Shown: positions 1-52,638 of the stretch, one piece after another | How the letters are laid out: each line of letters starts with the position of its first letter | Numbering within the stretch: the first letter of the stretch is position 1 | Source of the DNA: Patescibacteria group bacterium | GTDB taxonomy: Bacteria > Patescibacteriota > Patescibacteriia > SCPX01 | DNA length: 52,638 nt | Assembly (NCBI GenBank): GCA_004298615.1 | Contig: SCPX01000059.1 | Span: forward strand, 1 to 52,638 | Reading direction: 5' to 3' | Notes under the pieces: model-generated | What the model was told of the DNA's origin: nothing | What the model saw: only the letters and a program-made list of their open reading frames with translations | The model's database searches: none | Translations under genes and position numbers: made by a program

Positions 1-335
1 TCCAATCCGCTTATCAGTTTTTCCTTTTCCGGCGCTTCAAAAAGAGCCAGAAATTCTTCCGTTGCGTCAATCGTATCAAGAATTAAATTTATCATCTCCC
101 GCCCTTTTTTTGTCCGAAGATACGGCGTTTTGTCTCCAAAAACTTGACTTCTAAGCTGGTATAATATAACTCCAAGAAACGGCGTTATGACAAATTCTTT
201 GTCCATGCCGATACCCCGGATAACCTCATTTTTCTCTTCTTTTAACCTTTCCAAAAGGATTCTCGTAAACGATGGTGAAAACCCATTAATTACATCATTC
301 AGTTCCAATTTTAATTCTTGTTTCAATTCTTCCAT
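1..335 (-). CDS. Hypothetical protein; runs off the left window edge and is not in the ORF track
   Basis: Open frame from ATG at 335 (MEELKQELKLELNDVINGFSPSFTRILLERL...) to base 1. A GGAGGA SD overlaps the TAG of the upstream gene. Confidence 0.7.
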   Translation of the reverse strand, partial: MEELKQELKLELNDVINGFSPSFTRILLERLKEEKNEVIRGIGMDKEFVITPFLGVILYQLRSQVFGDKTPYLRTKKGREMINLILDTIDATEEFLALFEAPEKEKLISGL

Positions 336-346
336 TTTACATCCTC

Positions 347-658
347 CTATACTATCAGTTTAACCGCTCTATACACAATGGCGATAATCGCCAGGACTGC
401 TACTATCACGAATATTCCGATCATCAATGCTTCCGGAACCTTGTTGAATACAATGGATTGTATCCTGGAATCAGGATTTTCCAGCAGATAATCATCAACC
501 AATGAAACGAATGATCCGGCTGCAAAAAATAAAAACCCATAAAAGCCAAAGGCCAAAAATAGTATAACCCCGATTAGCAAAAAACGCTTCCAGGCCGGCG
601 GAGTAAATACCCCAACGGCAAAACTTCCCATAATACCGGCTACATACACCCAAATCAT
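347..658 (-). CDS. Small hypothetical membrane protein (about 3 TM segments)
   Basis: 103 aa with hydrophobic segments. Strong SD AAAGGAGGTGA upstream. Promoter TTGACA(737-732)-17-TAAAGT(714-709). Confidence 0.75.
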   Translation of the reverse strand: MIWVYVAGIMGSFAVGVFTPPAWKRFLLIGVILFLAFGFYGFLFFAAGSFVSLVDDYLLENPDSRIQSIVFNKVPEALMIGIFVIVAVLAIIAIVYRAVKLIV

Positions 659-737
659 ACAATCACCTCCTTTGTTATTGGTTTATGAAACGAACTATAA
701 TTACAAATACTTTACTGTAAAAGTCTAATATTGTCAA

Positions 738-764
738 TTAGCACTTGACATAAGAGAGTGCTAA
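738..764 (+). promoter_or_regulatory. CIRCE operator (HrcA site) overlapping the clpB sigma70 promoter
   Basis: TTAGCACTT-N9-GAGTGCTAA, one mismatch to the consensus TTAGCACTC-N9-GAGTGCTAA. TTGACA at 745-750 and TGnTATTAT at 766-774. Confidence 0.92.
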
Positions 765-807
765 ATGATATTATTTAGATGATTATTTTTTCTAAGCTAT
801 TTTCCTT

Positions 808-3387
808 ATGTTGGATCCGAATAAACTAACTTATAAATCGCAAGAAGCTTTGATGAACGCGCAAAAAATCGCGCAGGAAATCGGCCAAAGCGCCGTGGAT
901 GTTTTGCATTTAACTAAAGCGCTTTTAGAGCAGTCCGATACTATTACCACTCCCCTTCTCCAGAAATTAGGAGCGCCGATTGATTTGATTAAAAATGAAA
1001 TTGACGCGGTTCTTTCAAAACTTCCGAAAATTGAACAGCAGTCAAACAGTGGACAAATTTATCTCACGCCCCAAGTAAAAGAAATATTCAGCCGCGCGGA
1101 AAAAATCACGGACTCTCTTAAAGACCAATATATTTCCGTTGAACATTTATTAATGGCGTTGGCGGAAATAAAATCAGGAGTTAGAGAAATATTTTTTAAA
1201 TACGGCATTACTGAAAATAAGATTAAAGATGTTTTAAAAGAATTGCGCAAAAATCCGATTGACTCTCCCGCTCCGGAGGCGGCTTACAAAGCTCTGGAAA
1301 AGTATTTCGTGAATCTAACCGAACAAGCCAGAAAAGGAAAGCTTGATCCGGTGATCGGCCGGCATGATGAAATCAGGCGAATGATGCAAGTGCTTTCGCG
1401 GCGGACAAAAAATAATCCGGTTTTGGTCGGCGACGCCGGAGTCGGCAAAACGGCTTTGGTGGAAGGACTGGCTCAGCGTATCATATCGGGCGATGTTCCG
1501 GAGACTTTAAAAAATCGAGAAGTTTATTCTCTGGATATGGGAATGCTTGTGGCCGGAGCGAAATTTCGCGGCGAATTTGAAGAACGGCTCAAAGCGGTAT
1601 TAAAAGAAATCGAGCAAGCCGGGAATGTAATAATTTTTATGGATGAAATGCACACGCTCGTTGGCGCGGGAGCGACTAAAGGGTCTTTGGATGCGTCCAA
1701 TATGCTCAAACCGATGTTGGCGAGAGGCCAATTGCACGCGGTTGGTGCGACCACAATTAATGAATACCGAAAATACATTGAAAAAGATCCGGCTCTGGAG
1801 CGCCGCTTTCAGCCGATTTTTGTTTCCGAACCTACTTTGGAAGATACTATCGCGATTTTGCGCGGGCTGAAAGAAAAATACGAATTGCACCACGGCGTGA
1901 AAATAACCGACGAGGCGATAATCGCCGCGACAGAGCTTTCTTCTCGCTATATTTCGGATCGTTTTTTACCGGACAAAGCGGTTGATTTGATTGATGAGGC
2001 CACTTCCGGCTTGAAAATCGAGCTGGAGAGCATGCCGGCGGAATTGGACAGATTAAAAAGAGATATTACTCGTTTGGAAATTGAAAAAACAGCGATTAAA
2101 AAAGATAAGACCGTTCCGAAAGAAAGAATGGATTTAATTGATAAATCGCTCGCCGAGCTTCAAACTAAGGCACAGGCGCTGGCACTTCAATGGCGCAATG
2201 AAAAAGGTTTGATTGAAAAGGCTAATGAATTGAAAGCCAAGCTTGAGAAATTGCGTTTTGAAGAAGAGCAGTCCGTGCGTAATGGCGATCTTGATAAAGC
2301 CGCGCAATTAAAATACGGCGAAATTCCGGCTACTGAAAAACTTTTTTCCGAACAAAACAAGAAATTGGAAAAGCTGCAGAAAACCTCCCGTCTTCTCAAA
2401 CAAGAAGTGGCGGCTGAAGATATAGCGCAGGTTGTATCGCGTTGGACCGGAATTCCCATTTCTAAAATGCTGGAGAGCGAAATCGCTAAACTTGCGCATT
2501 TGGAATCCGAATTAGCCAAGCGCGTGATCGGGCAAAAAGAAGCGCTAGCCGCCGTCGCCAATGCCATCAGGCGTACGCGCGCAGGAATTGCCGAACAAAA
2601 CAGGCCGATCGGAACATTTTTATTTTTAGGGCCGACTGGAGTCGGCAAAACAGAAACCGCCAAAACATTGGCCGAACAGCTTTTCAATGACGAAAAAGCC
2701 ATCATTCGCGTAGATATGTCCGAATATATGGAAGCGCATTCTGTGGCGCGATTGATTGGTTCTCCTCCGGGATATGTGGGATACGAGGAAGGCGGGCAAT
2801 TGACGGAAAATATTAGGCGGCATCCGTATAGCGTTGTTTTGCTTGATGAAATAGAAAAAGCCCATCCGCAGGTTTTGAATTTGTTTTTGCAATTATTTGA
2901 CGAAGGCCGCCTTACTGACGGCAAAGGGCGAACCGTAAATTTTAAAAATACTATTCTGATAATGACCTCAAATATTGGATCGGATATTTTACAAAGCGTA
3001 GAATCCTGGGAAAAACGCAAGACGCAAGTGGCGGATCTTTTGCGTTCAACTCTTCGTCCGGAATTCATCAATCGCATTGACGATATCGTAGTGTTTCATC
3101 TGCTTTCTGAAAAAGAAATTGAAAAAATTGTTGATCTGCAAATCGGCAATCTGGCCATCCGACTTAAAGAAAAGCAAATTGCAATAAACATAACTGCCAA
3201 AGCAAAATTATTTTTGTCTAAAACCGGCTTTGATCCGCTGTACGGCGCAAGGCCTCTAAAACGGCTGATTCAATCGCAAATTCTTGACGAAATCGCCTTA
3301 CAAATCATTGAAGGAAAAATCAAAGACGGATCAACGATAATGATAGACTCGGACGGAAAAAATGTAACTTTTCCATTGCCGGCGTAG
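808..3387 (+). CDS. clpB: ATP-dependent chaperone ClpB
   Basis: 859 aa. Two AAA+ modules ([16 protein letters not shown]), long coiled-coil middle domain, [16 protein letters not shown] and GARPLKR motifs. Confidence 0.97.
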
Positions 3388-3412
3388 CCTTTTTTTGCTA
3401 TAATGGAAACCT

Positions 3413-4789
3413 ATGAATTTAAAAGCAAAAATCGCCGCATTTTGTTTGTTTTTTTTATTATTTTCGCAATCCGCGTCGGCCGCTTTTGATTTTGGGAATA
3501 TAATTTCGGATCGCGATATGCAGGACAGTCAGTCGATTTCAGTTGCCACGATTGACAGATTCTTAAATTCGCGAAATGGCATTTTAGGAAAATTGGTTTT
3601 CGATGCAGTAAACGGTGTCGGTACGATTTCTAAAAAGGTTTCAGAACTCATTCATGCGGCCGGACAAGCAAATAAAATCAATCCGAAAGTTTTGATCGTC
3701 ACTTTGCAAAAGGAGCAAAGCTTGATTGAAGACCCTAGCCCGTCGCAGGGCCAGCTCGATTGGGCGATGGGATACGCGGTGTGCGATGATTGCTCAAAAA
3801 GCGATCCGGCCATCCAAAAATACAAGGGATTTGTCAATCAAATCAATTCTGCGGCGGCCCGGCTTCGTTATTATTTTGACAACCCAGGGCAATTTCGCCA
3901 TCAGGCCGGCCAGACTCATACGATAGACGGCGTTTCTGTCGTTATGAAAAATAAAGCCACGGCCAATTTGTATAACTACACTCCACACATCCACGGCAAT
4001 CAAAATTTTTCCAAGTTTTGGAATCAATGGTTTGTTAAAAATTATCCGGACGGTACGCTTCTTCAAGTTGACGGGCAGGCCGGTATTTGGCTGATTGAAA
4101 ATGGTAAGCGCAGGCCGTTTTTGAACAAATCGGCGTTTTTATCGAATTATGATTCTGATAAAGTGATCAAGACGACGACCACTGATCTTGAAAAATACAG
4201 TATTGGCGCGCCTATTAAATATTCAAATTACTCGCTTATCAAAATGCCGAGCGGCGGGATTTATTTACTGATTGATAATGTCAAACATCCGATCGCCTCG
4301 CGCGATGTTTTTAGAAATCTTGGATTCAATCCGGAAGAGCTGATTGATGGAGACGAAGACGATGTAAAATGGTACCCGAAAGGCTCCCCCATCACTCTTG
4401 AAAAGGCTTATCCGCAAGGCGCGTTATTGAGAGATCCGGAAACCAAAGGCGTTTGGTATGTGGAAAACGGCATAAAAAGCCCGATTTGGTCAAAAGATAT
4501 AATGATGTCGCGATTTTCCGGCCGGCCTGTTATGCAAAGCTCTATTGAAGAACTCGAGCTTTACGAAAAAGGAGCGCCGGTCAAATTTCGCGATGGAGAA
4601 ATTATTGCCACAAAAGATCCGGAATCGCTCAATCGCAGCGTTTATGTTGTTTCAAACGGCCAAAAAAGGCCGATTGCCAACCGCGAGGCATTTAACGCGC
4701 TTGGCTATAAATGGAAAAACATAATCTGGACAACCGACAAAGTTCTGGATTTGCATGAAACCGGAGAAATGATTGACATCATCCAATAA
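3413..4789 (+). CDS. Secreted protein: N-terminal putative lysozyme-like domain plus four ~60-aa C-terminal repeats
   Basis: Signal peptide ending ...SASA. INPKVLIVTLQKEQSLI...AMGY...GFVNQI motif. Repeats begin YPDGTLL, YSNYSLI, YPQGALL, FRDGEII. Confidence 0.7.
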   Translation: MNLKAKIAAFCLFFLLFSQSASAAFDFGNIISDRDMQDSQSISVATIDRFLNSRNGILGKLVFDAVNGVGTISKKVSELIHAAGQANKINPKVLIVTLQKEQSLIEDPSPSQGQLDWAMGYAVCDDCSKSDPAIQKYKGFVNQINSAAARLRYYFDNPGQFRHQAGQTHTIDGVSVVMKNKATANLYNYTPHIHGNQNFSKFWNQWFVKNYPDGTLLQVDGQAGIWLIENGKRRPFLNKSAFLSNYDSDKVIKTTTTDLEKYSIGAPIKYSNYSLIKMPSGGIYLLIDNVKHPIASRDVFRNLGFNPEELIDGDEDDVKWYPKGSPITLEKAYPQGALLRDPETKGVWYVENGIKSPIWSKDIMMSRFSGRPVMQSSIEELELYEKGAPVKFRDGEIIATKDPESLNRSVYVVSNGQKRPIANREAFNALGYKWKNIIWTTDKVLDLHETGEMIDIIQ

Positions 4790-4793
4790 TTTT

Positions 4794-6701
4794 ATGATTG
4801 CCCAAGTAATTCCTTTCATTCGCCTGCCGCGGACAATGGAGGCGTTTGATTATGTAATCCCAAAGAACTTGGAAGTCGGCTTGAGCGCCGGCTCTATTGT
4901 TTCTGTTCCGTTTAGAAAAAGGAATATTCTGGGATTTACCGCCGGGATTAAGAATACGAGCTATGTACCGGCGAATAAATTGCGCGCGATAAATAAAGTT
5001 ATCGTTGAGAAATCTTTGACTGAAGAGCAAATTGATCTTTTTTATTGGATGGCGGAAAATTACGCTACCGCCCGATCAATAATCATTAAAATGTTTTTTC
5101 CCTTCACTTCCAAATCATTTTTTAATCGTTTGGCAAACGAAAATAATAAGATACGGGATGCAAGATACAAGATTCAAGCCGCAAAACATCCTTGGCTCAA
5201 AAATCAATCGCTTTTAATTCAATATGACGATCGGGAAACCGTTTTGAAAGAATACGAAAAAATAGCAGCTGAATTCGCTAAAAGCAAAAAACAGCTGCTT
5301 ATTCTTTTCCCGCGATTGGCGCTTTTGCGCCGATTTTACGATGATTTGCCGGACAAAATCAAAAAATACGCTGAAATATATCAGTCAACCGGAATCAAAC
5401 AAAGCGCTTTGCAAAACGCTTTTTGGCGGATAAAAAACAATGAAGCGAAAATAATTTTGGGGACCAGGCCCGCCCTTTTCGCTCCGTTTGCCAATCTCTC
5501 CGCCATAATCATTGATCATGAGGAATCGCCTGACCACCGGCAAGAAGAGCCTAATCCGCGCTATCATCCGATTGACGCGGCGGAATTTTTGCAAAAGCGA
5601 GATAAGAAAATAAAAATTTTATATATTTCCCCGCTTCCCTCAATTGAGAGATTTTCCGCTACTCTTAACAAAAAAATAAAATTTATAAGCGGCGATAATT
5701 TCAGTCAGCCCGAAGATCGGATAAAAATTCTTGATACTCGGCATCCCGAATCTTGGCGAACGACTTATCCATTTCACTTTGAGATGGAAGCCGCGATAAA
5801 AGACAAGCTGGAAAATGCAAAGTCGGTATTTATTTTAGCCGGCCGCCGCGGAGAATCAGCAATGCTCGTTTGCGCGGATTGCGGCTGGTCGCCTGTCTGC
5901 CCAAATTGCGCCATTCCTTTGAGCATTGTCAATGAGCGAAAAATGGACGAGGCGCTTGTTTGTTTCCGGTGCGGTCTCAAGCAGTCCGGCACGCCATTTT
6001 GTCCGTCTTGCCAAGGCACTCGCCTGAAGTATCGAGGCGCCGGAATAAAAAAAATATACGATGCAGCAATCAAATTATTTCCCGATGCGCAAATTCGGCA
6101 GATAGCAAAGGAACCGCAGACTAATTTAAAAAAGCCCGATAGTCATCCGGAAATCATCATTGGCACGCCGTACGCCATAGATTATGTTGATTATTCCAAT
6201 ATCGGACTGATCGGGTTAGTCTCTACGGATGGCGCGCTTTTTTCCTCGCAATTCCGATCCGCCGAACGATTCGGCCAGCTTTTATGCGATTTGATGTCAT
6301 TAGCTCCCAAAGCTGATTTACTTGTCCAGACTATGGCGCCGGAACATAAAGTTTTTGCCATTTGGCAAAGAAATCGCGAGGATTTTTTACGGCAAGAATT
6401 GGAATCGCGTAAGTCGGCGAATTATCCTCCGTTTAGCGAGGTTTTAAAACTCATAATTCAAAATAAGAAATACGAAGCGGCGGAAAGCGCTGCCAGCGCT
6501 TGGATTGAAAAAAATAATGATTTGGCCGGCGAATCGAATATTGAAATTTTAGGTCCGATTCGTCCGGCCAATCCGCTGATACGCGGCCGTTTCCGGACCA
6601 ACATAGTTTTACGAGCTAATGAAAATGGCGCGTTTACAAAAATTATAAAACTGATTCCCAACGATTGGATCATTGACAAAAACCCTGAAAATCTATTATA
6701 A
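4794..6701 (+). CDS. priA: Primosomal protein N' (PriA) with degenerate helicase motifs
   Basis: N-terminal FDY..P...G.IV.VPF 3'-DNA-binding domain, four CxxC pairs, YPPF and ILGP C-terminal motifs, priA-def-fmt synteny. Start moved to ATG 4794. Confidence 0.9.
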   Translation: MIAQVIPFIRLPRTMEAFDYVIPKNLEVGLSAGSIVSVPFRKRNILGFTAGIKNTSYVPANKLRAINKVIVEKSLTEEQIDLFYWMAENYATARSIIIKMFFPFTSKSFFNRLANENNKIRDARYKIQAAKHPWLKNQSLLIQYDDRETVLKEYEKIAAEFAKSKKQLLILFPRLALLRRFYDDLPDKIKKYAEIYQSTGIKQSALQNAFWRIKNNEAKIILGTRPALFAPFANLSAIIIDHEESPDHRQEEPNPRYHPIDAAEFLQKRDKKIKILYISPLPSIERFSATLNKKIKFISGDNFSQPEDRIKILDTRHPESWRTTYPFHFEMEAAIKDKLENAKSVFILAGRRGESAMLVCADCGWSPVCPNCAIPLSIVNERKMDEALVCFRCGLKQSGTPFCPSCQGTRLKYRGAGIKKIYDAAIKLFPDAQIRQIAKEPQTNLKKPDSHPEIIIGTPYAIDYVDYSNIGLIGLVSTDGALFSSQFRSAERFGQLLCDLMSLAPKADLLVQTMAPEHKVFAIWQRNREDFLRQELESRKSANYPPFSEVLKLIIQNKKYEAAESAASAWIEKNNDLAGESNIEILGPIRPANPLIRGRFRTNIVLRANENGAFTKIIKLIPNDWIIDKNPENLL

Positions 6702-6726
6702 TAATCACTTTTAGGCCCAAGGCTTA

Positions 6727-6741
6727 TCCGCCTTTGGCGGA
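6727..6741. repeat. Short GC-rich palindrome (REP-like) in the def 5' region
   Basis: TCCGCC-TTT-GGCGGA. The same core occurs inverted in the terminator at ~10763-10775. Confidence 0.55.
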
Positions 6742-6755
6742 GAATATAAAACATT

Positions 6756-7259
6756 ATGCCAAAAATTGTCATTCAGGAACCGGCGCCGGTATTGCGCCGC
6801 AAATCGGAAAAATTTGAAAAAATCGGGTCACGCGAAGCTAAAAAGCTTGTTTTCAAAATGCTGGAAACAATGAAAGAAAAAAGAGGCGTAGGCATAGCCG
6901 CTCCGCAAATCAATGAAGGAGTGCAAGCGATAATCGTCGATACGGCAGACGGACCGCTGGCTTTGTATAATCCAAAACTTCTTAAAACTTCAAAGAAAAA
7001 AGAATCGGGCGAGGAAGGTTGCCTGTCCGTGGCCGGCGTGTATGGAATAGTGCCGCGTTTTACATCCGTTGAAGTGGAAGCGCAAAATGAAAAAGCGGAG
7101 ATTGTTCGCATCAAGGCCGAAGGATTTTTTGCGCGAGTTCTTCAGCATGAAATAGATCATATTAATGGCGTGCTCTTTATCGATCGCGCGACAAAAATTA
7201 CCGAAGGAAAAAAAATACTGGATGAAATCGAAAATAAAGCCGCAAAACCAATATTATGA
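6756..7259 (+). CDS. def: Peptide deformylase
   Basis: GVGIAAPQ, EGCLS and QHEIDH motifs. Confidence 0.97.
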   Translation: MPKIVIQEPAPVLRRKSEKFEKIGSREAKKLVFKMLETMKEKRGVGIAAPQINEGVQAIIVDTADGPLALYNPKLLKTSKKKESGEEGCLSVAGVYGIVPRFTSVEVEAQNEKAEIVRIKAEGFFARVLQHEIDHINGVLFIDRATKITEGKKILDEIENKAAKPIL

Positions 7260-8212
7260 ATGACGCCAAAAAAATAGTTTTTTTCGGCACATCGCATTTC
7301 GCCGTGCCGATTTTAAATAAACTCGCCGATTCGCCCTTTAAACCGAGCCTGGTCGTCACCCAGCCGGATGCGATCGTCGGTCGAAAAAAAATCCTGATGT
7401 TTCCGCCGGTCAAAGTCGCCGCCAATGCCGCTTCCATTGAAGTCATTCAGCCGGAAACATTAAAAACCGAAGGAGTTAAAAGTTTATTAATGAACTATGA
7501 TCCGGATTTATTTATTCTAGCGGCGTACGGCAAAATAATCCCCAAGGCCGTTTTAAAAATTCCCAGACTTGGAAATCTCAATATTCATCCGTCACTTCTC
7601 CCGCTATTTCGCGGATCATCCCCTATTCACGCGGCGATTCTGTCAGGCGCATCCGAAACGGCCGCCACGATCATTCAAATGGACGAAGAAATAGATCACG
7701 GGCCGATCGTATCTCAAGAAAAAATCAAACTGTCCGGAACAGAGACTTATGACGGATTACAAAAGATATTATCTGAATATTCCGCCAATCTTCTTTTAAA
7801 AATTCTGCCGGATTATTGCGCCGGGAATATCAAACCTGCGGCGCAAGACCACTCCAAGGCTTCGTTTACAAAATTGATAAGATCGGAAGATGCCCGGATT
7901 GATTGGTCAAAATCGGCTGATGAAATTGACCGGCAGATCCGCGCTTATCATCTGTGGCCGAAAGCGCATACGGCTTGGAAAGAATCGCCGGACACGCGCG
8001 CTTTACGGATCAATATATTGAAAGCCGGCAAGGCTAAATCGCCTCAAACGCATAAACCGGGTACTGTCAGACCATTTGGTTCGGCTTTTGCCATTGCCGC
8101 CGGAAATGATTTGATAGTTCCGGAAATACTGCAATTGGAAGGCCGCAAAGAATCCGATGCCGGTTCATTTTTGCGCGGGCATCAAAATTTCATCGGAACG
8201 ATTTTAATATGA
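7256..8212 (+). CDS. fmt: Methionyl-tRNA formyltransferase
   Basis: IVFFGT, VVTQPD and NIHPSLLP motifs. ATGA overlap with def. Confidence 0.96.
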   Translation: MNDAKKIVFFGTSHFAVPILNKLADSPFKPSLVVTQPDAIVGRKKILMFPPVKVAANAASIEVIQPETLKTEGVKSLLMNYDPDLFILAAYGKIIPKAVLKIPRLGNLNIHPSLLPLFRGSSPIHAAILSGASETAATIIQMDEEIDHGPIVSQEKIKLSGTETYDGLQKILSEYSANLLLKILPDYCAGNIKPAAQDHSKASFTKLIRSEDARIDWSKSADEIDRQIRAYHLWPKAHTAWKESPDTRALRINILKAGKAKSPQTHKPGTVRPFGSAFAIAAGNDLIVPEILQLEGRKESDAGSFLRGHQNFIGTILI

Positions 8213-9720
8213 TTGTCCAAGGATTGACCGCGGAGGAAAAAAAACGCTATCGCCGCTTGGAATACATCCCGGGAATTCTTGTATGGACCACATTCGCGGC
8301 CGTGATAATTTTGTCGTTTATCCGTCCGTATTGGGCCATAGTATTTATTATCGCTTTTGATCTTTATTGGATGCTGCGGATATTTTATCTTTTAGTTTAT
8401 CTTTTGACATCGTATAAACGGCTGAAGGAAAATATTAAAATCGACTGGATGAACCGATTGCGCGATTTGCCGGATTGGGAAAGGATTCACCATCTGATTG
8501 TTTTGCCGACATACAAAGAAGAATTTGAAATAATTGACGGCACTTTTGAGGCGTTGATCAAATCAAGATACCCTCTTAAAAAAATAATTGTTGTTTTAGC
8601 GGGCGAAGAGAGAGATGAAGAAAATTTTAAAAAAATTGCCGGCCGAATTTCGGCCAAATACGGCGATTTTTTCTATAAATTGCTGATTACCATCCATCCT
8701 AAAGATATTCCGGGAGAAGCGGCGGCCAAGGGAGCCAATATCCATTGGGCGGGACATCAAGCGCAAAAATTCATTGATCAAACTGAAATCCCTTATCGCA
8801 ACATAATAGTTTCGTGTTTTGACATTGACACGATCGTTCACCGGCAATATTTCGCGGCGTTGGCTTTTCAATATTTGACTCATCCGAATCCTTTGCGCGC
8901 CAGTTTTCAGCCTATCGCCCTTTATAATAACAATATTTGGGATTCGCCGGCGCTAATGCGAGTCGTGGCCAATTCCACTTCTTTTTGGCTACTGACCGAG
9001 CTCGTCCGGCCGGAAAGGCTTTTTACTTTTTCTTCCCACAGCATGAGTTTTCAAGCCTTGGTGGATGTTGGATTTTGGGATAATACTATTGTCACCGAGG
9101 ATTCGCGCATTTTTTTACAATGTTTTTTGCGTTATGACGGAGACTATAAGGTAATCCCGCTGTATATGCCGGTCTCCATGGATACTGTTTTGGGAAAAAC
9201 TTTGCGGCGGAGCCTCGTCAATCAATACAAACAGCAAAGGCGCTGGGCCTGGGGCGTGGAACATCTTCCTTTTATGATTTGGAATTTTCACAAAAATCAC
9301 AAAATCTCCAAATCGTTAAAGATCCGCTATCTATGGATTCTTACCGAGGGTATGTATTCGTGGGCAACGGCGCCGATCCTGATTTTTATTTTAGGCTGGC
9401 TGCCGCTGGCCGTATCCAATGCTTTTTACGGTAATGTTTCAGGCAGCGTCCTGGCGCAAAATGCTCCAAAAGTTTTGGAGACTCTGATGCGCATAGGAAT
9501 GCTCGGACTTTTCGCATCGGCGATCATCTCTACTGTTCTTTTACCGCCCAAGCCATATTCCAAGCGGCTCATCAAATACGCGGAAATGATTTTACAGTGG
9601 ATTCTTTTTCCCATTTGCATGATCGCTTTCGGTTCAATTCCAGCCATTGAGTCGCAAACGCGCTTGATGCTCGGCAAATACCTCGGATTCTGGGTGACGG
9701 AAAAAGCGCGAAAAAATTAA
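8209..9720 (+). CDS. Integral-membrane family 2 glycosyltransferase (processive type)
   Basis: PTYKE, DID, TED and QQRRW motifs. TM helices at both ends. Confidence 0.88.
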   Translation: MIVQGLTAEEKKRYRRLEYIPGILVWTTFAAVIILSFIRPYWAIVFIIAFDLYWMLRIFYLLVYLLTSYKRLKENIKIDWMNRLRDLPDWERIHHLIVLPTYKEEFEIIDGTFEALIKSRYPLKKIIVVLAGEERDEENFKKIAGRISAKYGDFFYKLLITIHPKDIPGEAAAKGANIHWAGHQAQKFIDQTEIPYRNIIVSCFDIDTIVHRQYFAALAFQYLTHPNPLRASFQPIALYNNNIWDSPALMRVVANSTSFWLLTELVRPERLFTFSSHSMSFQALVDVGFWDNTIVTEDSRIFLQCFLRYDGDYKVIPLYMPVSMDTVLGKTLRRSLVNQYKQQRRWAWGVEHLPFMIWNFHKNHKISKSLKIRYLWILTEGMYSWATAPILIFILGWLPLAVSNAFYGNVSGSVLAQNAPKVLETLMRIGMLGLFASAIISTVLLPPKPYSKRLIKYAEMILQWILFPICMIAFGSIPAIESQTRLMLGKYLGFWVTEKARKN

Positions 9721-9724
9721 AAAT

Positions 9725-9760
9725 AAAAGCCGCGTAAGAAAATCATAGTCTTAGCGCGGC
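9725..9760 (-). terminator. Probable intrinsic terminator between convergent genes
   Basis: GCCGCG-TAAGA...TCTTA-G-CGCGGC hairpin with a short A-run on its left (U-run on the minus strand). Confidence 0.5.
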
Positions 9761-9788
9761 CGCAATGAGATAGTATTTAATTTGCGAT

Positions 9789-10088
9789 CTAGGAGGCATC
9801 GCTTTTTCCGTTACCGTTCAATATTATCTCGCTGATCTCTTTGAGCGATGAGAAAGCTGTCCGTAAACAATCTGGGCATTCAAAAGCCGATTCTATTGAT
9901 TTGGCATCATGTTGCTTCTTTATTTCGGCGCATTGTCTGATGACAGCATGCGTTTCCTTTAAAATTATTTTCAACATCGCAATTTTTTCTTCATTTGTTT
10001 TCGGTTTGTCTATCAATTTTGTGCTGCATTGATAGCAGAATAAATGGTCTTCCTGTCTTCTTGAGTCGCATTTTTGGCAATATTTCAT
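9789..10088 (-). CDS. Small Cys-rich (zinc-ribbon) hypothetical protein
   Basis: MKYCQKC...FCYQC...CPDC. ATG 10088 follows purine-rich AAAGGGAGAAAG. Promoter TTGACA(10173-10168)-17-TATTTT with TG extension. Confidence 0.7.
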   Translation of the reverse strand: MKYCQKCDSRRQEDHLFCYQCSTKLIDKPKTNEEKIAMLKIILKETHAVIRQCAEIKKQHDAKSIESAFECPDCLRTAFSSLKEISEIILNGNGKSDAS

Positions 10089-10194
10089 TTTCTTTCTCCC
10101 TTTTTTGGTTATTTTGGTTGATTTAAAGAACTGCGTTAATAAGCAAAATAACACGGAAAAAAGGCTATGTCAAGCACTTTATCAGCCATAGGGC

Positions 10195-10223
10195 TTGACA
10201 GGGCAAAATATTTATGTTATTAT
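10195..10223 (+). promoter_or_regulatory. Sigma70 promoter of the CxxC-x17-CxxC gene
   Basis: TTGACA(10195-10200)-17-TATTAT(10218-10223) with extended TG. Confidence 0.8.
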
Positions 10224-10232
10224 GTCTGTGAA

Positions 10233-10354
10233 ACTTGAAATTACGAAAAAATCGGCTAATTTCACAACGAAACAGCGCAAAAGCGCCTCGATCTTGTAAA
10301 GAGCCAATACAAACGAATTTCAAGTCAAAGGTCGTTATTAAAAAATCTTTGACT
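10233..10354 (+). promoter_or_regulatory. Structured 5' UTR
   Basis: ACTTGAAATT(10233-42)/AATTTCAAGT(10316-25) encloses nested GGCT/AGCC, ACAA/TTGT, CGA/TCG and GCGC-AAAA-GCGC. A second stem is AGTCAAAG(10323-30)/CTTTGACT(10347-54). Confidence 0.6.
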
Positions 10355-10369
10355 ATACGATAAAAAACT

Positions 10370-10726
10370 ATGGGCTATCAAGATCAAGGCGCCGGGCGCC
10401 AAATGTTTGATGTTTCATCTTTGGGAATCCAATGCGCGAGCTGCGGAACCAAAATCAATGAACTTCCGTTTGAACCCAAAAGCGATCGTCCCGTTTATTG
10501 CCGCGATTGTAATCGATCGCGCAATGCGGACAGACCGCAGCGCAGCAACTTCCGACAAAATCAAAATTTTGGAGGACCCAGGCAAACCTTTGATGTTTCT
10601 TCGTTAGGATTGAAGTGCGCTAATTGCCAGACCGGCATTACCGAACTTCCGTTTGAACCGAAAACCGATCAACCGGTTTACTGTCGCGAATGCAACCGCG
10701 AAAGACGGCAGAATTTCCGCCGCTAA
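10370..10726 (+). CDS. Tandem CxxC-x17-CxxC zinc-ribbon domain protein
   Basis: Two near-identical units FDVSSLG..CxxC...LPFEPK.D.PVYCRxC, separated by an R/N/Q/G-rich linker. Confidence 0.9.
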   Translation: MGYQDQGAGRQMFDVSSLGIQCASCGTKINELPFEPKSDRPVYCRDCNRSRNADRPQRSNFRQNQNFGGPRQTFDVSSLGLKCANCQTGITELPFEPKTDQPVYCRECNRERRQNFRR

Positions 10727-10751
10727 TTTTATTCAATTTTTTTGAGTAAAT

Positions 10752-10785
10752 AAAAACACCCCCCGCCAAAGGCGGGGGGTGTTTT
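10752..10785. terminator. Bidirectional intrinsic terminator
   Basis: AAAACACCCCCCGCC-AAA-GGCGGGGGGTGTTTT perfect hairpin with A/T tails. Confidence 0.9.
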
Positions 10786-10789
10786 GAAT

Positions 10790-11316
10790 TGCGATACGGC
10801 GATATTCCGCTCTCCGCACGGAGCTCTTGTCGACGGATCATAAGACCCCATCAACGAGCGCTCTGCATCACGCAGATCTTCAAGAAAATCATTTCCGTCA
10901 GTCATTCCCAAAAGGCTCGATAGATTTGCGGGATCCTTCGCGAGCCTCGGCCGGCGAAGAGATGTCCCGAACATGCTGACGCGATTGTAAGGAATGCTTT
11001 AAGAAATTTATTTCTTATTCCGAGAGCGGAATACTGCCGCATCGCATTGGCGCTTTTCGGTCACGAGTGGCGAACGATTGATGACAGCCGATGCCCGAAT
11101 ACGACTCGATGACTTCTGTCCGAAATAAACTTTGACGGATACAATCTGGGCGAATGAATCAGGCGGCGCTTTTTTTTCGGATGAATTATTTCCGGCGAGA
11201 AAAAAAATAATTTTGCAGGAATGATTCTTGACATATTGCCTCCATGGAGAAATAAAATAACCAACCCTATTTTGCCATCAATTAACAAAATTTTACGGTT
11301 GGTTTTTATTTCTTCT
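10790..11316 (-). ncRNA. Candidate large structured RNA of unknown family; core domain 10790-11046
   Basis: 25-bp long-range helix 11046-11022/10814-10790, whose mismatches read mostly as G-U on the minus strand. Several internal hairpins. Own promoter and an adjacent terminator, with only weak ORFs. Confidence 0.55.
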
Positions 11317-11322
11317 GATACA

Positions 11323-11352
11323 ATTATAGATCTTTCAAAATTGATCTGTCAA
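11323..11352 (-). promoter_or_regulatory. Strong sigma70 promoter pointing into the structured region
   Basis: TTGACA(11352-11347)-18-TATAAT(11328-11323). Confidence 0.78.
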
Positions 11353-11361
11353 TACCCCAAA

Positions 11362-11381
11362 AGTGGATAATGGGTGGATAA
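11362..11381 (-). promoter_or_regulatory. Two tandem DnaA-box-like motifs
   Basis: TTATCCACC and TTATCCACT on the minus strand, each 8/9 to TTATCCACA, 11 bp apart. Confidence 0.5.
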
Positions 11382-11425
11382 ATTGAGCATAACTCGTCGT
11401 ATTTCAAAGTTTTTGCCAACTACGG

Positions 11426-13420
11426 CTAAAATGCGTCAAAATGATTTTCCGCCACGACATCAATTGATTCATAAAAATCCTTTGGAATTTCAAGCAGAAA
11501 TTGGGATGGCGATCTCAGATTGGCAAAGCCCGCCATAGCGCTCCCGCCGGATATCGAATATGTGAGATAAAGCTTTGATTTGGCGCGCGTGGCCGCCACA
11601 TAAAAAAGCCGCCTTTCTTCCTCGATTTCGCCTTCCTTTACCGCTCTTGGGTAGGGAAACGCGTCAGCCGCCATATTTATAATAAAGACTACCTCCCATT
11701 CCAGGCCCTTCGCCTGGTGAATCGTGCTTAAAATCAATTTATCGTCGTCATTTTCCTCATCGCCGCGATCAACGGAAAATGATTCTTGTAAAGTAATTTC
11801 AGCCAAAAAAGGCTGTAATTTTTCATAGCGGCCCGCGAATTCAGCCAGAGTTTCCAAATCGGCCAGCCGCTCGGCCGCGTTCGGAAATTCATTTTCTAAA
11901 TATTCGCGATAATCGCCGGTGATCACAGCTTCAATCAGTTCGCGAGGATTATGCTCTTTCGCGATCAATTTTAGCAAGGTTTGTCTCAATTTTTGCCAAC
12001 CATCAAAAGCTCGGCCGCTTTTTTTATCACCCATAATTTGCGCCGATGTGATTTCCGGCAAAGAGGTATATTTTAAAATTTCCATTACGATCTTCTTGGC
12101 GCCAGCCTCGCCGATCCCATCTTGGTGAAGAAGGATGCGATTCCATGAAATTTCGTCTTTGGCATTTTCAATCACTTTGAGATGAGCCAAAACATCTTTG
12201 ATATGCGCGCGTTCAAAAAATCTTACTCCGCCTCTATACTCATAAGCGATTTCCCGCCTGGTCAATTCAAATTCCAGCACTTGCGAGTGGTGCGAGGCGC
12301 GAAAAAGAACGGCCATTTCGGAAAACGGCATACCTTCGGCGCGCAATTCCAAAATCCGTTGGACAATGAATTCCGCTTCTTCATCAGACGAAGACAGAGC
12401 GGCCACCCACGGCAAATCCTGCGATTTCTTGACGCTTTTCAGATTCTTCGGATATTGGCGCGAATTATTGGAAATGATTTTGTTGGCCAGCCCCAAAATT
12501 TCCGGAGACGAACGGTAATTCGTTTCAATTTTAAATGTTTTGGTTTTTGGAAAAAATTTCGGAAATTGCAAAATATTCTGAATCTCAGCGCCGCGAAAAG
12601 AGTAAATGCTTTGCGCGTCGTCCCCTACCACTAATATATTTCCGTGATGGCCGGACAAGCGCGTCACAATATCAGCTTGCAGGCGATTGGTGTCCTGATA
12701 TTCGTCTACCAAAATATACTTAAACATCCGCGAAAGGCTTTCTCTTACCTCCGGCTTTGAATCAAGAAGCAGGCGCAAAAGCTCCAAAAGATCGTCAAAA
12801 TCCACCAAATTGCTCTGCTTTTTCTTTTGCGCGAAAGCCGCGGCGATTCTGGTTATATCTCCCTGAATAGGCAAAAAATTAGGATAATACATTTCCAAGA
12901 GATTATTTACCGGCATTCTCGTATTGCGCGACAAACTGATTATTGAATGAAGCACAGATGCGGACGGGAATCGGCCTTTGGGAGGATTTTGATACAAATC
13001 TTTTAAGACTATTTTTAAAAGCGAAAGAGCGTCTTCTTGGTCAAGAATTGTAAAATTCGGTTCATAACCTATGGCACGCGCGTATTTTCGCAAAAGTATA
13101 TGAGCGATATGATGAAAAGTGCCGCCCCAGACGCCTTTGGGATAAACGCCGAAGACTTGAGTGATTCTGTCCAGCATTTCCCGCGCCGCCTTATTCGTAA
13201 ATGTCACCAGTAATATTTCTTCAGGTCTGACACCCTTTTCCAAAAGATAAGCCACCCGATACACGATGGTGCGGGTTTTTCCCGATCCGGCTCCGGCTAA
13301 GACTAAGCACGGACCGTCGCCGTTTAAGACTACTTCCAGTTGTTCCGGATTCAGTTCTTTTTTATAGTCAATTTTAAAATTAGCCGGCTCGTTTTCGCGG
13401 CGTAAGATATATTGAGACAT
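11426..13420 (-). CDS. UvrD/PcrA-family SF1 DNA helicase
   Basis: LAGAGSGKT, TFTNKAA, VDEYQDTN, VGDDAQSIYSFRGA, TIHQAKGLEW and EERRLFYVAATRAK motifs. Confidence 0.95.
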   Translation of the reverse strand: MSQYILRRENEPANFKIDYKKELNPEQLEVVLNGDGPCLVLAGAGSGKTRTIVYRVAYLLEKGVRPEEILLVTFTNKAAREMLDRITQVFGVYPKGVWGGTFHHIAHILLRKYARAIGYEPNFTILDQEDALSLLKIVLKDLYQNPPKGRFPSASVLHSIISLSRNTRMPVNNLLEMYYPNFLPIQGDITRIAAAFAQKKKQSNLVDFDDLLELLRLLLDSKPEVRESLSRMFKYILVDEYQDTNRLQADIVTRLSGHHGNILVVGDDAQSIYSFRGAEIQNILQFPKFFPKTKTFKIETNYRSSPEILGLANKIISNNSRQYPKNLKSVKKSQDLPWVAALSSSDEEAEFIVQRILELRAEGMPFSEMAVLFRASHHSQVLEFELTRREIAYEYRGGVRFFERAHIKDVLAHLKVIENAKDEISWNRILLHQDGIGEAGAKKIVMEILKYTSLPEITSAQIMGDKKSGRAFDGWQKLRQTLLKLIAKEHNPRELIEAVITGDYREYLENEFPNAAERLADLETLAEFAGRYEKLQPFLAEITLQESFSVDRGDEENDDDKLILSTIHQAKGLEWEVVFIINMAADAFPYPRAVKEGEIEEERRLFYVAATRAKSKLYLTYSISGGSAMAGFANLRSPSQFLLEIPKDFYESIDVVAENHFDAF

Positions 13421-13429
13421 AAAATTGGT

Positions 13430-13972
13430 TTATTTTGGCCGGCAAGTAAATATGGTATAAAGCGGCCAATTACTAAGAACCAATTCTTCTTTGGCGACTT
13501 TAAAATATTTTTTTAAGAATTTTCCGATGAGCGGATTAAATTGGTAAACCACGAATACGCCATTCGGTTTCAGTATTTTCGCCGTATGCGCCAAAATATA
13601 CTCCTTTTCCTTGGGCGCCAAATAAGTAAAGGGAATTCCGGAAATGGCGCAATCAACTGATTTTTCCATTCTCTTGGCTATAAATTCCTGCACTTTTCCG
13701 TGAAAAATCTCAAGTTTTGAATCATTGATTTTTTTCAAACTTCTGACCAGCTCCGGATTAGTGTCAATGGCGATCAATTTTGAACCATCCGGCATCTTTT
13801 TCAGCATCCCGCGCGTCACCGCGCCTTCTCCGGCTCCGTATTCCACGACCGTTTCCGCATTCTCAAGCGGCATTCTTTTAATAACATCTCTTACGAAATA
13901 TTTTGAGCTGGGGGTAAGCGCCCCAATCTGCGGGTCCTTTAAAAATTCAATAAAAAATTTAACGGCATTCAT
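13430..13972 (-). CDS. Class I SAM-dependent methyltransferase (phospholipid N-methyltransferase-like)
   Basis: IGALTPSS, VVEYGAGEG, ISGIPF and FQF motifs. Own extended -10 TGGTACAAT at ~14008-14000. Confidence 0.8.
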   Translation of the reverse strand: MNAVKFFIEFLKDPQIGALTPSSKYFVRDVIKRMPLENAETVVEYGAGEGAVTRGMLKKMPDGSKLIAIDTNPELVRSLKKINDSKLEIFHGKVQEFIAKRMEKSVDCAISGIPFTYLAPKEKEYILAHTAKILKPNGVFVVYQFNPLIGKFLKKYFKVAKEELVLSNWPLYTIFTCRPK

Positions 13973-14021
13973 AAAATGTAATTTAAGATTAATATTTACA
14001 TTGTACCAGAAATTTTTAAAT

Positions 14022-14220
14022 AAAAAAAGCCTGTCGTCAATAAACTGGAGGGGTCCCTCCTCGGGACGATTGATTTCACCCGCGCGAACGCGAATCGTAT
14101 CAATCAGGAAAGTTCAAAAGGCAGACAGAAGATTGCTCCTCCGCTTGCTTTATCCCTTTCTTTGTCCCCCCATTTTACTGAAGGCAGGCTGATTGGAATT
14201 TCTTGAAATGAACAATTTAA
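14022..14220 (-). ncRNA. Candidate ~170-200 nt structured RNA of unknown family
   Basis: Closing stem AGCCTG..TCAGTAAA..TGGGGG / CCTCCA..TTTATTGA..CAGGCT followed by a U-run. Inner hairpins with GCAA and UUCG loops. Dedicated promoter. Confidence 0.65.
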
Positions 14221-14226
14221 TGTATT

Positions 14227-14255
14227 AGTATAGCGCAGATTTCCAATCTTGTCAA
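14227..14255 (-). promoter_or_regulatory. Sigma70 promoter of the candidate RNA
   Basis: TTGACA(14255-14250)-17-TATACT(14232-14227). Confidence 0.8.
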
Positions 14256-14311
14256 TAGTGCGAACTAAAAAATGGCTAAGCTTAGCCATAAATACGAAAT
14301 TTACGCTATTA

Positions 14312-15745
14312 TTAAATTCGTTTCTTCATTACAATCCTTTCCGGCAGATCGCCTATGTCCCCCGCCCCCATAATCAGCACGCAATCATTTTTTTGTATAT
14401 GTCTTTTTAATAAATATTCAGCTTCTTTCAAGTCTTTGGAAAACAAAATCTCGCGAGACACTCCTTTTTCTCCGTCGCGGTCTTTTATGGCGCTAACCAA
14501 ATCGCTTGAACTTATTTTTTTATCTTTCTCGCTCATCCTTCCCAAGACTTTGTAAATTTCCGGCAAAATCACGACATCGGCCGCGTCAAAGCATTTTACA
14601 AAATTATCAAAAAGCTGCCGCGTGCGATTGTGCTGATGGGGCTGAAATACGGCTACAATGCGCCGCTTTGGAAAAATGGAACGCGCCGCCAAAAGAGTTT
14701 TCTCTACCGCCGTCGGATGATGCGCGTAATCGGAAATTATTATCGCTTCTCTATATTTTCCAACATTTTCAAACCTGCGCCAAATTCCAGCAAAATCATC
14801 AAAAACCTTGGAAACGATTTCGAAAGAAACTCCGTAAACATCCGCGGCCGCCAAAGCCGCCGTCGCATTATACACATTGAATTCACCGGGAATTTGCAGG
14901 CAAAAAGTCATTGCCTTATTTTTCAAAGAAACAGCATCAAAATATGTTTTCTCTTTTTTTACCGTAATGCTTGAAAATCTGACATCGCAATTCGCACCTT
15001 TGCCGAAACGGATTATTTTAATGTCCGGCCGTTTGGCTGAAACTTCATTTAAAACTTCTGCAACATTTCGATCATCGCCATTGGCGATCAAGGCGCCGTT
15101 TTTCTTTAATTTCAAAGTAAACTCTTTGAATGCCGAAATAACATTTTCCAGCGATTTGAAATAATCCAGATGCTCCGCCTCTATATTCGTAATAATGATA
15201 TTTTGCGGATCATATTGAAGAAATGCCCGCTTATATTCGCACACTTCAATCACGGCAATATTTGAATCGCCCTTGCGGAAATTGCCGTTGATTTCTTTGA
15301 TAATGCTACCGACTAAAATCGTCGGATCAACATCGCCTTTAAGGAGCGCCAGACCTGTAAGCGCCGCGGTCGTGCTTTTGCCATTGGTGCCGCAGATCGC
15401 GATTGTTTCCAAAGGATTGGAAAGCATGCCAAGCGCTTCGGGGTAGCTCAATACCGGAATTCCCGCTTTTTTAGCTTCCAGAATTTCCGGATTGTCTTCC
15501 GGCACGGCCGGGGACGCAATGATTATATCCGGCATGAATTCTTTGATATGATTCGGATTATGGCCGAAAACAATCGGTATTGAAGCGTTGCTCAAATCAT
15601 TGGTTATTTTTGATTCGGCCGCGTCGCAGCCGGAAACATTTTTTCCCAAAACCGAAAGCCAGCGGGCCAGGGCGCTCACGCCTATTCCTCCGATTCCGAT
15701 AAGATGCGCGTTACGCGCGGTGTGAAATTGTTTTAAGCTGTGCAT
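14312..15745 (-). CDS. murC: UDP-N-acetylmuramate--L-alanine ligase
   Basis: HLIGIGGIGVS, GTNGKSTT, DYAHHPT, FQPH and MGAGDI motifs. Confidence 0.95.
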   Translation of the reverse strand: MHSLKQFHTARNAHLIGIGGIGVSALARWLSVLGKNVSGCDAAESKITNDLSNASIPIVFGHNPNHIKEFMPDIIIASPAVPEDNPEILEAKKAGIPVLSYPEALGMLSNPLETIAICGTNGKSTTAALTGLALLKGDVDPTILVGSIIKEINGNFRKGDSNIAVIEVCEYKRAFLQYDPQNIIITNIEAEHLDYFKSLENVISAFKEFTLKLKKNGALIANGDDRNVAEVLNEVSAKRPDIKIIRFGKGANCDVRFSSITVKKEKTYFDAVSLKNKAMTFCLQIPGEFNVYNATAALAAADVYGVSFEIVSKVFDDFAGIWRRFENVGKYREAIIISDYAHHPTAVEKTLLAARSIFPKRRIVAVFQPHQHNRTRQLFDNFVKCFDAADVVILPEIYKVLGRMSEKDKKISSSDLVSAIKDRDGEKGVSREILFSKDLKEAEYLLKRHIQKNDCVLIMGAGDIGDLPERIVMKKRI

Positions 15746-16880
15746 TGGATCGATGTGAAGCTAAATGCGTAATCTCCCGTGTGATGGCCGCCGCGGCATT
15801 CGGGTGTGCCAAATTTTTGGCGTTTTTTGAAAGATCAGCCAATTTTTCCTTGCTGTTGATCAATTCCTTGATTTGGCGAAGCAATGTTTCGCCGTCAAAT
15901 TTTTCTTCATTAATAATAATAGCTGCGCCGTGCTTCGTGAAAATTTTCGCATTGGCTTCCTGGTGGCCGCCGGCGCCGCTTCCAAGCGGGATGATTATCA
16001 TCGGCTTTCCAAGCACCGCGAATTCCGATAAAGTGTTGGCCCCGGCGCGAGTAATGGCCAAATCGGCAATTGCCAGAGCGCCGGCCATATTGTCCGTAAG
16101 ATTGGGATATGCGCGATAGCCGAATCGCTCCAACCGAATGGCGTGCGGCGCGATTTTTACCCAATCCCGCTCGCCGGTCAGATGAATCACTTGGGCGATT
16201 TCCAAGATTGATTCAATGGCGCCCATCACCACCTGATTGATGCGCGATGCTCCCAAGGATCCGCCGGTCACCAGAATTACCGGTTTGGCGGGCTGAAATT
16301 TAAAAACGGCAAAAGCTTTTTCGCGATTGGCGTTTAGAATTTCGCTTCGGACGGGATTTCCCGAAAAACGGACATTTGATTTTATCGGGAAATATTTTTT
16401 AGCTTCGGTAAATCCGGTCAAGACAACGGTCGCGAAACGGCTGGCAATGCGATTGGCTAATCCAGGTATTACATCTGATTCATGAACGATCGTGGGAATT
16501 CCCAGAAGCTTTCCGGCGATAACCACGGGCAGGCTCACATACCCGCCTTTGGAAAAAATCACATCAGGCATAAAATCGGCGATTCTGAAATACGCCTGGA
16601 TGATGCCGATCGGCACTTTGAACATATCAATTAAATTTTGCCCGATTGATGACGGATCACCGCCAAAATCCAAGCCATTCGGCGTATAACGGCGGAATTT
16701 GCCGGCCGCGATATGTTCAAACGGAATATTGTGCCTTTGGGCAAAGTCTCTTTCCGGTCCGCTTTTAGATCCGATCCAAAGAATTTCAACGCGCGGATTT
16801 TCCTCGCGCAGTTCTTGGATTACGGCGTAAAGCGGCGTGATATGCCCTCCAGTCCCTCCCCCGGATACGATAACGCGCAT
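15711..16880 (-). CDS. murG: Lipid II GlcNAc transferase MurG
   Basis: GGGTGGH, KGGYVS, HESD, GGSLGA, RAGA and HQEAN motifs. Confidence 0.96.
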   Translation of the reverse strand: MRVIVSGGGTGGHITPLYAVIQELREENPRVEILWIGSKSGPERDFAQRHNIPFEHIAAGKFRRYTPNGLDFGGDPSSIGQNLIDMFKVPIGIIQAYFRIADFMPDVIFSKGGYVSLPVVIAGKLLGIPTIVHESDVIPGLANRIASRFATVVLTGFTEAKKYFPIKSNVRFSGNPVRSEILNANREKAFAVFKFQPAKPVILVTGGSLGASRINQVVMGAIESILEIAQVIHLTGERDWVKIAPHAIRLERFGYRAYPNLTDNMAGALAIADLAITRAGANTLSEFAVLGKPMIIIPLGSGAGGHQEANAKIFTKHGAAIIINEEKFDGETLLRQIKELINSKEKLADLSKNAKNLAHPNAAAAITREITHLASHRSNAQLKTISHRA

Positions 16881-16903
16881 AAATATTTATTAATGCTATT
16901 TTC

Positions 16904-17782
16904 TTAATCGTTTATAATTTTATTCACTATTCCATGCAAATCTTCGGCCGAATAGTATTCAATCGAGATTTTCCCTTTTGATTCCGTGCCACTTAATTCA
17001 ACCTTTGTCCCAAGCGCCGATCGCAATTTGTCCTCATGAATCGCCAAATTCGGATTTTTAGAAATTTTATTGGACGGTCTGTTTTTTCCGGACGGAGAAA
17101 CCGAATCGGATAATTGCCGCACGGTAAGCCTGTCGCGCAAAATCACTTCGGCGTACGCAATCTGTTTGGACGGTTCGGCGATCCCCAATAAAATCTTTCC
17201 GTGCCCCTCGGAGAGCTTTCCGGTACGGATATATTCTTGGATTTTTTCCGGTAATTTCAATAGCCGCAGGCTGTTGGCGACCGATTCGCGCGATTTGCCA
17301 ACTCTTTTGGCAACTTCTTCCTGTCCGTAGCGGAATTCATCAACCAATCTCTGGTAAGATTTGCCTCTTTCAATCGGATTCAAATCCTCGCGCTGGACAT
17401 TTTCAATAATGGCTATTTCCAGCTTATCTCGGCGGCCCAGCTCTTTTAGTACGACCGGCACTTCCGTCAGACCGGCTCGTTTGGCCGCGCGCAAACGCCT
17501 TTCTCCTGAAATCAATTCATAAGATCCGTCACCGTCTTTTGACGCGACTAAAGGCTCAATGATTCCGTGCACGCGGATTGAATCGGCCAGTTCTTCCAAT
17601 TTTTCCGGATTAAATGTTTCGCGCGGCTGATAAGGATTTCGCCTGATTTTATCAATGGGAATTACCAAAGCGCCGTTTCCCAGTACTTCCGGATAAGACG
17701 GCTTTATTATCTGATCAGAATTTGTTTTTACGCCCAAAAGAGATCCCAGTCCCCTTCCAAGCGATTTTTGCACTGTTGACAT
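16904..17782 (-). CDS. parB: ParB/Spo0J chromosome partitioning protein
   Basis: LGRGLGSLL, NPYQPR, GERRLRA and ENVQREDLNPIE motifs plus HTH. Confidence 0.95.
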   Translation of the reverse strand: MSTVQKSLGRGLGSLLGVKTNSDQIIKPSYPEVLGNGALVIPIDKIRRNPYQPRETFNPEKLEELADSIRVHGIIEPLVASKDGDGSYELISGERRLRAAKRAGLTEVPVVLKELGRRDKLEIAIIENVQREDLNPIERGKSYQRLVDEFRYGQEEVAKRVGKSRESVANSLRLLKLPEKIQEYIRTGKLSEGHGKILLGIAEPSKQIAYAEVILRDRLTVRQLSDSVSPSGKNRPSNKISKNPNLAIHEDKLRSALGTKVELSGTESKGKISIEYYSAEDLHGIVNKIIND

Positions 17783-17896
17783 ATATCTTTCAATGATTAT
17801 ATTTTACCACAGTCGCAAATGATAGGCAAATGATGCGGCTCTATGCGCATGGTGAGATTTTGCATTTTATGTCTGATTTAGTATAATAATATCAAT

Positions 17897-20887
17897 ATGA
17901 AAAAGGAAACAATCCGAATAACCACCGTCGCTTTTATCTCCTTTATTGTGCCATTTTTGGGGTTTATATTCCTGCGCCAATCGGGAATCGGCGATATTTC
18001 TTTCCACAGTCATGGCGTTCATACCGCGGCTCTGTCTCTTATCGCAATACTCGCGTTTTATTCCTGCCTAACCGCGTACCGCGCTTATGAAAAGCGGAAA
18101 GACGCGAGAATTTTTTTCATTACGCTGGCTTTCTACATTTTCGGTTTCACATTTCTTTTGCACGGAATCTCCATACCTGATTTTTATATTTTCAATGAGG
18201 AGATTTTTGATATCACCGAGCATTACGGATTATTTCTCGGATCATTAACGCTTTTTCTTATTATCATTCCTTGGAATGCCTGGAAATTAAAAATATACAA
18301 CCGCCGGATTTTCATTTTCGGCTGTCTGGCGGCTTTTTTGTGGCTGGGATTCGCAGCTCTCATAATATTTCCCCGGTCGGCGGATTTTTTGTACAGCTTA
18401 ACCAGTCTATTCATAATCCTCACCGGCGTTTTAACGCTCATCACTTTGTTTTTTCTTATTATCAAATACCGGGAGCAAAAAAACACCTTACTGGCGTATT
18501 TGATCATCGCTTTTTCAATTTTTTTAAACTCAGGAATAATCCCCATCTTCTATGAGGAATGGAATATTGTTTGGTGGTATTTTCACGCTATATTTTCCGC
18601 TTCATTCATCGTCATACTCATCGGCTTAAAAGCGGTCCGCAAACAAGAAGGTTTGGCGGCCGCTTTTGGCGAATTGCCTCTTTATGTTAAAATAAGCACA
18701 AAATTAATCGCTTTCATGATTCTTCTTTCAGTGATTCCTTTGATTATTACCGGTTTTTTGGTTTTTTACCAATCAAAAAACGCTTTGGAAAGGCAAATTT
18801 TTACTGATTTGCAAGCGTTGGCCGCTTCAAAGCAAGGACAGATTTTTGCTTATTTGGACGCCGTGGAATCGCGCGCCCAAGATTTTTCTTCAGACGGCTT
18901 TATCCGGGACAGCTTGCGGGAAATTATAGTCTCGCGTTCGCCTGATACGGTTAGCGCTTTAAACCGCCACTTGGTTTATAATAAAAAATCGTTGGACGAA
19001 AACATCATCGGGATTTTTGTCATTGATAAGGACGGCACAATCGTTTCCTCAACCGATGATGCGGAAATCGGAGATAATGAAGCGGATGACGAATATTTCA
19101 AACAAGGATTGCGCCGAATGTACATAACCGAAGTCGATCTGGATGGAAAACATTTTAAAACGGCTAATGAAAGACGGATTTTGGCCGCCACCCATTTGAC
19201 TGATAAAACCAGCGGAGAAACTCTGGGTGTTTTGGTTATATTTTTTCGGATGGAAAAACTTCAAAAAATTCTGTCCGGGGATTTTCAAACAGTTGACGCT
19301 TTTGGAGCAGGTACCTCCAATGAAGATGAAAATATTGAAGTTTATGTGGTGGACGGGCAAAAAAGAATTTTCGTCCATCCCTCAATAATCGGATCGGAAA
19401 ATAATCCGTCCGTTTTTGAAAAAATAATCGTGGACACCGCTCCGGTCAATAATTGTTTAGTAAAAAATGAAAAATACGCCGGTATCTACTCCAATTATCA
19501 AAATAAAAGCGTGATCGGCGCTTCAATGTGCGTCAAGGATCGCGGTTGGATTATACTGGTGGAAAAAGATCAAAATAAAGCCCTTCAGCCGATTTTTGAG
19601 CTTGAGCAGAATTTGAGTCTGATCATCCTTTTCGCCATTCTTCTGGTAATCTTTATCGGATTGTATTTTTCCGGCCGGCTAACCAAGCCGATTGAATCGC
19701 TTACGCAAATCGCGCAAAAAATCAGCCAGGGCGATTTAAATAAACGGGCGGCTATAGTTTCAAACGACGAAGTGGGGGTTTTGGCGCGTTCTTTTAATCA
19801 AATGGCGGACAACTTGGTCCGGGAAAAGGAATTTCCGGAAATGATTATTCGCTCTATGGGCGATTGTTTGATCGCCATTGATCCGGCATTTAAGATGATT
19901 AAGGCCAATCAGGCGGCGCTGGATCTTTTGGAATACCGAACGGACGAACTTTTAAACCAATCGGTTGAAAAAATTTTTGAGCCGGAAGTGCGGCCTTTGG
20001 TTGAAAGCAAAAAATTCTCGGAATTGTTCAAATTCGGATTTTCCAAGGATGTGGAAATAAATTTCATTTCCAAAACGGGAAGAAAAATTCCAGTCTCCAT
20101 TTCCGCCGCGGCCATGCAGAATAAGAAAGGTAAAATAATGGGCATAGTGTTCGTGGCAAAAGATATGCGGATCTACAAAGAGGTGGATCGCGCTAAATCG
20201 GAATTCATCGCCATTGCCGCGCACCAGCTTCGCACCCCCCTGTCAATAGTCAAATGGACTTTCCGCATGCTTTTGGACCGCGATTTCGGGACGCTTAATC
20301 AAGATCAGAATAAAGTGCTGGGCGACGGGAGCAGCGTGGTGGAAAATATGATCAAACTCGTTTCGGATCTGCTGGATGTGGCTAGAATTGAAGAAGGCCG
20401 TTTCAGCCTGAAAATAATACCTGTAAAAATTGATAAAATACTGCAAGAAATAGCTGATGCGTATAAGCCGAAATTGGGCGAAAAAAAGATGGAGCTGAAA
20501 ATAATCACGCGCGGCATTTTGCCGGACATTGAACTTGATGCCAATAAAATCCGCTTGGCCTTGGAAAATATCATTGACAATGCCATAAAATATTCTCCGG
20601 CGGAAAGTATAATTGCGGCGGAGATTGAAGCGTCCAATCGGAATATTGAAATAAGAATCAAAGATTCCGGCATCGGCATTCCGGTGGGCGAACAGAATAA
20701 GATTTTCAGCAAATTTTTCAGAAGCAAGAATGCGGTGCGCAAAGAAACAATGGGATCGGGGCTCGGTCTTTACATCGTAAAAAACATTGTGGAAATGCAC
20801 GGAGGCACCGTAAGATTTTTTTCCGAAGAAGACAAAGGCACGGTATTTTACATCAATTTGCCAATTAAACACTCATCATTAATTTAA
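17897..20887 (+). CDS. Multi-sensor histidine kinase (multi-TM N-terminus, Cache-like extracellular domain, HAMP, PAS, HisKA, HATPase)
   Basis: AAHQLRTPL H-box, NIIDNAIKY, DSGIGIP and GSGLGL motifs. HAMP signature DEVGVLARSFNQM. Confidence 0.92.
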   Translation: MKKETIRITTVAFISFIVPFLGFIFLRQSGIGDISFHSHGVHTAALSLIAILAFYSCLTAYRAYEKRKDARIFFITLAFYIFGFTFLLHGISIPDFYIFNEEIFDITEHYGLFLGSLTLFLIIIPWNAWKLKIYNRRIFIFGCLAAFLWLGFAALIIFPRSADFLYSLTSLFIILTGVLTLITLFFLIIKYREQKNTLLAYLIIAFSIFLNSGIIPIFYEEWNIVWWYFHAIFSASFIVILIGLKAVRKQEGLAAAFGELPLYVKISTKLIAFMILLSVIPLIITGFLVFYQSKNALERQIFTDLQALAASKQGQIFAYLDAVESRAQDFSSDGFIRDSLREIIVSRSPDTVSALNRHLVYNKKSLDENIIGIFVIDKDGTIVSSTDDAEIGDNEADDEYFKQGLRRMYITEVDLDGKHFKTANERRILAATHLTDKTSGETLGVLVIFFRMEKLQKILSGDFQTVDAFGAGTSNEDENIEVYVVDGQKRIFVHPSIIGSENNPSVFEKIIVDTAPVNNCLVKNEKYAGIYSNYQNKSVIGASMCVKDRGWIILVEKDQNKALQPIFELEQNLSLIILFAILLVIFIGLYFSGRLTKPIESLTQIAQKISQGDLNKRAAIVSNDEVGVLARSFNQMADNLVREKEFPEMIIRSMGDCLIAIDPAFKMIKANQAALDLLEYRTDELLNQSVEKIFEPEVRPLVESKKFSELFKFGFSKDVEINFISKTGRKIPVSISAAAMQNKKGKIMGIVFVAKDMRIYKEVDRAKSEFIAIAAHQLRTPLSIVKWTFRMLLDRDFGTLNQDQNKVLGDGSSVVENMIKLVSDLLDVARIEEGRFSLKIIPVKIDKILQEIADAYKPKLGEKKMELKIITRGILPDIELDANKIRLALENIIDNAIKYSPAESIIAAEIEASNRNIEIRIKDSGIGIPVGEQNKIFSKFFRSKNAVRKETMGSGLGLYIVKNIVEMHGGTVRFFSEEDKGTVFYINLPIKHSSLI

Positions 20888-20900
20888 ATATCGCATATAT

Positions 20901-21278
20901 ATGACTGATCAAAAATCCAATTATATATTAGTGGTGGAAGACGATTATTTTCTCCGCAATCTGCTTTTGCACAAAATTGAACAGGAAAAACTCCCCTTTG
21001 ATACGGCCGTCAATGGAAGCGAAGCGCTGGAAAAAATCAAAGCGAAAATTCCCGCTGTCATCATTCTGGATTTGGTATTGCCGGACACGGACGGATTTGA
21101 GGTATTGGAAAAAATAAAAAAACAGCCGGATACCAAACATATTCCGGTGATTGTAGTGAGCAATCTGGGACAAAAGGACGAAATTGAGCGATGCCTGAAA
21201 CTGGGCGCCAACGATTATCTGATAAAAGCCAATTTCACGCCCAAAGAAATAGTGGACAAGATCAGAGAGTATTTATAA
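20901..21278 (+). CDS. Single-domain response regulator (receiver only)
   Basis: VVEDD, LDLVLP, SNL and DYLIK motifs. Directly after the kinase gene. Confidence 0.92.
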   Translation: MTDQKSNYILVVEDDYFLRNLLLHKIEQEKLPFDTAVNGSEALEKIKAKIPAVIILDLVLPDTDGFEVLEKIKKQPDTKHIPVIVVSNLGQKDEIERCLKLGANDYLIKANFTPKEIVDKIREYL

Positions 21279-21281
21279 ACG

Positions 21282-22202
21282 CTATTTAAAAAACATCCGA
21301 TCGCTCAAGCGCAAATCAATGTAAGACAGTTTGTCCAGATCCGTTATTTTTTTCTTAGTTATAGCCTCTTTTAGATTTTTAGCAATCTGATCCCAATCAG
21401 TGTCGCGATTCAAGATAATCCAAAAATTCTTGTCAGTCATGGCGCGGATCTCCTTGGGAGCAAGCGGCGACGGAAAAGAAAAATATTTCACCTCAAACGA
21501 AAATTGTTCTTTGGGAAAACTCTTATTGAATTTTTCAATATCGGACAAGCCGTAATCGGCCAGGACTTGAATTCCGGCCCGGGCTTCTCTGCCTTCCGTA
21601 TCGACAATTAGCGGTAAATTCCGATGTATTTTGTCGGCCAAAAGTTTTGGCTGTTCTAATAGCGGCCAATCGGCCGCTTCCTCTTCTGCTTCTTCAATGA
21701 CCGGCTTTTGCCATTCATGGAGAATTATGCCTCGCTTGTCTATAAAGAAAAGCTTGGACAAATCGGCGATTTGGCCGCTCGCCGCTCTGATTTCTCCCTC
21801 GGATTCCTCAATCGGTTCGTAAGATTGGCCCGAGGTCGCCCAAAAAGCCGCGGGTAATAATTCTCTGACGGTCAGGCGCAAAGTGCCGGGCCAGCGGCGG
21901 TTGAAATCCAATGATTCAATAACAAAACTTTCTTTAACGGCCTCCTCAATCCTTTTTTTCGGCAATATTAAAATATTTGATTTTAATAATCCCTTTGCCG
22001 ATTCTTCCCTGACTATTTCTCTCACAGCTTCCGGATCAATGAATTGGACGCCGATTATTTCAATTGAGTTTATTTTCAATTGAGCGAGTCCATAAACAGC
22101 CGCTCCGAACAATAAAAAGGCGGCAAAAGCGAACGCAATGAAAAAAGGCTTAATGCTTCGCCTTGGCCTCTTATGCGATAAATTGTGCGAATATCGGCGC
22201 AT
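21282..22202 (-). CDS. ftsQ: FtsQ/DivIB-like cell division protein
   Basis: Basic N-tail, one TM, POTRA-like region (I.IIG...R.WPGTL.L.V.E), C-terminal YIDLR. Confidence 0.72.
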   Translation of the reverse strand: MRRYSHNLSHKRPRRSIKPFFIAFAFAAFLLFGAAVYGLAQLKINSIEIIGVQFIDPEAVREIVREESAKGLLKSNILILPKKRIEEAVKESFVIESLDFNRRWPGTLRLTVRELLPAAFWATSGQSYEPIEESEGEIRAASGQIADLSKLFFIDKRGIILHEWQKPVIEEAEEEAADWPLLEQPKLLADKIHRNLPLIVDTEGREARAGIQVLADYGLSDIEKFNKSFPKEQFSFEVKYFSFPSPLAPKEIRAMTDKNFWIILNRDTDWDQIAKNLKEAITKKKITDLDKLSYIDLRLSDRMFFK

Positions 22203-22214
22203 AATACGCTTTAA

Positions 22215-22979
22215 CTATTTGCAAAATTCCTGCTGAATTTTTTTAAGATCAAGCTTGAGCTCCGAAGACAAAGCGAAAGCCGCCGCCGCGATATAGGCGT
22301 GGTGCAGGCCGAATTCTCTTATTTTTACCTGAAAAATTTCGCCGTTTCGAGCGATGTTGAATTCTTGCCCCGAGTCCGTATCCGTAATTTCCGATAATTT
22401 CCAATCGCTTGGCGGATTTTGCCCGTAGCGCGAAACTTTGTCCGGGAAAAATTGCGCCAATTCTTCCAAATGCGGATCATCGGCATTAGTGATCAAAGCC
22501 GTATCTTTCGGCAATCGCCGCAGGAAATACGAAAAAGTCTTATTATATTGTTCGCTTTTGTCAGTATGTGAAAGAATTGACGGCGCGAGATTGGTGAAAA
22601 TGCAAATATCCGGCGTTGCGATACTCAAAGCTTTTTCCGCGTCCATCGGAGCATGCATGCCGAATTCCAACAAAATTATTTTAGGATATGTTTTCAGGCT
22701 GAATACCTGCTGCAAAGCGCGAAGCGCAATGCTTGACCAGCGCTCTATTTTAGAAGCTCCTTCCGGCACTATCCGCAAAATACTCAAAGGAATTCCGATT
22801 TCAGCGTTGAAATTTTTTGGGCTGGCGGCCGCCTCCATTTGCGGCGATAAAACGCGCGCCATCGCCGCCACGGCGGTCGATTTATTGGTTGATCCGCATA
22901 TCGCGATTATCTTCGGCCTGAATTTTTTAAGAATAATTTTGGCCAAAAATTTCAGATAAATTTGAAATATCAGCTTCAT
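22215..22979 (-). CDS. MurF-like Mur ligase central-domain protein, short, with an altered P-loop
   Basis: IAICGSTNKST, NFNAEIGIPL, LEFG and NADD motifs. No C-terminal ligase domain. Confidence 0.7.
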   Translation of the reverse strand: MKLIFQIYLKFLAKIILKKFRPKIIAICGSTNKSTAVAAMARVLSPQMEAAASPKNFNAEIGIPLSILRIVPEGASKIERWSSIALRALQQVFSLKTYPKIILLEFGMHAPMDAEKALSIATPDICIFTNLAPSILSHTDKSEQYNKTFSYFLRRLPKDTALITNADDPHLEELAQFFPDKVSRYGQNPPSDWKLSEITDTDSGQEFNIARNGEIFQVKIREFGLHHAYIAAAAFALSSELKLDLKKIQQEFCK

Positions 22980-24136
22980 AATGAATTGTGAAAATAATTT
23001 TTTAATCTGGTAAACGCTTCATTAAGATCCTCTTCCGATCGGCCGAAGCAAAAGCGCAAATATCCCTCTCCGGCCGGGCCGAAAGCGATCCCCGGGACAA
23101 TATTGACTTTCGCTTTTTCCAAGATTTCAATCGCCGTTTTTTTTGATCCGGAATTTTTAAAAAGAATTTTGGGAAAGAAGAAATATCCGCTGTCCGGCGC
23201 TGTGCATTCAAAATAATCGCCAAGCTTATTAAAATGCGCCAGAGTGATTTTCCGCCTCTTGCGGTATTGAATCATAATATCATTTATCAATTCATCTTGG
23301 TAGCGCAGGGCGGCCATAGCGGCATATTGGGAAATCACCGGCGCGCAAGTGACCAGAGAATCGTGAACTTTTAAAATTTCTCTTGCCAATTCTTTGCAGG
23401 CCAGAATATACCCCACCCGCCAGCCGGTCATTGAAAAGGCTTTGGAAAAACTACGCAGATAAACAGCATTGCCGCGGTATTTAGAGTCTTTGGCCAGATG
23501 AAAAATCGGCTTGGCCGTATAATTAAAATCTTTGTACACTTCGTCGAAAATTAAAAAATAATTATTATTTTTCGCCCACTCGGCCAATTCCCTGATTGTG
23601 CTTTCCGGATAAATATGGCTCGTAGGATTATTGGGCTGGCAGATTATCACGGCTTTGGTTTTGGCGCTTTTCGCTTTTTCCAAAGCATCTATGGAAAGCG
23701 CCCAATTGTCATTTTTATGCAAATCAATAAAGATTGGTACGCCGTGCGCCACGCGCACCGCTTCGGCATATGCGGCATAAGACGGATTGGGAATTATCAC
23801 TTCGTCGCCTTTTTCCAAAATCGCCAGCAGCGTCGCGGCCAGACCTTCAATTGATCCGGCCGTTACAATTATCTCATTATTATGATCATAAGAAATTCCG
23901 TCTTTTCTCAAAACTTCTTCTACCATTTCCCGCAATTCAAGAAGACCGGGACTCAATGAATATTTGCCGATATTGTGGAGCGAGAGAGATTCAATGACCG
24001 CCTTTTTAATATGTTCGTTAGTTTCAAAAGACGGTATGCCTTGGGCCAAAGAAACAACTCCGGGGATTTTTGATCCCCGAAGTTCCATTTCTTTGATTAG
24101 CGAAAGGCCGATGTTTTGCGTGCGCAGCGGCTGCAT
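22976..24136 (-). CDS. Class I/II PLP-dependent aminotransferase
   Basis: PNNPT, DEVY and SFSKAFSMTGWRVGY motifs. Start set at ATG 24136, just after the serS stop. Confidence 0.92.
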   Translation of the reverse strand: MQPLRTQNIGLSLIKEMELRGSKIPGVVSLAQGIPSFETNEHIKKAVIESLSLHNIGKYSLSPGLLELREMVEEVLRKDGISYDHNNEIIVTAGSIEGLAATLLAILEKGDEVIIPNPSYAAYAEAVRVAHGVPIFIDLHKNDNWALSIDALEKAKSAKTKAVIICQPNNPTSHIYPESTIRELAEWAKNNNYFLIFDEVYKDFNYTAKPIFHLAKDSKYRGNAVYLRSFSKAFSMTGWRVGYILACKELAREILKVHDSLVTCAPVISQYAAMAALRYQDELINDIMIQYRKRRKITLAHFNKLGDYFECTAPDSGYFFFPKILFKNSGSKKTAIEILEKAKVNIVPGIAFGPAGEGYLRFCFGRSEEDLNEAFTRLKNYFHNSL

Positions 24137-24138
24137 AA

Positions 24139-25458
24139 CTATCGCTTGATTATTTCTATTCCATGCATCCACGGCTTTAGAGCATCCGGAATATTTACAA
24201 AACCTTCGGCCGTCTGATAATTCTCAATAATCGCGATAATTATCCGGCCGATAGCAAAAACCGTACCATTGAGCATGTGAACAAATTTCAATGATGGCGG
24301 AACAGGAATAAACCCTCCACCAATCAACCCTGGCACCCCAGAATCTTTATATTTTACATTCAATCTCCTGGACTGAAAATCCGTGGTATTGGATGTTGAA
24401 CTTACTTCGCGATAAAGTCCTTTTCCCTCGTTTTGTCCGGGAAGCCACGCTTCTATGTCAATCGTCGTGGCGGACGGACGGCTCAAATCGCCAGTACACA
24501 ATTGCGTGACTCTGTAAGGAATTTTCAGCGCTTGCATTAATTTTTCTTCCATCTTTAAAAACAGGGCGTGTTCATCTCGCGAATCGTCCGGCCGGCAAAA
24601 TGAAAACATTTCCATTTTGTCAAATTGATGCACGCGCAAAATGCCTTTGGTGTCCTTGCCGTAAGATCCGGCCTCGCGGCGAAAACAGGATGAAAATGCG
24701 GCGTAACGGACAGGCAGATCCTTTTCGCTTAAAATTTCTCCCGAATGCATTGGGCCGACGGATTGCTCCGAAGTGCCAACCAGATACAATTTGTCTTTTT
24801 CAAAATAATATCTTTCTTCCTCGTCTTCCGGCGTATCCACATAGCCCATCCCTTGCATCATTTCTTTTTTAATCATCACGGGCGGTACTATCGGCTTGAA
24901 ACCTTGCGGCAATAGTACTGAAAACGCCAATTGCGTTAGAGCGAATTCCATAAGCGCCGCTTCATTTTTCAAATAACCGAATCGGCTGCCGGACACGATT
25001 CCGGCCCGTTCCACATCAATAATATCCAAATTTTGCGCAATGGTTAAGTAGTCTTTTGGAATAAAGCCAAACTTTATTTTTTCGCCGACTTTGCGCAAAA
25101 TTACATTGTCTTTTTCGTTTTTTCCTTCCGGCACATCGTCTTGCGGCAAATTGGGAATGAAGCGCATCAGCTCGCTGATTTCTTCTTGGATGCCGGACAA
25201 ACCATCCTCCATTGCCGATAATTTTTCTTTCAGAGCCGACATTTTTTCAATCTCATCTTTCTTTTCCGCACCGGATAATTTGGCGATTTTTTTAGACGCC
25301 TCATTTTGTTCCGCTTTCAAATGCTCGCTTCTTTGAATCAGCTCCCGCCGTTTTTCATCCAAATCAATCAATTTCCCAATATCAATCTTGCACTTTTTCT
25401 TGCGCAAGCCGTCCATCACTGATTCTTTATTTTCACGGATGAATTTAATATCAAGCAT
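24139..25458 (-). CDS. serS: Serine--tRNA ligase
   Basis: MLDIKFIREN start, coiled-coil arm, GTSE, FRREAG..G...GILRVHQF and LNGT motifs. Confidence 0.97.
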   Translation of the reverse strand: MLDIKFIRENKESVMDGLRKKKCKIDIGKLIDLDEKRRELIQRSEHLKAEQNEASKKIAKLSGAEKKDEIEKMSALKEKLSAMEDGLSGIQEEISELMRFIPNLPQDDVPEGKNEKDNVILRKVGEKIKFGFIPKDYLTIAQNLDIIDVERAGIVSGSRFGYLKNEAALMEFALTQLAFSVLLPQGFKPIVPPVMIKKEMMQGMGYVDTPEDEEERYYFEKDKLYLVGTSEQSVGPMHSGEILSEKDLPVRYAAFSSCFRREAGSYGKDTKGILRVHQFDKMEMFSFCRPDDSRDEHALFLKMEEKLMQALKIPYRVTQLCTGDLSRPSATTIDIEAWLPGQNEGKGLYREVSSTSNTTDFQSRRLNVKYKDSGVPGLIGGGFIPVPPSLKFVHMLNGTVFAIGRIIIAIIENYQTAEGFVNIPDALKPWMHGIEIIKR

Positions 25459-25461
25459 AGT

Positions 25462-26949
25462 CTATTCTTTCGGCCTCATTAATGGAAAAAATATTGTTTC
25501 CCTCATAGGCCGATTCATAATTATTGAAAATAGCCGTTCGGAAAATCCGAAACCTCCGGTCGGCGGCATGCCGTGTTCCAGCGCCCGCACAAAATCTTCG
25601 TCCATTCGCTGGGCTTCCGCGTCTCCAATTTCGCGCAATTTCATTTGCTCTTTAAACCGTCCGCGTTGATCCACCGGATCGTTTAATTCGGAAAATCCCT
25701 TGCCCAGCTCCGTGCCGCAAGCCATCACCTGGAATCGCTCCACGCGATCGGGATCGCCTTCCATTCTTTTTGCCAATGGCTCAATCTCCACCGGCGGATT
25801 GATCAAAAATGCCGGTTGGACAAAATGCGGCCGCACTATTTTTTTGAAAATCAAATCCGTCACTCTTCCCTTTCCCGGATGTTTTTCCGGCTGGAGTCCT
25901 TCTTTTTTCGCCAAAGCGATCAGATCTTTTTCAGAAGCAGTCTTTAAATCCAGTCCGGTCTTTTCTTTGAATATTTCAAAGTATTCAACAATCGGCCAAT
26001 CGCCCGACCAATCAATGATATGATCATTCCAATTGTGTTTTAAATCTCCCAGCGCGTCTTTAATGGCGGTTTGATAAAGCGCTCGCACAAACGGCATTAA
26101 GATTTTATAATCGGCATAAGCCCAATAAAATTCCATTTGCGTGTAGTCTTGCAGGTGTTCGCGGTCAATACCCTCGTTTCTGAAAATCCGCCCGATTTCA
26201 AAAACTTTTTCAAATCCTCCGACAATCAATCTCTTTAAAGGAAGCTCAAGTGAAATGCGCAAGTAAAGATCAATATCCAGCGCATTGTGGTGCGTGGCAA
26301 AAGGCTCGGCATCAGCGCCGCCCGGAATCATTTCCAATACCGGAGTTTCCACTTCCAAAAAACCATTGTCCGAAAGATAGCCGCGCACTGCTTTCCAAAA
26401 CCGCGTTTTTTTGATAAACATCCGCCTCTCTTCCGGATTTGATATAAAATCCAAATAACGATAGCGCAGCCGCTCCTCTATATCTTTCAAGCCATGCCAT
26501 TTCTCCGGCATCGGACGCAATGTCTTGCTCATCAGCCGCCAAGCCGTTGCGTCAATAGATTTTTCGCCCCTTTTGGTGACGAAAAAAGCGCCAACAACTT
26601 CAATGAAATCGCCCGGATCAATAAGTCCGATAAAATCGCCGTATAATTTCTCGCCGATATGATCTTTTTTAAGGACAATTTGGATTAAGCCCGACTCATC
26701 TTCCAGTCCGACAAACGACAAGCCGCCCTGCCCGCGGATGCTTTTGATTCGACCGGCGACCACCACCTCTCTCTGATCTTTCTCCCATGCATCAAAATTT
26801 TCAAGACAATCTTTGATCCTCTGATTTTTTTCGGTTCTGGCCGGATACGGCTCTTTACCATCAGCTAAAATTTGCTCGCGCTTTTTCAGCCGAACTTCAT
26901 ATTCGGTTTGAAAATCCGCCGATTCTATTTTTGACCGATCCTTTGTCAT
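25462..26949 (-). CDS. lysS: Lysine--tRNA ligase (class II)
   Basis: OB-fold, R.RYLD, GGADAEPF, FRNEG, SELNDP and GMPPTGG motifs. Confidence 0.97.
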   Translation of the reverse strand: MTKDRSKIESADFQTEYEVRLKKREQILADGKEPYPARTEKNQRIKDCLENFDAWEKDQREVVVAGRIKSIRGQGGLSFVGLEDESGLIQIVLKKDHIGEKLYGDFIGLIDPGDFIEVVGAFFVTKRGEKSIDATAWRLMSKTLRPMPEKWHGLKDIEERLRYRYLDFISNPEERRMFIKKTRFWKAVRGYLSDNGFLEVETPVLEMIPGGADAEPFATHHNALDIDLYLRISLELPLKRLIVGGFEKVFEIGRIFRNEGIDREHLQDYTQMEFYWAYADYKILMPFVRALYQTAIKDALGDLKHNWNDHIIDWSGDWPIVEYFEIFKEKTGLDLKTASEKDLIALAKKEGLQPEKHPGKGRVTDLIFKKIVRPHFVQPAFLINPPVEIEPLAKRMEGDPDRVERFQVMACGTELGKGFSELNDPVDQRGRFKEQMKLREIGDAEAQRMDEDFVRALEHGMPPTGGFGFSERLFSIIMNRPMRETIFFPLMRPKE

Positions 26950-26955
26950 TTAATA

Positions 26956-27417
26956 TTAGGATATATTTTCAATACTGTAATGGATTTTTCCCTTGGGAGT
27001 CATTACCTCAACCGCGTCTCCCACCCGTTTATTCAAAAATCCCAGCCCCAAAGGAGACTGATTGGAAATTCGTCCTTCGGCCGGATTGGCTTCATTGGAG
27101 CCGACAATCGTGTATGATTTTGTTCCGCCATTACCGGAAACGGTAACGGTTGATCCTACCCGCACCGTATCGGACTTTGTTCCCTCTTTAAAAATCGTAA
27201 CATTTTTCAAAATATTTTCAATTTCCAAAATGCGCCCTTCTATAAATGACTGCTCGTTCTTCGCTTCGCTGTATTCGGCGTTTTCCGATAAATCGCCGAA
27301 TTCTTTGGCTTGCTGGACTCTTTCCGCGATCTCTTTGCGCTTCACCGTGCGCAATTCATCCAATTCTTTTTTTAATTTCTCCAATCCCTCTTTGGTAAGA
27401 AAATTTTGATCTGTCAT
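26956..27417 (-). CDS. greA: Transcription elongation factor GreA
   Basis: LTKEG, GDLSENAEY and ISNQSPLG motifs. Likely start ATG 27417. Confidence 0.96.
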   Translation of the reverse strand: MTDQNFLTKEGLEKLKKELDELRTVKRKEIAERVQQAKEFGDLSENAEYSEAKNEQSFIEGRILEIENILKNVTIFKEGTKSDTVRVGSTVTVSGNGGTKSYTIVGSNEANPAEGRISNQSPLGLGFLNKRVGDAVEVMTPKGKIHYSIENIS

Positions 27418-27610
27418 AAAATTAATGCTAAATAATTTAAAATATCCTTGAAACCAACTTTGGAATTTCAAGGTAAATAATGTTAATTATTGGAAATAAT
27501 TTACCATAACTCGGCCGAAATTGCAAATTACGCACATTGAGCCAATTATAGCACATTTGGAGAAAACCGCTAAATTTGATTTTTTTGCAAAATTTACTAT
27601 ACTTAAGCGG

Positions 27611-28939
27611 ATGTTTAAATGGTTAAACCAATATAATCACCGTTTTTCGCACGGGGCGGCCATATTGTCTGTGACCGCTTTTTTAAGTTATGGACTGGGC
27701 CTGGTGCGCGATCGTTTGTTCGCGCATACTTTTGGCGCGGGATCGGAGCTGGACGCATACAATGCCGCGTTCATAATCCCCGATCTTCTTTTAAATATTT
27801 TGGTGGCCGGCGCTCTGCAAGCCGCTTTTATTCCGATTTTTACGGACATTTGGCATAAAAAAGGGAAAGATGAAGCGGAAAAATTGGCCAATACGGTTAT
27901 GAATGCCGGAATTATCGCGGTGATAATAATCGGGACTTTAGCCGCGATTTTTATGCCGGCGCTCGCAGAAATTATTGCTCCCGGATTTGCGGATCATGAA
28001 AAAATTCTATTGATAAATCTCACCCGCCTGCTCCTAATCTCCCCGATTATTTTTTCAATCAGCAATACATTGGGTGCTATTCTGGTGAGCCAAAAAAGCT
28101 ATTTTGCTTATGGGCTGTCTCCAGTCTTTTATAATTTCGGCATAATCGCCGGAGTGCTGATGCTCAGCCGGACGCACGGAATTTACGGTGTGGTTTTCGG
28201 CACGCTGGCCGGCGCTTTGCTTCATTTGGGAATAAGGCTTTTGGGGATGCGGCCGTTGAAACTAAAATACGCGCCGATTCTCAATTGGCGCGATTATAAT
28301 TTCAAAAGAATCGTCGTTCTGATGATTCCGAAAATGTTCGGTCATCCGGCCGAACAGCTCATTTTTTGGGCGTTTACGGTAATTGCTTCCACTCTGGCCG
28401 CCGGCAGCATCACAATGCTTTCTTTTGCCAGAAATTTTATGAGCGTGCCGGTTTCTCTTTTCGGCATCGCTTTTGCCACCGCTTCATTTCCCATTCTTTC
28501 GCAAGCCGCGTCGCGGGCCGACCACCGTGAATTTATCTCTCATTTTTGGGAAAGTACTAAGAAAACTCTTTTATTCACAATTCCATCCGGGATCATCCTT
28601 TTCTTTTTCAGCGCGATAATCGTTAAAATATTTTTGGGCAGCGGAAAATTCGATGATCACGCCATTTTTACAACCGCTTCAGTATTGAGTATTTTCGCCC
28701 TAAGCGTGCCGACCGAAAGTGTCAGCCATCTTTTGGCCCGTTCATTTTACGCTCTTCAAGACACTTTGGCGCCGGTGATTTTCAGCCTGCTTGGATTTGG
28801 AATAGCCATTGCCGTCGGTTGGACCTATGCGCCCACTCTGGGGCTGCCTGCCTTGGCTTGGGGATTTTTTGCCGGAAGCGTTTTTAAAATCACGAGCTTG
28901 GGTATTCTGCTTTTCAAAAGAACTAAAAAATTGCGCTGA
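27611..28939 (+). CDS. murJ: Lipid II flippase MurJ (MviN)
   Basis: GLVRDR, FGAG.ELDAY..AF.IPD and AFIP motifs, multi-TM. ATG 27611 lies 7 nt after TATACT. Confidence 0.9.
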   Translation: MFKWLNQYNHRFSHGAAILSVTAFLSYGLGLVRDRLFAHTFGAGSELDAYNAAFIIPDLLLNILVAGALQAAFIPIFTDIWHKKGKDEAEKLANTVMNAGIIAVIIIGTLAAIFMPALAEIIAPGFADHEKILLINLTRLLLISPIIFSISNTLGAILVSQKSYFAYGLSPVFYNFGIIAGVLMLSRTHGIYGVVFGTLAGALLHLGIRLLGMRPLKLKYAPILNWRDYNFKRIVVLMIPKMFGHPAEQLIFWAFTVIASTLAAGSITMLSFARNFMSVPVSLFGIAFATASFPILSQAASRADHREFISHFWESTKKTLLFTIPSGIILFFFSAIIVKIFLGSGKFDDHAIFTTASVLSIFALSVPTESVSHLLARSFYALQDTLAPVIFSLLGFGIAIAVGWTYAPTLGLPALAWGFFAGSVFKITSLGILLFKRTKKLR

Positions 28940-28940
28940 A

Positions 28941-29801
28941 TCATTTGTTTTTATCAACAACTATTATCACCTTTTTCCCATTATTGACATCTCCGCCGTT
29001 CCAATCGTGAATCGCGTTCATTAACGCTTTTTGATCATAAACATAATTGGCGCCATTGCGCGTGCCAGGATCATTGGTAATGAATTTTCCATCTTTGGTG
29101 TAGCCTTTCACTACCAGCATGTGGTACAAAGGTCCGGGATGCCGAAAATTCGGATTACCCAAAAGGCGTCCAGCGGCCGGTATGATGACTGGCCGTCCGG
29201 TAGCTAATTCTTGCTTGATCGCGTCAATTGATGCCGGTAAAACACGCACTTTTTTATACTTCCAATAATCTTTGATGAATCGCGCGGTCTCATCAGCCGT
29301 GGAATCTTTGTAAAATCCGTATTTTTTTGTTTGAAAATCAACCAATTTTTTAATTTCCATGTCGGCCGATTCTTTGGTGAATGTTTTTTTATTAAAAAAA
29401 TAATGAACCATCAGAGCCGACGCTTCCTCGCACGCTTCCCCGTACGGCAATTCCCAATTGGCGTGCGGCGCCTGGGGAGTAAACGGGACTTTTAAGTTTA
29501 TCTCGGCGGGCAGGGGTTTTTTTTGCGTTGCCGCGCCCAATACTTCTTGTTCGGAGTCTTTTGAAGAGTCATCCGCCGCGATTTCACTACTGATATTTTC
29601 TTCTCGGCTGATTACTTCTTCTAGGTTCTGTGTTTCATCTATAGCCGTTTCTTTTGGCAGGCCGGCTTGTTCCGTTATTTTTTTAAAATCGAGCAAATTG
29701 CGCAATTCTCCGCGAAAAACAAATCCGCCCGTTCCCAAAACAATTACTAAGAACAAAGCGGTTACGATTGATTTTTTGTAAATCCTGACAATTGGCGGCA
29801 T
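28941..29801 (-). CDS. Membrane-anchored C39-like cysteine peptidase
   Basis: VPF..QAP...W...CEEAS, YHMLVVKGY and NDPG motifs. N-terminal TM. Confidence 0.8.
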   Translation of the reverse strand: MPPIVRIYKKSIVTALFLVIVLGTGGFVFRGELRNLLDFKKITEQAGLPKETAIDETQNLEEVISREENISSEIAADDSSKDSEQEVLGAATQKKPLPAEINLKVPFTPQAPHANWELPYGEACEEASALMVHYFFNKKTFTKESADMEIKKLVDFQTKKYGFYKDSTADETARFIKDYWKYKKVRVLPASIDAIKQELATGRPVIIPAAGRLLGNPNFRHPGPLYHMLVVKGYTKDGKFITNDPGTRNGANYVYDQKALMNAIHDWNGGDVNNGKKVIIVVDKNK

Positions 29802-29832
29802 AAATTACGCTATCAGTCAGCTAATCAGCGTA

Positions 29833-31389
29833 TCAAATTTTTTGCAATTTGTCAAGACTGGTGAATTCAGATTGTTGCAATTTTTTCTTTAATTCATTGA
29901 GCCTGGATTCGCGGCCGCGCGCCACTTTATTAAGCCGCTCTAATTCATCGCGTTCGGCTGAATATTCTATATTCATTTTCTCAAGCTCGGCAGTCCGCTC
30001 GCGCACCGAATGTTCAAGTTGTTTTGACCATTTTTTTGATTCCTCATAAAGCCGCGCGTTGGAATATGCCGCCGTGAATGACGCTAAAAGCTCTTCTATA
30101 ATTTTTATTGAATTTCGAGCGTATGCTTTGCGTCCTTTGCGATTGCCTAAAGCAATGGCGATAACCGCCTCATTGCGGACTTTGAGCAAGATCAGCAGGC
30201 TAGCTTTTATTTTCAGCATTATTTCTTTGAGCTTCGCGTTCTCCGGCGATCTCGGATTTAAAATATTGTAATCGTCAATCGCGATTATCTTTTTTTCATT
30301 TGAAATATTATTGAAAAAACCGGAATAAGGCAGGGACATGGAATATGCCGATCTGGCGCCGACGCGCACGGCCGTACTCAAACGAGGAGCCGGATCCGCC
30401 GTAATTTGGTAAAAATCAACGCTTTCAACGCCCAGGCAGTCAAAAAATATCTGTTCAATCCGGTCAAAAAGTTCGCTCTGATTACGCAAGGTAATCAATT
30501 CCCGCCGGAATCTTTTGAGCAAATCTTGCTGTTCAAAGACCTGCCGGCGCAAGAATCGGTCTATTTTTCTAAACGATAAAACAAATACAAGCCAAGCCAA
30601 AAAAAATAAAACTGAAAAGGCGAAGCCGGTAGAGCGGAAATCATCGTAAATTATGAGCGGCCGAAAAAGCGCCAAATTAAAATACAGAAAAACGAAGACT
30701 ATCGCCGTAGTCGCGATCCACGCTATTATTTTTTTAATAATATCGTTTACTTCGGATACCCTATTTCTTTTCAATGCGTATAATTGAAAAATTGAAAACA
30801 AAATTATCGCGGAGAAAAAAAGTATTGATTTGCTAACTTCATTGCCGGCCGGCTCGAAAAAATACAGCGCTGATCCGCTCAAGGCAATTAAATAAGCCAA
30901 TAATGCCGCTTTCAATTTTTCCAAAAATATTCCCGACTCCGCCATTGCGATATTGATTATCGTTTCAATAATCGCAACCGCGATAATCCCGGAATATGCA
31001 AACAATCCGCTTCGGTGGTTTAAAAAACCGGAAAAATGAAGTACCAAGGCCGCAAAAGACGCGATATATCCCGATATCAAAATTATTCGCCGATATTTTA
31101 TTTTATCGCCGTAAATAAAACAATAGATTGACGAGAGGAAAATTGCCGGAATGAACGCCGCCGCGATTACCGCCAGATTGACAGCGATATTTTGCAATTC
31201 CCGATCAGTGACCGCGATTGTAAAACTCAAAGACAAGGCAACAATCGCAAAAAGCGATTCCAAAACCGCAAATCTCCAAATCGCGGCGTTTTTATTCTCG
31301 CGCGAAAAAAGCCAAAAACTTAAAATACCGCAAAAAAGCGCGGTCAAGGCATAAGGAATTATAAGCGGGCTGTAAACGGCTTGAAACAT
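29833..31389 (-). CDS. Multi-TM sensor-like protein with a GAF-like domain and coiled coil; no output domain
   Basis: About 9 TM segments, IALG.RK....Y GAF-like end, NARLYEE...V.ERT.EL coiled coil, GRE.RL.ELK tail. Confidence 0.7.
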   Translation of the reverse strand: MFQAVYSPLIIPYALTALFCGILSFWLFSRENKNAAIWRFAVLESLFAIVALSLSFTIAVTDRELQNIAVNLAVIAAAFIPAIFLSSIYCFIYGDKIKYRRIILISGYIASFAALVLHFSGFLNHRSGLFAYSGIIAVAIIETIINIAMAESGIFLEKLKAALLAYLIALSGSALYFFEPAGNEVSKSILFFSAIILFSIFQLYALKRNRVSEVNDIIKKIIAWIATTAIVFVFLYFNLALFRPLIIYDDFRSTGFAFSVLFFLAWLVFVLSFRKIDRFLRRQVFEQQDLLKRFRRELITLRNQSELFDRIEQIFFDCLGVESVDFYQITADPAPRLSTAVRVGARSAYSMSLPYSGFFNNISNEKKIIAIDDYNILNPRSPENAKLKEIMLKIKASLLILLKVRNEAVIAIALGNRKGRKAYARNSIKIIEELLASFTAAYSNARLYEESKKWSKQLEHSVRERTAELEKMNIEYSAERDELERLNKVARGRESRLNELKKKLQQSEFTSLDKLQKI

Positions 31390-31404
31390 TTATATTCGCG
31401 TTAA

Positions 31405-33918
31405 CTATAAGCTTGGCCTCTCTTGCATAGTGGCCTCCGGACGGCTGGTTTCGGCCAATTTTGACCGTTCCAGAATTTCCGCGGAAACCTCCGCCCGATC
31501 GCGGCCGTATTTCAATCGGGAAAGCTGTTTTATGACGGAAGCGATCTCCTTGCTTCCTTTGGGCGGCGCGAATGTTGCCATATTGAAAGGCTTGGTCGGA
31601 GCATTGTCAATCAATATGCGGATATAGGCATTGTATTTATCAATATTCAAAAGGTCGTAAGCGGAAATTTCCGGAGCGAATTGTTTTTCCAAAAGCTCGG
31701 TATCGTCAACGCCCACGCGGAAAGCCGCAATCGTACCGACATTGCCGAAGATGGCGTCGCGCACTCTCGTATCATTATTCTGCGATAGCTGGCCGATGTA
31801 TTGATGCGCCATAATCAAATTCAGGCGGTATTTTCTCGCTTCGGCCAAAATTACCGAAATGCTGTCCGTAATGAAATTCTGGAATTCGTCAATGTATAGG
31901 AAAAAATCTTTTCTCTGTTCTTCCGGCATATCGGCTCTCGCCAGCGCCGCCATTTGCAATTTTGAAACAATGATCAATCCCAAAAGATTTGAATTCATTT
32001 CCCCCACTTTGCCTTTTGACAGATTTACCAAAAGAATTTTTTTAGCATCCATTATCTCGCGAAGATTGAAACCGGATTTGGGCTGGCCGATGATATTGCG
32101 CATCATTTCATTTTCCACGAATCGTCCGACTTTTGAAATCAAATACCCGAGCATTTCAGATTTGTGAAAATCCGATGTCTTGGCCATTTCCTTTTCCCAA
32201 AAAGCCCGCACCATCGGATCCGACACTTTCGTCAGCTTGTATTTTTGAAAAGCCGGATCAGTAAAAATGCGCGGCACTTCGGCAATCGTCCCCGGATACT
32301 CTTTATCCGACATAAGCGTGAGCATGGCATTTCGCATATTATGCTCAAACATCGGACCGATCATCGCCGGATCGCTCACCAGCTTGTAGAATATTGAGAT
32401 CATTTCTTGAGACGCGAAATCCATTTCATTGGGAGTATTCGCTTCCAGCATATTGAGCCCCACCGGCCTCTCCAGATCGGACGGATCAAAATAAACCACA
32501 TCCTCGGCTCTCTCTTTGGGGATATTTTCTATAATATCGTCCACCAGACTGCCGTGCGGATCAATTACCGCGACACCATGCCCGTTTCTTATGTCCTGAA
32601 TCGCCATATTGGACAAGAGCACTGATTTCCCGGTACCGGTAGAACCGATGATATACATATGGCGCTGGCGATCCTTTGGTTTGAGGCGAATCACCGAATC
32701 ATCGCCCCGATAGCTGTTTTTTCCGAGCATAATCCCTTCCTGCGGCAAATTGGGCGGCGCCGAAAATTTCTTAGCCAAAAGCCAATTGATATTCGGCGTT
32801 TCAATGGCGTAATGAGGCAGATGAAATATGGATGATAATTCTTCGGTATTCAGAATAAAAGATCGGCGGCGATTGAAAATCCTGTATATAAAATCTCTGA
32901 TCAGCCAATCTTGCCTTCTTTTCTTCTGGCCAAAGCCATTGCCGTATTCGTATTGGGAAAACGGCGCGAAGCTATCCACAATCGTGGCCAGCGCTTCTTT
33001 TGTTTTTTCAATCGTATCGCACGATGCGATGACTCTTATATTGACCTCCATGCCCGCCTTGCTGTTTTTTTCTTCAATCACTTTGACTACTTCCTGTTCC
33101 ATCGGCGTAAGCACATATGTTTTTTCGGCTTGATTTAATTTATCGTCATTTTTCTTGGTCTGTCCGGGAGGAAAGAATATATTTAAAATCTGCACGATGA
33201 AATTTCCGGACGCGAGCCTGAGCGCATCTTGCAATTTTTTCCCCTGATGCATTTGTTGAGCGACGCGCTTGCTCAAATTATGCCAGCCCGGAGGAGCAGT
33301 ACGCACCAAAATTTGAATGGCCGCGCCATTGGGCTCTTCCAATTTGCTAAGGGCTTGGGTGAGGGCGGAGAGCGGATCGCCGTCCAATTTCCGATAAGTC
33401 AGGATCGGAAATATCTGGGGCTTGCTCAAAATCAATTCCGTGCCCAGCACGATTCCGGACGGCGTGAAAATATTATAATCTCCCGCCTCTTCAATGAGAG
33501 CGTGCGGATATTGGGCGTGCAAATGCCTTTCAATGAAATCATTAAGCTTCGGCGGGACCGCCACATAAAAAGATATTTGATTTTTATCCGCCACCAATTC
33601 AAAAGAAATATCGTCTCCCCGGCCGGAAAAAAATGTTTTAATGCCCCGTTCGGGCCAGAGTCCGCCTATTTGCGCGAAAACATTTTCCATTTTCGCAATC
33701 TCGCTTGCCAATTCTTCTTTGGTCATAGCGCCCCTGGTCGATTGATCGGTCGCTGTCCAGCGCGGCAAAGATACGAGAAAAACTTTTTTCTTCAGTCCCT
33801 TGTCGTGCCGAGTGGCCAAATGAAAATAAAAGCGCAAACCGTAAATCAATATTGCGATCAAAATCGGGGTCAAAATTATTGCCGCCGCCATTGGAAAATT
33901 ATCGGAGAATGAAATCAT
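31405..33918 (-). CDS. VirD4/TraG-like (HerA/FtsK superfamily) membrane ATPase
   Basis: RHMYIIGSTGTGKS, IDPHG, LYIDEFQNF and EARKY.L.L..AHQ motifs. N-terminal TM. Confidence 0.88.
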   Translation of the reverse strand: MISFSDNFPMAAAIILTPILIAILIYGLRFYFHLATRHDKGLKKKVFLVSLPRWTATDQSTRGAMTKEELASEIAKMENVFAQIGGLWPERGIKTFFSGRGDDISFELVADKNQISFYVAVPPKLNDFIERHLHAQYPHALIEEAGDYNIFTPSGIVLGTELILSKPQIFPILTYRKLDGDPLSALTQALSKLEEPNGAAIQILVRTAPPGWHNLSKRVAQQMHQGKKLQDALRLASGNFIVQILNIFFPPGQTKKNDDKLNQAEKTYVLTPMEQEVVKVIEEKNSKAGMEVNIRVIASCDTIEKTKEALATIVDSFAPFSQYEYGNGFGQKKRRQDWLIRDFIYRIFNRRRSFILNTEELSSIFHLPHYAIETPNINWLLAKKFSAPPNLPQEGIMLGKNSYRGDDSVIRLKPKDRQRHMYIIGSTGTGKSVLLSNMAIQDIRNGHGVAVIDPHGSLVDDIIENIPKERAEDVVYFDPSDLERPVGLNMLEANTPNEMDFASQEMISIFYKLVSDPAMIGPMFEHNMRNAMLTLMSDKEYPGTIAEVPRIFTDPAFQKYKLTKVSDPMVRAFWEKEMAKTSDFHKSEMLGYLISKVGRFVENEMMRNIIGQPKSGFNLREIMDAKKILLVNLSKGKVGEMNSNLLGLIIVSKLQMAALARADMPEEQRKDFFLYIDEFQNFITDSISVILAEARKYRLNLIMAHQYIGQLSQNNDTRVRDAIFGNVGTIAAFRVGVDDTELLEKQFAPEISAYDLLNIDKYNAYIRILIDNAPTKPFNMATFAPPKGSKEIASVIKQLSRLKYGRDRAEVSAEILERSKLAETSRPEATMQERPSL

Positions 33919-34424
33919 TGTTTTTGGAATTTAGACAATTGAATAGCCATTATTTTATCGGCTTTGATCTTAGCCTCCTGCTCAAGAAAGAATTTATTGA
34001 TTCCGGGAATTATCAATAGCCACTTTTTCAGCAAATCAATCAGTTTTTTTGTCGTGGCCTTGAGCGAATGCATCAGATTATTTATTTCGCCGGCGGTTTT
34101 TTCCCCTTCAGAATTGAATTTAAGCTTTAATTCATCCGGCATATTTTGATAAATTTCGCGTAAATTCTCCTCCATTATGGATTCAATTTCCAGAAGAAGC
34201 GGACTTTTATGAACTGGCGAAACAGCCGGCGCCGCTTGAGGCAAAGCTTCGGTGGCGGAAATTGACGGTGCGGCTTCAGTAGTTTGAGAAATGCTTTCAG
34301 ATTCTCCGGCCTTGCCGATTTCCGCAGTTTCCGTTGATTCTGGAGCATGAAAAATATCTTCCACTTCTGGAAATTTAAGCCGTTCCTTATCGGTTGATTG
34401 AAGCTTTTTAATATCGGATGGCAT
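33915..34424 (-). CDS. Hypothetical protein translationally coupled to the VirD4-like ATPase
   Basis: ATGA overlap. Acidic low-complexity N-half and helical C-half (WLLIIPGINKFFLEQEAKIK). Confidence 0.8.
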   Translation of the reverse strand: MPSDIKKLQSTDKERLKFPEVEDIFHAPESTETAEIGKAGESESISQTTEAAPSISATEALPQAAPAVSPVHKSPLLLEIESIMEENLREIYQNMPDELKLKFNSEGEKTAGEINNLMHSLKATTKKLIDLLKKWLLIIPGINKFFLEQEAKIKADKIMAIQLSKFQKQ

Positions 34425-34456
34425 AGTTATTGAATTTCAAATACATTATAACATAT

Positions 34457-34485
34457 TTGACAGTATTGTAAAAATGTGCTATACT
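34457..34485 (+). promoter_or_regulatory. Sigma70 promoter of the voltage-sensor-like gene
   Basis: TTGACA-17-TATACT with TG extension. Confidence 0.78.
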
Positions 34486-34517
34486 GATATATTAAATTAC
34501 AAAATAAAAACAAAAAT

Positions 34518-34904
34518 ATGAAAAAGAAAATTGAAAAATATATTGAAAAATACGATAAGAAAATCTCGGCCGCCGCAATAATAACGGTCCCGATTTTTTT
34601 CTTGGAAACATACATCGCGCTTCCTAATTATTTATACATCGCCTTTGAAGTGTTTTCGTGGACGGTATGGGTTGTTTTGATAGTTGAATTGGCGCTGAAG
34701 TGGTACGCGATCAACGGCCTTACTACCAAACAATTTTTAAAAGAAAACGCGCTTGACTTAATCATCTTGATAATGCCCTTAATCAGAACACTGGAATTTA
34801 TGAAAGTGCTCAAGCTGTCAAAACTTGTTCAGCATCTGGAAAGCGTCATAACAATGAAAGATGCCAAAAAAATTATCAGTCTGCGGAGATTATTCGGCGC
34901 TTAA
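34518..34904 (+). CDS. Stand-alone voltage-sensor-domain-like (S1-S4) membrane protein
   Basis: S2-like VWVVLIVELALKW, S3-like ENALDLIILIMP, S4-like IRTLEFMKVLKLSKL. No pore or GYG segment. Confidence 0.65.
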   Translation: MKKKIEKYIEKYDKKISAAAIITVPIFFLETYIALPNYLYIAFEVFSWTVWVVLIVELALKWYAINGLTTKQFLKENALDLIILIMPLIRTLEFMKVLKLSKLVQHLESVITMKDAKKIISLRRLFGA

Positions 34905-34924
34905 TTCGCTAATAATTAAATCCC

Positions 34925-34953
34925 AAATCCCCTCTTTCCGGAGGGGATTTTTT
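34925..34953. terminator. Bidirectional intrinsic terminator
   Basis: AAATCCCCTC-TTTCCG-GAGGGGATTT followed by TTT, between convergent genes. Confidence 0.85.
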
Positions 34954-34982
34954 AATTATTATCCAGGGTAAGCTGCAAAATT

Positions 34983-35384
34983 TTAATGCCTGGAGTTATC
35001 CAGATGGAATTTTATCTTTTCAATCAAATCGCTCGGCGTATAGTGAATTTTGACAAAATAATCGGCGGCTCCGAGAGCGAGTCCCTTTTCCACTTCATCT
35101 CGTTGGCCGAGATTTGACAATATAATTATCGGAATATTCTTCGTCCGCTCGTCTTGTTTCAATAGCTTGATCGCATCAAATCCGTCCATTACGGGCATGA
35201 TAAGATCCATCATTATCAAATCGGGCTTTACTTTGATGACCGCGCCAACCGGATCCGAGGTGGGACTTTCATAAACTGCAACTTCATAACCTTCAATCTT
35301 TAGTTTTGTTCCATACAAACCGGAATGAGACGCATCATCTTCAAAGTACATTATTTTATATTTTCTATTTTGCGAATCAGCCAT
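34983..35384 (-). CDS. Orphan single-domain response regulator
   Basis: FEDD, MDLIMP.MDG, LSNL and DYFVK motifs. Confidence 0.9.
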   Translation of the reverse strand: MADSQNRKYKIMYFEDDASHSGLYGTKLKIEGYEVAVYESPTSDPVGAVIKVKPDLIMMDLIMPVMDGFDAIKLLKQDERTKNIPIIILSNLGQRDEVEKGLALGAADYFVKIHYTPSDLIEKIKFHLDNSRH

Positions 35385-35420
35385 AATTGATATTAATGAA
35401 TAATGTAAACGGAGCGCTTG

Positions 35421-35446
35421 TCCGCCGAAGTTTTAACGAAGGCGGA
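35421..35446. repeat. REP-like GC-rich palindrome
   Basis: TCCGCC-GAAGTTTTAACGAA-GGCGGA. Confidence 0.5.
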
Positions 35447-35485
35447 AATTAGAGAAATGATAAAACTTTCAAGATAATTGGAATA

Positions 35486-35580
35486 TGCTGTTTTAGAAGC
35501 GATCGTTGGAATGACCACACTTTTTGGATTTCAATTTAAGGTGTCGTTATAGCAACGATCGTTGGAATAACAGCACTTTT
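35486..35580. repeat. ~95-bp palindromic element, copy A (downstream of the Cas2-like gene)
   Basis: Two CGATCG-centred palindromes 56 bp apart. Direct repeat of 36217-36310. Confidence 0.9.
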
Positions 35581-35600
35581 TTCAGATTGCAATAGATGGG

Positions 35601-36194
35601 TTATCGCAAACGAAAATGATGTTTTAAATCCAAATCAATATCCGTCTCTTTTGCGAGAATAAATCTTATATATGGCCGGAGCCCAAAAACCTCCGCAATA
35701 AAATCAATTTCATCTTTGCAGGCATACGGATAAATAAAAACGCTCTTTTGCATAGAGTAAAATCCCAAATGTTTTAATTTTGCCGCAAGAGCGTTGCGTC
35801 CCCGCTTGAGATCCTCCGGTATGTCAAAAATAACCATTCGCCACGCTCTATCCCAATAATTAGGCTTCTTAATCCTCATCGTCTTTAGATTATACTCAAG
35901 CGCCTTGCGTTTCCCATTTTCAGACAGAATCATAATACCGGTCCCATCGCTTTTTTCTTTATAACTAATCATTTTGGATTGATAAAGTTTTCGTATCGCG
36001 CTATGGAGTGAGCGCCTGTTTATTTCTTCCCACTCCTTTGCCATCCCGCGCATGATGCGAAAATGTTTATTCGGATAACTTGTTAGTCCCAGCGCCAATC
36101 CGCCTATTAAAAGTAAGAGAACCTTCTGCATTATTGGTCCGATTTTCGTGCGCGCCGGAAGCGCAGAATGATTATTTTCTTTATTATTCTTCAT
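35601..36194 (-). CDS. PaaX-like protein: winged HTH plus Cas2-like (ferredoxin-fold) domain
   Basis: WDRAWRMVIFDIPE...RNAL..KLK.LGF..MQKSVF motif. wHTH-like AIRKL....MI...LSENG. Start set at ATG 36194, since the ORF-track start lies inside the repeat. Confidence 0.85.
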   Translation of the reverse strand: MKNNKENNHSALPARTKIGPIMQKVLLLLIGGLALGLTSYPNKHFRIMRGMAKEWEEINRRSLHSAIRKLYQSKMISYKEKSDGTGIMILSENGKRKALEYNLKTMRIKKPNYWDRAWRMVIFDIPEDLKRGRNALAAKLKHLGFYSMQKSVFIYPYACKDEIDFIAEVFGLRPYIRFILAKETDIDLDLKHHFRLR

Positions 36195-36216
36195 ATATCC
36201 AATCTTACCACATAAC

Positions 36217-36310
36217 TGCTGTTTTAGCAACGATCGTTTGAATACCCACACTTTTTGGTTAAGTGCCAAAGTGTCGTTATAGCAACGATCGTCGGATAAA
36301 CAGCACTTTT
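36217..36310. repeat. ~94-bp palindromic element, copy B, overlapping the promoter of the Cas2-like gene
   Basis: Arms are 37/42 and 37/40 identical to copy A. Contains the -35 TTGCTA(36230-36225), 17 bp from TGGTAAGAT. Confidence 0.9.
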
Positions 36311-36340
36311 ATACTTTTTTAACTCGCATATTCGCGCGAA

Positions 36341-36811
36341 TTAGAGATTGAATAATGCCTGCTTGATTGCGGACGCAAGTTTTTCCGGCTCGTCGGTGCC
36401 GATGCGATAGATTTTTCCGTTTTTCATAGTGAGTTCAATCGCGTCAAAACCGGAAACATTAAAAATCCACATCTTCGGCCAGAACCACAATCGGATACCC
36501 CAGCCGTAATACCACTGATTTTTTACTTTCTTGACCGCCGCGATTTCGCTTATCGGTAACTTTTTGCGGAAAACGCCCCAACCAAAACGAATTTTCAAAA
36601 ATTGTTTGTCAATAAAGACGGTGAGCGTCGAAAACGACGCAAGAATAAACAGAATAAGTGCCATTATGGCGGTAATGGCAAAATTGGTGCCGGAGTAGTT
36701 CGAAGGAGGTTCAGCCCTGGCCGTAATCTGAATCCACGCAAAAAACACCAGCACGACAAGCGTGATAAGCAGCATCAGGTAACCAATTTGAGTGTGTTTG
36801 TAGTGTTCCAT
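36341..36811 (-). CDS. Two-TM membrane protein with a bacterial PH-like C-terminal domain
   Basis: YKHTQ.G, two TM helices, YGWGIR and IGTDEPE.L motifs. Confidence 0.75.
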   Translation of the reverse strand: MEHYKHTQIGYLMLLITLVVLVFFAWIQITARAEPPSNYSGTNFAITAIMALILFILASFSTLTVFIDKQFLKIRFGWGVFRKKLPISEIAAVKKVKNQWYYGWGIRLWFWPKMWIFNVSGFDAIELTMKNGKIYRIGTDEPEKLASAIKQALFNL

Positions 36812-36846
36812 GTTATTAATTCAACTTTCTATGTTCATATAATTTC

Positions 36847-36876
36847 CCCGCCTACGCCGAGGCTTCAGCGGGCAGG
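36847..36876. repeat. REP-like GC-rich palindrome
   Basis: CCCGCCTACGCCGAGGCTTCAGCGGGCAGG imperfect hairpin in an otherwise AT-rich intergenic region. Confidence 0.45.
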
Positions 36877-37041
36877 TCGGACGGGGAGATGTCGCCAAGT
36901 ATCTCGTGCGGAAAGCCTGCCCCGTAATCGGCTTTGCCGTACTATCGGGGATTTGATTTTCATAAAAATATTTTACCCGCCCTCGCTTTCCGCCGCCGCC
37001 GAATTTAATATTTTGCTTTGCAAAATACGCCGCCTTTTTTT

Positions 37042-37581
37042 CTATTTATATTTTAATACCACAGACCCAATTCTTTTATTAATAAATATTGCATATTTAT
37101 AACGACTACTATTTTCACATTCTACCGCAATTTTTATAGGAATATTTATATCAAATTCTATCTCAGAAGTATTAACTTCTTTTAAGAAATGTTTGCAAAA
37201 TGAATCCCAATTTAACAAAGGATTGACTGATATATTTTTATCATTAACAAGTCTCCCAATGTCAGCTTTTAATTTTTTGAAATTAAATATATCATCTACA
37301 TATTTTTTAATATTGCTAAGAATTTGTTTGTTCGATTTACCTAAAATTAAATTGGGTGATTATAAAGATGATAAAAATTCAAGTGATGATTTTCTATCTA
37401 ATTTGGGGTGAACTATCCAGTTACAGTATACATACAGCGTTTCGTATTTTGAAGTTAGATTTTCATTGTCAATAATCTTGCGGGCAGTAATCAGAAAATA
37501 TACAACCTCTTGTCCGCTATTAAATAGCGAATTATTTGGTATATTTGTTCTTAAATTATCCAACAATACTTGTTTATCCAT
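37042..37581 (-). pseudogene. AT-rich hypothetical gene interrupted by an in-frame TAA at 37362-37360
   Basis: After the TAA the same frame stays open for 105 more codons (SPNLILGKSNKQILSNIKK...VLKYK) to TAG at 37044-37042. Confidence 0.72.
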
Positions 37582-37590
37582 AAATAGATT

Positions 37591-38700
37591 TTATATCCCC
37601 GATTTGGTTCGATTGTGATCCTTACATAACATTTGGCAATTCTCTGCAACCGTTTTTCCGCCTTCATGCCAAGGTTTAATATGATCGGCTTCCATTTCGG
37701 AAATATCCCATTGTTTTTTGTCTTTTTTCTGCTTTTTACAAAATGGACAAATGCCATTTTGTCGCTCGTACGCTTCGCGCTTCATTTTGTCTGTAAAGGC
37801 GCGAATTGAAAGGTGTCTTTCTTGCCCGGTCAAAACATACGGATAAATACCGGACTTTTTGGTAACATCTTCGTCTTGCATTAACTCTTTAACTTCGGCT
37901 TCCAGTTTTGTGGCATTTAACTTCTCATTTTTGAATTGGTTGCATAACTCACCCCAACTCACGCTCGCCATTTCTTTTCGATAACTGGGAAAGGTTTTTC
38001 GCACCCAAGCGATTACATCTTGGAAATAATTCCACAGCTCATCAGCTTTTTTGTCGTGCTGATGTTTGGCCATATAATCTTCTATCTTGCCGTCGTTGAT
38101 CCACGAAAGCGCGGTCTCTAAATACTCTTGCCTGATTGGCGAACCACTGACTAATTGTCCGCCGTCGTTTGCCAAAAGATATGCCGCGCAATGTGTTTTG
38201 CTAAACTTTAGTTTCGCGTCGCTCAACCACGGCCCAGTATAGACCGCATTACGGATTTCTTGGTCGGTCAATTTTTCTCCGGCAATGTTAATAATTCTAA
38301 ACCAGTCCAGCCGCTCTTTGTCTGTGCCTTCGCAGAAGTAAATCATCAGTTCATAATCCAAAATCTGTTTTTGTTCTTCGTCGGTTAGATTATGAAAAAA
38401 GCGGTCGTTCAACGAAAAATCGCCATTCACATATTGCCCGATGCTAATAGTGCGCTGTTGGCCGTCCAGTACTTCATAGCCGCCATCTTCTCTGATCATC
38501 CAATACATCACATTCAGCGGAAAGCTGTTTTTGATTGTTTCTATCACGGCATTGCGTTGCTTTTCCTTGTACACAAACTCACGCTGATATTTTGGACGAA
38601 TATCAAGTTTGCCGTCGTAAGCCACAACGCCCTCCTCGGCGCCATCTTTATAGCCAACTATTACTTTGCGGATTGTAATTTTATGCAGATCAATTTTCAT
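37591..38700 (-). CDS. DUF262 (ParB/Srx-like) plus HNH endonuclease
   Basis: RPKYQREFVY and VLDGQQR (DUF262). C-terminal CPFC...ADHIKPW..GG.T...NCQMLC..HN (HNH). Confidence 0.9.
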   Translation of the reverse strand: MKIDLHKITIRKVIVGYKDGAEEGVVAYDGKLDIRPKYQREFVYKEKQRNAVIETIKNSFPLNVMYWMIREDGGYEVLDGQQRTISIGQYVNGDFSLNDRFFHNLTDEEQKQILDYELMIYFCEGTDKERLDWFRIINIAGEKLTDQEIRNAVYTGPWLSDAKLKFSKTHCAAYLLANDGGQLVSGSPIRQEYLETALSWINDGKIEDYMAKHQHDKKADELWNYFQDVIAWVRKTFPSYRKEMASVSWGELCNQFKNEKLNATKLEAEVKELMQDEDVTKKSGIYPYVLTGQERHLSIRAFTDKMKREAYERQNGICPFCKKQKKDKKQWDISEMEADHIKPWHEGGKTVAENCQMLCKDHNRTKSGI

Positions 38701-38701
38701 A

Positions 38702-39733
38702 TTATTTTTTAACTTTCTTATTTTTTACAATAATTCTAAAATAGGTATATTTGCCATTTATTGATAAATCTTTATTATCATTGCCTTTTCTAAATCTTAC
38801 AATTTTAAACTGTTCAGGATTATATTTATCGATAAAAGTAATTGGTACGCCGATATATCCAGCATAATCATAAGGAATATCTGTGTATTTGTTTACATTA
38901 ATTGCATCATAATTATCATATTTTGGGTACTCTTCGGGTTTATATTTTTTATAAAGAGTAATGTCTTGCTTATGTTTTTCAACTTCAAGATTTGTAAATC
39001 AACACGATGTTGAAACTCGCGCAATTTTTTTGCCACTTTTGTCAATATGATGAAAATGTTCCCAATCATCTGGCACTACAAAAAACATACCAACATTAAA
39101 ATTGGTGTAGCCTGTGCGAAATTTATCTTCTTTAATTAATTTAAAAATCTCTTTATAAGTTAGAGAATTCGTGTTGCCTATAATCAAAAACTTTTTTTCA
39201 TATTCCACAAGCTGAGCGACGTATTCACGAAATAGAGAAAATGGTGGATTGGTCACGACGATATTTGCCTCCTTTAGTAATTCAATACATTCCTTGCTAC
39301 GAAAATCGCCGTTACCGCGCAGGGAGGTTGCGGTGTTTCTGTCGTGCTTTAACAGATACTCTACATCGTCAATGTTAACTGCGCCGTCGCCGTCGGTATC
39401 CGGTACTTCTTTGATTTCTATTTTAAACGGCTCTTTGCCCGATGGTTTTAGCCCCTCTACTTCAAACAACGGAAGCTGTCCACCGACAATCGGCGATTTT
39501 ACATAACTCGTCGTGATGAGTTTCTTCAATCCAAGCGCATTGAAATTAGCGGCAAAGTATTTGAAAAAATTGCTCTCAAATGGATCATCGCAATTACAAT
39601 AGACAACCTTGCCCCGAAATTGGTCCTTGTAATGTTTAAGTTCGTTTTCAATATCAACAAGCTGGGTATAAAACTCGTCTTTCTTCGCTTGGCTTGCCTT
39701 ATGTAAATTTTTATTTAAAGATTTGGTTTTCAT
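38702..39733 (-). pseudogene. EcoRI-family adenine methyltransferase with an in-frame TGA at 39001-38999
   Basis: KKDEFYT, CNCDDP..SNF, GDFRS and VVTNPPFS motifs. The frame continues C*FTNL...YPKYDNYDAINV...GVPITFIDKYNPEQF to TAA 38704-38702, 1 nt before the nuclease ATG. Confidence 0.85.
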
Positions 39734-39831
39734 AAAATTATTTAAATAATTTAGCCACCTCGCAATTATGCCGCATTGGCATAAACGGGGCGAGCCGGTG
39801 AGTTCTAGTATTTTCTTTTATTTACTATACT

Positions 39832-39862
39832 AAAAATCCACCCGAAATTCAAGCGGATTTGA
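39832..39862 (-). repeat. 31-bp direct repeat, copy 1; includes the -35 of the methyltransferase-nuclease promoter
   Basis: 27/31 identical to 40594-40624. Minus strand reads TTGAAT-17-TATAGT. Internal inverted repeat AAATCCAC/GCGGATTT. Confidence 0.7.
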
Positions 39863-39868
39863 TAATAT

Positions 39869-39897
39869 AAAACCCGCAAGCGTGAGATGCCTGCGGG
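39869..39897 (-). terminator. Probable terminator of the 39924-40457 gene
   Basis: CCCGCA.GC...GC.TGCGGG hairpin with an A-run on its left. Confidence 0.55.
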
Positions 39898-39923
39898 CGA
39901 AGCGTTGGGTCTGAAAATCGGCA

Positions 39924-40457
39924 TTAGAGCAAGCCGGCTAATCGATCGTAGAGATCGGGCAGCTTTTCGATTCGGTCCCATTTGTTTTCACGCATAATAT
40001 TGAGAATATTTTCCGCGAGAAAAAAGATAATGAGTCTGGCCGCCTCTTCATAGCTCATAACGCGCTTGATTTTATAATTTACACCGTCCCAATCCAAAAC
40101 GCGGTCAATGCCGAACACAAGTTCGTGCATCAGATTGGATTTGTTAAGCGAGGCAATAAAATCAGTCGCGTCAAGAAGCGGCGGCACTTTTTTCAAAAAC
40201 AAACTGGTATCGCTCACGGTGAAGCAGTCATCAGGCACGCCGTCTATTGCAGTCCCATGGGCCATCATATTGGCGTATAAGATATCGCCTTCATCGTCGT
40301 CGTACTCAAAATCGGCTTCTCTCAATATTCTCTTTGAAGCTTTTTGCGCGAATTCTAAAATGATATTCGCCTTGTGTTTCGATCGTTCTACGGCGCTTGT
40401 GTCTTTTGGTATACTTCGAAGCTCGGATATTAAATAGCTGATTGTCTGACTTATCAT
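39924..40457 (-). CDS. Hypothetical protein
   Basis: 177-aa ORF with AAAGGGGAAAG before the ATG, own promoter TTGACA(40589-40584)-17-TAATAT and a terminator. No motif recognised. Confidence 0.75.
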   Translation of the reverse strand: MISQTISYLISELRSIPKDTSAVERSKHKANIILEFAQKASKRILREADFEYDDDEGDILYANMMAHGTAIDGVPDDCFTVSDTSLFLKKVPPLLDATDFIASLNKSNLMHELVFGIDRVLDWDGVNYKIKRVMSYEEAARLIIFFLAENILNIMRENKWDRIEKLPDLYDRLAGLL

Positions 40458-40593
40458 GTCTTTCCCCTTTCATGTTTGTCGGTTTATTGTGTGTTTTTCT
40501 ACTCCCCAATTATCAAAAAATGATTGATTTGCAAAATTTAAAGAACTGTCCATTACCTGCATATTAGTATGTTTGTCCGCAGCTGTCAATATG

Positions 40594-40624
40594 AAAAATC
40601 CACTCCGGATTCAAGCGGATTTGA
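40594..40624 (-). repeat. 31-bp direct repeat, copy 2
   Basis: AAAAATCCACTCCGGATTCAAGCGGATTTGA. Confidence 0.7.
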
Positions 40625-40632
40625 GAGTTGAC

Positions 40633-40667
40633 AAAGAGGCGTTTTGTACAGCGCCTCGCTTTTTTTT
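40633..40667. terminator. Intrinsic terminator-like hairpin
   Basis: AAA-GAGGCG...CGCCTC-GC followed by a T-run. Confidence 0.55.
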
Positions 40668-40690
40668 GAAATCGCGCAATCCTTGCCGCA

Positions 40691-42493
40691 TTACTCGCCC
40701 AAGAATTCTCCGGATTGATGTCCCCATAATTCGGCATAAAGGCCTTTTTGCTTAATTAGATCATCGTGAGCGCCGTCTTGGATGATTTTCCCTTCTTTCA
40801 GGACAATGATTCTGTCCAGATGTTTTATGGTGGAAAGACGGTGCGCGATCACCAATACTGTTTTATTCTTCATTAATTCCAGTAAGCTTTCCTGAATGTA
40901 TTTTTCAGACTCCGAATCCAGAGAGCTCGTCGCTTCGTCCAGCAGCAATATTGAGGATTTTTTAAGCAACGCGCGGGCGATGGCGACGCGTTGCCTTTGC
41001 CCGCCGCTTAATTTAATGCCGCGCTCGCCCACCAGAGTCTGATAGCCGTGCGGCAATTTGGTTATGAATTCATCGGCATGCGCCAATTTGGCGGCTCGGA
41101 CGACATCGGCTTCCGATGCGCCGTCATTTCCATACGAAATATTTTCAAACAATGATCGGTGGAAAAGCAAAGGCTCCTGCGGCACATAAGCGATCGCGTC
41201 TCGCAAAGATGATTGGGTAATCTTGCTGATATCCTGGCCGTCTATGGCGATTTCGCCGGACTGCAAGTCAATAAACCGCAAAAGAAGTTTTACGATTGTC
41301 GTTTTGCCGCCGCCCGAAGACCCGACCAGACCGACTTTTTGCCGGCTTTTGATATCCAGATTGAATTTGTTCAAAAAAAGATTTTTCTCGTCCTGATCGC
41401 CGTCATTGTATTTGAAATTCACTTGATTGAATCGGATATCGGCATCGGTGATTTGTAGATGGCGCGCATCCGGAGCGTTTTGGACAAGAGGCGGACTGAT
41501 CAGCAATTGAGTGAATTCGGACGCTTCGCTGATGGATGATTCAATATTCCTGTAGACTTTATTAATTTCCCAAAATATTCTCGTGATCAGAGAATAATAT
41601 GAGAAGACGACAACGATTACTCCGGCCGGAAGTCCCAACCATTGCGTAAAAAAGACAGCCGCTATCAATCCCGTAACATTGGTTATAACATAAATCGGCG
41701 AAATAATCGTATCAAATTTGAGATTTTGAAAATCCGCCGCCTTTTTATATTTATCGGCATAGTCATTTGCGTAATTGCCGTAAATAGCGGACTCTTGCTT
41801 TTCTTTGGCAAACGATTTGACGGCCAAAATATTAGTCAGAGAATCGGACAATCGGCCGACCATCCGGCTTCCGGCTTCGTGGCGCATCGCGACCAATTTT
41901 GAGCGCCGGCGGACAATCGGAAGAGCAATGGCTATTGTCAGAGCAATCCAAAAAATCAATACGAAAGGAATCCAAGGGGAATATGTCCATAAAATCACAA
42001 CCGCGAATATAATCGGAAAAATATTGGTGGTGATATTGAAAAGCATGGTATCGGAAAATATTTCAAAACTCCGAGAAAACGCCATAGCTTTTTTGCTCAA
42101 TGAGCCCACGAAATTATTGGCGTAGAAATCATAATCGCGCTCCACCAGCCTTCGGAAAGCCGTTTTGCACAAATTATTTATCCCCCGCGCTTCCAGCTTG
42201 ATGAGATAATGGAGTCCGATACGCCAAAGAATTTCTCCAAAAAGCCACGATCCGCCGAGGAGCGCGATATAGACGCCGGCCGTGCTTAGCGAGATTTCAT
42301 TTTGCTCAATGAAAATATTTATAATCTTCGCCACAATCAAAGGCGGCACAAAAAATACGAATATTGAGCCGATGGCCGGAGTAAAAAATGCGGCGATTGC
42401 GATCCGGGGATGAGTCCGGTATTGCCGCCAATAATCGCTCAAGACCTGATTTACGGATTGGCGGGTAATGATTTGTTTGTTCATACTAAGCAT
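40691..42493 (-). CDS. ABC exporter with fused permease and ATPase domains
   Basis: TM domain plus GSSGGGKT, VPQE, LSGGQRQR, LLDEATSSLD and IAHRLST motifs. Confidence 0.93.
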   Translation of the reverse strand: MLSMNKQIITRQSVNQVLSDYWRQYRTHPRIAIAAFFTPAIGSIFVFFVPPLIVAKIINIFIEQNEISLSTAGVYIALLGGSWLFGEILWRIGLHYLIKLEARGINNLCKTAFRRLVERDYDFYANNFVGSLSKKAMAFSRSFEIFSDTMLFNITTNIFPIIFAVVILWTYSPWIPFVLIFWIALTIAIALPIVRRRSKLVAMRHEAGSRMVGRLSDSLTNILAVKSFAKEKQESAIYGNYANDYADKYKKAADFQNLKFDTIISPIYVITNVTGLIAAVFFTQWLGLPAGVIVVVFSYYSLITRIFWEINKVYRNIESSISEASEFTQLLISPPLVQNAPDARHLQITDADIRFNQVNFKYNDGDQDEKNLFLNKFNLDIKSRQKVGLVGSSGGGKTTIVKLLLRFIDLQSGEIAIDGQDISKITQSSLRDAIAYVPQEPLLFHRSLFENISYGNDGASEADVVRAAKLAHADEFITKLPHGYQTLVGERGIKLSGGQRQRVAIARALLKKSSILLLDEATSSLDSESEKYIQESLLELMKNKTVLVIAHRLSTIKHLDRIIVLKEGKIIQDGAHDDLIKQKGLYAELWGHQSGEFLGE

Positions 42494-42597
42494 GACTTAA
42501 TCGCTGAAAATCAAATATAGCAAAAAATCGCTTTAAATTCAAGCATTGAGATTGATTCTTCGCGGAAATTGGTATATAATTTCCCTATTGTTTTTCT

Positions 42598-43995
42598 ATG
42601 AAATTTTACAATACTCTGACGCGGAAAAAACAAATTTTTAGACCACTGAATAAATCAATGGTTGGATTTTATTCGTGCGGACCGACTATTTACAATCACG
42701 CGCATATCGGAAATTTGCGCGCTATGATTTTTTACGATTTGCTGAAAAGGACGCTTTTGTGCGGCGGATTCAAAGTCAAACACATAATGAATATTACGGA
42801 TGTGGAAGACAAGACAATCCGCGGCGCGCGCGAAATGGGCATTTCCTTGGAAAGTTTTACTGGTGCTTATGACAAATCTTTCAAGCAAAATTTGAAAGAT
42901 CTTAATATTCTCGCGCCCGACCATTATCCTTATGCCACGAATTACATCAATGAAATCATTGATTTGATTAAGAAGCTTTTGGAAAAAGGATTGGCGTATC
43001 AAGGAAAAGATGAATCCATTTATTTTGATATTTCAAAGTTTAAAAAATATGGAAAGCTGTCTCGCTTGAAATCCAGAACAATTAAGGAAGGCGCGCGCGT
43101 AGCGCTGGACGAATACGGCAAAGAGCAAGCGTCCGATTTTGTGCTGTGGAAAGCCTGGAAGCCGGAAGACGGCGATGTTTTCTGGCATTCGCCTTGGGGA
43201 AAGGGACGGCCCGGCTGGCACATTGAATGTTCGGCGATGGCGCTCAAAAATCTCGGACAAAGCTTTGATATTCACGCCGGCGCGGTAGACCTCATATTCC
43301 CCCACCACGAAAACGAGATCGCTCAAAGCGAAGGCGCGACCGGAAAGCCGTTCGTAAAATATTGGCTTCATCTTGAGCATTTGCTTATTAATAAACAAAA
43401 AATGTCAAAGTCGTTCAAAAACGATTTCAAGCTGAACGATATTATTGAGCGCGGATTCAATCCCCTGGCTTTCCGCTATCTTTGCCTTACCGCGCATTAC
43501 CGCGCCAAGCTGAATTTCACTTGGGAGTCGCTCAAAGGAGCCGAGGAATCGCTTAATAATCTTTATGATTTCGTTAACGACGAGAATAGTCAAGGAATTG
43601 ACAAAAAAGATGTTACTAAAGAAGTTAAAAAAATAGCCGCGCTTAAAAACGAATTTAAAAAAGCGCTGGACGATGATCTGGGCACCCCTCGCGCTTTAGC
43701 GGTCGCTTGGAAGTCCGTACATTTGGCTAATAAAAAGGAGATTTCAAAAAAGGCCGCCCGGGATCTGCTTTTTGATTTTGACCGAGTCTTCGGCCTCGGG
43801 CTCGCCGATCAGATAAAAAGCAAAAAAGAAGATATTCCGGAACAAGCGAAAAAATTGGCGGTTGACAGAGAACAAGCGAGAATTGAAAAAAATTTCGCCA
43901 AAGCGGATGAGATCCGGCGGCGACTTTTGAATGAATTTAAATTGCAAATTGAAGACACGCCGTCGGGCGCCAAATTAAAAAAAATAACAAACTAG
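42598..43995 (+). CDS. cysS: Cysteine--tRNA ligase
   Basis: CGPT, HIGN, GRPGWHIECSAM, FPHHENE and KMSKS motifs. Confidence 0.97.
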   Translation: MKFYNTLTRKKQIFRPLNKSMVGFYSCGPTIYNHAHIGNLRAMIFYDLLKRTLLCGGFKVKHIMNITDVEDKTIRGAREMGISLESFTGAYDKSFKQNLKDLNILAPDHYPYATNYINEIIDLIKKLLEKGLAYQGKDESIYFDISKFKKYGKLSRLKSRTIKEGARVALDEYGKEQASDFVLWKAWKPEDGDVFWHSPWGKGRPGWHIECSAMALKNLGQSFDIHAGAVDLIFPHHENEIAQSEGATGKPFVKYWLHLEHLLINKQKMSKSFKNDFKLNDIIERGFNPLAFRYLCLTAHYRAKLNFTWESLKGAEESLNNLYDFVNDENSQGIDKKDVTKEVKKIAALKNEFKKALDDDLGTPRALAVAWKSVHLANKKEISKKAARDLLFDFDRVFGLGLADQIKSKKEDIPEQAKKLAVDREQARIEKNFAKADEIRRRLLNEFKLQIEDTPSGAKLKKITN

Positions 43996-44000
43996 CGATT

Positions 44001-44429
44001 ATGATAAAGTTCTTCAATAAAATGCTTCGCAAGTCCTTTGATTATTCTTTATATTTGCTTACCCTGGCGTTTGTAAGCACAATTTTGATAGTGCGAACAT
44101 TGGTTTGGTCCGTTGAATCCCAGCACTTTCCGAATGAAATATATTTATTCATAGGCAATACGCACATCCACCACTATACTTATGGCTTTCTCATTATCAG
44201 TCTGGCGGTGATAATGATCAGCGTTATGCGCGAACTTAACCAAGTGATGCGTAATTTCTTGGCGCTTCTTTTTGGCGTCGGTTTGGCGCTGATTACCGAT
44301 GAATTCGGAATGTGGGTCGCTTTTAATAAAGACTATTGGAATCTGACAAGCAAGTTAGCGATTTTTTTAACTATCGCTATACTCTTGATCGCTTCCTGGA
44401 TACTAAGCATAAAAGAAAAAAGGCGATAG
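44001..44429 (+). CDS. Four-TM membrane protein with an HIHH motif
   Basis: HIHHY.YG and GVGLALITDEF..W motifs. Confidence 0.75.
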   Translation: MIKFFNKMLRKSFDYSLYLLTLAFVSTILIVRTLVWSVESQHFPNEIYLFIGNTHIHHYTYGFLIISLAVIMISVMRELNQVMRNFLALLFGVGLALITDEFGMWVAFNKDYWNLTSKLAIFLTIAILLIASWILSIKEKRR

Positions 44430-44430
44430 T

Positions 44431-46398
44431 TTATTTAGGCGGCGCGGCTTCGTTTTTCAATTTAAAATATTCATCAAAAATATCGCGGGCCACCGGCAAG
44501 GCCGAAACATATCCTTCCCCGCCATTCTCTACCATCACCGCGACCGCGATTTCCGGATCGGAATAAGGCGCAAAAGCGATAAACCAGCCGTGCGGATTGC
44601 CGCTCGGGGCTTCAGCCGTTCCGGTCTTGGCGGCCGCCTCGTACGATTCGCCGCTTAGAGCCCTTCCGCTGCCGGAGAGCACGGTCTGCCGCATTCCTTG
44701 GCGGACCGTATCAAGAGCCGAAGCATTGACAGATATTTTTTCCGGCTCTATTTGCCGGTTCATTTCAATTATTTTGCCGGCGCGCTGATCCAAATATCCT
44801 TTCACCAAATGCGGCTGGTAAATAATGCCGCCATTGGCAATGGCGGCTGTCACTAAAGCCATTTGCAAGGGCGTCACCAATAAGTCGCCCTGTCCGATTG
44901 AGAGATGATAAGTGTCGCCAATGTACCATTTTTCTTTTTTTACGGTTCTTTTCCAGGAAGGATCGGGTACCAGCCCGGCCGCTTCGCCCGGCACATCAAT
45001 TCCGGTTTTCTCTCCCAGGCCGAAAAGCTTCATATACGATCCGAGTTTTTCTACGCCTAATCCTTTGAAATTATCATAACCGCCGCCCACGGTGTAAAAA
45101 AATGTATTCACCGATTCGGCAATGGCTTTTTTGACATCAGTTAATCCGTGACCGCCAGCTTTCCAATCAGGAAAAAATGACGAGCCGATTCTCAATCCAC
45201 CGACGCTTAAGATAGTCGTCTTTGGCGTGATTATTCCCTCATTCAAAGCGGCCGCCGCTACCAACGGCTTGATTGTGGAACCGGACGGATAAATCCCGGA
45301 AATGGCGCGAAAAAGCAAAGGACGATCAGGACTTTGAAATAAATATGCCCGATCCTGTTCGGTTAGTCCCGTAATAAAGCTGTTATTATCGTAAGACGGC
45401 AGATTTGCCAAAGCAATTATCTCGCCGTTTTTGGGATTCAGCGCTACTGCCGATCCGGCTTTGGCGCCGACTTTCTTAATGCTGCCACTTAATGATTCAA
45501 AAGCCTTTTTCTGGACGCGCGCGTCAATCGAGGTGATTAAATCCTTGCCGGCCAGCGCCAGAGTTTCGGAAATTACTTTTTGCTCCCTTCCCATTGAATC
45601 AACTTCAATCCTTTTCCAGCCGTAAAGGCCGCGCAGATCATTTTCATAAACATATTCCAATCCGGATTTTCCAATGGAATCGGATTTCAGGTATCCGGAT
45701 TCCGCGGGCGCGTGCGGCAGTCTGTCCCATTCAGTCTGACTTAATTTTCCGATATAGCCGACAGAATGCGAAATAACTTCTTTTTCCGGATAATTCCGGC
45801 GTGCGGCGGGCAATACTTCCATGCCAGAAAAAGATCCCAAATTTTCCATCAGACTCAAAGCCGCTTGATGGCTCACTTCTTCCAGTAATACCACTGATTG
45901 GTACGACATTCGGATTTCATCTTTTTCAAAAATCTTTTCCAGCCGACCGAGAATTTCTTCTTTCGGCACTGCCAAAATGGATGATAATCTTTCAGCTGTT
46001 TCGGCGAATTTTTCCTTTTCCGGAAAATCTCCCGGAATGACAATCACTTGCTCCGCCGGAATATTTTTTGCCAATGGGATGAGATTGATATCCAGAATTT
46101 CTCCGCGTCTGGCCGGAATCACTATTTCCCTGATGCGGTTTCCTTCGGCAATGGCACGCCATTTATTTCCCTCTATAATTTGAAGTTGGGCCGTGCGAAA
46201 AATTATCGCGCCCAAAGCAATGGCGACGGCCGCAAAAACAATAATAAACCGCGAAAGGCGTACGGTTTTTGAGATGGGCTGGCGCGAATTGTGCTCCCAG
46301 ACCACATCTTCGGCTTGCACCTCGTGCCGCATCAATTTCATTTTCGTGCGTAGAGATTCTCCGATAAAATCTTCAAAAAATTTATTCTTTGATGCCAT
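44431..46398 (-). CDS. mrdA: Penicillin-binding protein 2
   Basis: STIK (SxxK), SVN and KTGT motifs. PARRGEILD dimerisation domain. Follows mreBCD. Confidence 0.93.
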   Translation of the reverse strand: MASKNKFFEDFIGESLRTKMKLMRHEVQAEDVVWEHNSRQPISKTVRLSRFIIVFAAVAIALGAIIFRTAQLQIIEGNKWRAIAEGNRIREIVIPARRGEILDINLIPLAKNIPAEQVIVIPGDFPEKEKFAETAERLSSILAVPKEEILGRLEKIFEKDEIRMSYQSVVLLEEVSHQAALSLMENLGSFSGMEVLPAARRNYPEKEVISHSVGYIGKLSQTEWDRLPHAPAESGYLKSDSIGKSGLEYVYENDLRGLYGWKRIEVDSMGREQKVISETLALAGKDLITSIDARVQKKAFESLSGSIKKVGAKAGSAVALNPKNGEIIALANLPSYDNNSFITGLTEQDRAYLFQSPDRPLLFRAISGIYPSGSTIKPLVAAAALNEGIITPKTTILSVGGLRIGSSFFPDWKAGGHGLTDVKKAIAESVNTFFYTVGGGYDNFKGLGVEKLGSYMKLFGLGEKTGIDVPGEAAGLVPDPSWKRTVKKEKWYIGDTYHLSIGQGDLLVTPLQMALVTAAIANGGIIYQPHLVKGYLDQRAGKIIEMNRQIEPEKISVNASALDTVRQGMRQTVLSGSGRALSGESYEAAAKTGTAEAPSGNPHGWFIAFAPYSDPEIAVAVMVENGGEGYVSALPVARDIFDEYFKLKNEAAPPK

Positions 46399-46407
46399 AA
46401 CCCGAAT

Positions 46408-46941
46408 TTAACGAAAAATAAAAAATCTCTCAAACAACCGCTTTTTGGCCGCGTTATGCGCCCATAAGAATAGCAGCGATAAAATTATGTTGCAAAGAAC
46501 AACGATCGGAAATATCCGGATATCAGAGAGATCGTAGACGGTTTGAGTAAAATCGGAAATCAGATTCCCCGACAATGCCGACAAAATTATCAAAGACAGG
46601 CGGTAAACGGCCGTAGCGCCGGCAATGTTTAAAATAAAAGCGGCCCAGCGATTCAATTTCAAAAGCTGATTTTTCAAAAGGTACGCGGAAAAAAGCGACG
46701 CAAAAAGAGCGGCCATCTGAATGCCCGGATCGATATTTGAGAGCATTTCTAAATATAATCCGGCGACCAAGGTCAGCCCGGCAATAAATGCCGTTTTTTT
46801 ATTGAGAAAAATCAATACGCTGAAAAAAATTACGGCTGCGTCCCACAGGCGCGGCGGTAAAAAAATCGCGGCAACCGCAAAAAGGACGGAAAAAAATACA
46901 AACGCCATTATATTTAAAATAAATTTCCGCATAAATTTCAA
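46408..46941 (-). CDS. mreD: Probable rod shape-determining protein MreD
   Basis: Polytopic membrane protein positioned between mreC and mrdA. Confidence 0.62.
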   Translation of the reverse strand: MKFMRKFILNIMAFVFFSVLFAVAAIFLPPRLWDAAVIFFSVLIFLNKKTAFIAGLTLVAGLYLEMLSNIDPGIQMAALFASLFSAYLLKNQLLKLNRWAAFILNIAGATAVYRLSLIILSALSGNLISDFTQTVYDLSDIRIFPIVVLCNIILSLLFLWAHNAAKKRLFERFFIFR

Positions 46942-47750
46942 TAAACCATTACCGTATCAAAGTCAAAAAAACGAACCAGCGGATCAACTGATGCTTCTTG
47001 GAAAAGATCGCGCGCCGATGTCTCAATGCGGCGAATCGTGCCGATAGGGAAAATCAATGTCGGATTATCGGCCTTGGGCCTCGTCGCGATGATATCGCCG
47101 GCGGCGATTTTATCGGATTGAGGGATAAATTTCAATTTGAGCGACGTGCCGTGCGAGCCTTCGATTATTCCTTCCGGCCGCATGGCCGTCAAATCATTTG
47201 CTGAAGCGCTTTGGCTGATGGCCGCGATGCGAAAACGGGAATCGGTAATAATCATCACTTTGGCTGACGCTTCCAGGACTTGAGTGACGCGACCGACCAA
47301 AGCGCCGCCGGGCGAAACCACAAAATCATCAACCGCTACATTGTCCCGCCTTCCTTTATTTATGATGAAATCGCTTGAAAAAATCGTGCCGCTTCGGAAA
47401 ATCTTGGCCAGCGACTTGGGAGATTCCTTATCCTTGGCGTATTGCAAAATTTTTCTCAATTCTTCATTTTCCCGCTCCAAAGCGCCAAGCCGGGTATTGT
47501 CGTATGTCATTTTTTCAATCCGCTCCTGAAGCTTTGCCGCCTCTTGGCGGAAACGCGCTCCGGAGAATATTCCATCCGCAAACCTCTGCCCTTCAATAAA
47601 CGCTCGCTGAAAAGGCTCTAGAAAAGAAAAAATATATGACGATTGGACTGATTCTAACAACTTAATTTTAAAAGGATTGAAAATAAAAAAAATCAGGAGC
47701 AATGCTCCCCCGATAAGCCAGATTGAGACTTTTTTAAATCTGCGCGCCAT
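46938..47750 (-). CDS. mreC: Rod shape-determining protein MreC
   Basis: TM, coiled coil ending LERENEELRKIL, INKG, LVGRV and PIG motifs. Confidence 0.9.
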   Translation of the reverse strand: MARRFKKVSIWLIGGALLLIFFIFNPFKIKLLESVQSSYIFSFLEPFQRAFIEGQRFADGIFSGARFRQEAAKLQERIEKMTYDNTRLGALERENEELRKILQYAKDKESPKSLAKIFRSGTIFSSDFIINKGRRDNVAVDDFVVSPGGALVGRVTQVLEASAKVMIITDSRFRIAAISQSASANDLTAMRPEGIIEGSHGTSLKLKFIPQSDKIAAGDIIATRPKADNPTLIFPIGTIRRIETSARDLFQEASVDPLVRFFDFDTVMVY

Positions 47751-47762
47751 AATGCGTTTCGT

Positions 47763-48815
47763 TTAGCGCGATGAGCCGGATTTTGTCCCGGGGATCAATA
47801 CTGAAGCGAGGCGATCCAGATCTTCCACCACAATGCCCGTCCCCCGCGCCACCGATGTGAGAGGATCGTCAGCCGCGTAAACCGGAATTTTTATTTCGTC
47901 GCGAATCGCTTCAGGCAAGCCGCGCAGCATGGCCCCGCCGCCGCTCAAAAGCACGCCGCGCTGATATATGTCGGCTACCAATTCAGCCGGAGTTTTTTCA
48001 ATCGTATCCTTGATTGTTTCTATCATCAGTCTTACCGTTCGTTTTAGCGCTTCCCTAACATGCTCATCGGTCAGGATGACTTCCCGCGGCAGTCCGGTTA
48101 TCACATCGCGGCCGCGGACGGCGATTTCCAATTTTTCCGGAAGATTAACAGCCGATCCGATTTTTATTTTGGCTTCTTCGGCGGTTCGTTCGCCCAAGAA
48201 AATATTGAATTCTTCTCTGGCGAAATTGATAATATCGTCGGTCATTTCATTGCCGGCGATTTTTATTGATTTGGCCGTCACCACTCCTCCCAAAGAAATC
48301 ACGGCAATATCAGTCGTGCCGCCGCCGATATCAACCACCATGCTGCCCATAGCGTCCTGAATCGGCAAACGGGCGCCGATAGCTACGGCCACCGGCTCTT
48401 CAATCAAATGCACTTCGCGCGCTCCGGCGTTTAAGACCGCGTCTTCCACCGCTTTTCTTTCCACTTCGGTGACTTCAAGAGGAATTCCTATCACCACGCG
48501 CGGCCGGGGCATCAGGGCGAATGTTTCCCGATGAATCCGGTCAATAAAATACTTGATCATTTTTTCGGCTATTTCAAAATCGGAAATCACCCCGTCGGCC
48601 AAAGGGCGGGCGGCTACGATATGGGCCGGCGTCTTGCCGATCATATGGTTGGCCATCTCCCCGATCGCCAAAATTTCATCGGTCCGCGTATTTATGGCAA
48701 CGACCGACGGTTCATTTATGACAATCCCCTTGTCTTTCACATACACCAAAGTATTGGCCGTGCCAAGGTCAATGCCCATATCTTGGGAAAATCTTCCAAA
48801 AATTCGTGAAAGCAT
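47763..48815 (-). CDS. mreB: Rod shape-determining protein MreB
   Basis: GIDLGTANT, EPSVVA, VDIGGGTT and GGGAML motifs. Confidence 0.97.
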   Translation of the reverse strand: MLSRIFGRFSQDMGIDLGTANTLVYVKDKGIVINEPSVVAINTRTDEILAIGEMANHMIGKTPAHIVAARPLADGVISDFEIAEKMIKYFIDRIHRETFALMPRPRVVIGIPLEVTEVERKAVEDAVLNAGAREVHLIEEPVAVAIGARLPIQDAMGSMVVDIGGGTTDIAVISLGGVVTAKSIKIAGNEMTDDIINFAREEFNIFLGERTAEEAKIKIGSAVNLPEKLEIAVRGRDVITGLPREVILTDEHVREALKRTVRLMIETIKDTIEKTPAELVADIYQRGVLLSGGGAMLRGLPEAIRDEIKIPVYAADDPLTSVARGTGIVVEDLDRLASVLIPGTKSGSSR

Positions 48816-48843
48816 ATTTTATGAAAATTTTCAATTCCCGCTA

Positions 48844-48872
48844 ATTTTACTTGGTATTTTCATCTTTGTCAA
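48844..48872 (-). promoter_or_regulatory. Sigma70 promoter of mreBCD-mrdA
   Basis: TTGACA-17-TAAAAT. Confidence 0.75.
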
Positions 48873-48881
48873 CCGTATAAA

Positions 48882-50051
48882 TCACCACCCAAACGCTTCT
48901 CTAAACACTCTGACTATATCATTTCCCCAGCGAGCGATATCGCGGTATGTGATGAGCACCACTAAAGCCATTAATAAAATAAATCCTACTGTGTGGCTCA
49001 AATTTTCAATTCTGGAGTGAACGGCTTTTCCCCGTATTTTTTCTATAATCAAAAACAGGAAGCGGCCGCCGTCCAGCGCGGGAAACGGTATGAAATTAAG
49101 AATTGCCAGATTAAGCGACAAGACTACGGAAAATTGCAAAACATAAATAAATCCAAGCTTTACGACCATGCCGGTATAGACAGCGATGCCGATCGGTCCG
49201 GAAATATCCGCCGAAACTCCTTTGCCTGTAAAAAGACGGGCAAAAAGATCGTAATATCCGTTGAGAATGGCGCCGATCAGAGAAATAGTGGAACTAAATC
49301 CTTTGACAATTGAAGTGTGGACGGGATATGACACAAAAGCCACTTCAGACAAATTGACTCCCATCACGGCCCGATCTTCGCCTTCAATAATTTTCGGCAC
49401 AAGACTTGACTCTCCTTCAATCTTTCCTCTCAAATAACCTACCTTGATTCCGTCGCGATGCTCATTGACATACTTTTGGACATCATCAATAGTTTTTATT
49501 TTAATGCTGTCCAGCGACACGATCACATCGCCCGGCCGGAAAATTCCGTCAGCCGGATACCCTTTTTCCACTTCCAAAATCTGAACTTGGGGATTTTTAA
49601 TTTTGGCAAAGTCGCTATCCGATAAGTCTCTTACATCTTGCGGCATTCCGATCATCAAGGCGGCCACCAATAAAACAAAAGCGAGCACCACATTCATCGT
49701 CACTCCGGCGGCCAAGACTATCCCTCTTTGCCAAATGGGCCGTACAGCGAAACTGTCCGGATCTTTTAGATTTTCTCCGCTTTCGCCTTTGATTTTCACA
49801 AACCCGCCGAGAGGAAACCAATTCAGCGAATAAATCGTCCCGCCATCCGGATCACCAACCCCTCGCGCGCTTAGAAATTTCCAAATGCCTGTTTTTAATT
49901 TTTGCATGCCGAACACGCGCGGCGGAAAACCAAATCCGAATTCCTCGGCTCGTATGCCGAAAATACGCGCGGCAAAAAAATGCCCGGCTTCATGGACGAG
50001 CACCAAAACGGCTAAAATTACGATAAATACTCCGATCGTGGTCAAAAGCAT
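48882..50051 (-). CDS. rseP: RIP metalloprotease RseP (M50)
   Basis: HEAGH, PLGGFV, PDZ domain and NFIPFPALDGG motifs. Confidence 0.94.
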   Translation of the reverse strand: MLLTTIGVFIVILAVLVLVHEAGHFFAARIFGIRAEEFGFGFPPRVFGMQKLKTGIWKFLSARGVGDPDGGTIYSLNWFPLGGFVKIKGESGENLKDPDSFAVRPIWQRGIVLAAGVTMNVVLAFVLLVAALMIGMPQDVRDLSDSDFAKIKNPQVQILEVEKGYPADGIFRPGDVIVSLDSIKIKTIDDVQKYVNEHRDGIKVGYLRGKIEGESSLVPKIIEGEDRAVMGVNLSEVAFVSYPVHTSIVKGFSSTISLIGAILNGYYDLFARLFTGKGVSADISGPIGIAVYTGMVVKLGFIYVLQFSVVLSLNLAILNFIPFPALDGGRFLFLIIEKIRGKAVHSRIENLSHTVGFILLMALVVLITYRDIARWGNDIVRVFREAFGW

Positions 50052-50054
50052 AAA

Positions 50055-50600
50055 CTAGATTGTCATTATTTCTTTTTCTTTCGCCTCCAATAATTCTTTT
50101 ATCCTGGCATTCATCAGGTCCACCGAATTCTGGACTTCTTTTGATTTTTGAAAAAATTGGTCTTCGGTCATATCGCCTTTTGATTTTTCTTCCTTAAACG
50201 CTTTCAATATTTCGTCCCGCACGCGCCTTATTCCCACGCGAGCGGATTCCGTGGTTTCCATCAATTGCTTGATCAAAAGCTTCCTTCTTTCCTCAGTCAT
50301 GGCCGGCAGTACCAGGCGGATTACCGATCCGGAAACATTGGGGGTCAATCCGATATTGGAGGCGATAATGGCTTTTTCAATTTCTTTAGCGATATTTTTA
50401 TCCCACGGCTCAATCTGCAAGACTTTCGGCTCGGGCACGCTAATGGCGGCCAGCTCTCTCAATTTCATTTTCGCGCCATAACTCTCCACTTCTATATTAT
50501 CAACGATCGCCGGATTGGCCCGTCCGGTGCGCACCGTGGAAATAGCATGAATATAATGATCTATGATTTTTTGAAATTCTTCCTGATGTTTGGTTGACAT
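50055..50600 (-). CDS. frr: Ribosome recycling factor
   Basis: RTGRANP, TEERRK and KEKEIMTI motifs. Confidence 0.96.
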   Translation of the reverse strand: MSTKHQEEFQKIIDHYIHAISTVRTGRANPAIVDNIEVESYGAKMKLRELAAISVPEPKVLQIEPWDKNIAKEIEKAIIASNIGLTPNVSGSVIRLVLPAMTEERRKLLIKQLMETTESARVGIRRVRDEILKAFKEEKSKGDMTEDQFFQKSKEVQNSVDLMNARIKELLEAKEKEIMTI

Positions 50601-50620
50601 AATAAATTAAATAGGATTAA

Positions 50621-51730
50621 TTAAAAAGGCGATAATGGACTTTTTTTCTTTTGAACCGGCTTGGTCGTGCCCATCCAAATTTTCCCTGCGTCATTCGGAT
50701 TGATTCCCAAGGCGGTCGGCTGGCGCGATGACGGAAGGGAGCGGGTGATCCATTCGCTTCCGTTATTGAAAGTTTTGTAAAAATTGGAAGCCGTGCCGTA
50801 ATATATTTCGTCAAAATCATAAGGATTGGCCGCCAATGAAAGTATTTTTATTTCCCCGGGCTTGGTCAGAAGATTGACTTTCTCCCAAGTTGCTCCGCCG
50901 TCATTGGTGCGCATCAATCCGTAAGCTGAAGCGTATAATATGATTGAAGACATTCTGGCGTGCGGTAGTAATGATCCGGCCGAAAGGCTACCGGGAAATT
51001 TCTTGGCGGTTTCTTTGGAAATCAGTTCCGTCCAAGCAGTGCCGCGATCCGCCGATTTGAATATGCCGCTGTTTGGGGTGACGGCGATCATAAAGCTCGG
51101 ATCATTCGGATGAAAAATGATATCGCGGATTTCCGCCTTGGCGGCCTGGCTCGGCAAGGCTCTCCAACTCGCGCCGCTGTCGTCGCTTTTTAAAATCACG
51201 CCATTTGATACTCCAGCATAAATTTGCCTTGGATTAAAAGGGTCCACAGACACCGCGGTGATTGAATATCCGGAAACGGCCTGCGTGTAGACTACTGTCC
51301 AAGTCGCTCCGGCATCGCTAGATTTCTTGATTTGACTACCCAGCCCGACATAAAGAATTTGCGTTGAAGTCGGATCAAGTCCGATCGCTTGTACGGATCC
51401 CGACGAAGCCAATATCGGCTTCCAGCTTTCTCCTGAATCAAGCGATACTTGCATTCCGGCATTGGATGTCCCCAAGTAAATATTTTTTGAATCAAGCGGA
51501 TGAAATAAAATTTTGCTGATATTGGCATTGCTGATGGTTTGGGTTTTTTTCTTAATGATTCCGGCAAACACTTTTTGCTTCCAAGTCTCGCCTTTGTCAT
51601 CCGAAGAATAGATTCCCCCGTCTTGGACTTTTTTCGCCCCAAAACTAAGCGTGATGCACCCCTGTCCCATAAAAACAAAAGCGGCGAACATTAAAACGAT
51701 TATGGATATTTTTTTTGATTTCATTATCAT
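50621..51730 (-). CDS. BNR/Asp-box beta-propeller lipoprotein
   Basis: Lipobox-like FMGQGC. Seven Asp-box-like SxDxGxxW repeats. Confidence 0.85.
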   Translation of the reverse strand: MIMKSKKISIIVLMFAAFVFMGQGCITLSFGAKKVQDGGIYSSDDKGETWKQKVFAGIIKKKTQTISNANISKILFHPLDSKNIYLGTSNAGMQVSLDSGESWKPILASSGSVQAIGLDPTSTQILYVGLGSQIKKSSDAGATWTVVYTQAVSGYSITAVSVDPFNPRQIYAGVSNGVILKSDDSGASWRALPSQAAKAEIRDIIFHPNDPSFMIAVTPNSGIFKSADRGTAWTELISKETAKKFPGSLSAGSLLPHARMSSIILYASAYGLMRTNDGGATWEKVNLLTKPGEIKILSLAANPYDFDEIYYGTASNFYKTFNNGSEWITRSLPSSRQPTALGINPNDAGKIWMGTTKPVQKKKSPLSPF

Positions 51731-51735
51731 AAAAT

Positions 51736-52638
51736 TTAATTTAAATTCCAAATAAATTGCTCAAAAGCGAGTCTGGGCGCGATATTTCTTTTCATCATTT
51801 GAATCAATTCAAACAATCCTTTACTCATTTTTGCCAAATTAGGCGTTGATTTTATATCAGATTTAAAGGCCGGGGGCGATTCGTTTATTCCCAGCTTCTC
51901 GTACACCGACCATTGAGCCGCGGCCAAAATGCTATTGGCGAATTTTATGCCGCTATTTTGCTGTTCAATAAAACTCATTGACTTGCTAAAAATATCGTAA
52001 AGCATTTTTAATCGCTCGTTTTTCGGGCTTTTCAAAAACAGAAGCGCCTTGGAATAATCTTTTTCAGCCGACTCAAGCAATGTTTTATCGGCGATCAAAC
52101 TCCTGGCTAAATCTATTTTACCGGATGCCAAATGCGCCGCGTTCTTAACTGAGTTCGCGGATACTCCGGGATATTCGCGCTCCAGACACGCGATCATTTC
52201 ACCGATTGAAATATGAGCCAATCTTATGTTCAAAAGCCGAGAACGCAAAGTGGGTAATAGCGAATCCGTAAAATCGGCAATCAAAATAATAATTGCCGAC
52301 TTGGGCGGCTCCTCCAAGACTTTTAAAATGCTGTTTTGCGCGTCAGCCGAAAGGCTGTGAGCGTCGCAAATCACCGCTATATTGCGATCGGAAATAGACG
52401 GCGCCAAATATATTCTCTCTCTCATTTCGCGCATCTTTTCTATGCCGATATTTTTTTCTTCCGGATCTTTTACCACTTTGTAAACATCCGTGTGATTATC
52501 ATTCGCAAACAATACGCAATTGCGGCATTGGCCGCAAGCAATGCCGTCTTTTTTTTCACACAAAAGCGCTTGGACAAAAAAATCAACCAGACGATTTTTT
52601 CCAATTCCCTTTGGTCCGAAAAAACCGTAAGCGTGGGA
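51736..52638 (-). CDS. holB: DNA polymerase III delta' subunit; 5' end lies outside the window
   Basis: Frame open to the window edge: SHAYGFFGPKGIGK, C..ACGQCRNC, AQNSILKVLEEPP and LLPTLRSR motifs. Confidence 0.9.
   Translation of the reverse strand, partial: SHAYGFFGPKGIGKNRLVDFFVQALLCEKKDGIACGQCRNCVLFANDNHTDVYKVVKDPEEKNIGIEKMREMRERIYLAPSISDRNIAVICDAHSLSADAQNSILKVLEEPPKSAIIILIADFTDSLLPTLRSRLLNIRLAHISIGEMIACLEREYPGVSANSVKNAAHLASGKIDLARSLIADKTLLESAEKDYSKALLFLKSPKNERLKMLYDIFSKSMSFIEQQNSGIKFANSILAAAQWSVYEKLGINESPPAFKSDIKSTPNLAKMSKGLFELIQMMKRNIAPRLAFEQFIWNLN

Follow-up and report, generated by a model that had tools for sequence, protein, structure and literature searches.

RNAIII of S. aureus, which carries hld, and SgrS of enterobacteria, which carries SgrT, are dual-function RNAs. 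RNAIII comprises several hundred nucleotides arranged in domains closed by long-range helices, and SgrS has lost its open reading frame (ORF) in some species while the RNA part has been retained. 6S RNA, in turn, is a rod with a central bubble. Ultra-small bacteria of the CPR/Parcubacteria type have shed many standard parts, including the SRP, and to our knowledge almost nothing is known about their regulatory RNAs; full-text literature searches for structured RNAs of CPR/Patescibacteria gave nothing relevant among the matches listed. Here we analyse a transcription unit from such a bacterium that offers a testable case, since it joins a strong-looking promoter, an RNA fold held by compensatory changes and a candidate partner protein. 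We consider it somewhat probable, judging from sequence comparisons, that this unit is a lineage-restricted, vertically inherited dual-function transcript with an RNA module as its core.

The window, by which we mean the whole stretch of 52,638 nucleotides that was analysed, belongs to a groundwater bacterium with a 1.15-Mb genome (G000). A whole-genome search found a single copy of the unit in this genome, and the gene order around it is a UvrD-like helicase gene, the unit, a convergent double zinc-ribbon gene and a gene for a 503-aa protein. The unit was found at the same place in 5 loci, corresponding to 2 genomes and 3 metagenome contigs. The second genome, G001, is in GTDB the sole other genome of the same family and order; there, the promoter and the 5′ hairpin (79% identity) directly adjoin the 3′ domain (94%), and the middle segment of roughly 206 nt that holds a 57-aa ORF is missing. 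The metagenome contigs came from a scan that took the last 299 residues of the upstream helicase as its query and produced 80 loci, 3 of which contain the unit. L042 (helicase 94% identical) has the long form, cut at the contig end; L043 (90% identical) has the short form without the ORF; and L044 (63% identical), the most distant relative, has the long form. The zinc-ribbon gene lies 3′ of the unit in G001, L043 and L044, and the L042 contig stops inside the unit. In addition, among contigs of public runs, run X3 has a long form that is about 97% identical, and run X10 yielded a long form (about 90% identical) as well as a separate contig that joins position 11045 to position 11250.

Wider searches delimited this distribution. 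A class-wide DNA search of 401 genomes gave long matches in G000 and G001 only, and the matches in 190 other genomes of the class (E≤0.1) were short, reaching about 60 nt at the longest, and mostly resembled terminators. A covariance model of the domain (R1) recovered 4 true loci in 81 sources and detected the domain in 2 of the 151 class genomes and 1 of the 151 phylum genomes sampled, and blastn with the DNA of the whole unit (10750-11355) returned 0 matches in phage and plasmid collections. The unit was therefore found only in one small lineage, in about eight sequences altogether. We rejected a mobile, MITE-like repeat because the genome has one copy, and the flanking genes are constant in the loci whose contigs include them. 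Adjacency to the zinc-ribbon gene was also set aside as a functional link, since the whole neighbourhood is syntenic and this adjacency consequently adds no weight.

The transcript would start near position 11316, downstream of a sigma-70-type promoter on the minus strand (TTGACA-18-TATAAT, 11323..11352) that matches the consensus at 12 of 12 positions; promoters with a perfect consensus number 22 across the 1.15-Mb genome, this one included. Its hexamers are invariant in the four close relatives, with a spacer that varies, and the promoter of L044 reads TTGACA-17-TATACT. Upstream of it, at 11362..11392 on the same strand, lie three head-to-tail repeats (TTATGCTCA, TTATCCACC and TTATCCACT), which are 9-mers with 11-nt spacing placed 9 nt upstream of the -35 hexamer. 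Each of the three is retained at all 5 loci, and the alignment of these loci shows that they persist even in L044, where four-fold sites are saturated. The repeats match the DnaA-box consensus at 7/9, 8/9 and 8/9 positions, and they are likely to form a regulator binding site of DnaA-box-like character. The tandem-box pattern has 3 matches in the genome, compared with a mean of 0.2 in 20 shuffles, and one other genomic site, C65:13613, displays the same layout, with two boxes, 9 nt and TTGACA-17-TATACT. A 12-nt string of the proximal box recurs in repeats upstream of mraZ, so a regulator other than DnaA is possible; the region upstream of mraZ is also the site of a 4-box cluster on C33. An origin of replication at the locus is unlikely, given that dnaA and its own boxes are on another contig, C40, and that the local GC-skew polarity is opposite to that of an origin.

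Approximately 3 nt downstream of the predicted start, the minimum-free-energy structure contains a long A/U-rich hairpin (AAAUAAAAACCAACC...GGUUGGUUAUUUUAUUU, 11248..11313, minus strand) that is followed on its 3′ side by U-rich sequence. The basal 15 bp, in which AAAUAAAAACCAACC pairs with GGUUGGUUAUUUUAUUU, are identical at all 5 loci, unlike the apex, which differs among them in sequence and length. The exact motif occurs once in the genome, although similar hairpins composed of GGUUGGUU and a U-rich stretch are found on C65, one of them (C65:19066-19145) directly after a stop codon. The 5′ hairpin may possibly act as a 5′ stabiliser, as an attenuator or also as the terminator of the helicase gene; it is terminator-like and, if it were efficient, most transcripts would end before reaching the ORF and the domain. 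At the opposite end, the unit closes with an intrinsic terminator with a 15-bp stem (10 G-C pairs; stem at 10785-10753, minus strand, or 10745..10785 including the tracts) and a U run, which is kept in G001, L043 and L044 with changes in stem and loop. Since A and U tracts flank it, this terminator probably works in both directions and also ends the convergent zinc-ribbon gene. The preliminary description of this DNA had named the same promoter (11352-11323), 5′ hairpin and terminator (10785-10752), all of which our analysis reproduced.

Between the ORF and the terminator lies the structured 3′ RNA domain of about 257 nt (10790..11046, minus strand), which is marked by folding, an inverted repeat and covariation. 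The inverted repeat (10790-10814 / 11022-11046) has arms of 25 nt, 88% Watson-Crick paired and 207 nt apart; elsewhere in the helix, the minus strand forms G-U pairs. The 266-nt domain folded at -114.1 kcal/mol, compared with -82.1±5.0 kcal/mol for dinucleotide shuffles (z -6.43), and 0 of 200 shuffles were as good; for the 571-nt unit, z was -7.26 and 0 of 100 shuffles were as good. Similar values were obtained for the relatives, with z of -6.48 for the L044 domain and -8.0 for the L043 unit. The minimum free energy of the sense strand was lower than that of the antisense strand both in the window (-114.1 vs -98.2 kcal/mol) and in L044 (-123.0 vs -96.2 kcal/mol).

We then derived a consensus structure with RNAalifold from G000, G001, L043 and L044. 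This consensus is a multi-branch junction with 86 pairs, comprising the closing helix (11046-11020 with 10816-10790), two inner helices (10995-10990 with 10909-10904, and 10969-10950 with 10945-10929) and a third inner helix that forms the 3′ hairpin (10866-10844 with 10839-10818), all on the minus strand. Standard pairs occupy 92.6% of the cells, and this fraction drops to 39-48% when partners are slid by 1-3 columns. Changes on both sides were observed in 21 of the 86 pairs, compared with 7.4±2.2 in shuffles (0 of 500 reach 21) and with 3-7 pairs when partners are slid, for a structure derived from the same sequences on which it was tested. The closing helix contributes 8 compensatory pairs out of 25, and in L044 it is built from largely different letters that still form about 24 pairs. 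In the hairpin at 10969-10929, 5 pairs are compensatory, including a change from C-G to U-A that separates the two close genomes, and the 3′ hairpin of L043 (10866-10818) has accumulated many changes with its pairing preserved. The domain is represented by five sequences, of which one is truncated by the end of its contig, and most of the covariation rests on the distant L044 because the other four are close kin. Taken together, these data show that the fold of the domain is conserved by compensatory change. Two stretches, AUUCCUUWCAAUC and GAUYUUCUU, are conserved out to L044.

The comparison with four homologues sorted the helices that had been proposed for this domain from the window. The 25-bp closing helix was recovered, it pairs again in the relatives, and its end lies 4-5 nt before the terminator, where about 5 nt had been given. 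The folding z-scores and the covariation described above likewise uphold the view of a structured RNA. The five inner helices fared less uniformly, and two of them are contradicted by the relatives. The 3′ hairpin GCUC-GUUGAUGG/CCGUCGAC-GAGC holds, with compensatory and compatible changes in the homologues. UCUGCG/UGCAGA is weak, with just 3 of its pairs remaining in the consensus, and CUGACG no longer pairs with CGUCAG in G001, L042 and L043. The pairing of AGGCUCG with CGAGCCU excludes a hairpin, CUUCGC-C-GGC...GCU-C-GCGAAG, that has compensatory support. Finally, the proposed GGAAU.../...AUUCC helix is absent from the consensus, in which AUUCCU pairs instead with a downstream GGGAAU, a pairing that is invariant in 4 of 4 sequences.

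The same domain is non-coding. In all 5 domain sequences, none of the six frames is free of stop codons. The longest ORF of the domain is disrupted in G001 by an indel of 1 nt, and the indels among relatives are not multiples of three; conservation at codon level, as expected of a decayed gene, was not seen. The domain is nevertheless more similar between relatives than the adjacent helicase gene is at its four-fold sites (0.875-0.946 vs 0.58-0.80). Domain identity was 0.946 for G000-G001, 0.879 for G000-L043 and 0.875 for G001-L043, and the corresponding four-fold-site identities were 0.598, 0.612 and 0.580. Since G001 and L043, both without the ORF, keep the domain well above four-fold-site identity, it seems to be under purifying selection, and the RNA appears to be kept for its own sake, although part of this conservation could predate the loss of the ORF.

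Upstream of the domain, the long form contains the gene of a 57-aa basic protein (11061..11234, minus strand), which is missing from the short forms and is preceded by a Shine-Dalgarno sequence GGAGG (11239..11243, minus strand) 4 nt before the ATG. This ribosome-binding site is kept as GGAGG in L042 and as the purine-rich GGGAGGGA in L044. The product aligns with that of the L042 ORF along all 57 aa without an indel, at 88% identity, and it is 47-48% identical to the product of the 64-aa ORF that occupies this place in L044; 18 columns are invariant across 7 sequences of the small protein. The preliminary description had found no credible protein in the unit, a statement that proved wrong because this ORF is conserved at the protein level. 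Of the two readings it offered, a structured RNA co-transcribed with a 57-aa peptide fits the data, and an undescribed ncRNA alone is less apt. We conclude that, by these sequence criteria, the ORF is a genuine conserved small-protein gene, with translation predicted.

When 5.8 billion and 1.84 billion proteins were searched with profiles, the only relatives were five protein clusters, P0001-P0004 and P0007; P0005 and P0006, also among the hits, are repeat proteins and were dropped as unrelated. Within the class, the ORF profile gave hits in 9 of 401 genomes (E≤0.01), 8 of which were partial, with 16-20 bits, and were treated as chance, and the small-protein profile had 0 matches in the genome-contig scans and viral contigs. 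The protein had no match in Pfam, NCBIfam or PHROGs, among PDB sequences or in the ESM Atlas, and PADLOC reported nothing for 3 of 4 small proteins and one chance-level line for P0003 (PDC-M30A, E 0.0094). It is rich in K, R and H, it has no hydrophobic span of transmembrane length, and its AlphaFold model shows no secondary structure (pLDDT 51.9). By these searches, it represents a new family with few members.

The ORF also appears dispensable, as it has been lost in relatives that keep the hairpin and the domain. A 204-nt deletion with its joint between 11045 and 11250 removes it from G001, L043 and the X10 contig. We regard the long form as ancestral and the short form as a deletion because L044, the most distant relative, has the ORF. 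The junction letters of the X10 short form are identical to those of L043, and this recurrence of the same joint in an independent assembly indicates that the short form persists in nature. The junction in G001 is 6 nt shorter than that in L043; one deletion event and two are both possible.

To place the RNA among described families, we searched the whole window against Rfam 15 (4227 models) and obtained 0 matches at the gathering thresholds. At E≤10, no family was common to the window, L043 and L044, which gave only weak hits driven by terminators or hairpins. This agrees with the earlier inspection by eye, in which no tmRNA, RNase P, SRP or other known signature had been recognised. ARAGORN predicted 0 tmRNA genes in the window, and the tmRNA of the genome is on C43 (117 bits). 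RNase P RNA was discarded as well, given that the sole RF00010 match of the genome is on C53 (162 bits), with none at the locus. For SRP RNA, the genome had no RF00169 or RF01854 match even at E≤10, no Ffh M domain or FtsY was found in it, and a tblastn search of the genome with E. coli Ffh gave no match when 6 of 6 control proteins were matched. A published report describes the absence of SRP in Parcubacteria (PMC4508563), which agrees with this genome. Finally, there was no RF00013 match to 6S RNA in the genome or at the locus (E≤10), in a test that is insensitive, as the model was detected in just 5 of 14 control genomes, and the consensus of the domain is multi-branch. With no 6S match anywhere in the genome, the 6S slot is formally open.

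These results lead us to the following picture of a dual-function transcript. Transcription, presumably strong and regulated, would be driven by a sigma-70 promoter that is close to ideal and has three phased DnaA-box-like repeats ahead of it. The transcript would open with the conserved long hairpin; in the long, ancestral form it would then carry the ribosome-binding site and the gene of the basic protein of 57-64 aa, and it would end in a multi-helix domain of about 255-280 nt with a closing helix of 24-25 bp, followed by the intrinsic terminator. The 3′ domain is expected to act as a folded RNA itself, rather than as a coding sequence or merely as a 3′ UTR, and since fold and sequence are conserved without the ORF, it would be the core of the unit. 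We suggest that the domain binds protein, as a stable and abundant RNA that serves as scaffold or decoy, and that the small, basic and intrinsically unstructured protein is its cis-encoded accessory partner. The two ends of the transcript would be armoured by the hairpin and the terminator, and the 25-bp helix, whose length suffices for an RNase III substrate, may double as a processing stem of this enzyme. A bolder version, which is possible but which we regard as doubtful, makes the unit an undescribed class of self-standing RNA, serving as the core of an RNP or as a decoy without the ORF, in ultra-small symbiotic bacteria, with a synthesis set by DnaA through the three phased boxes and coupled to replication and with the protein as an optional partner.

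Other explanations account for part of these observations. The stop codon precedes the start of the domain by 15 nt in the window and by 22 nt in L044, so that a terminating ribosome would touch the closing helix; the terminator directly follows the domain, and structures at both ends would fit a stabilised mRNA. On these grounds the 3′ domain could be only a cis-acting 3′ UTR element that blocks exonucleases, controls translation or provides a stem for processing, and the ORF-less forms would then be recent relics yet to decay. We consider this unlikely, given that the two ORF-less sequences are 87.5% identical in the domain and 58% identical at adjacent four-fold sites, that the 3′ hairpin of L043 is much changed and still pairs, and that L043 and the X10 assembly share one deletion joint. 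A trans-acting regulator that works by base pairing, as RNAIII or SgrS do, with the small ORF as a separable second function, has a similarly low probability in our judgement. The combination of an ORF with a structured 3′ part, and the loss of the ORF in relatives, resemble the dual-function sRNAs, and the two stretches conserved out to L044 could serve for pairing. However, the conserved parts lie mostly within helices, and an sRNA that pairs through a seed would not usually have a multi-helix domain of 260 nt closed by a 25-bp stem. The mRNA of the zinc-ribbon gene, tried as a target, has 13 of 14 complementary bases in the window, but this match is not conserved, and 63 of 200 shuffles for L043 and 192 of 200 for L044 gave duplex energies as good.

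Two further readings seem very improbable to us. A harmful basic protein restrained in cis by the folded RNA, in the manner of a toxin-antitoxin system, would explain a small ORF that sits inside a structured, stable transcript and is lost in some lineages. Yet the unit is not mobile but syntenic and present once in the genome, its protein is basic instead of hydrophobic, PADLOC assigned no family beyond the chance-level line mentioned above, and an antitoxin without its toxin should decay, whereas the domain is conserved. It is just as hard to believe that the locus encodes no functional RNA, being a decayed protein gene or an origin-like element acting at the DNA level. DnaA-box-like repeats do adjoin an AT-rich palindromic region, and inverted repeats also "covary" in DNA, but G-U pairs and folding energies favour one strand, and the promoter hexamers, ribosome-binding site and terminator are conserved. 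The position of dnaA and its boxes elsewhere, together with the skew polarity, also speaks against a DNA element, and the stops in all frames and the indels that are not multiples of three speak against a decayed gene.

If the unit is a dual-function transcript as we propose, its relatives amount to a natural deletion experiment in which the protein was lost and the RNA kept, so that the two functions would be separable. Were it true that the upstream repeats bind DnaA, an ncRNA would be linked to the replication cycle. The narrow lineage distribution limits the general importance of the unit.

Compared with known systems, the unit resembles 6S RNA, an abundant housekeeping RNA whose 5′ and 3′ ends meet in a long closing helix, but it has a multi-branch junction in place of a rod with a bubble. 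It also resembles the hok-like type I toxin mRNAs in having a small ORF in a compact, stable and highly structured transcript with long-range pairing; it differs from them in that it encodes a basic protein instead of a membrane peptide, its long helix closes the 3′ domain but not the whole mRNA, no antisense partner was seen, and the RNA is retained without the ORF. With OLE, GOLLD, ROOL and the raiA motif of Rfam, which are large and elaborate RNAs that stand by themselves under a promoter and terminator of their own, it shares these traits and recognition by conserved structure, but none of their models matched the window or its homologues (E≤10), and the unit is far narrower in distribution and is linked to a small ORF. 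RNAIII/hld and SgrS/SgrT share with it the presence of a small ORF and a structured RNA part in one transcript. They differ in that no sequence or covariance-model similarity and no conserved pairing seed or target was found, in that the structured part is here one compact junction of about 260 nt closed by a 25-bp helix, and in the host, which is here an ultra-small Parcubacteria-like bacterium. By analogy of architecture, the dual-function RNAs and the large structured ncRNAs would be its closest counterparts.

Perfect consensus promoters recur across the 1.15-Mb genome (G000) that carries the minus-strand unit under study, with 22 examples against a chance expectation of about 1 (estimated by hand from base composition). 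One of them, on the plus strand at 6673-6702 of the window, has the form TTGACA-17-TATAAT and is followed by a short hairpin and then by ORFs of 167 and 318 amino acids, the first of which we take, from reading its translation, to be a putative peptide deformylase.

The layout of the studied promoter, which has DnaA-box-like 9-mers upstream of its -35 element, recurs on another contig of the same genome, C65, at 13613-14050 (plus strand). Here, two DnaA-box-like 9-mers are separated by 9 nt from TTGACA-17-TATACT, and the promoter is followed by two U-rich hairpins, AACCAACC...GGUUGGUU, and then by the gene for a secreted glycine-rich protein. The arms of the two hairpins could pair alternatively, in the manner of an attenuator, and the C65 promoter and the studied unit may share a common regulator. 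Contig C33 (5540-5630) carries four direct repeats of the AAAGTGG type, spaced by 10 nt, at and just downstream of a promoter that precedes mraZ-rsmH, in an array that looks like a putative MraZ operator; one of these repeats has a 12-nt string in common with the proximal DnaA-box-like element of the studied promoter.

At its 3' end, the studied unit faces a convergent plus-strand gene (10370-10726) for a 118-aa protein that contains a pair of treble-clef zinc fingers (PF23477, E 5.5e-23), recognisable in the gene as an internal 183-nt repeat. This protein is 97-98% identical in the only other genome of the same GTDB family and order and in a metagenome locus, whereas the UvrD-like helicase encoded upstream of the unit reaches only 90-92% there. 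Among the 81 loci searched, no more than 3 were found to have the zinc-finger gene beside that of the helicase. Within the unit itself, the product of the 57-aa small ORF has a metagenomic relative, P0001 (93% identical), of 62 amino acids, and because this protein continues 5 residues beyond the usual end, an altered stop codon is suggested.

The signal recognition particle is absent from G000 and from the sample of its phylum. SRP RNA had no match across the whole G000 genome, the Ffh M domain was found neither in G000 nor in its relatives (0/31), and no strong SRP54-type GTPase was detected in G000, in 4 single-contig genomes of the class or in the phylum genomes (0/81). With E. coli Ffh as the tblastn query no match was obtained, while the control proteins matched in 6 of 6 cases. 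The lack of a signal recognition particle in Parcubacteria has been reported before (PMC4508563).
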